Positions 1-50,543 of a stretch of 50,543 bases of DNA are shown in pieces. Source of the stretch: Ministeria vibrans ATCC 50519 (Eukaryota > Protista > Filasterea); NCBI GenBank assembly GCA_943704425.1, contig CALSCP010001664.1, positions 1 to 50,543 on the forward strand. The letters run 5' to 3'. Each line of letters begins with the position of its first letter. The first letter of the stretch is position 1. Under the pieces are notes generated by a model. It was not told where the DNA came from, made no database searches, and saw only the letters and a list, made by a program, of their open reading frames with translations. The position numbers were made by a program, and so were the translations under genes.

Positions 1-82
<82 letters not shown>

Positions 83-101
83 CCACTCTCTCTCACCCTC
101 T
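1..101. repeat. (CT)n microsatellite
   Basis: Direct reading: ~34 perfect CT units, then degenerate. Confidence 0.97.
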
Positions 102-134
102 CAGTTGTTGTCATTCATGTGAGCGTCGTCGCCC

Positions 135-890
135 CTATTGTTGCTCGTCTTGATACCATCTTTCGGCCTTCTCGTTTCCGCTCAAACTCTTCTTCCCGCC
201 ATACAGCTCCTCGAAGTGAGTTTTGACTGCTTCCATCGCCTCCTCGCCTGACGCCACCCGCTTCTCCTTCGTAGTTGGGTCGGTCCAAACCACCGTGGTC
301 GCCTGAACAGTTTCCATTTTAGCGAAGGGTGTCGTGGTGCTACCGCCTTTGACCATCTGGTAAAAGGCCCGCTTCTTCTGCTCTTCGAACTCCGTGTCCT
401 TCTTTTTCTTCCAAGCGGATCATTTCTTGGCAGTATGTGTCCGCAACACCGTCTTCAACCTTGTTTTCAGCTCCTCAACTTCCTCTCTGTTGGCGCCATC
501 TCTTTTTGCCTGTCGTAAACTTGCAAGTATGTCACGTACCGTCGCCTTAAACCACATTGAATGTGTCGTCGCGCCCTCTTCTTCCCTCCCGTTTTCTTTG
601 CTCATGTCCTGCTTTTTGTTCGCATTCTTCTTGTTCAGATAGAAAACGCAACATTGGTCTTGGAGCTCTGAGTACATCTGGCTCACTGCCTTTGCTTTCT
701 TCCAGGCATCCCACCTTTGTCGCGTTTGATCTACCCATCTGTTCAGTTTTCCCTTTTTCCTATCCTCTATCTCCTTTTGTTTCCCCTTGCTCAAATTCGC
801 CAGCTTGTTTGACCATGTTGGGCCCAAAGACTCTCGCACTTCGAGCGATTCGGCCTGACGTTGGTTCTCCCTGTTCCTTTCCTCTTCTTC
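135..890 (-). mobile_element. Degenerate ORF, possibly a non-LTR retrotransposon ORF2 fragment (linker upstream of the RT)
   Basis: ORFs 420..1127 and 135..356 are in the same frame, separated by one TGA (TAKK*SAWKKKKDTEFEEQKKRAFYQMVKGG...AVKTHFEELY). The K/E-rich helical stretch with 'FYQMVK...HFEELY' resembles the LINE pre-RT region. No RT motif is visible. Confidence 0.35.
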
Positions 891-1012
891 CATCTGACTA
901 CCTGAGTCAAAGTCTTGCACCCTTGCCCGGATCGCCACTGTGACCAATGTGTGGTCTGAGAGAGCACTCTCCGTTCTCCTTTTTTTTTTTTTAAATTCAA
1001 CTTTCAGGGTTA

Positions 1013-1200
1013 GCACTATGCACACTAAGCACAGTGGGCACACTAAGCACACTAAGCACACTAAGCACACACTAAGCACACACACACTAAACACACACGC
1101 TAAGCCCACTAAGCACACTAAGCGCACTAAACACTAAGCACACACACACACTGAACACATACTAACCACACACACTAACGACACACTAAGCACACACACA
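1013..1200. repeat. Degenerate tandem repeat (CACTAAGCA / CA-rich units)
   Basis: Repeated 'cactaagca' units interspersed with (CA)n. Confidence 0.9.
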
Positions 1201-1654
1201 CGATTTCTCTCGCTCTCTGAGTCTTGAATCTTGAACTTTCTCTGTATCTTTGTCCCTTTTTCTACCCTCCCTTGATGCCTCTCTAATTTTCGTTGCTTTC
1301 CCTTAAACTCTCGTTATCTCTTTCTTTACCCTGTGCGAACTCTTCATTCCCTCCCTCTCAGGCGAAGCGATGTTCGACTCCCTCCCGGCCCTTTTCATGG
1401 GCTCCGAGTCCCTCTACCTCGTCGTCTTCGATCTCTCCGCCATGTCTGACCCAACAACCGCCCAGCGCCAGTACGAACACATTTCCAAGTGGGCGCGGAG
1501 TGCGCCGGACTCCCTAATAAGGGTGTCACAGGTTGGTCGAAACAGGACATGACTAATAGCAGGAGCGACCAGGGTACCATGTCAAACTCCGAGTTTTACG
1601 CCAACCCGGACGTTTGCGATATCGCCGTTTACGGACCGTTTACTACGCGNNNNN

Positions 1655-2399
1655 CTCCGCGCCTCTTCACTGATTTTTTGCGACGTCCCGACTTGTTCGG
1701 CCGCATTTCCATTGACTGCACTACCGGCTTCGTGTGGCGGTTCTTTCCCGCGTCCACCACCACCACCGACACTTCCAGAGGCTCCTTGTGATGCCAGCGA
1801 CGGCGTGCACGTTGCGGCGTGCGCGTCGGGCGCGACGGGCTGCGCGAAACGCTGTGCGTTGGGTCGAGCGAAAATTTTTCTTCTTGCTTGTATCTTAGGA
1901 GCACCGCTGACCAACCTCCGTCCGAGTTTGGAATGTTGGTGACCCAGATATTGTTGTCGTGAACGTTGCCTGAGTGGTGACGTAGCTCGTTGGCGCTCTG
2001 GGGCAGAAAGTGGAGCGCGCGCTGGTCGCCGTTCCACTTTACTGAGACAAAATGCCGCTGTCCGGCGCCCCTCAGTGCCTCAGCGTACGACGGCTCACGG
2101 GTCGAGTGGCACACGTCCAAGGCCTGCAGCTGGGCCTTGATCGCGGCGGTCACCTCAACGCGTTTCAGGGATTCGGAATGAAAGATTTCAAACTGCATCG
2201 AGATGTCCGCATATTTGAAAATCGATCGTCCGATGGTCAACCCCCAGCGGCCGATATGGTTCATCACCGCGTCCACACGGTCCGAACGCACCGTGACTAC
2301 CACTCCGGGGCGCGCGTCGGCCAGCACGCGGACCGGAACCGGCGCAATGGGGCTCTCGGGTGACCGCTGCACGTCGACCCTCGTTCCCACAGATATCAC
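1655..2399 (-). CDS. Hypothetical ORF of unknown function within the inserted segment
   Basis: ~250 open codons with plausible composition; no motif recognised; runs into the N-gap. Confidence 0.25.
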
Positions 2400-2404
2400 G
2401 TCAC

Positions 2405-2438
2405 CCCTAACCCTAACCCTAACCCTAACCCTAACCCT
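2405..2438. repeat. Interstitial telomere-type repeat (CCCTAA)5.7
   Basis: Five perfect CCCTAA units plus CCCT. Confidence 0.92.
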
Positions 2439-2565
2439 GGTTGTATAGGTGAAAGAGAGTAGAGTTGAAGAAGAGATTCACAGCAATTAGCGCGTGGGTA
2501 CTCACTGGGTACGCGTGAGCACCTTTCTATATCTCGCCTCCCGGCCTATCTCCTCTCCCAGCTCA

Positions 2566-2629
2566 CGCTATCCAGTGAGGCAATCGCAATGGTACGCCAT
2601 ACCCCCAGTGGGGGCTTAGGGCTCTGACA
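2566..2629 (-). repeat. 64-bp dispersed repeat, copy 1
   Basis: Reverse complement matches 41494-41557 at 62/64 positions. Confidence 0.9.
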
Positions 2630-2836
2630 CCATGAAGGTGTCTGTCGGCAAGGAGTGTAAAAGTTGATTTCGTGGTTGAGGCAATCGGATCGGTGGTCGG
2701 CGGCGGCAAGTCCAGGTGGCTGCGGGGCGCTCCCGTGGTACACAGGCGGGGCGTTATTAGAAGAAGAAGAAGGGATACAACCTCCATACAACCCATTTAA
2801 TGATACTTATTACTTCGTATGTATCGCTTCTTCTAA

Positions 2837-2884
2837 CCCTGACACACCCTGACACACCCTGACACACCCTGACACACCCTGACA
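2837..2884. repeat. 10-bp tandem repeat (CCCTGACACA)~4.8, followed by scattered CCTGA motifs to ~2995
   Basis: Direct reading. Confidence 0.9.
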
Positions 2885-3014
2885 GGCTGACACACCTTGA
2901 TCACTCCTGATCAACCTGGTTGATCCTGACGCTGACTGGCGGCAAGATTCAGGGGTTGATCCTGTAAGGGTAACCCTGACAGGATTTTGTCAGGATTTTT
3001 AGCAAAGGGAATCC

Positions 3015-3167
3015 GGAGTGCGCCGGACTCCTTAATAAGGGTGTCACAGGTTGGTCAAAACAGGACATGACTAATAGCAGGAGCGACCAGGGTACCATGT
3101 CAAACTCCGAGTTTTACGCCAACCCGGACGTTTGCGATATCGCCGTTTACGGACCGTTTACTACGCG
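3015..3167 (+). repeat. Second copy of the transposon left end
   Basis: Near-identical to 1497-1649 (two substitutions seen). The first copy stops at the N-gap 1650-1654. Confidence 0.93.
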
Positions 3168-3426
3168 AAGAAGGCCTGTTCTGGTGTCCCTGAGAGAGGC
3201 GACGCTATTTAAGCCGTAAAAATGTCGTGTGAATGGGATGTGAAAGTACAAAATAGTGCGAAAGAGAATGACAAAAGTTGTGGGGCGGTGAATAAACCGA
3301 GTTACCGAGAAAGGTCAAAGTCACATTTCTCTTCGACCGTTGCTTTGTGGCATGAATGTGGCTGTCCTTGTGCAGTTTCAAGTAGAGCGAAATTCCTATT
3401 TTGAGACTGGTATGAAAGACCAGACG

Positions 3427-3460
<34 letters not shown>

Positions 3461-3578
3461 GAAATAACACCACTAACGGACGTCTAACTCCCCTCTAACC
3501 ATCCACCGGGGCCTCGTAGCCAACTGCGTTCCAGTAGAAGCTACCATTCGGCGGCAGCAAGCCTTCGCCGAACTCGAA

Positions 3579-4971
3579 ATGCTCGTGAAAGACTCGTTTG
3601 GCAATAACGCCGCGTTGGGACACATCTTCCTTGAGCGTCCACCGCCACGGCGCCGCATTGCCCACAGTGCTCTCACGCCTGAGGCCTTTGATCGCTGGCT
3701 GGAGCGGTGTGGGCAGCACGAGTTGCTCGAGTTTCTCCTAGAAGTTCGTCACCGTCTTGATTTGCATGAACCCACCCAACTCGCCGACGTGCAAGTCGCT
3801 GGAGCTGACGACAGCGGCGCCCCCGGACCAGCCGGGGGTGGCACTGCCCCGGCCAAGCGTGCACACGAGAGCGACGGCGACATCAACGACGGCGGCAGCG
3901 ACAGCCGGCAGCGTAAGAAGCGGGCGTCGACGCCAGCTCAGATCGGCGAGCTCTCGTCAACGAGAAGCGTGTCACAGTGTGTACATCTTCCGACCGGCTC
4001 CGACGAGTACAAGCACAGCTCAAGGCGGTGCAGAAACCACGAGCGACCGATGGTGGGTCTAGCGAGGTGGGCGTGGTGAAGACAGGAAGCGTGCTCGCCC
4101 TGCTCTTTGACATCTCGCGATCGTGCCCGGTGGCTGAGCGCGAAGAGCGTGCCGAGCGGGCGACGACGCTGGACCAGCTGCGGCGTTTTCGAATTGCATT
4201 CGGGGGAGTGTTGCTCACTTGACTATGTCGAGGCGGGTCGGGGCGGCGGATTCGAGCCGAGAGAAGAGGCTAGCGGTGGAAGAGGCATCCCTATCGATGT
4301 GTGACGCGACACGAGACACCGTCAAGGTGTCTTACATTGAGTTGACTGGATCATTGGTGGTGACATTGCCGCGCACTGAGGGCGAGCAGCCACAAGGGGC
4401 GGATCATTGGCTGTGGGAAGAGAGCGGCATTCGCATGCGGACTGCGAACGATACGGTGGCTGCAGAGCGGCATCTGGCCGACGTCTGTGGAGTACACGGT
4501 GTGGCACAGATTGAGCAGGTGTCGCTATCGTCTGTGATCACGGTGTGCAACGTAGACGCAGCGATGCAGCTGACGCCGGACAAGCTAACGCTGGACAACG
4601 TGGAGTTGGAGCGGATCAAGTCCTGCGCGAGGGAGTCGATCATGGCGATCGTCGAGAGCGAGCTCGTGCGCCATCGTCCGCTTGCAACGGCCGCTGCGGC
4701 CCGGCCGTCAGCCGAGCCGATGTTGCATACTTCTGCAACCGACACTTCTCTACCAGCATCACCAACGCCAACGGCGTCTCCGCCTGGCCGCCAGCGGCTG
4801 GTGGATCAAGCTACGACTGCAACTCCCGTCGCCGAATCTGCGCCACCAACTCGCGCATCTCGCCGGGAGGGCGCCGGTGGACTCGGTGCAGTACAGCGTG
4901 CAGCTGCCGAGGAAGCCCACGGCCTCGTCGACGTGTTAGATGATGATCTCGTCAAAATGAACACGACTTGA
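3579..4971 (+). other. Fragmented ORFs inside the transposon (3579-4079, 3977-4222, 4219-4971); cargo or decayed gene
   Basis: GC-rich, coding-like tract broken over three ORFs; no recognisable domain. Confidence 0.3.
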
Positions 4972-7766
4972 AATATTTTTTAATTTTTTTTTTCAATTTT
5001 TTTTTGTCTAACGTCGCCCTATCGTCAGTAGGCTACATGAATGAGTGTTGTAGAAGCCTCCGATGAGGGTAAAATGTACTTTTCTTGCTCCTCAACGAGG
5101 TACCAGGTCAGAAATCCGATTTTGGTTATAACCGGAGTGGGACAGAGTCCGGCGCACTCCGTGGGCGCACATGATTATGCACCAAGTCCCCGCTACGGAG
5201 CACTCCTACTTCAAAGTCATCATCGTCGCCACCCACCTCGACACCTTCCCCGACAACACAGCTCCAGCCGCTCTCCTCCAGAGAGTCTCAGATGCGGTTT
5301 TCGGTCTTGTCGGCGCGGTCTTGGGTAATCACCTCATGCGACCAAGCGGCCCCACCTCCCTCGCGTTCTTTGCAGTCGGCAGCAAGAAAAGGATCGGACT
5401 AGGACAACTTTCAAAGGCGATGCATGATGCTGTGCGCCCGCGTACTCTACCCATGGAGTATGTCTGTGTGCAAGACCTGATTGGGCGCCGCGCACGAGAG
5501 AAGAAGATCGCGCTCATGTCGCGCGTGTCAGATCTCAGCTCACTCGTTCTCAACGACGACCCTCGCATCACTCTTTCTGCATTGATTCCGGACGGCTCGC
5601 TGATCCGCACTGAACTGGTACCCTATCTGGAGTCTGCCGCAGACATTGTGGTGTGCCGTGAGAACGCGACGTCTCAAGATGTGCGCGAGACGGACACAGT
5701 CGTCTTTGACATCCCTCATCTGATTGCGGCGCTAGAACTGCTCTGCTCGGTGGTGTTGGCGCGATGGGGACGGGCTTCAAGCACCCGTGCCCTGGACATG
5801 CTCAAGAAAGTCGTCGAGGCGGGTCGTGCTTCCGATCTGTCTCGCACAGAGAAAATCCTACAGAGACTCTGGACGAGTCGCGCACAACGTCTGCGGCGGG
5901 ATTTCCCCTCGAAGCGGCGGAGTGGCTCGTGTGGACGGCGGCCAAAGACAGCAAGGACTCCCTACTCTGTGGCGGTGATGTGGGTGACGTTGGCACGTTC
6001 ATGGAGTGTCTGGAGCACCTGAGTCTGGCGAAGCGTCACGGGGACTTCCTGTTGGTGCCCATGCTGCTGCCCGACGACGCTTCCTTCTCCTCCAGCGCCT
6101 CGCCCGCCCCTGCTGTTCTGTTCCTCTACCAGATGATAAGCAGTGCCGCCGGCGACTGGGAGGTGCTTCCCGTGTCCCTCGCCACATTTCATCTGGTGGT
6201 GGTGGCACTGTGGCGCGCATGTCCGCCTGACAGTCCCATCGAAGCGACTCAACGATGCACCAATGCACTTGCCATGGACGGATGTGTCCCTGTGCGACTT
6301 CGACTCAGCAGCAACGAGCGGTTCATTCGTGTGGAATTGCTGAGTGAGGCGCCAGGCAAGTGTGGAGCGACGTGGACGAAGTTGGTTGAGACTGTGTGTG
6401 AGTCGACGCGCACTCTGCGGTGGGGTTGGCGCGGCTCTGCTGTGGTGGTACCCGCACACCCCACCGACGCATTCCGTCCACTCTTCGTTCCCGAAAGTGT
6501 CGCCAAGTGCCCCGAGCGGTACCGAGACGGAGACGTGGTGAGAGCAGAGCTTGTGTGTCACTCTGGACAAGCTCTGGCGTGCAATCTAAATCTTCAGAAG
6601 TGGTGGGTGAAACGAAACGGTAAGTTTTTTTCTCTTTAGTCATGACATTCATCATTAATTATTTTCTTGTTAGTTCCTGGCATCTACTCGCATGTGTCTG
6701 TGCTGATTGTGGGAGTGAGTCGCTACCAGTCGTCGGGCAACACTGCGCTTCAGTACTATGATGACTTGCGAGGCGTGCGTGAGAGTGCTCGACTACTCAA
6801 TGACGTGTGGACGAAGCGAGGGTGCGATGTGGAGAGTGTGGTGGACTGGAAGAAAGGCGATCGGGTGGTCCGGAGTCAGATTGTGGACGCGATGCATCGA
6901 CTGGCAATGAGAGCAGGATCGATTGCTGGACAAGAATCACTGTTGATTGTGCATCTGATTGGACATGGAGCCGAGGATGGCACTGGCGGGTTGTTGCTGA
7001 GTGACGCGCGCGAGACAGTGAGCGGTCGTCTGTCGCGCCTGACTCTGCGCAATCTCAATACGATCCTTCAAGAAGACGTGTTCTGGCTGGGTGGCAATGC
7101 GTTGGTGTTCTGCGACTTCTGCAACAGTGGCGTGTTCATTGAGCCCGACGAGGACCTCACACCATCACTGCCCACCCAGCGCACTCCATCAGTGCCTCCG
7201 GTTCAAAGGGGTGTCTATGCGCGCCAACTCATCACAAGCGCACTCAAAGACACTAAAGCATTCACCACAGCAGACCGCAGCAAAACTCGCATGACTGAGC
7301 TGCTAGTCCTGGCATTGGGCCCCGACCGACGGGCCTTCCATGAGGGCGAGGAGTGCGTGACTGCGGTTGAGCTGCGGCATCGACTGCAGTTGCTGGACTC
7401 TGCGAACACATTTCAGTCTGCGCTGGTGGGGCGTATTTGGAAGGACTGGACTGCGGGAATGGTCAACAGCGGAGATATCTACTTGTACCGATGGGGGTGT
7501 GGAGTGAAAGAGTGAAGAGAGAGAGAGAGAGGGGGAGACGATGAAGAGCGATCACATTTTATTATTTCATTACTTCTATCGTCACAATACAATAATAATT
7601 ACGTTAATCCATACCAAAAAAAGGCCGTGATTCTGACTGTTATCAGCAGCGAAGTGACCTAAGTAGTAGGACCTTTCACCGCTTCAGTCGTCGCCTTCTT
7701 CAGCATCTTACTTACTCTTCGGACCCCTCTGTTTGACTCCTGTCGCCCGGTATCCCGTGATTAGTC

Positions 7767-8392
7767 GTACAATGAAGCTTTTGCCCTAGCCTAGCTAGGG
7801 CTTTCAAAAAAATCACACCTCGTGCATTGTGCCAGCGTCGTCCTCCGCTGTCGCCGTTTCAAAGCCCCTCCTCGTGTCCACCTCCTTGCGCTTGAGTACG
7901 GAGTAGTCCCACCACTGCCCCCACACAGCAGACCGTCGCCTCGCAGACGAACCTCTCTTGCTCAGCTGTGCGAACCGCCCCTCATCTCCATCCCTCACAG
8001 TCTCTCCTTGTCGTCTAAGTGTCGTCCATGAAGCTCCTTTCCCGTTCTTTTGTGGCTGCCGTGAGGTAATGCCTTGAGACGGCGTATGAGCAATACAGAG
8101 AGTGGCAGCGGCACCAACACAGGGTCCGTGATTGCTACTGCCGAACTACTGCCTGCCCTCTTGCTTGATGAATTTCCCATTTTATCGTTTTCTTTCTTTC
8201 TCTCTTTTTCCACGAGAGCGCGCCGATTTTCACGGTCAGTTTTGTCATTTTCACCAAATCCAGAGAGCCGGCCGCACCCCACGCACTGTCGTATCCATTT
8301 CCACAAAGTATCTTTTTTCCCCACTTCCCCCTTTTTTTTCTTTTTTTTTTGGAAGTCCTTTGGAAGTCCCTAGGGCAAAAGCTTCATTGTAC
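7767..8392. mobile_element. 626-bp cassette bounded by 23-bp perfect inverted repeats (MITE-like)
   Basis: GTACAATGAAGCTTTTGCCCTAG (7767-7789) and its exact reverse complement (8370-8392). No TSD found. Confidence 0.55.
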
Positions 8393-9470
8393 AAGACAAT
8401 CTAGCCATCCGAAGCGGCTGCTTCACCCCCGCATGGGCCGAAGCGGACATTCCGAGAGACTTGCATGCTAAGCCATTCANNNNNNNNNNNNNNNNNNNNN
8501 NNNNNNNNNNNNNNNNNNNNNNNNNNNNNNNNNNNNNNNNNNNNNNNNNNNNNNNNNNNNNNNNNNNNNNNNNNNNNNNNNNNNNNNNNNNNNNNNNNNN
8601 NNNNNNNNNNNNNNNNNNNNNNNNNNNNNNNNNNNNNNNNNNNNNNNNNNNNNNNNNNNNNNNNNNNNNNNNNNNNNNNNNNNNNNNNNNNNNNNNNNNN
8701 NNNNNNNNNNNNNNNNNNNNNNNNNNNNNNNNNNNNNNNNNNNNNNNNNNNNNNNNNACAAACACCAGGATCAGGCAGCAACCTACTGACGCCGCTGCCA
8801 CTCCCTGTAATGCTCATACGCCGCCTCCAGGCACTGTCTCGCAGCCGCTACTGCATCTTTTCGAGCGTAGGCTGGGATGCGACGCGTCATGGCCAACGAC
8901 CAGCAACCAGACACCAAGTGCAGGGCGGGTTGGTCATCACACTCATTCCTATGACTGAGGCGTACCGTACTACTGCAAAAAAGACACTGATTGACACGAA
9001 ATTGTTCGGACACTGATCACATTGAAGGGACGGGCTCGAAATCAAATGTCCGCTTTAATCATCCCTCTTGCGCGTCCACGGGATACAATAGCACGTCTGT
9101 CGCTATATGTGGTGGAAGACGAAAGACAAATGCAGTAGACTGCTAGACACTGCTTGCCGTTGCTCATGCAGCCGCCTGAGCAACGCCTCGGTAACACCTC
9201 TGTTGTAGTATCTCTCTATGATCAAATACACATTTGGATCACGTTTTGTATGCTACCGCTTCAACATTGCAGTTTCCACTTCCGCTCTACTTCTCCTTGG
9301 ATCGAATCACATTTGATCACAATCGAAACTCCGTTCATTCAAATCAGTTCAAGCAGTACCACCAATCCCTGACCAGTGAGTGACCATGGTATGGAGGTGT
9401 CAGAGCCACCTCTTTCCTTTGATTTGTAGTAGCTGGTTTGATTTTGTAATTATTCTCATGACTGTGATTT

Positions 9471-9472
9471 TA

Positions 9473-9552
<80 letters not shown>

Positions 9553-9571
9553 CATAATAATAATAATAATC

Positions 9572-9603
<32 letters not shown>

Positions 9604-9720
9604 CATAATAATAATAATAATCATAATAAATTAGTATCATTATTATTAAAATAATATTATATTTTATTATTATTAATAATAATAATAATTATTATTATTA
9701 TTATTAATAAATTTATTTAT
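9471..9720. repeat. (AAT)n / (ATT)n microsatellite
   Basis: Direct reading. Confidence 0.97.
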
Positions 9721-9775
9721 CTTTTCATAGGTTTTCATTCAATTAAAATATAGACAAGGCACTTCATTTTTTTTT

Positions 9776-12700
9776 CTACATGGCAAACGCCCAATTGTCG
9801 GTTCGCACAAAACCCCGTTGAACAGTCTCGACGCAACGCATGGAGCACAGCTCGTAGGCCAATGGTACACGAGTACCAGAGATGTAAACAAAAGAGACGA
9901 GCTTGGCGGGCGACTCAAAGTACCGACGCGCACAGATGAAGCAGCGATGGGGCGCATTAAGGTAGGACAGGACGTTGGCGGTGACGCGATCTGCGACTGA
10001 CAGCTGCGCGTGTGTCTCCCATACTCGCTGTGCACACAGCGCAAACAGCGACGGTGGCTCGTACGTCTGCGCAAAGTCATCGGTGCCCTCGCACAGAGGA
10101 TTGTCCGAAATACGTAGGGTGCGCAGGGAGGCGCGTGCGAGAATGCGAATGTGAGGCGGGAGTGTGACGAGTTTGTTGTCGCTGAGGAGGAGCGTGTGCA
10201 ACTTGTGCATCTGGCCAATGGACGACGGTAGCGAATCCAAGTGGTTGCTCGAGGCGTCAAGGCACTCGAGCTTCTCCATGCTTCCGATGCTATTGAGCTG
10301 CGTTAGACGGTTGTGTGACACGTTGAGGACGCGCAGACCGTGCAGGTCGGCAAGGGCGCGTGGCAAAGACGAGAGCATATTGTGGTCGAGACAAAGCTCA
10401 GTGAGGCCTGACATCAGACACACCTCTAGCGGCACCATGGCAAAGCGGTTGTGACTAAGTACCAGCGACTGGAGTGCCGTGAGACGACTGAAGCTTGCTG
10501 GCAGCGTCGACAGATGGTTGCAGTGGAAAGAGACAGCCTTGAGGCGCGTGAGGTCGCCAAAGTCGTCGGGCAGCTCAAGAAGACAGTTGTCGTTCAGCGT
10601 GAGCTTGCACACACTGCGCGGCAGACTACCCGAAGGCAACAAAGACAAGTGGTTGTGATCGAGCGAGAGGACTTCGAGACAAGGAAGTTGACCAAGCTCG
10701 CGTGGGATCGTTGTGAGTTTGTTGTGATGCAAGTGAAGCGTGGTAAGGCGCTGCAGCGACCCAAGACTCGGTGGCAAACTTGTCAGTTTGTTACCGTGTA
10801 TCCACAATTTGCGCAGGTTCCGTAGTGTGTGCACATAGTCGACGGTGGTCAGACGGTTGTTGTCAAGCAGAAGCATTTCGAGACCGGGAAAGCGCATGAG
10901 GTCTTTGGGCAGCTTACGCAGCGAATTGTTACTCAACGGTAGCAGAGTCACCTTGAGAGGGAACCCCGTACGGCGAATCATCTTCTTGACAGCATCCGCA
11001 CTGAGACCGAGTGCACGGCCCAGCTTGTTGAGCGCTTCGCAGTCACTCTCACCCGACACCTGCGCCGCATCGTCCTCGAGCGACATGTGACGCACGCCCT
11101 GTGCTAGCGCGCGCGTAAAGGGATGCGGCGAGGCTGAGTCGTCATACGACAGCATGGCACTGGTGTTTGCATGGTCGCTGTCATACACACCGCCGTCCAG
11201 GTACTGGTCGACAATATCGTCGTCGTCGTCGTCGTCGTCATCCTCCTCCTCCTGGTCGTCATGGCTATCGGCGTTCACACCCGACTCGCGACTCTGCTTG
11301 CCACCACCCACCAAGTCGTCACGTGCGCGCAGGCGGCCCAAGATGTGAGACACGGACGAGGCCGAGGCGGAATGTCGCATGAGTGAAGTAGGGGGCATGG
11401 AAACGATGCGACGGCGCACGTGATTGCCTCGGCCGCGCTGTCGATGATACTCGCTTGGGCGCAGCACCTCCTCTTCGTAGACGCCACCACCCCGATGGCC
11501 TCGCTCCAGGATGTTAATGTCCTGCGGCGTGAGCGGTCGTGGCGGAGGTGGTGCACGAGGAACTGTTGGAGGGCGCAGGTTTCGGCGTGCACTCATGGCA
11601 GGTGACTCGCCATCGAGCATACGAGCGTCGACACCACGTGTTGCAGAAACACTGACGCTGCTACTCCCTCTCGGCTGCGTGGATGGGGCGGAGGTGGCAG
11701 GAACAACCGACGATGCACTGGTGGAAGGTGAAGTGCGAGGAGAAGAACAATGCAGGAAGACCTCGCTGTCTGAATAGCGACGTCTGTGAGCCATGACAAT
11801 GCCTGGAAAACGTTCGCGTCGATGAATGCGAGATGAAGCGGGTGGCGAGCGAATAGTGTCCTCTAGATCGGCGTCGGTGGCTCCATCGGAGACGGGTGAA
11901 GATCCTCGAGATGAGGGAAGCGCCGAGGATGATGATGATGCTGATGATGATGATGATGGCGATGATGATGCTGTCGAGGGTAGCGAAGAGTGGGGTATGG
12001 CTCGTGAATCAAGATGAGCGGTCACTTCCAGGTCCATTGGCGTCGCCGTTGTCGCTGCTGCAACCGCTGATGATGAAGATGTCAATAACATGTCTGAACT
12101 CGGCGGTGAGTTTGTCGTGGTCGTTGTGGTTGTGGTAGTGGTCGTGGCGAGCATGGCCGTAACGGTGGTAGTGGTGGTCATAGTGGAGGATGGCGACGCC
12201 AAAGTCGCCGCTGAGGTCGTCGACGACGACGGCAATGCCATCGGTTCAACCAAGTTGCCACTGAATGTTTTGAGAACATGACGATGTCCTGCAGCGTCAG
12301 CCAGTTCGAGAAGAGGCGCAGAGAGAACGGGCGTCGACGGTGACGAGTTGGTCAAGGCTCCGTCCGTTTCGAGAACAAGTTGACGGATGGAGCCACGGGC
12401 GGCGCGTTGCAATCGATTGAGGTGACTTTGTGCGCGGATGCGCACACGACGCGCTGTTGAGTGTATGAGGTTGCGTTGCATTTCGTTGCCGCTCACGTCG
12501 TTGAGAAAACCCGCGCCACACAGCTCAATAAGTTGATCCGTTGTTTGTTGGAGAAGCTCGCCGTCGCCGAGAAGCTGTTCGACGGAACTAAGAAGTTTAG
12601 TGCGTTTGCGTGCGTGGCTGGCGTCGGGATCGGTCTCATCACGATCGTGGTTGTTCCTGTCATCGTCGTCGCGGTCGCCATCACCACCTCCATCGCCTTC

Positions 12701-12938
12701 ATTGTCATCGTCGTCGTCTCTGCGTCGTTTGGCTCCCTGCTCTGGCTCATACGTGAAGAGCTCGGACGACGAGCTGCCACCGTTGAGCGTCGACGAGTAG
12801 ACGGTGATGGGCACGGAGAGGTCGGGATACGCGTCGCGGTTGTCCATCAGCGTACTTGCTTCCTCGTACGACGGCACCTTGGCAATGCGCAGTACCGACC
12901 GCTGTCCTGGAATGACCTCATGGCATGGTAGCAACAGC
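9776..12938 (-). CDS. 3' exon of an IPT/TIG + LRR protein with an LRRC58-like Cys-rich C-terminus (5' exons at 21268-22432)
   Basis: Acceptor ttccgtag at 12939-12940. End of an IPT domain (LLLPCHEVIPG...VPITVY...ELFTYEP), long S/T/D-rich linker, ~13 LxxLxLxxNxL repeats, then PPSLFALCAQRV...YLNAPHRCFIC...YF...VPL..ELCSMRC. Confidence 0.85.
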
Positions 12939-13132
12939 CTACGGAAAGCACAAACACGCCAAAAATTATTATTATTATTACATAAAAAAACAAAAAAAAA
13001 AAAAACAAAAAAAAAACACACTTNNNNNNNNNNCGTCGCCGTGTGGTGCTAACGGCAAATGTTCGACAACGTCCAATGGCGACGTGGTATGTGCGTGTTC
13101 TGAGGCGAGAAAAACCCCATAAAAAGGCGTAC

Positions 13133-13624
13133 GTCAACTTCGTCGGCACCATCGATCACCACATCAAGACTGGTTGTCATCTCGAGGGTCGAGAGCGGCA
13201 GGCCATTGTCGATGATCAACTGAAAGAGAAAGGAAGCGTGAGTGTGAATGAATGGGATGACTTGTGCCGGTTGAGACCTTTCTTGACTGGAAGGAGGTAG
13301 GAACGCACGCGGGGATCTTGAGGCCTTCTTTCACACGCACGCCTGGTGGAGAATGGGGGGCGGGATGAGGACGAGAAATGAAGATAAACAATTCTCTTCG
13401 TTACCTAATCGCTCAGCGACATACACGACTGTCGAGCCACTGCCGATGCCCACGCTCATGCCATCCTAGAGCAGACAAGGACGACAGACCAACAAACACG
13501 AGCACGATTGAGAGTGAGCGAGCGAGAGAAGAGCAGACGACGCAACCACCTCAATGCACTCGTCGACAGCACGATACGCCGCCGCTCGCTTGGCCGATTC
13601 TAGCAGTGAAAGAGATGTAGACAT
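13133..13624 (-). CDS. RPIA: Ribose-5-phosphate isomerase A, 5' exons only (3' part lost at gap 13024-13033)
   Basis: Spliced exons give SAKRAAAYRAVDECIE / DGMSVGIGSGSTVVYVAERL / CVPTSFQSRK / LIIDNGLPL...LDVVIDGADEVD. GxGSGST and DGADEVD are RpiA signatures. Confidence 0.93.
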
Positions 13625-13789
13625 GGTGCGATAGTGAATACAGGTCGTTAGCCGTGTGAGCATGCAATATTTATGAGTGACTCAATAATGTAGTTATGAT
13701 TCTCAGGAAGGTCGAAAAATTGTAGGAAACAAATCGAGAACGACATAATTATATTCAATGGAAAAATAACAGCTCGATTCTCCTTGTAC

Positions 13790-15169
13790 TCACTCTGTGG
13801 CCCATTTTTGAAATGAGGCGGGAACTTTCTCATGCTCATACAAAATGCTCAGTTCTCTCACAATCGCACTCTCACTCTTTCCCTCGCGCAACATTGCACT
13901 CCGCACACACTCGCTGTACACACTCTTCCACTTCGACGCCAACACTGTGTCAGTGAATTCAACAGAATGATGAGTGCGCAGGTGACGACACAGACTGGCT
14001 GAATGCGACAGTAACTGCGAGCAAATGGCACATCGAGTGCGATACACACTCAGCACATGATACTGACCAAAATGATCACCCACACGCCCCTTTGTGAATG
14101 GTGCAGTGTCACACACCTGTCCCGTCGCCGGTCGCACCATTCGACATTTGAACCGAAGATCGGACAGTCGCTCAAACGACGCGTCGAGATCAACCGCACC
14201 ACAACCGCTCCCCACTGCCTCCTGCGCACACGACAGCCAACCAGAGAACGACGACGGCACTCGCTCACTTTCACGCAACAACTGCAGTTCACGCACAATC
14301 ACAGACTCACTCGCATTGCGCTCCGCAAGTTCACTGCGCACAAGAGAAGCGTACACTCTCAGCCAGTCACAGTCACGAGTGAATACATCACTGTGCGATT
14401 GCAGCAGGTGACGCTTAAAATTGGACCTGTGTGGCGACACATCCTCCTTGCACATCCCACAGTTGACGCGGAACACACTCCGAGGATGACACATTGAGAA
14501 ATGCGTCCCAACCCACTCAGGCGCAAATCCCAGACCCGCACACACTCGTCCGTCCACCAGTCGACACCGACACCGCACCTTGCCATTTCCCAGCATCTCA
14601 AACGCACTCGTGTCCTCCTCATCCTCCTTCTCGCCCCGTGCCATCGCCAGCCAAGTCACAAATCCCATTGGAACTTGTTCGTACTCGCCACGACCAAAGA
14701 CCTTGGCCACTTTTCCCTCAACGTCCTCCTCTTCTCCGTCACGCTCCAGAGCCGCACGCACCTCTCGCAGGTAGACCGTCTTCCATCCTCCGTCCTCCAA
14801 TGGACCGCGTTCCATGACGGTCGCTGTGAAGACGTTGCTGTGCCGAGAAGCGAGGTGACGTTTGAGGTCGTGTGCACCGACATATGAATTGCAGACGACA
14901 CAGACGAGACGATGCTTGCTCGTGGGATGGTTCGTGGTAAAGTGTTTCCGCACACCCTCGCCCACAAAACCCTTTCACCGACATGGCTCTCAATCGGCTG
15001 TAGGAAAGCGACACACAATCGTTCCGTTGGCGCCCAACGAATAAAACGCGCCAATCTCACTTGGCGGATCCGTTCGGCATCGTTCGCCCGTCTCCGACAT
15101 CACCAGCTCCATATTGGACGCGTACGCACGCCCTTCCGCCACCGCGACGCGGTCCCACGGTTCGCTCAT
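13790..15169 (-). CDS. Protein of three ~130-aa repeats, each with Cys/His zinc-finger motifs (BED/C2H2-like); two in-frame TGA near the 5' end
   Basis: Repeats HF..HP.S..R..CxxC...LKRHL...HS.VF three times. ATG at 15169 is in frame with ORF 13790..14965, with TGA at 14992-14990 and 14977-14975. Confidence 0.7.
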
Positions 15170-15732
15170 GTGAATAGAATAATATTATTAATCAACATTC
15201 AACAATCGTAAATATCAAACTTTTTTTCACTCTCAGTCTTTATTACACGCGCACTTCCCCTATATCTCTCTCGCACACACGCACGTACGCCCGAACCTGC
15301 AAACCTTGCTCAGCACACGGCACGTCCCCCTCGCCATCGCTGGACATCCCCAATGCACGACCCAGCAGCCGCCCTGGGTGCGCCAGGGACGGGCTCGGGC
15401 CGCCCAGATTCTGCTGATCCCGCGTCGACAGTGCACCCTCCGTCAAGCAATACCGAAGAGGTACCCCAAGTCAAAGTCAGGTAGGTGTGCGTGGATGTTC
15501 TTCTCTGTGTCAATGAGTGTCGATTTTTACCACAACATCAAGCGGGAGTGCAATTACGCGCAGCACCTCTCACGCCTCTTGTTTGCGTCTTTTCCTTGTT
15601 TGCCTAGCTTTACGTCCCTGTTTGACAAGCGTGTACGCGAGAGGGAGCTCAAAGGGGTAAGTATTTGTCTCTTTTCATTGAGAGACTTCTTTTTTGTGGT
15701 CACCCTTGACAACGACTCGTCTTCCCTTGCAG

Positions 15733-18700
15733 ATGTCCTCTTCTTTTGCCCACATGGCCTCTATGCAGTACAAAGGACAGTTTGCCAATGAAGGTATGCC
15801 TCAACTCGCTCATAAAAACTGGGTTTATGTTTTTGTCACAAGAGTATCGTTCGAGCATTGTCTCGATTTGGCAATCTTGGTAGATCCCGCGACACCACGC
15901 GCTTTTTCGCGCCCCCACATGGCTTATTTCTTTGCGATAAACTCCCCATCTCTTTTTCCCGGCGTGTTGCGTTGCCTATATGAATATGAGAGACTCCTTT
16001 TCATCAGTGTCATCGTTTTTTTTTTTTTTTTTGTTGGCTCGCTTAGGCGGAACTCTTCCTGGCGGACCCGATGACATGCTACTGGCTGCCGCACAACGGG
16101 GCGATGTGCAGCGGCTGCACAACTACCTTGCTGACAAGAGCGAGACGTTTGATGTGAACTGCAAAGACAAGGTAACAGTCATCGTGTGTTTCTATGTACT
16201 GTTGTGATGTTGCAACTCACAATAATAATAATTATGTCTTTTTGTGTGTTTATGTGAAGCGGACTGGAAATACTCCGCTTATTACGGCGGCGCTCTTTCA
16301 ACACATTGAAGCGGTAGAGCTGTTGTTGAATCATGACGCAGATGTGACGCTGCGCAATCTTGCGGGCGAGACTGCGCTCGACGTTGCCGAAGACGTTGCC
16401 ATTCAAAATCAACTGCTCACATGCAACTCACTCACGCGTCCCGTCGACTTCTTCAAGGCCGCTTGGACGTGCGACTGCCAGTCGCTCACCAAGATGCTCA
16501 GTTCAAAAAAGTTTGACGTTAACGCTCCCAACCGTGATGGTGTGTCGCCCCTGCTGCTGTCGTTGCGCAGTCTCATGCAGTTTGAGGGCTACCGTATCCT
16601 TGCGAAAGTGTGGCATCCCGTCCAGACAGTGACAGCACTACTGCGCGAAGGCGCCGATCCTAACGCCACCGACCCCGAGGGCTACGCCGCGCTGCACTTT
16701 GCATGCCACGGCACAAGCCACATCTCACGCATTCTCGTCGATGTGCTCATCAAGGCCAAGTCGAGTGTGCACGCACGCGACCAGTATCGCAACACTCCTT
16801 TGCACAACGCCACCACCGCCGGTTTTGTCCCTTCCGTTCACGCCCTGCTCGCCAACGGTGCGGACGCCAACAGTCGCGGTTACCAGGGTACGACGCCCAT
16901 GCACATTGTCGCGTACAACAATCACGTCGACTCAGCGCTCGCTCTGCTCTCGTTTGGCGCCGACGTCCGCATCACTGACATGGATGGTCAAACCCCCGTC
17001 GACATTGCGCACAACGAGCAAATGATTGGTTTCCTTGAAGACGTGCGTGCGGCCGGCCATCGCCCGAGCACAGTGCGCAGTGTGTTGGCCGACTATCTCC
17101 GTCGCAATCCCCACCTTAAGCTCAGCTTCTTTCTGGGTGGCTCCGACCAGGCGTACAGTCCGCAGTATGCGGGCGAGGAGGAGGAAGAAGACGACGACGA
17201 TGAGGAGGAGGAGGAGGAGGAGGAGGAGGACGAGGACGACGACGACGACGGGGTAGTCGAAGAGCCTATGTTGCCCAAGTCGCAGAAGAGTAAGTCAGCC
17301 CGCAAGAACCGCAAGCGCTCGGGAGCTCTTGACTCGTCCAAGACGGGCTCGGCGTCGCGAGTGGGCTCTCGTCGCTCGCTCATGTCGACCGTTGGTGGTG
17401 GAGGTGGCAGTGGCGGTAGGGCATTGTCGTTGCACCCCGGTGGAGGCGCGTCATCGGCAGCTGCTACGGGCACTGCATCTGATGCGCGTGTTTGGAAGGT
17501 TACCAGTGCTGTGCCTATTCGCCTGCCTCCTTCGTCCTCCATCACCACTTCCGCTGCGTCTGCACCCGCCGTGTCCTCGTCCACCGTCTCCGCCGACACC
17601 TCACCTAGCAACACCGCTCCCTCATCAGCCTCCAAGACTCGCTCTCACCCCCACGCGACCAAGACCCACTCTGCCTCGAGCAAGGCACAGCCCCTCAGCG
17701 CCGCCGAAGCCGAAGAGCGCGCCGCCATCCGTGCGGCCAAGGTGGAGGAGCGCACTCGTCGTCGTGCCGCCGAGATTGCCGAGCGTCAAGCGCACGTCGC
17801 GGCGCTGCGTGCGTCGCGTGAGGCGCGTGCCAAGGCCCTCAAGGCCGCAGCCGAGGCGGCGTCTATTGCTGCACGCGCCCCCGCCCATCGTCGCTCTTAC
17901 GACTCTTCCTCCGACGACGAACCCGACCCCGAAGTTGCACAACTCATGCAACGCGCCCAACGCAAGCGCTCATCCGACTCGTCTGCTGCAATGAGTGCGC
18001 CGCGCAACATCTCGCTAAAGACAGTCACTCTGGGCGCTTCCATGTCGCTTGATCCCACTGGCATTGCCACTCCCGTTGCTCCCAAACTCCGTCAGGTAAC
18101 CGCCTCGTCCAATCCGTCACTGCGTCTCTCCAAGGGTTCCACCGTCACATCCAACACGGATTCAGCACGTTCATCGTCAGGCGCACCCCCCGCGTCGCTT
18201 CTCATCGGCAACAGTACAACCAGTCATGGTGGAGGAACGTTCGCGATTCACGTGAGTCCGCAGAACACGGTCAAGCCAGGCCACCATCACCGAAGCTCAA
18301 CGGAGACGGGCCAGTCGCGCAGCAGCGGCAACAAAATTCGCAAATCTGCTTCACAGGAGGAAGTCTCACGCGCAGTGTCCGACAACAACAAGTCAAAGAC
18401 AGCAAGCACATCGCCGTGTGTCGAGGGCGTTCCTGGCGTGAGTCTACCGCGTCGACTGGGCACCGCCAGTCCCTCACAACTCCAAGCACAACCGACGCAC
18501 ATTCTTCCGCGCAAGAATGTCATCCCGCCTATCCAGATACCTTTGTCTTCCTCATCGCCCCCCGCCACCACCTCACCCATATTAAAACGACCCTCTGGGG
18601 CCCTAGCACCATCACCGTCTACCGTTGCACCGGACTCAGTGCCTATCTCTGATCATGCCTACGGGTCCTCCACCGAGTCCCCTTCACCTCTAGATCTCCG

Positions 18701-18836
18701 TCCACCCATGGGCAAGCCCACCGTGCCCTTGAAGATCCCTCTGCGCACTCCTCCCCCTCAACCACAAGCACAACAACAACCATCACCACCACCACCGCCA
18801 CCACCACAACAACAACAGCAACAACAACAACAACAA

Positions 18837-18867
<31 letters not shown>

Positions 18868-20522
18868 AGCAACAACATCCTCCTGCAGAACTCGATCACC
18901 TCCGTCCCAGGGCTCGTACAGACCGTCGTGCCTCCACCGATATTCAGCCGGGCGGCCGCTCTCCACTGCGTCTCGGCATGCTCCCACGAATGCACTCGTC
19001 AGACAACCTTCTGGCCAAGACCCTCTCACCAACAGCTGTCAAGATGGAAGAGGAGATCATGGAGCTCCCCATTGCAACTCCCACTGCGTCCACTTCGTCA
19101 AATCTTGGTATCAAGACAACCGCCGTAACGTCCACCGCTAGAGTAGCAGTATCATCATTATCATGCACCGATGTCCTTGCTGCGCCGACCCCTGCAACCC
19201 CGTCCGTGATCAACTCAGCCTATGAGGCCCTAGACACGCCCTCTGCCATGCCAACACTGCGGCGCATGAGCTCGTCGCGTGGCAATCACCCTTTGGGCAG
19301 CGTGATTCCTTGGAAGAAAGGGTACCTCTTGGGACGCGGTGCGTTTGGCAAAGTCTTCTGTGGCCTCAACACGCTCACGGGACAACTCATTGCCGTCAAG
19401 ATTGTCCGTGTTGACGAGCGTGCACGCCAGGACCTCGAACATGCCGCTGCAACACCCAGCAGCGAAGGGGGGTTGCGCTCGCTCTCAAGCATTTCGCTGT
19501 TGCAGCGCGAGCCCACACCGGTTCAGATGCAGCAGGCTCCTCCGCTGTCGTCGGCTGCTGCATCCTCTCAGACGGATCCCGAGAGTGGCATTTCCATGAT
19601 GGAAGGCTCGCCACAAAGCAAGCGAGACGTGTCTGCCGGGCGAGTTCACCCGAACATCAACGAATTTGAAAAGGAGATTCGATTGCTGGAGACGCTGAAG
19701 CACGCGAACATTGTGCAGTACTACGGAACGAGTCTGGAGGACAATCAGCTGCATATCTTCATGGAGTACGTACCCGGCGGCTCCATTGCCTCAGTGCTCG
19801 CGCAGTTTGGGCCTTTTGACGACGATGTGACGCGTCGCTACACGCACCAGATTCTTGAGGCGGTCGCCTTTCTACACGCCAACGGGGTGATCCATCGTGA
19901 CCTTAAGGGTGCAAACATTCTGGTGGACACGACGGGACTGATCAAGCTTATTGACTTTGGGGCGGCCAAGCTGCTGTGTGCGCAATATGTGAAGACACAC
20001 GTCAAGTCGCTGCAAGGAACTCCTTTCTGGATGGCACCCGAGGTGGTTGCGCAGTCGGGCTACGGCTGCAAGTCAGACATTTGGTCGGTGGGCTGCTGTG
20101 TTTACGAGATGGTCAGCGGAAAACCGCCCTTCTTTGAGCTAGGCCCTGTGACGGCCATCTTCCACATTGGCAATGGAAATCCTGTACCCCCACTGCCCTC
20201 GTTGGGCCCGGTGGGCCAAGCCTTCCTTGCGCGTGTGTTCCAGCGCGATCCCGAAGCACGACCCGACGCCGCCGAGCTGCTCAAAGATGACTTTGTGCGC
20301 TACGCAGATGAAGATGACGAAGACGCCGACGCGACACACGCAGTGGCGCATCATCTCGAGCAGCAGCAGCAGCAACAAAGGCAGGGGCAGGGACAAGAGG
20401 ATGTCTCGAGTGACGCAGACAAGGTTTCCCCAATGGTATCGTCCATGCGTAAGAACTCGGGTGGGTTCCCGGGTGGGTTGGTTGAGGAGGAGGAGGAGGA
20501 GGAAGGGCAATCGAGAAGATAA
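15733..20522 (+). CDS. Ankyrin-repeat MAP kinase kinase kinase (STE11 group, MAP3K19/YSK4-like)
   Basis: Phase-compatible exons 15733-15793, 16047-16171, 16260-20522. Ankyrin motifs (GNTPLITA, GYAALHFAC, RNTPLHNA, GTTPMHIV). Kinase motifs WKKGYLLGRGAFGKV, IAVK, HRDLKGANIL, DFG, GTPFWMAPE, SDIWSVGC. Confidence 0.92.
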
Positions 20523-20662
20523 ATGTAACAGTGAATCAAATAATTATATTTTCTTTGTATTTAAGTTTCTTGACACTCATACTAAGTTTCGGAAATGTCT
20601 TATACTTTTTCTTCTAATTTCGATTGTTTTTGTTCTTGAAAGAAAAGTACAACTTGTAAGGT

Positions 20663-21059
20663 TTAATTTCTGGAGGCCATAATAGACGATTCAACAGCGG
20701 AAGGGTCAAGGGCGGTGCGGACACGCAAGACAGTTGAGACAACCTGGGCAGCCAAAGGCTCCGATAAGGGGAGAGACACCGGAGTGACAGAGACAGAGGA
20801 AGTGGGGGCTGTCGTGACAGTGCAGGAAGCTTTGCCGTCGCGCTGGACCATGATGGTGGGGCCAACGGAGGGTGAGGTGGGGGATGTGCTCACGTGCTAA
20901 GATAACCAAGGATGAAGGGTGTGCGAATGAAAGGGAATATCTTACTTGAACATCGCCAAATTGCGATTGGAGGTAGGTGAAGAGATCATCAGACTGAGCA
21001 GTGGAAGAATGAGACGAGTCATGATCATCAGTGGGTGTGTCATGGCTATGCGAGTGGCC
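20663..21059 (-). CDS. CPSF3: Two terminal exons matching the CPSF73 C-terminal domain (displaced 3' end of the gene at 35209-38455)
   Basis: Exons 21059-20946 and 20896-20663: ...LFTYLQSQFGDVQ/HVST...IMVQRDGKASCTV...LAAQVVSTVLRVRTALDP. Pattern resembles the CPSF73 C-terminus (L..MFG...VDGK.A...V..RL..AL.P). Confidence 0.65.
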
Positions 21060-21267
21060 CTGCATACTAGTCACTACATACATAGAATACAAAGAAAATT
21101 TGAGGGAGAGAGAGAGAAAAAGGATAAAGAAAGGAGGAAGAAAGAGAGAGAAATGTGCGGGGAAAATTCAGAAAGAAAGATAAAAAAGAAAGTAACAAAA
21201 AGATACAGAAAGAAAAAAAAAAAAAAAAAAAAAAAAAAACAAAAAAAAAACACACTTGACACCATAC

Positions 21268-22432
21268 CAGCCAAACATGCAGAAGACACCGTCGGGAAAA
21301 GAGTCGCTGCCAACAATGATAAGCTCGCAGCCCTCTTTGCCGTGCTTGGGGTGGACACTGATCACCATGGAGGAAAGATTGTCGGTGGGTGACGGAGGCT
21401 GAGTGAGCGCAAGGGCGCTTGTCGTTGTTGACAATGGTAAGGGTGCCTGACCCGACGCATCGTGGGCTGTTGTCGACTTGGCCAAAGAGTTCATTGTATC
21501 GTGTCTGCGTGTGCTGTTGTCCGCGCCACGCAAGAGCGGTCGGGTGTCGTCGTCGTCGGTAAGGCCCGCTACTGACATGTCCATGTCGTCGCTGTACGGG
21601 GTGCCACCATCGAGATCGTCGGCAAGCAACATTTGCATCATGTCAGGTATGACTGGTGCGTGGCTAGGGGCACTCGTTGTCGTTGTTGTGGTCGTTTGTC
21701 GGGCGGAAAGGAGAGATGCGGCAGCCGTTGTTGTTGTAGTCAGATGAGTTCTGTGATGAGCTCCTGCGTCGGGGCGGTGTTCGCGTGCGTTGAGAAAGAA
21801 GCCCCGGCTCGTGGTGAGAAAGACAAGTTCGCGTTGCTGCTCGCCTTGCTGTTCGATGGCACAAAATTCAAGAAAGAACGGCTGCTTCTTGTGCCCTTTG
21901 CCACTCAGCTCGGCCGTTTCAAAGGTACGAAAGACCAGGTGGCCCCTGAGGACCTGCGACGGCACGTCCGTCCACTCGTCGAGAGTTTCTTTCGGCGTGG
22001 TAAATCGAGAGCCACCTTTCTTGATACGAAACATAATCTACGCAGCACGCCAGTTAAGCATGTGGATACATTAAGACAGAGGGACGGACGCCGAAGCGCG
22101 GACAGCAGAGGCCAAGGAGGGTATTTTTCCAGGGTGGGTTGAATTGTGCCCCAAGTGCGACAGAAGAAAGGAAGCACAAAAAAGAACAGAAAAGAAAGAG
22201 AAAGAGATGCAGAGAGAAAGGAGCGTCGTACCCGAAGAGAGTTCGGCAAGGCAATGCCCGTTGGCGGGGTGACGGAGACGGTGACAACTGGAAAGTTGCG
22301 AATGTGGTGCTTTCGTCCGTGGTTGTGTTTTCCATAGAGGGAAGCCAGCGGCGCGTCTGCAGCCACCGACAGCTGGCCGTCGGTGCCACTGTCTCGCGAG
22401 TACAGGCTCGTCCACTCTTCCGAGTAGTCCAT
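21268..22432 (-). CDS. 5' exons of a putative Ig-fold DNA-binding domain + IPT/TIG protein (continues at 12938)
   Basis: Exons 22432-22232 and 22037-21268 (phase 0 join NSLR/IMFRIKK). Ends VISVHPKHGKEGCELIIVGSDSFPDGVFCMFG, the first half of an IPT domain. Donor TG|gtatgg. Confidence 0.75.
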
Positions 22433-22536
22433 TACAATTATAAAAAAATGTTGTACTTGAATGAATTTATTCTTATAAAAGAAATGGACAGTATAAACTT
22501 TTATTACAGTCAGTCATAAATGAAGTGAAAAAGTCG

Positions 22537-23667
22537 TCAGGCCTCCTCTTGGACGAGAGGGCGCCCTTCGTCGAGCACATTGTAGTGGGTCTTTTTACGC
22601 GCGGCCGTGTAGAGACAATAATGTTGAATCATAAAGACAACGTCAAAGAGCACGGAGAAGAAGCCCAAGCCAAATTTGGTGGGGTCGCCAAAGAGCGAGC
22701 CCCAGTCGTCCGAGTTGTACGCGATGAGGAACATTTGCACCATGGAGAGGGAGCCGCCGGTAAAGTCGAGGATGATGTTGCCAATGCTCCACCCAACGGT
22801 GCTCTTGCGCTTGTAGTTGAGAAACGCCTGAGGCACATACTTGACAAGGGTCACGGCGAGCTTCACATACGACAGCCAGGTGATGTACTCGAGCCAGTCG
22901 ATTTTGTTCAAACCGGCTGGAATAATGCTTGTCAGCATAAATAACCACATGGCTGCCAATATAATGCGCGCCAACGTCGACACTCGTTGGTCCCCTAATG
23001 CAAGTTGAAAAAAAAAAATTAAAATGTACGAACTAAATATAAATGTCTTATAAATTTTGTGTGTTATTGTACCAGACTCGTAATAAAACGACTGAGCAAT
23101 AGTGACGGCGGTCAGGACGACGGCGTGCAGCGCAAAGAAGACATCGTTGGCCTTGACCGGTATCACCCCGTCCGGATGGTTTAAAAAGTACTCCTGCTGG
23201 ATTGCCGGCACCCAGAACAGCCCCACGTTGAAAATGGAGTAACACAAGAAGCCGGTGATGTTAAATGCCATATAGTCAAAACTCAGACCAATGACACTCT
23301 TTCGCTTGTAGTTCACCCACACCTACGTTGAATACATTGTGGTGAGTAGATGATGGGTGCCCTTGACCACGAACGAACCTGCGGATAGAACGACACAGAC
23401 CAGGCAACAAAGTATATCCAGCCAATGACGGCGGAAAGCGTGTCCAGTTGATGACTCAAAATGATCGTGATGCTCACATCGGGCACATCCGCATCGTCAA
23501 ACGACGGATCCGCCGAAACAAACGCCAATGCGATGCTGGGCGTGCCTGCCGATAACGCAGTCGCATGTACGGTTGCGTGCGACGTGTTGTACGCGGCGAG
23601 CGTCACGTTGGGCGTTAGAATTCTACAGGAGCACGACGACCATCAGACACCATGAACAAAGACTCAG

Positions 23668-23702
<35 letters not shown>

Positions 23703-23999
23703 TTTGGTGGCATGACCAGCACTCAGTGGGGAGCAAGGGATCAACGGTGCAGGCGCCATGCTGTCTTACTTGACGCGGGACGTGCTCAACGAGGTCAGCG
23801 TGATAAACACAGTCGCATTGGGCACCTGTGTCGGTGTTATGGTAAACGTGAAGTTGTTGCCCTTGAGCACGTCGCCGGGTAGGCTCAGCACAACCATGCC
23901 TTGCATCCCGGCTCCCGTAGTCAACGCAGCCGTGGGAATCGACGATCCCACCACCAACAGAACCGCCATTACACACGACACAGCCACATGGCGACTCAT
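22537..23999 (-). CDS. CTNS: Cystinosin (PQ-loop lysosomal cystine transporter), multi-exon
   Basis: Signal peptide; IGWIYFVAWSVSFYPQ; NYKRKSVIGLSFDY; NDVFFALHAV; LVKYVPQAFLNYKRKSTVGWSIGNIILDFTGG; GDPTKFGLG; QHY; YNVL lysosomal-type tail motif. Confidence 0.95.
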
Positions 24000-24131
24000 C
24001 AAATGAAACTGATTATTTTGGTTTTGGTTTTGACTTTGAGCTTTCAGTTTGTTTTGCATAAGTTGTAGTTGACTTTCACACAAATCTTAAATGAAAAATG
24101 TGTACCACATTTTTCATTTAAAAGAGCATTC

Positions 24132-26300
24132 ATGGATTATACACCTGTCTTGCTCTTACTTTCACTGACTGGATTAGTAAAGACAGCAGTTGGCGTCACC
24201 TCGCTGACAGCTTCTTTAGCACCTGGCAATATTCACCTCGCTCGTGAACCTGTGACTCTCTCGCTCACGCTGGGCTGCCCTATTCTGTTGGGTCAACCAG
24301 TGCACATCAACGGATCCTGCTTTTCCTCCTTGCAGAACGCCTTCCAAGTCAAACCCAACACTTTTTCAATCAGTGTCAATTCAAATGCGACCGTTGCCTT
24401 GCCCCTGTTACTCACACCGGTCGCAAACGTCTCCATCGGGTCGGTCCAACTTGTGTGCTCTTGTGTGTCTTCCACTGGCGGTCAGACAGTTGCCAGTGCG
24501 CTCGTGGGTGTCTCAGCAAGTTCGGTGCTCTTCGTCAACGCGACGCAAGTTGCGCTTGCAACCACCTACCGCTTGAATCCGTTCGTTCACGTCTGTTCAT
24601 GCGACCTCCTCCCCAATGCTTGTGACACCGGCTGCTGTTGTGATGTTCTCTGCCACGAGAATATGCAGCTGCGACTCGCCCTACCCACACATTGCTTTGC
24701 CAACGCCCAATCCGAATCCGAATCCACTTGTCCTTCCAATTCGTCTCCTTTGTCGTCGCCAGTGATCTCACCAAACAACATTGTAAGCTCTGCTGCGGTG
24801 CGTGCCTTTCTTTGTTTGCGTCGATCCAATAGCCCTTATCTGGGCGACATCTATAATCCCACTCCGGCCAGCGAATCAGTCGAACGAGCTCTCACATTAC
24901 GATCAGCGTCCTCAACAGCAACACCTATCTCATTATCGTCAGCCTCATTAACGACGTCCTACACTGCTGGTACCCCGATACAGCGACTTGATCACAACGG
25001 TACGCGTGGTGTTTTTCCCGCCCCTGCTCCCTCCATCGGGTCTCTTGCTTCGCTCTGCACCGATTCTACAAACGTGCTCTTCTTGCGCAATCGTCCCGTT
25101 GACGGTTTAAGCAGCTCCTGCGTGCGCGCCCTTGACACTTCAACCACCGCACTTGTCGATCTCTGTTCGAGTACTCGTCGGCCAAATGCATTCTCGAGTT
25201 TTCTCTCCACTGCATACTACGCGGCGGCAAACGACAGCGTTCTCCAGTCGCTCGACAACTTCTCCAGCGCTACTCCCGTGTCTGTCACGCGCGTGTGCAA
25301 TCCTCCTTCAGACAGCTGCACCGCATCCTTTAGCGAGCTGTCGTTCAACGCCACATCACAAGTCTGTCACAATGCGGTGCACTCCGTCGCCTACACTGTC
25401 GTCTGGAACGCCACTCGTGTTGCTACCCTTCACGTGCACTTCTCTCTAGGTTCCCTTTCTTCCGTTTCCCCTCTCGCGTCACAATTCTTTTCGGTTTCCC
25501 ACCAGACCAATCCGTCACCCGTATTGCTGCCCGAAGACAGTGCCCTTCTTGCCGGCAACCCTGGCTACCTCTGGGGGCACACTTTGCGTTTTGCCCAGCC
25601 TCAGCAACACTCTCTCTCGTTGCCTCCACCGGGCACCTGTACTACTCAAGCTCACACAGGTGTGCCACTGCGCTTTGGTGTAAACGCTTCGAGCGGCTGC
25701 CATATTTCGGTCGCTTCTCCTCAGAAGCTTGTCGAACAGTGTGACGAGCTACGCCAGCTCGCACGCACCACTCTTGACCACTATTTGGACATGTCCACTC
25801 GCGTTGCCGTCTATGGCAACAGCAACACAACGCTGCCTCTTGACCCCACCGCCTGGCTTCCGCTTCTTCACCTTTCTTCCAACTTCAGTACCGCTGGGTC
25901 CTCTACCGCAACATCCTTTTTGTGTACCAACGTGCCCTCGCATGCCCTCCTCACTATCCTGTACACACCAACCGGTGAAGCTTCCAACCCGCAACATAAA
26001 ATTGTTGGTGTGCGCACCTCTCTTGTCTCGCGCACCTGGGCCGCTGACTGTCCTCTCAACCCTTTCTTTCCTTCTTGCCGCAACTCCTCATCGTTCTCCT
26101 TTCACGTCACCGCTCGCGTTCGTTTCCTCTCCTTGTCTGCGTCCACCACCCCTTCCCGCCCAGCTGTCGACTACCTCTGGCCCTGCACCAGGGCATTTGC
26201 TCAATCCTCGGGTAGCAGCCAGGCTCGAAATGTTGCCATCGTCATCGTCCTGCTTTTTGCTTGCGTCACAATCGTGGTCTTTCGCCTCCTCCAAATTTGA
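24132..26300 (+). CDS. TCTN: Tectonic family ciliary transition-zone protein
   Basis: Signal peptide; CSCDLLPNACDTGCCCDVLC signature; GNPGY; PLRFGVNASSGC; C-terminal hydrophobic segment. Confidence 0.9.
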   Translation: MDYTPVLLLLSLTGLVKTAVGVTSLTASLAPGNIHLAREPVTLSLTLGCPILLGQPVHINGSCFSSLQNAFQVKPNTFSISVNSNATVALPLLLTPVANVSIGSVQLVCSCVSSTGGQTVASALVGVSASSVLFVNATQVALATTYRLNPFVHVCSCDLLPNACDTGCCCDVLCHENMQLRLALPTHCFANAQSESESTCPSNSSPLSSPVISPNNIVSSAAVRAFLCLRRSNSPYLGDIYNPTPASESVERALTLRSASSTATPISLSSASLTTSYTAGTPIQRLDHNGTRGVFPAPAPSIGSLASLCTDSTNVLFLRNRPVDGLSSSCVRALDTSTTALVDLCSSTRRPNAFSSFLSTAYYAAANDSVLQSLDNFSSATPVSVTRVCNPPSDSCTASFSELSFNATSQVCHNAVHSVAYTVVWNATRVATLHVHFSLGSLSSVSPLASQFFSVSHQTNPSPVLLPEDSALLAGNPGYLWGHTLRFAQPQQHSLSLPPPGTCTTQAHTGVPLRFGVNASSGCHISVASPQKLVEQCDELRQLARTTLDHYLDMSTRVAVYGNSNTTLPLDPTAWLPLLHLSSNFSTAGSSTATSFLCTNVPSHALLTILYTPTGEASNPQHKIVGVRTSLVSRTWAADCPLNPFFPSCRNSSSFSFHVTARVRFLSLSASTTPSRPAVDYLWPCTRAFAQSSGSSQARNVAIVIVLLFACVTIVVFRLLQI

Positions 26301-26554
26301 TTCTCTCGTCGCCGCTCTCATCCGAGTGTCTGTCCCCGAGTCATCTATAGTCTATACCATGTTATCTATGTACATTCACCCATTTCTCAGTTTGTTTGTT
26401 TCTTTTTTCCTTCAATTTTTTTTTAAAAACATAATAGAATAATAATAACAAGTGAATAGAAGGCAGAAGCATTTTGCAATTCTTTTTCTTCCATCTCCTG
26501 TTGCTGCGCCAGGCGTCTAATTCTCCGGTTTGTCGGTCGCTGCTTGACCTCGCA

Positions 26555-29500
26555 ATGAGTGCAGCTTCCTCACCGCGCGTTTCGCGACCGCGCCGCAGCT
26601 CATTTGGCTCTACAAGCGAACTAAGCGAATTTTCGTCGCATGCCAGTTTCGACGGACACATGCGAAGTAGCGACGGGAGCGTGGTCGGCTCGCTGTCAGC
26701 TGCATCCATGTCGCTGTCGGCAAACTCGACGAGCACCGACGGCAGCTCGAGTGGCCCTGTTTTTCGTCGACTTCTTCGTTTGACGCGACCTTTGACTCTC
26801 GAACAACCTGCAGCGCAGGAAATCCCTGAAAACTCCCTCGTCCCTGCCGGTCCCGGCTCGGTTGTCTCCCCACGCGCGCCCGGGCCCCCTTGTACCTGGG
26901 CTGAAATGACCGGAGCTGTCCCCTTTCGCTCGGAAGACGGCGTGCGCGCCGTTCAGGCCGTCGCAGCACATCTTCACCGTTGCGCCTCGCTCGGCACGCT
27001 CTGCCCCATCAAAGACCGATGGCACCGTTTGCGTACTTATGCCCGTTGCTTCACGGGCGACTGCCTCGTCGATCTCATGATTGTCGTGGGTGCTGCGTGG
27101 GACCGTGCCGACGCCGTCACTCTCGGTCAACTCATGCTTGACGAAGGTCTCATTCATCACGTTGCCCTTGGCGGACCCACCGCCAAGACTACCTACCTTG
27201 ATCGTGCCGTCTTCTATCGCTTTCGCATCGACTCGCGCAGCAAACACGACTCCCTCAACGACGTCAGTGATTCGTGGGCGTCCCTTCCCCCCGTCCACGC
27301 GCCTGTGTCGCCTCAAGTCAGCGCGCGCCTCACCAGCGGTCCGTCGGCCTCGCTCGATGATATTGTCCACACGACAGACTCGTCGACGCCCGCCTTTGAC
27401 ATCAGCGCCAGTAGCAGTAACATAAATAGCCTCGGCAGCGGCCCCCCGTACGCCTCGTCTCTGTCCCTCTCAGACGCCTCCAACATTTCCTATGCTCCCG
27501 CTTCCGTCGTCTCCTCTACGTCTTCCTCCACTGCGAACGTGATGAGAACGTCGTCGTCGTCGTCGTCCGCCCAATCTACAACGGTCTTCTCACATGGTAC
27601 GCCTGCTCTCGTCGGTCATGCTGCAGTCGTCACGGCGACACCCACCCACAGCACCGCGACCAGCGTCAACGCAGCCAACAAGCCGACCGCCGCTTCACTC
27701 GTCTCCGCTCCGTCCACATCGCTGGCGACCGTCTCCGTCACGGTGCGAGCCACGTCGTCGGCAGAAACACGGGATTCGGCGTCGTCATACTTGCTACCCA
27801 GCAGCAACGTCAGTGCCCCAACCAACGCTTCCTCCTCTTCTTCCGCTCTCTCGGTGTCGAGCGCCGCGGCGCGTGCACCCCCCACCCCACCAGACGTTGT
27901 CATCGACCCGCTCGCCGACGATCGTCATTACTTTGCATCAACACAGTCTATTCCGGCTGCAGTCACCTCCTCGTCCGAGTCGGGCTCTCGGCGCTGGTGG
28001 AAAAGTCACAAGGGACATGGGGCGAGCGAAAAACGTGCCGCTGCCGCTGCCGCCGCTGCCGCCGCTACTGCCGCTACTGCCGCTAGCGAAGAGTCGCACT
28101 CGTCGTCCTCTGTCGGGCGCCACACCACCTCTACACCAAACAGCCCTGCGTTGCGCGCCTCCTCCGATTGGGAAATGACCCTCAAGCTTGTCGCCGGCGC
28201 CTCCAAGTCTCGACAAATCCCTTCCGACATTTTGCTCTCGAGCGCCGACAGCACGAGTTTTTCTGGGTTCTCTGGCAACTACAGTCCCAACAGCAGCTTG
28301 AGCGTTGGCGGTGACAGCGCCAGTGGCGCCAGTGGCGGCAAGTCACCACATCCTAAAAGACTGCGTGCGCCTGCACCACTCGCCATGCCTCGTGTTGTCA
28401 TTGCCTCCCCTTCAGATCTGCGTCGTGTGGAATCGGGCGTGGCAACGACCTCGGACGCAGAGGCGTCCTCTGACTCGCACGCCTCCGCCCCAAACTCTCC
28501 TTCGATGCAGGAGCCTCGTCTGCGCAACACCTCCATCCGTTCGGCTTCGTCGAGCGGCTCCTCTCGCTCCTCCCAGCAGCGCTACTGGAGCGTCGACCAG
28601 TTCGCCGTGGACACAGACCACATGCGCGCCTGGGGCGAGGGTGTCAGCGATGGCTTTGTCTTCGAACTCATCGAGCTCGACTGCTTCTCGTACCGGCGCC
28701 TCTTCTATGGTCGACCGCATCGCACCTTCTTTGCGGATGAACACAGCGGCGGTCCTATCGTCCTGACCATTCGCTCCGTCGACAAGGGCGACCGTCTTTT
28801 TATCATTTTGCGTGACTCGATCAGCACTCGCGCCATCTCGGTGAGCTCTGAACTTTTAAACACGGTTCTTTACCAGCTGCCTGACACGGCCACGTCGGCC
28901 ACCGCAAATGCCGCCGCCGCCGCAAATGCCGCCTCAGCTGCCCTTGTCGCACCCACATCACCCCTCATGTCACCCACGAATGATCCACATGCCACGACAC
29001 GCTCTTCGTCACGCGGCAGCGGATTAGGCTCGTCGTCGACGCCCTTGTCGCCTGGTCGTGCGGCACTTCTTCAAAAGGCGTCGACGACCACTAATCTTGC
29101 GAGCGCCGGCCCCTCCGCAAATGTATCACCCGCGCGCACCTCTTCAGCTCAATCGTCTCCGTGGATGCTCCGTCACAACCAGTCGGCGTCCAACAACGGC
29201 GCCACCAACAATGTGCCTACCACCACTGTCACGCCAGCTAGCGGTGGTCGGCGGTCACAGAGCCACGCACCCGTGTCGGGCGGTCCGTCGACGCTCAAGC
29301 GGGACTCCATCTCGACCGTCGATGGTCTGGGACGCAGCCACCAGCGAGACTCAACGCCTTCGCTTGTCGAGCCACTTGATATTGACCAACAGCTCACAGT
29401 GGACTCATCGCGTGGCCTCCTCACCGCCGCCATGTTTCTCATTGCCCCTCATTTGCACCCGGACGTTCTCACCGAGTGTCGCTCGCGTGCTGTCTCCGAT

Positions 29501-32004
29501 CAGATTGTCGACTTTGACGAGTCCTCCATTTCGCGCACCTACAAGTTTGGCGTCGTTTATGTCGCGCCCGGTCAAGTTACCGAAGAGGAGTTCCTCTCCA
29601 ACTGCCAGCCTCACACTCCAACATTTGATGCGTTTCTTTCCCTCCTCGGCACCCCCATCAATCTGACGGGCTTCAAAGGCTACCAGGGCGGACTCTTGCC
29701 CTTGCCGGGTGCTGACACTTCCATCTTTACTCGCTTTTCGCAACGCGAAATCATGTTTCACGTCAACACACTCTTGCCCTACAGCAAAACGGATCGTCAA
29801 CAGGTATTAACAATAATAACTTAGTTCTATTTATTTCCTGACTGCAACATCTTTATTTCTCGTATTATTATGGTTATTAATTGTGTATGTACCCTTCGTC
29901 TTTTGTATTTCTCTCTCTCTCTCTCTTTTTTTTTTTTTTTTTCTTTTTGTTCCTATAATTTCTTTTGTGCACATCTTTCACACTGATGTTATCTTTTTAT
30001 AACTTTAGGTGAATCGCAAGAAGCACATTGGCAATGACATTGTGTGTTTTGTGTATCTTGAAGACGACACTCCTTTCTCGCCCGAGTCCATTCGGTTCGC
30101 ACCTACTGCTGTTCATTTATGCGCCTCCTTTTACACTCCTTTTTCTCTTTAGATCGCAATTTATCCACTTCTTTGTTGTGATTCGTGCGCATCCACAGTC
30201 TTCAGGCTCGCCAGCTCGCTACACGGTCACGACGCTACGTCGTAATATCATGCCGCCGTCGGGTCCTCGTCCGCCCAAGATGGAGTTTGAGCATGGCCAA
30301 ATGTTGCGCAACTTTCTGTTGAACAAGGCTATCAATGCGGAGCATGCGGCGCACGTTGTCGAAAAGTTTGCCGACCTCAAGCGACGCCGCCGAGGACTTC
30401 TCTTGCGCATGCTTGCCCGTGGATTCCAGCCAGCCAGCGTCTCGTCGGTCCGCATCAACTTGAGTCAGTATTGCACGGGCGAGCGAGAGATCCTCCCAAC
30501 GCAACAGCCAGCACAACCGCGCATTCTGACCCGTGGTCACATCAAAGCACCCTTGCCCTCGTCACCCATCGAATCTCCTACGGCCAAGCACCGCGACGCT
30601 CGCGACTCCACCAGTGCTCTCTCCACCACCACGACCACAACCACAACGACGGCTGCTCATCCTACGACAGGCACAATCTTGTCGACGACTGCCACCGCCG
30701 GGACCACCGCGTCAAGTCCGACATTGCCACAGCCGTTTGTGGCGCGTCGCCGTTCCCGTTCGAGTGGCGCGGCGACGGTGGCACCCTTGCTGGCGACTGT
30801 CGAGAGTGGAACCGTTTTGCCGATGGTCGACCTCACATCCGCCACCGCCACCGCCGTCGACGACAGCCAAGCAATGCGTGCGCGCCAGTTGAAGAAGGGC
30901 CGACGTGTTACGGGCGATTTCCACGACAGCACTGCCGCGTCGAGCTTTAGTCGTGACGACGACCACCGTCTGAGGGACACTGACATCCCGTACCACGATC
31001 AGCAGCACGGCCACCTCAAACACCCTGTCGCGTCACACACGCTCTCGTCAGCGTCTACACTCGCTCCACAACACGAGCAACACTTGCCCGTGTCGGGGCG
31101 TTCGAGCATGGCCAGTCGGTGGTCGGGCGACAGCGGCGACACAGAGGTCGATGGCTACATCGACCCGCCCTCGATGCAGGTGGTACTACCCATGGTGCTG
31201 GGTGACGAACACGACAACTTGCACACACCCGTGGGCAAGACCGCGTCAGGCATGTCCAACGTGTCCAACATCTCCAACATGTCTACCATGTCTGGTTCGT
31301 CCACCGGCAGTGGAAGCCTTGTCATTATTGTGCGCGGCGACAGTGGCCGTCCGCGCCATCGTCGTCGCTCGACCATCCTCGCGCCCAGCCATCAGATGAC
31401 CTTGCCCCGTGTGCAACAAAATCCTGCGGCAAGTCGCACCGTGTCAAGCGACACAATGCTACCGCCAATCTCGCAGGTGCCCGACGACCTGGAGGCGGAT
31501 GACGAGAGCATGGCACACACCACCAAGAAGTCCGCTCGTCGTACGCTGAGCAATCGTCCCCGACATCCCAATGACGACGACGACGACGACGTTGACTTTA
31601 CATCGGGCGAGTTCATTGATGCCGGTGCGGCGCTTCCACCGCTGTCGCTCTCTCCCAAACGACAAGTGAGTCACAAGCACGCTGACTTCGAGATGCCGTT
31701 GTTGAGTGGCGACACTGTACGAAGTGCGAGTCGCAGTGATCAGCTTGGCCAAACTCGTAGCGATGTAGAGGCGGTCGCTTTTGACGAGAGCGACGAGAGC
31801 GACGAGAGCGACGACGACGAGCAGGCGGCGTCACGTTCTATGTCGACCAACCACACTGCGCTCGAGATGGAGAACCAACGTCTGCGCAATCGCATTGCCG
31901 ATCTCGAGACGGCCATTGTGCGGCTCGTCGTTGAGAACCAGCGGTTGAAACAGAGTGCGTCAGGAGCAAGCGATCTCGATTTGGTCGATGAACACATTGT
32001 ATAG
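26555..32004 (+). CDS. DEP-domain Rap GTPase-activating protein with C-terminal coiled coil
   Basis: DEP motif IKDRWHRLRTYARCFTGDCLVD...AVTLGQLMLDEGLIHHV...FYRF. RapGAP motifs YKFGVVY, EIMFHVNTLLPY, RKKHIGNDIV (Asn thumb), NKAINAE. Introns after 29803 and ~30094. Confidence 0.92.
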
Positions 32005-32115
32005 TATTAATGATCATTATTATTCTATGAAAGACGACGTATTATTATTATTAATTAATTAATAGTATTTTTATGTTATTAGGAAGTAGTATTCATTCTT
32101 TCCCTCGGTGCTCTT

Positions 32116-33046
32116 CTACACTGTGTCTTTTCTTGTTGCAATGGCCTTTTGGTGCAGTGCCTGATAATAGCCGGCGTAGTAGCCGCTGTAGTACCAGGCA
32201 GTGAGGAGTCGCCCCAGAGCATTCTCCTCTTCGTCGTCGTCGTTGTCATCGTCGTTGCCGCTGCCGCCTTTGGTACTTGAGAAAATATGCGGTGGGGGCA
32301 GGTGCGTCGGGCCGACAGGTGGTGGGGGTGGTACAGGGATGTTTCTTGAGCGCTAAAATATTATTGTAAACAATTAAATATAATAATAATAATAATAATA
32401 ATAATAAATTATTATTATTATTATTATTATAATAATAATAATATGTCTTGGTGGTGAATATACTACTGAAGATCATCGTACCTTGCTCGAGGGGAACTCA
32501 TCCGCTGTCGACCTGAATCGCTTCTTTCCACCGCCAGTTGTTGCGGCTGCTGATGCTGATGCTGGCGCTGGCGCTGGCGCTGGTGGTGCTGGGGCTTCCG
32601 ATGTTGCAGTCTCTTGGACGCTGTCATGCACATCGTCGTCGCTGTCTGCGTCGCTTTCGTCGTCGCCACGTTCGAGTGCTTGGGTCAACAAGTTGCTTGT
32701 GGAAGGATTGGCTGTGGAGACTGGACGCAGGTCTGCAAGCGGGGTCACTTGGGTGTTGCCATAGCCGACAAATTCGACGGTGCACTCGCTCGTGTCTTGG
32801 TCGAGTTTGATGATCTTGGCGTCATACGCAACGCCATCGTCGGTCCACACCGTCCTACACAACTGACCTATTCTCCACGCGGACGCATCCCCACCGGCGG
32901 CCACGAGACGCGGCGGAGGACGTCGAGGCGACGGTGTTTTGCCCGTCGCCTTTTCATACGCACGAATGAGCAGCGAGTCGTCCCAGTCGTCCTAATAAAC
33001 AAAGAAATGATCCTGGGCTCACAGTGAACTATTTTCAACATACCAT
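32116..33046 (-). CDS. SMN: Survival motor neuron protein
   Basis: ATG-only coding exon (33046-33044); exon 32991-32482 with DDWDDSLLIRAYEKA (Gemin2-binding) and a Tudor domain (CRTVWTDDGVAYDAKI...VEFVGYGN); exon 32352-32116 with poly-Pro and YG box LLTAWYYSGYYAGYYQA. Confidence 0.95.
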
Positions 33047-33216
33047 TCCGCGATGGAACACGACTTTTTCCATTTCACCACTGCGTATCACACGATAGAA
33101 AAAAGTAATGTGAGGAGGGATTTTGATCATTCAAGTTTCATCGATATCGCGGTTGTATCGACTTGTACGAGAAGCTTTGGATCCACCCAGTTGTTGCTGA
33201 GTCATCCAGACCTTCG

Positions 33217-34227
33217 ATGCTTTTGTTGTTGCTTGTGACGGTGTGCTTGGCGTTTGCCGAGGGCGAATCTGCCACAGTCTCCGTCACTCCTGTCTCTTCT
33301 GCAGCCGCAGCAGCCTCATCGACCGCTGTTCCGTCATCACAAACACCCATGCCGTCCTGGAGTGCGGCAACCACCATGGCAACCCCAATAGCGAGCTTTG
33401 CCGCCTCCTCAACGCTCCCGCCGCCGTTGTCACCCTCTTCATCGCCATCCACACTCCTCCCAACGGCCCTTCCGGCATCCGCCTCCTCACCTCCCCTGTC
33501 GCCCTCGTCCTGGGCGCCGTCTAGCACGACGCCGCGGGCCACTTCGTCATCCACAGCGACATCGATTGCGACTCTCTCCTTCTCCTTATCGCCCTCCTCA
33601 TTGGCGCTCTCCTCGGCAGCGCCCTCTTCCCCGACAGCTGCAACGTTGTCGGTGGCTTTGTTGCCCACATCGGCGACTGCACTGCCCCCCTTATCGTCGT
33701 CGCTTCCCCCATCCGCATTGCCATCGCCTCCCCACGACTCCTCTGCCCCACCGTCACCCCTTCAAACCACCTTGATGGCTCCCGCACAAACCACCGAGGC
33801 ATCACCAGCACACACAACCGAGGTCTTACCTGCACAAACGACCGAGGTCCCCGCGCCGACCTCGGCATCGCATCCCAGTGCTTCTGCGAGTGCACTGCCT
33901 CCCACCCCACCAAAAAACAGCTCATCGGCCGCCATCGTGGGTGCTATCGTGGGCATAGTCATTGCCGCGTCCCTCATCATTGTTCTGTGCGTTGTGCGAC
34001 ACAAGCGTCATCGCCGTGCCACGGTGATGCGACAGGTACTGCACCCCCCGTCGAATAATTGTTGTTATATTTTTTGATTTTGACACGACTCGTTTTCTCT
34101 TTCCCAGGAGTACCTTCTCCATCAACCCATGGACGTGGAAACTGACCAAGATGCATTTTGGGACTTCCATGGCCAGATCATTTCGGCGAAGGAGCCGCAG
34201 AACACGTCACGATTGCGCTTTGAATAA
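33217..34227 (+). CDS. Mucin-like Ser/Pro/Thr-rich type I membrane protein
   Basis: Signal peptide MLLLLLVTVCLAFA, S/P/T-rich ectodomain, TM AAIVGAIVGIVIAASLIIVLCVV plus basic stop-transfer RHKRHRR; intron 34036-34107. Confidence 0.82.
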
Positions 34228-34638
34228 GGGCTCTCAGCTGTTTCAGGTTCCGTCGCCACCGTTGCTCCATGACAGGCGAGTAAGGCGACAACAGCCAAGT
34301 GAGTCATCATGTACAATACAAACAGCCCACACACAAGTTTTCTTTTGAGTTGATTTGCTATTCTTGATGTGTTCTTTCTTGATATTGATAGAGATAAGAA
34401 CTACTCTTCCTAACAAAGATAACTTTTATTGAATTTCATTTTTGAGATATGTTTCGCTCTCTGGGACGCAAGTCTGGTGCCAAGGCACTCAGTGGTACGC
34501 ATGCACACCCTTCGATGTGTCCCTAGCAGCTGTTTCTCTCGATCTTGTTCTTCTCTTCCTCTCCACAGTCCCATCCTTTCCCCCGATGTCTGTCGCATCT
34601 CATCGACTGCTTACTCTCTTCCCCTTGCAGACGCTGAG

Positions 34639-34713
34639 ATGGCTGCACCCGGCTCGTCAGGCAAAAAGAGTTCAAAACGAGACAAAAAGGAAAAGTCTCG
34701 AAGTCTCGCTCTT
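34639..34713 (+). CDS. Probable first coding exon of an unidentified gene running into gap 35009-35016
   Basis: MAAPGSSGKKSSKRDKKEKSRSLAL followed by donor gtacgt and pyrimidine-rich intron-like sequence. Confidence 0.4.
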
Positions 34714-35016
34714 GTACGTCACCCGTCCAGCCTCTCGCTCCTCCTCCGCATGCACTATGTCGTCTCAGCCCATCTGCACCCGCCCCACCCCAACCCCCTT
34801 TTTTTCCTAGACACCTTTTTTTCCCTTTTTTTTTTTTTTTTGAGCGACACCGTTTGTTTGCCACTGCACTGCCCCCCATCACCGCGATCCTTTCCGCCCT
34901 CCTGCCCGCCCTCCCTTATTCATCTGTTCTACCCACATCATTTCCCCTCGACTCGCAGCGTGCGGTTTTTTTTTTGGCGTTTTGCTCTTTTGTGACGGAC
35001 TTTTTTTTNNNNNNNN

Positions 35017-35140
35017 GAGAGAGAGAGAGAAACAAAGTGATAGAGAGAGAGAGAGAGAGAAACAAAGTGATAGAGAGAGAGAGAGAAACAAAGTGATAGA
35101 GAGAGAGAGAGAAACAAAGTGATAGAGAGAGAGAGAGAAA
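35017..35140. repeat. Compound (GA)n + AAACAAAGTGATA repeat (intronic)
   Basis: Four units visible next to the gap. Confidence 0.9.
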
Positions 35141-35208
35141 AGGGAGAAAGAAGCAAAGAGAGTTTTTAGTAGAAGTAAAAGTGCGTGTGCGAGAATAAGA
35201 CCTCTGAC

Positions 35209-38455
<3,247 letters not shown>

Positions 38456-38743
38456 TGCAGCGATGCACACCTGTAAGTGAGTTATAGAAAAAAATATAAT
38501 AAGTCAATGTCAAATCAAGACAGTACTGCCAATCTGTCATTAATAATAATTATTATTATCCAAACGACGGATAATCTGTCGGATACGACTCATATGAGAG
38601 CTCAGAGAAGGTATGTATGAGTAATGGAATATAAATACTGTGTGTATATTTATAATAAATAATAACAATGAAAGTGAGTGTATTGATACAAATGTCTCAA
38701 GTCTGCAAACCAACTTGAGAAAATGCAAGGATAGTAACAGAAC

Positions 38744-40723
38744 TCAGACCAGGCGGCTCCCCGTGGAGAAGTAAGTGTCAAAAGAATCCGCTTCGTCTCT
38801 GTCGAGAGAGATAAGCATATCATCGCCATCATTATTTGCAACGACGGTTCTGGCAGGCTCGCGCGTATCTCCTCCCTCGCCGACGAGAGTCAACGTGCTG
38901 TCCATGATAGTAGATGTGCTGGCGTTGTGCAGAAAGCTCTTTTTTGGCGGGCCAAGAGTGCTCTTGGCGATGGTGGTGTCGGCGGCGCAAAACACCCCAT
39001 CTCGGACCGACAGCAAAGGCATTCCGTATTCGAGCTCGCTAGGGCTACTGTTGCTGCGGCTGCGCATTGCAATGTCGACGTCACCTTCCGACGGGTGTGA
39101 AGAGGGAGAGCTTCTCGTGGGCTCACCCGCGATGGGGGACACGTCACACGCGCTCAGCTCACTGCTGCTACTGCGACGCGTCTTGAGCGAGAAGCGACGG
39201 GCCAAGCGTTGGAGCGTGCGAGCAAAAGGCAGATGACTCGAAGAGCTACTTTTGGCAAGGGGTGATGACGAGTGAGAGCCGCTGACCACGGCGGAACGCA
39301 AGCCGACACTCGAGGCGCTCGATGTCTTCTGAAGACCAATAGCGAAGCGAGAGACTGCGCTGGTACTGAATGATGGCCGGAGATTGGCAGTCTCAAGCTG
39401 CGTTTGTGACTGCGGTGGTGTGTAGGCGTACTCGTGGCTTGCCGATCGTGGAAAGGCGAGTTGTTTGTGCGACCAAGCCGTGCCGGGTGGGGAGGTACTT
39501 TGTTGCGCCTGACGTGCGTGGATTATCTCGTCGTTGCTGCCGTACATATCGCCGAGTGAATGGGAATCGCTGCTGAACGAGTCGTGGCGTGGCGTGGAGT
39601 CGCTGCAGGGAGTGGTGACGGAGCTGCGGGGGGTCATGTGGAAGAAGGTCATGTCGTCGAGTGCGACGGAGTGGCGCGTGCCGGAGGAGCTGGACACGCG
39701 CAGGCCGCCTGTTCGTCGAGAGTCGACGGGAGACGACGGTACGGACGAGTAGGGGGTCGTACCCGCATCGTGATGGTCAGGCACGACACTCTCCGCGTAG
39801 ATAAGGCTTGTCGCACGTCGCATCCGACTGGCCGAGTTCCCGTGCTGCTCTTGAAGCAGATACGACGGCAAAAGCGCCCTGTCGCTCGTCGTATCGTCGG
39901 CAGATGCCAGCGGGAACATCAAACGGTCGGTGTGTGTCTTGCCAATCGCCTCCACCCATGCGTTGCGCTCTTGGAGCGTCGCGAAGCGCAGGAAAACTTT
40001 GCGGTTTGCCAATTGCAGCTCAAGCGCAGCGCGTGCAATGAGAAAGCTCTCGTCCGTCATCAGGCATCCCTGTATGTCGCTGTTGGGTATGGAGTATCGC
40101 GGCATCGATTTGCTCGGTGCCTATGTTCAGGTGTGAGAAACAGAAGAAAAAAAAAAAAAAGAAAGACGGAAGCTCTTTTTTAGGAAATAGTAACGAAAAA
40201 CAACGTATCGCGTTGGAAACAGGCCGTTTGGCAGCGCAAGCAAGCTTAACCACACGTACACACCCACCCGTGCTATCGTGGGCCATTCTTTTGCATTAAA
40301 CCGACTTTAAATGCATTTTACGTTTTTTTTTGTTCTTTTTCTTGTTTGCGATCTTCCGGTTTTTTTCTTGTCGTTTTTTTTTTCTTGTCGTTTTTTTTGT
40401 GTGTGTGTGTTTGTTTTCAAACGTACCTCACCGCGACGGTAAAAGACGAGCCCCTGCGCGGTAAGCAGGAGGTACCGCTTGTGCCAGACACTTGGAGACG
40501 CGAAGTCCTCCAAATCAGCGGGCCCTTGGTGGAGAGCGAACGTTTTAAGTCGGTCCAGGCGGTTCTCTTCGACCCGTCGTCGTGCCCAGAAACGCGGTGT
40601 ACGGCTGACGGCGGGCGACGAGGCGATGGTGGCGGGTGGAGTCGATGGGTTTGGGTCGCTGGGTGGTGGGAGTTGGCCTGCAGCGCCGTCCTGGTGCGCT
40701 GCAGATGACGCTAACGAAGACAT
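38744..40723 (-). CDS. PH-domain protein with Ser-rich disordered tail
   Basis: Exons 40723-40427 and 40120-38744. WHKRYLLLTAQGLVFYRRGE ... VFLRFATLQERNAWVEAI match PH-domain beta2/3 and the C-terminal helix. Confidence 0.8.
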
Positions 40724-41493
40724 TCCTTTCGCAGTCTTTTTTTTTTTTTTTTTCACAAGTGAAAAGTGGATCCGAGCAGAGACTGGGGCGGTTGCTGGTT
40801 GAGATGGCAAGTGGGCGTGTGTCAGTGGGGTGTGTGTGTGTGTCAGCGGCTGCGTAGGCGCAAGAAATTGGCAATTGTTCACATTCAGGCGAGAATGCTT
40901 TTTTTTTTGTGTAAGATAAGGACATCCCGAGTAGAATATGTAGAGGATGGGAGCGGTGGAAAGGGCGACGGCTGTGAGATCAACTGACAATGGGCAATGT
41001 ATACTTGCGCGGCGTGGCGATGCGGGGCGGTTTGTCTGTTTGGTCAGTACCGTTAACGAAGCAAACTATTGATAGAGTCGCCCACCGACGCTGTGGATGC
41101 TGGGGGGGGGGGGGGGGGGNNNNNNNNNNNNNNNNNNNNNNNNNNNNNNNNNNNNNNNNNNNNNNNNNNNNNNNNNNNNNNNNNNNNNNNNNNNNNNNNN
41201 NNNNNNNNNNNNNNNNNNNNNNNNNNNNNNNNNNNNNNNNNNNNNNNNNNNNNNNNNNNNNNNNNNNNNNNNNNNNNNNNNNNNNNNNNNNNNNNNNNNN
41301 NNNNNNNNNNNNNNNNNNNNNNNNNNNNNNNNNNNNNNNNNNNNNNNNNNNNNNNNNNNNNNNNNNNNNNNNNNNNNNNNNNNNNNNNNNNNNNNNNNNN
41401 NNGCCGCTATCGCTCCCCACCGACTGATCGTTCTATATCCGCGTCTCCTCATCGATTCGCCCCGAGTTTACTCGTTAGACAGCTGTTACAGCT

Positions 41494-41557
41494 TGTCAGA
41501 GCCCTAAGCCTCCACTGGGGGTATGGCGTACCATTGCGATTACCTCACTGGATAGCG
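41494..41557 (+). repeat. 64-bp dispersed repeat, copy 2
   Basis: Matches the reverse complement of 2566-2629. Confidence 0.9.
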
Positions 41558-41925
41558 ATTGTACTTGTGCTTTTGTTGTAGATCTGGTGACTGTAATGAA
41601 TAAATGGGTTGTATTCTTCTCCTTCTATTCTTCTTCTTCTTATTATTATTATTTAGACAATATCAATGGGAGAGAGGACGGCCACCAAAGCTGAAAACAC
41701 TTGTTTCAGCTGCGGGCTTGCAACAAAAGGTAAAAGGTAAAATGTTTGTTGGCGATTGGGTTGGAGTATGTTATAGACATTGAATTGAATATATCGATTG
41801 ACTGTGAGCTTTCTTTCTTTCAGGCGTTAACGAAGATTGTATTGCCAACTCAACCCCCAAAGGTCAAGGGAATCTTAATACATCACAAGCCATCAAGATT
41901 CTAGAATATAATAGAATGATGTGGA

Positions 41926-44096
41926 TCAATAGAAATTGTGCGTAATGAAGAGCTGGAGATTCTGGCCATCGCTGACCCCTAACGGCGACTGCGCTCGTCC
42001 CGCCACAACGACGGAGCGACTCTCGGTGTCGAGGGCGATGCCAGCGGCCTCGGGACTCGAGCCAGCAAAGCGGTGGAACGCAAAGGGTTTCAGAGTGTCT
42101 AGGGAGCAGAGAATGTACGAGACGCCCGTCGAGCCGGTGCCGAGCGTCGACGTCTCGTTAAGCTCCGCCTCGAGCACACCGGCAGTGAGTGGATCAAAGA
42201 GCTCGCTTGAAATGGCATAAATGCCGTGCTCTACGTCAACCATGCCGCGCACCGTCTGCGGATGGACTGTGTTGCCAAAGAAGAACGAGTTGCTGACTGA
42301 GCCGTTGTGCGCGTCCAGGCGATACACAGTCACACCGAGTGGATTGACGCCCATAAAACGACCAACGGCAAACAGTTCGCCCAAGTAGAACTCAAGGGAG
42401 CCCCAGTCTTCGCTCTGAATCGAACTGTACGGCTCCATTTGAATCCACAGGGTGGCGCCGCTCGTTGCATCGACCGCCACCAGTGCACGGTCGTTGCTAC
42501 CCTGCGATGTGTGTCCCTCAAACGAAACGGTCGCCAGCACTGCCAGATACACGACAGTGCCATCGTCATTAACCGCAATCGCCTGACCCACACCATTGCC
42601 CCACTGCGGCGCGTACACTGGCGTGAGCGTGCTTGCCGTGAACGCCAGTAAAAAGACGTCTTGAGTGCTCTGCTGCGCGACACCAGTGCCCGTCAAGACC
42701 ACAGCACCGGTGTAGCCCGTTACGTAGAGTCGGTCACGCACCCCATCATAGCGCACGGCCAACGCTGATGTGTCTGTGCTCGGCGAGGCAGTGGGCAGCA
42801 TAGTGTACGTCGGAGTGCTAAAACTCACACTGTTGACGTTGTACACAATCTTGTCGCAAAACATCTTGCGAGTGGACGAGTGGTAGCCACATGCAAAGTG
42901 GAGCGACGCGTCCGCCGACATGTCCGTCGCAAGCACACTCACCGATGGGTCGTTTGGTAGAATCTCACGCAGTGTCGTGAGCTGACCCGTTGCAAGGGCA
43001 TAGCGAGCGACAAAGCCACGCTGGCCGGCCGTGCCGCCGTACTGGCCGCCTGTGTTGCCCCCAATAAAGATAGATCCGGACGCACCGTGGACCTTGACGG
43101 CCTTGACAGAGTCCACGCCGCTCGAGCCAAACGACCGGAAAGACCAGCTCGAGGCGGCCGCGGGTGCCTGGCACTGTGTCCCCGAGTACGCCGCAAAACA
43201 AGTACACGTAAATCCGTCCTCGCCATGTGCCGACGACGCTTGGCAAGTGCCACCATAGAGGCAGGGAGACGACGCACACGACTCTATAGAACAATCGGGG
43301 CTGCCAATGTAGGGGGTCGCACAAGTGCAGACATAGCCCTGGCCAGCACCTAAATTGGTACAGGTGCCACCGTTGAGACAGGGCGACGAAAGACACTCGT
43401 CAATGTCCGACTCGCACAGGGCGCCGGTAAAGCCTGCGGCGCACGCACATCCAAACGAGTCGACAACATAAAGGCTGACGCAGGTGCCGTCGTTGCGGCA
43501 CGGCGACGACACACATGGGTCACTGATGCTTGTGTCCTGGCCACACTGCGGCCCGGCGCGTCCGCTTGGACACACACAGCGCCAGACCAACGTTGTGCCG
43601 GCGCCTCCGACGATCTCCTCGACGCAAGTGCCACCCGACAAACACGGCGAAGATGAACAGTCGCCGTTCACGGCCGTCTCGCACTGCGCCCCGTCCCATG
43701 CGCGCGGACACACGCACACATACGATGCGGTCGCCAGCGACAGTCCCGTCACGGCGCACACACCGCCATTTTGACAGGGTGACGATGCACAGGGCGCTTG
43801 AAAAAGTCGAAAAAGTTGTTCGGCCAACGACTCGTTCGTGCCCGTCTGCGTGTTGTGCACAAGAACCTCGCCACTCTCAATGGTCAGCGAACCCATGACG
43901 TGCACCGTGCCATCCGTGGTCTCCGGCGCAAGACACAAATCGCCATCGCAATTGTGCACTGAGACATCCGCAAAGACGAACGCAAAAAGACCAACAAAGA
44001 GTGCGCTAAAGAGAAAACACACACACGTGTACGCGTGAGAGACGATGTCACCATAGTTGTTTGCGCGTACAGAGAGGGTATTCTGGCACGGAGCAT
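41926..44096 (-). CDS. Secreted protein with five EGF-like repeats and a C-terminal beta-propeller-like region
   Basis: Exons 44096-44071 and 44005-41926 join in phase to give signal peptide MLRARIPSLALFVGLFAFVFAD. Five C.SSPC.NGG.C repeats, one Ca-binding type (DIDEC). Blades such as LYVTGYT..., QDVFLLAF. Confidence 0.88.
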
Positions 44097-44540
44097 GATA
44101 GATTGAAGAAAGTATGATGATCTAATTTTAGTCTTTGCGCGGTCATAAGTGATAACACAGTATTGCGTTTGATAAGGTATGCACTCTTAGCGTGCTCGTC
44201 CTTCCTTCCTACCCTCCTCCCTCCCACCAGAGCAACGATACGCCTCTACACTCCACAAACTGTACCAAACCCGCTTGCGATCGGCTAGTGTCGACGTCGT
44301 TGTTCCCTCACGACAGACTGGGAAGACGCTCATATTAATCCCGAAACCAAAATACCTTCACCGATAAGATCTTGCCGCCACTTCGTCCGTTTCTTCTCTG
44401 CTTTTTATCAAGAGCCCTCTTGCGCTTTAATTTGGGCTTGGAGGCGCACCACAATCAATACAATGGAGAGGAAATGGGTGCTCCCCTGAGACTCTGTGGA
44501 AATTGTTTTTTTTTGTTTATGCGCTGTGGGTTCATATGCA

Positions 44541-47500
44541 TTATTTCAACAACTCCCTCACAAAAACATCCATCGCCGACTCGCCATGTACCCCCGCAGG
44601 CTCATCCAAACGACGCCGCAACTGCCTACCATACGCCCGTCGCATGCTCATCAGGACAACGGCGGTTTTGGCCACGACACGCACACGAATAAAGCGACCA
44701 ATGACCAACAGTCCATCGCCATGGTACACCACCGCATCGTCGGGCTGTCCACAGAGCAGCACTACGGCAAGAATAGGAACACACGAGCACTGTCGTGCCA
44801 CCAGACGACCCTTGTTCTTCTTCGTGTTGCCCTGTCGCTCGAGTGTGTCAAATGCCACCGTGTAGTCACTCCAGCGTCCGACTTCAATGAGCTGCGACTG
44901 CCGATCCACCACAATGCTCTGCCCTGCAAGTCGTCCCTCCATCTTGTGCGGTGCCTCAAGTGTCGTGGCAACGGCCACATTGGGATAGAGTGCTGCTGCA
45001 AGAACCGCCCTCAACATGCGCGCACCTCCTTCGAGTTCACCACGCATCCCATCGCCCGTGACCGTCCACAGCGACTCAGCATACCCCAAAGCGCTCGTCA
45101 ATGTGCGCATCATGTCGACACGCACATTGCGAGCCTGCTCCACCGTGTCCACCCTCACACCCACACGCTCACACCACTGTCGCGCCACGCGCACTCCTTG
45201 CTCCTGCCGCAACACCAACCACGAGTGGAACGCATACACAGAGGCAACATGGTCGCTCCAGCGCACGCGCAGTTTCTCACACAGCTTTGTGGCACTCGCA
45301 CTCGACACAAACAGATTGTCGGGTCGCTCACCGAGCGCAGCAATCGACAACACACTTGCACCAACCCCGTGCAACGCACCCAACAACAACAATTTTCCCG
45401 TGTGCACATCCACTGGCAACTGCGCCAAATTCCGCCCGAGCACAGTCGTCTCCACCGCTTCCACACTCTCCACCGCCCCCACTGCAATGAGGTGCTCCAG
45501 TGCTGCGTGCACAGCTGATGCCTGAGGCGCATCCAACGCCGTCATAAGTACATCCAGTGGCCGTCCCAGTCGCTGCATCAGCACCGCCAGACACAGCTGT
45601 TCCAATGGTGTCCGTTGAATCTATCAAAGCAAAAAAAAGTATGAGATGATAATGGCGATTCCTTTTCATAGTGGGTTACTTCAGGAATGCCCTGCTTTGA
45701 CATTTCATGGTAATCCTCCTCGGTAAACAGTCGAATACAATGGCCTGCACGGACACGACCCGCGCGACCCGCTCTCTGATTACAACTGAGAAATAAAAAT
45801 AAAATTATTATAATAATAATTATTATTATTATAAATTTTTAATACTAGTAATTATTATTGTTTTTTCTCTCTCTTTCTCTCTCGCTAACCCTTGTTGTCT
45901 TCTTACCTTGCTCGACTGGTGAAACACTCAAGAAGACGCTGCATTCGCGTGTGCTCGTTAAAGCGCATCTCCTTGACACGACCCGTGTCGACGACACAAA
46001 CCACATCGGGGATGGTCACGCCGGTCTCGGCCGTGTTGGTGGAGAGGACAATCTTGCGGAGGGGCGCGCGCGGAATGTCAAAGGCGCGCTGCTGTTCGTT
46101 GTACGGGAGTGTGGCGTGCAGTTGAACAATGACAAAGCGACTGGGATCGCTGAGGCGCCGATCAGCCATGAGATGGTTGTGCGCAAGTTCGATTTCACGA
46201 CGACCGGGCAGAAAGACGAGCACAGCGCCATCCTGGCTTGCCTCCGTTGTGAATGGCGCACGAGTAACCGCAAGAAGCACTGCCTCGGTAAGCAGATCAT
46301 AGTTGATCCGCGAGCGGTCCCACAGCTGCAGGACACGTTGGGTGCGTGCGCTCCAGCCGTGTTCGTCACGCGACTGACTCACATTGGTCAAATACACGTC
46401 CTGCGTAACCGCATGTTGGTCTCCGCCGCGTCCCACCGAGACCACCGCACGCATGTCGGGCCCACCCGCGTTGTACTCGGCATACTGCGAACCGGGCTCG
46501 AGTGTGTAGCCACTCTGCTCAATGACCAGAGGCGCATAGTGAATGTCAACGGGAAAGGTGCGTCCTTCAATGGACAACACGGGGCAATCGTGAAAGTAGG
46601 CACTGAAACGCTGTGCGTCAAGTGTCGCCGACATAAGCACAACACGGAGGTCGGGACGACGTGGCAAAAGCTTCTTGAGAAGCGCCAGAATAAAGTCGCA
46701 CTCGATGGAGCGCTCGTGAACCTCGTCGACCACAACATGAGTAACGCCCGTGAGGTCCGGGTCGCCTTGGAGACGACGCAAGAGAATGCCTGTGGTGCAG
46801 TAGAGAAGGGCGGTTGCGGCGGAGCGTGAGGACTCCATGCGCACCTGGTAGCCACAAAGACCACCCACATGAGGGTCTCCCAGTTCGCAGCTGACCCGAC
46901 GCGCAATTGAAAGAGCACTCACCCGTCGCGGCTGAGTACACACAATTTCAGGGAGCAAAGAAGCAGTGCCATTGCATGCTGATGATGATAGTGGGTCGCA
47001 CAAAAGAGCGTCCTCAAGGAGATACTGAGGCATTTGGGTGGATTTTCCCGAGCCCGTCTCACCCGCGACAATGACGACCGCATGAGCACGCACGGTGCGA
47101 CAGAATTCGTCTTGAAAGGATGTCGCTGGCAGAGCGGCACGCGCTGCTGCTAGTGCAGGTGGAATTAAGGCGCGTTGGCGTGTAAGACGTTCTTTCAGTT
47201 GTGCGTGTGTGACGGTCGAGCGACGCTGTGAGGTGCGCTGAGCACCTTCCGTGTTCATGTCCTCCGATTGAGTTTCAGTTTGTTCCGCTGATGTAGTGAC
47301 TTTGTTGGTCTCACTGCTTTGGGTCTGTTGTTGTTGTTTAAGTTGTGCGAGAAGAGACTGGGCAAAATCAGAGCGAATGGCAAGTGCTTGTTCGGCACTG
47401 GCAGTGCGTGCGGCGTCCACTTCGGACTGCCAACGACGCCAGAGTGATCGTAGCGGCTCACCCAGACGCAAGTCAGCGCGTTCGGTGGAGCCAGCGAGGC

Positions 47501-48776
47501 AGAAGAGAGTCCAAGTGGCAATGAGTTCCTGGGCGTCACCGGGAGAAGCACAAAAAAGCGGTGGGTCGAGAGTGTAGGTAGTTGCGTCGTGGGTGAGTGT
47601 GAAACAGTGTCGCCCGTGACGGGATTCGGTTGTCTCACAAAGTTTGGTGTTGGTTGTTGTGTGGGCCCGAGAGCGCGAAAGAAAGTCACGCAGGAGCGCA
47701 GAAGGACGTGCATCGTGCGCTTGCAAGTTGAGTGCGGGGAGTGTTGGGGCAGCGCTGGTGTCGACTTGGACAATGGTGGTGACGGTTGGGGTGTCCTGTT
47801 GTGCCGCACTGTCGAACATAGAGTCGAGGTTGAGCTCCAGATCGACATCTGGTAGGTCTGCGGATGCGACAGCGGACTCACTTGTCTCCTTAGGCTTTCC
47901 CTTCTTCTTGCTCTTCTTGCTCTTGGTGTTGGAGGCGGCGGCGGTAGTGGTCGCTGCGGTGGAGACTTCGTCCTCGTCTGAACTTGCATACAGGTACTTT
48001 TCGGCGATCCATGCGTTGACCTTGTCGTCGTTTTGTGGTTCCGTTGGTGGGGAAGAGACAAGTACAGGTGGTGGTGTTGATGAGCCGGCGTCATTGTTGA
48101 CGACGGGGGCGGATGGTGCCGTGGTGGCGGGGACCAGGACGATGGACGTGATGGCGCCTGGCTCAAGCGAAGCCTTGTCGGTGAAGCGTGTTGGGACCCG
48201 TTCGTGCGCAACGTGGAGCAGTAGCCAGTCGAGGGCGGCCGGCAACGAGACGGCGCGAGTGGCGCGCAGGGCGTCTTCAGCGTCGCTGGGCTCAAACGTG
48301 AGTGTGTCGACGAGTGCAGCGTACATTTCGAGGACACGCACCTCCGTGAGCCGACCTGACGACGACACGTCCGCATCGGCCGCGACGGCAGACGACGCAG
48401 CAGCAGAGGACAGGGGCTGCTGCTCGTCGGCCAGGACAAGGTCAAGCATGCGCTTTTCGTCGGCAACCGAGAGCGTCAGTGCCACCGTCGCACCATGGTC
48501 GCCCGCAGGCGCACTGGGCAGCGCAGCGGGTCGGATCGATCGCGCCTTTGCAGCAACCGACGACTCCTCTACGGACGCAAGCGACTCAGGGGGGGCGGCG
48601 GGTTCTTCGACGGGCGCAGCTTCGTCTTGCGATTCAAGAAGTTGCGGTTGATCAGGATCAGGTTGAGTGGCCTTCTTTGGCGCTGACGATGTTGCGTAAC
48701 GCGCGAGGATTGCCTCTCGGTCGGCCTCCGACATGGCCCCTCCCTTGGCCTTCTTCTTCTTCCCCTTTGGCGGCAT
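44541..48776 (-). CDS. DEAH/RHA RNA helicase, DHX29/DHX57-like
   Basis: GETGSGKSTQ, CTQPRRVSA, VDEVHER, LMSAT, VFLPG, STNTAETGVTI; QRAGRAGR in the small exon ~45680-45785; HA2 LGRNLAQLPVD; N-terminal UBA-like ALDWLLLHV. Confidence 0.93.
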
Positions 48777-49124
48777 ATACAAGTGCACGGAGAGGGCTGT
48801 TGGGGGAGGGGAAAAAAAGTGATCACTGATCAATCATCAGTGGATCTGTCTAAAAAGTAAAAATGAAGAGGCCAGAGAAAATAATAAATATCAATCTTCA
48901 GTAAAATAAATTGGAAAATGTTTTTCTCTTCTATACTTCAGAGTTATTCTTTACTTGAAACATTAATAAATAATAATGGTATTATTGGTATTATTGGAGT
49001 GCAAGACGTAACAAAATGAAGTATTGTTTTGTATATATATAGTCTTGTTTTGACATTGAGTACAACTCTCGATTCTCTAACTATTTTCTTAGTAGTAATA
49101 CATTTTCTTTTTGTTATTCCTCTC

Positions 49125-50197
49125 TCAGTGTCGTCTCCGCATCACTACCACAGCTGCTGCCACGGCAACAGCAGCCACCCCTACACAATCCTATCATTCT
49201 CCTGTGTGCATATCAAATTTAAGGGTCTTTCTTACCTCCCAACACTTTCCAGGAGCGCCACCAGCGCACCTTGGGCTTGAGAATGGCAAGCGTGACTTGC
49301 ATCGATGCGGGAAAGAAGCGTTCCATGACGATGCGCGAACGCGATGGGGTGAAATACTCGTCGGACTGCACGCGCTCGTCCATGCGAAAGTACTCGAGCA
49401 GCGTCGCCTCGACCGAGACCGTCTCGGGGTTGTCTTCGCGGTAGCGACGGCTCTGGTAGCTGCTGTTGAGGTGCTCACACCAGAATGCGTTGGTGCGACG
49501 GCTCGTTTCGCGATCGCGACGATTGCTCGTCAGTACACGATGAAGTGTCTCGCGTGACACACCGCGCGATCGCAGTCGGTGGATCACATCAAAGACTTCG
49601 GCAGCCAACAGAAGTGTAATTGAGGGCGCACAGGTGAACATAATCGACACAATGCCGTCCATGTCAGCCCCATGCTGTGGCACGGCCGTCGGGAACGATG
49701 GCAGCACGTTGACATCATACACAGCGCCACGCACCATTCGAAGCGCCTCCAGCAACTCCGTGCGCAAAATACCACAGGCAACCGTCAATTCAACCATGCG
49801 GCGCAGTTGCTCGGTGGGGTTTGCTCCACTGACCTTGACCATGACCGAGAGACGCACAATCGCAAAGGGTTCCACCAGCTCCATACTGAGCACTGCAGGC
49901 ACCATTCGACGCCGAGAAAAGTCCACAACCAGCGGGACAAGCGAGCAACGCGGCACGGCACTCGACACACGCGTCGGCAGTGAACCCAAGTAGCGCTCAC
50001 AGAGGGGACGCAACACATCAAGCGACGTACTGCCCACAATCGAAAAGGTAAAGTGCGAAGCATCCGTGAACAGTCCATTGTAGCGTTCCAGTCCCTCCAC
50101 CGTATCCACTCTCTCCAAGTCGCTCTCACTCAGTGGCTCCAGCCAGTCATTTCCATTGGTATTCAGTCGGTCCACAAATCGAGCAAATTGTTCGTCG
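49125..50197 (-). CDS. 3' exons of an M16-family (PqqL-like) zinc protease with a C-terminal tail anchor
   Basis: FTDASHFTFSIVGS...ERYLGSLP, LLEALRMVRGAVYDV, NAFW (M16 C-terminal domains). Intron 49235-49181 gives ...WKVLGGVAAVAVAAAVVVMRRRH*. Confidence 0.82.
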
Positions 50198-50207
50198 CTG
50201 TGAAAGA

Positions 50208-50543
<336 letters not shown>

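Follow-up and report, generated by a model that had tools for sequence, protein, structure and literature searches.

A probable, recently inactivated member of a WD40-Roc-COR-caspase gene family in Ministeria vibrans

The window, that is, the whole stretch of 50,543 nt that was analysed, contains the ORF pieces 1362-1496, 5161-6619 and 6674-7515, which together form one gene. The features of this locus are as follows:

1014-1361, + strand: remnant of intron 1, which separates exon 2 from the P-loop exon; blastn matches to the paralogues C1260 and C312 begin at 1014-1021
1362-1496, + strand: exon 2, part 1, Roc G domain right after G3 (...LFMGSESLYLVVFDLS...KWA); 71-73% identity to an intact paralogue by tblastn
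1497-5160, no strand assigned: TIR transposon of 3,664 bp in exon 2, recognised by TIRs, target duplication and colinearity of paralogues
5161-5446, + strand: exon 2 resumed, remaining Roc G domain; aligns to the LRRK2 Roc domain in a PDB profile search
5447-6619, + strand: predicted COR domain (COR-A and COR-B, boundary approximate) with a +2-bp break; from the AF2 model of a paralogue and hhalign
6620-6673, + strand: intron 2, 54 nt, GTAAGT...TTGTTAG, phase 1; from splice sites, paralogues and contigs
6674-7515, + strand: exon 3, predicted caspase-like (clan CD, C14-like) protease and stop codon; from an AF2 model, Foldseek and VIA

Homology to the family, as judged by blastn against C1260 and C312, stops at 1014, and positions 1014-1201 are a dispersed repeat inside the intron 1 remnant, found again at more than 50 genomic sites. 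A CAG acceptor (1359-1361) directly precedes exon 2, the first two bases of which finish a Gly codon; the intron that divides this codon is in phase 1, as is intron 1 of the intact paralogue L021. The transposon that interrupts exon 2 has perfect TIRs of 16 nt (1497-1512 and 5145-5160), and the 8-bp target duplication on its two sides (GTGGGCGC, 1489-1496 and 5161-5168) is free of mismatches; C1260 and C312, the two paralogues nearest to the window gene, are colinear with it and lack the insertion. The left end of the element has a second, internal copy (1496-1649 equals 3014-3167), a (CCCTAA)n tract lies at 2405-2438, and elsewhere in the genome the element recurs by its ends only. The 8-bp duplication and the short TIRs are hAT-like features, and a Pfam search of the ORFs within 1497-5160 gave no match, so that no transposase domain was recognised. 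The sequence-only reading, with its gene pieces, transposon, COR frame change, 54-nt intron and catalytic His and Cys, is borne out in all the coordinates that it gave, and its anatomy is accurate nearly to the nucleotide.

Intron 2 of the window copy is in frame yet holds two stop codons. At the same position about 20 paralogues have a GT-AG intron of 37-95 nt that restores the frame, even in loci whose two exons sit in different frames, and two paralogues read through this position without interruption. The joint between 6619 and 6674, which had been proposed as a check, was found in contigs of three public runs (X1, X3 and X5) that are RNA only by guess, and one of these spliced contigs has 1,527 nt and covers 5960-7505. 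A contig from X14 (6526-6691) retains the intron unspliced. The stop that separates both ORFs in most copies, leaving open frames of about 280-300 and 550-600 aa, might indicate two neighbouring genes, one with Roc-COR and one with the caspase-like ORF, but a spacer that behaves as a frame-restoring intron in about 20 loci, many with differing exon frames, that is absent as an interruption from two paralogues and whose 54 nt are precisely omitted by contigs in three runs leaves this explanation close to refuted. The conserved intron and the spliced contigs, together with fold searches and profile comparison, uphold the order Roc, COR and caspase in one spliced gene that had been read from the letters, and the eukaryotic origin proposed for the gene likewise holds, the organism having short spliceosomal introns.

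The window copy carries three lesions, namely the transposon in exon 2, a +2 frameshift in COR, and the absence of P-loop and WD40 exons from the contig. The frameshift stems from two extra bases (CT) at 5867-5868 that C1260 and C312 both lack, and as a contig from an independent run spanning 5642-5939 is identical to the window (0 differences), CT included, the insertion is not an assembly slip. Neither the P-loop exon (G1-G3) nor the WD40 exons, which lie upstream in intact paralogues, had a match anywhere in the window contig; in C1260 about 95 bp separate the end of the P-loop exon from the start of the window homology, but window 1-1013 holds nothing similar. The P-loop exon could sit beyond the contig start instead of being deleted. 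The window copy retains all 155 family-invariant residues (112/112 in exon 2 and 43/43 in exon 3) and shows a dN/dS of 0.23-0.25 at a dS of 0.13. It is a pseudogene, unable to make the protein, and not the hidden working gene that had been suggested; with its invariant residues complete and dN/dS at about 0.25, it is a young one. Of the joined protein proposed earlier, the pieces do form one gene, but the product is incomplete, lacking the G1-G3 exon and the WD40 exons, with homology ending at 1014.

This same conservation would also be compatible with a copy that still works, in which the transposon leaves the transcript, the frameshift is strain-variant or bypassed, and the 5' exons lie beyond a contig start only 1,013 bases away from where the homology ends. 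In the runs guessed to be RNA, contigs agree exactly with the locus, also at the frameshift site, and contain the splice. However, the 2 additional bp recur in the independent contig and are missing from both close paralogues, the 3.7-kb insertion sits within a coding exon and no sign of its splicing out was obtained, and the P-loop exon is not found at the distance expected from C1260. A working copy is considered very improbable.

In the 29.7-Mb assembly, the caspase exon gave 60 matches and the Roc/COR-A piece 43, of which 35 and 31 places, respectively, are near full-length, so that the family comprises at least 31-35 loci. Paralogues are 45-60% identical, and about 20 sampled loci show three conserved stop-free coding blocks. 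The search for paralogues and N-terminal sensor domains that had been recommended thus revealed both, the sensor being WD40: PF00400 was detected at E values of 1e-7 to 1e-10 on five single upstream exons of a paralogue, with one repeat per exon. In intact members, the order in one spliced mRNA is WD40 beta-propeller, Roc GTPase, COR, and caspase-like protease with a His/Cys dyad. Among 1.84 billion representative proteins the matches outside the family were Roco proteins only, and by these comparisons the family appears to be lineage-specific and essentially unseen elsewhere.

The Roc domain of intact members has the motifs G1 (GAxxAGKT/S) and G3 (DFAG), both invariant in 11/11 intact paralogues, a G4-like THxD, invariant in 20/20 copies, and a disordered insert. 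The window copy retains Roc only from after G3 onward and has THLD at 5231-5242, as does LRRK2. An AF2 Roc-COR model of a paralogue, in which the N-terminal 206 residues are of low confidence, aligned in VIA with CtRoco RocCOR (Z 14.1, 401 residues) and, at residues 154-338, with generic GTPases. Against LRRK1/2 the model reached Z 13, and COR alone matched 3dpt_B at Z 12.7 over 280 residues. The best 28 Foldseek matches of the model are all Roco proteins (LRRK1, 4.7e-10; CtRoco, 6e-9), and hhalign to a eukaryotic Roco protein gave 94% with 418 colinear columns running through COR-A and COR-B. Pfam Roc reached 26.4 bits in intact paralogues, just below the gathering score of 27, and family members had no match to Pfam COR-A, COR-B, NB-ARC or NACHT. 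Judging from sequence and predicted structure, the family belongs to the Roco proteins, with a Ras-like G domain and COR directly C-terminal of Roc. The central switch is predicted to be Roc-COR and not a NACHT/NB-ARC ATPase, and the likeness to NLRs is by analogy only.

The AF2 model of window exon 3 (pLDDT 87, pTM 0.90) aligned in VIA with metacaspase-4 (Z 19.6), MALT1 (Z 19.3) and caspase-9 (Z 18.0). Foldseek returned 246 matches at E<=0.001, and the best 49 of 246 are all caspase-fold proteases. His97 (GHG, window codon 6964-6966) and Cys149 (DFCNSG, window codon 7120-7122) are invariant in 24/24 copies, window included; in the PDB profile search, where metacaspase-4 gave the sole significant match (E 0.0035), they line up with its catalytic motifs GHG and DSCHSG. 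The stop codon is at 7513-7515. Structure prediction, one of the checks suggested at the outset, thus yields a Roc-COR fold for the middle exon and a caspase fold for the last. Pfam C14 (PF00656) scored 21.8 bits on the intact paralogue L021, with a gathering score of 21.4, and gave no match at E<=1 on window exon 3 alone. The sequence-only reading would have abandoned its assignment on a failure of the Pfam Roc, COR and C14 profiles, and since the window pieces do lack such matches, this yardstick would have misled. Its description of the caspase domain as bacterial in style is borne out by the closest ESM Atlas clusters, all of which are bacterial Peptidase_C14. The DxC motif and the fold rank are the two features that suggest an affinity to metacaspases proper, and as this motif resembles that of metacaspases, the protease probably cleaves after Arg or Lys. 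Metacaspase-like enzymes are frequently monomeric, and for this reason activation by proximity is not assured.

Taken together, 1362-7515 quite probably represents a recent loss of function in a lineage-specific WD40-Roc-COR-caspase family whose intact members act as sensor-switch-effector receptors in a single chain. In such a receptor, the variable WD40 propeller would bind a trigger, binding would alter the nucleotide state of Roc and the oligomeric state mediated by COR, and the altered Roc/COR state would free the protease domains or bring them together. We infer that protease activity may be gated by GTP or dimerisation and that intact members may serve in defence or regulated cell death. 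The copy in the window would be an outcome of birth-and-death turnover of the gene family, which it illustrates as a gene that is pristine but for a recent transposon strike and a frameshift.

Intact members might instead be signalling or housekeeping Rocos, for example in cytoskeleton or trafficking like LRRK2 and Dictyostelium Rocos, with a protease that processes specific substrates in normal physiology or development. Characterised eukaryotic Rocos serve trafficking, cytoskeleton and development (PMC6337361, PMC6320773), and no tie of this family to infection has been observed. However, such a role seldom needs dozens of 45-60% identical paralogues, and at least 31-35 loci, with pseudogenes and in surroundings rich in transposons, together with a variable sensor of one repeat per exon and a death-type protease, fit the pattern of NLR-like and bacterial conflict systems, so that a housekeeping role seems unlikely. 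Tentatively, and with somewhat less than even confidence, the family may be a eukaryotic class of immune or cell-death receptors in which a Roc-COR GTPase replaces the STAND ATPase, a caspase-fold executioner is fused to the switch and the WD40 sensor is diversified by one-repeat exon shuffling; it could be a counterpart of NLRs that a marine protist arrived at independently, perhaps starting from Roc-COR-caspase conflict systems of bacteria.

Roco proteins are important owing to LRRK2, and the way in which Roc-COR governs an effector attached to it is still under debate. To our knowledge, protist caspase-fold proteases have repeatedly been tied to cell death with no known upstream switch. The WD40-Roc-COR-caspase family would offer a simple one-chain system for GTPase-gated protease activation and would contribute a non-STAND receptor class to the comparative view of innate immunity. 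It would also carry to eukaryotes a design that has so far been described mainly in bacteria, and there only by computation.

The sequence-only reading named no characterised eukaryotic example of this fusion, yet the architecture has precedents. Bacterial LRR-AP-GTPase(Roc)-COR proteins of conflict systems carry C-terminal effectors, caspase among them (Kaur, Iyer, Burroughs, Aravind, eLife 2021, PMC8195603), and the present family is therefore a new eukaryotic variant. Both place a caspase-fold effector after Roc-COR in a single chain and have an N-terminal repeat sensor and several paralogues per genome, whereas the present family is eukaryotic, has spliceosomal introns, a WD40 instead of an LRR sensor and dozens of copies. 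Comparison of the two at the sequence level showed no kinship outside the Roc domain; the ESM Atlas also has a cyanobacterial COR-A/COR-B/CHAT cluster of about 900 aa, whose match score of 0.80 makes it a lead only. A second precedent are the brown-algal ROCO genes, an expanded set of eukaryotic Roc-COR genes proposed to encode immune receptors, in which one repeat per exon permits exon shuffling (Zambounis et al. 2012, PMC3341825; Front Plant Sci 2024, PMC11378527) and one group has the C-terminal peptidase IPR009003 (PMC11378527). Expansion and the one-repeat-per-exon arrangement are common to both families. The algal proteins combine an LRR sensor with the IPR009003 peptidase, which we take not to be caspase-fold, whereas the present family combines a WD40 sensor with a caspase-like effector.

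LRRK1/LRRK2, DAPK1 and C. tepidum Roco, all with solved Roc-COR structures, are the top structural matches for Roc plus COR (Z 12-14 at 400-445 aligned residues) and have the G3-to-G4 sequence pattern in common with the family, THLD included. In contrast to these, the family has a protease effector and no kinase, its WD40 part is N-terminal and not C-terminal, and a long disordered stretch is inserted into its G domain. The protease of the family resembles metacaspases and bacterial orthocaspases (C14B) in its GHG and DxCxSG-type motifs, and its best fold match is Arabidopsis metacaspase-4; unlike metacaspases, the protease, at about 15% identity to them, is fused to Roc-COR and has no recognised metacaspase prodomain or linker. 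With Apaf-1 and caspase-9, NLR inflammasomes and MALT1, the analogy would be functional, consisting of repeat sensor, nucleotide switch and caspase-fold protease, and in fold MALT1 and caspase-9 rank among those closest to the protease. In those systems the switch is a STAND ATPase and the protease is recruited via CARD/death domains, whereas here the predicted switch is a Ras-like GTPase and the protease is fused to it.

The coding pieces named in the sequence-only reading were all recovered from the ORF list and by three-frame translation, as the following open reading frames (ORFs):

from 1370, forward strand: ORF of 60 amino acids (aa)
5171-6022, forward strand: ORF of 283 aa
5764-6639, forward strand: ORF of 291 aa, in a frame different from that of the preceding ORF
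6667-7515, forward strand: ORF of 282 aa

The exons of this gene were searched separately, and none of the ORF pieces of the window copy gave a Pfam match to Roc, COR or C14 at E<=1. The sequence-only reading had named such a blank as grounds for giving up its assignment, yet the domains are real, being recognised only via intact paralogues, profiles or fold, and rejecting the Roc-COR-caspase reading on the Pfam blank alone is wrong.

The assembly that contains the window (29.7 Mb in 2,860 contigs) was searched for paralogues. With the caspase piece as query, 60 matches and 35 near full-length places were obtained at 42-93% identity, and with the Roc/COR-A piece 43 matches and 31 near full-length places at 46-92%. 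Retrieval of 25 loci, each compared with one intact paralogue, revealed three recurrent coding blocks, namely e1 (~150-210 aa, P-loop to DFAG), e2 (~530 aa, the rest of Roc and COR) and e3 (~280 aa, the caspase-like protease). The set is complete in ~17 of the 25 loci, the blocks found are free of stops, and they are parted by short spacers, frequently in differing frames. In most paralogues e1 is preceded by a series of ~126-nt exons with one WD40 repeat per exon, and PF00400 was matched on five single upstream exons (E 1e-7 to 1e-10). The search for paralogues with N-terminal sensors proposed from the sequence yielded dozens of paralogues, with a WD40 array as the putative sensor in most of them and, in locus L023, a TPR array that is not N-terminal. 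This variant family member (L023:2916-7220, contig C2371) has a 1,434-aa ORF in which a duplicated Roc part and COR are followed by a long TPR array (TPR_12, E 1e-133) and a second COR-B-like piece, the caspase exon lying in another frame. In L036 (C1887), L039 (C1080) and L042 (C883), e2 is interrupted at one common point (query residues ~303-314) by an in-frame spacer of 200-250 nt, representing an additional intron or else a segment inserted into COR.

A protein homologue search with the 1,044-aa ORF of one paralogue returned no matches, probably because public gene calls of the family are exon-sized and lie beyond the length window of that search. When the family profile was compared with 1.84 billion representative proteins, six were found. 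Four belong to the same family and are located on marine-type ENA metagenome contigs, one of which carries ORFs in the order WD40, e1, e2, e3, and the other two are Roco proteins matching over Roc.

The spacers between the coding blocks are canonical introns. In the window copy, the second spacer (6620-6673, 54 nt, phase 1) reads G/GTAAGT...TTGTTAG/TT, slashes marking its borders, and an intron of 37-95 nt with GT-AG borders occupies the same position in ~20 loci and restores the frame. This is also true where e2 and e3 differ in frame, and as such restoration is not expected from chance or from two separate genes, e2 and e3 belong to one spliced gene. Natural open frames that run across the introns occur in L021 (1,044 aa, L021:2542-5676) and L022 (896 aa, L022:1562-4252), where the introns are by accident in frame and stop-free. 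Contigs from public sequencing runs were aligned to 5161-7600 only, that is, without the transposon region and its telomere-like tract. A joint omitting exactly the 54 nt (GT..AG), as predicted for the 6619/6674 junction, was detected in two contigs each of runs X1 and X3 and in one of X5 (1,527 nt, 5960-6618 joined to 6673-7505), and a contig from X14 covering 6526-6691 retained the intron. Although it is only a guess that X1, X3 and X5 are RNA, the intron is present in every sampled genomic paralogue, and the simplest reading of the intron-skipping contigs is therefore that they represent spliced transcripts. An initial reading, in which a kinetoplastid-type intronless genome harbored a pseudogene or RHS-like family, was abandoned given the conserved GT-AG introns and the WD40 exons.

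The order Roc then COR, proposed from the sequence, is supported by structure and profile comparisons of the paralogues. In a model of e1 and e2 from L021, residues 210-731 were confident (pLDDT 80-95) and residues 1-206 disordered. The best 28 Foldseek matches of this model were all Roco proteins, including LRRK1, Chlorobium tepidum Roco, LRRK2, Methanosarcina barkeri Roco2 and the COR-only structure 3dpt. Using VIA, the model aligned with the RocCOR of CtRoco (Z 14.1, 401 aligned) and with LRRK1/2 (Z 13, 429-445 aligned), and COR alone gave Z 12.7 with 280 aligned over model residues 341-732; for generic GTPases the alignment was limited to ~140 residues. With hhalign, one of the two outside Roco proteins was colinear over 418 columns via Roc, COR-A and COR-B (94% probability). 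Weak PDB matches of the family profile were all to LRRK2 Roc, with THLD common to both, and G1 and G3 are invariant in e1 of the paralogues.

For the caspase-like domain, an AlphaFold2 model of window exon 3, based on an alignment of 24 paralogues, reached pLDDT 87 and pTM 0.90. Foldseek against the PDB gave 246 matches at E<=0.001, and those listed are caspase-fold throughout, including MALT1 (6e-8), caspase-9, caspase-8, yeast metacaspase and GSU0716. VIA placed Arabidopsis metacaspase-4 at Z 19.6 (212 aligned, rmsd 3.1), MALT1 at Z 19.3 and caspase-9 at Z 18.0. The family caspase profile matched metacaspase-4 in the PDB (E 0.0035), with GHG and DxCxSG opposite the catalytic motifs, and the nearest ESM Atlas clusters were all bacterial Peptidase_C14 (score 0.96). 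Pfam C14 was barely above threshold on L021. Fold and profile together bear out the caspase-like domain. The protease may have a basic P1 specificity, as suggested only by its DxC motif, which resembles that of metacaspases. Homodimer prediction with two window caspase domains scored 0.20 against a mark of 0.32, which speaks neither for nor against a dimer.

The window copy itself is damaged. Both flanks of 1497-5160 are colinear with the two closest paralogues, on contigs C1260 and C312 (blastn, 85-94% identity, 8-bp overlap), which are without the insert; the terminal inverted repeats of the insert (16 nt) are perfect, and it is bordered by the target duplication GTGGGCGC at 1489-1496 and 5161-5168, all of which supports the claimed transposon interruption. 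Its left 154 nt are repeated internally (1496-1649 and 3014-3167, 99%), and between the two copies lie a (CCCTAA)n tract (2405-2438) and 10-nt tandem repeats (2834-2900). Further genomic copies exist only for its last ~340 bp and its first 145 bp, which leaves the interior unique. The frame change noticed in COR corresponds to a 2-bp CT insertion at 5867-5868, unique to the window in a three-way alignment with C1260 and C312. As an X1 contig shows 0 differences from the window across 5642-5939, the insertion is real; an X3 contig without the 2 bp bears C312 variants and therefore derives from C312. Going upstream, family homology ends at 1014, window 1-1360 gave no match to e1 or WD40, and in C1260 e1 ends ~95 bp upstream of the position equivalent to this limit. 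The loss of e1 and WD40 could reflect a deletion or rearrangement, or, since the contig begins at window base 1, these exons could lie beyond it.

The four exon pieces nevertheless contain zero stops, 112 of the 112 e2 residues invariant among 20 paralogues and 43 of 43 invariant e3 residues are kept, and dN/dS is 0.25 versus C1260 and 0.23 versus C312 (dS 0.13). Transposon, frameshift and missing 5' exons in an otherwise pristine copy mark it as a young pseudogene. The close paralogue C312 (L026) is likewise broken, its caspase exon bearing a 65-bp insertion relative to the window and C1260.

Among other features, a dispersed repeat at 1014-1201, rich in CACTAAGC-type units, occurs at >50 places in the assembly (70-91% identity) and is shared with intron 1 of C1260 and C312. 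A 1,081-aa ORF on the reverse strand (9776-13021) combines a long N-terminal half of low complexity with an array of leucine-rich repeats at the C-terminus. Assembly gaps (N runs) lie at 8480-8757 and 41120-41402, with shorter ones elsewhere and 5 N in the transposon at 1650-1654. Directly 5' of the intact gene of L021, an ORF of at least 810 aa (L021:2-2434, C2822:47001-49433) has a weak Roc-like N-terminus, NB-ARC (E 1e-8) and DUF7779. It is found upstream of no other paralogue and was ruled out as part of the Roc-COR-caspase gene; it is a different NTPase receptor type neighbouring one.

These results show, in a marine eukaryote, a family with the architecture WD40-Roc-COR-caspase, of which the window copy is a broken member. 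The marine attribution comes from a small share in one seawater metatranscriptome and from the ENA metagenome contigs. By analogy with NLR/Apaf-1 systems and bacterial Roc-COR conflict proteins, intact members would act as sensor-switch-protease receptors. The sequence-only reading knew of no characterised eukaryotic Roc-COR-caspase, and the papers available to the search contained no description of a C14 or caspase-fold domain in a eukaryotic Roco; bacterial precedents do exist, as in LRR-AP-GTPase-COR proteins the C-terminal position can be taken by any of at least 24 domains, caspase included (Kaur et al. 2021, PMC8195603). The nearest look-alike of L022, a lead only, is a cyanobacterial COR-A/COR-B/CHAT cluster (ESM Atlas, ~900 aa, score 0.80). 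Brown-algal ROCOs form an expanded family with one repeat per exon (PMC3341825, PMC11378527), and one group of them has a C-terminal peptidase (PMC11378527). With bacterial Roc-COR-caspases and peptidase-bearing algal ROCOs already described, the family represents a eukaryotic variation on an architecture that is already known.
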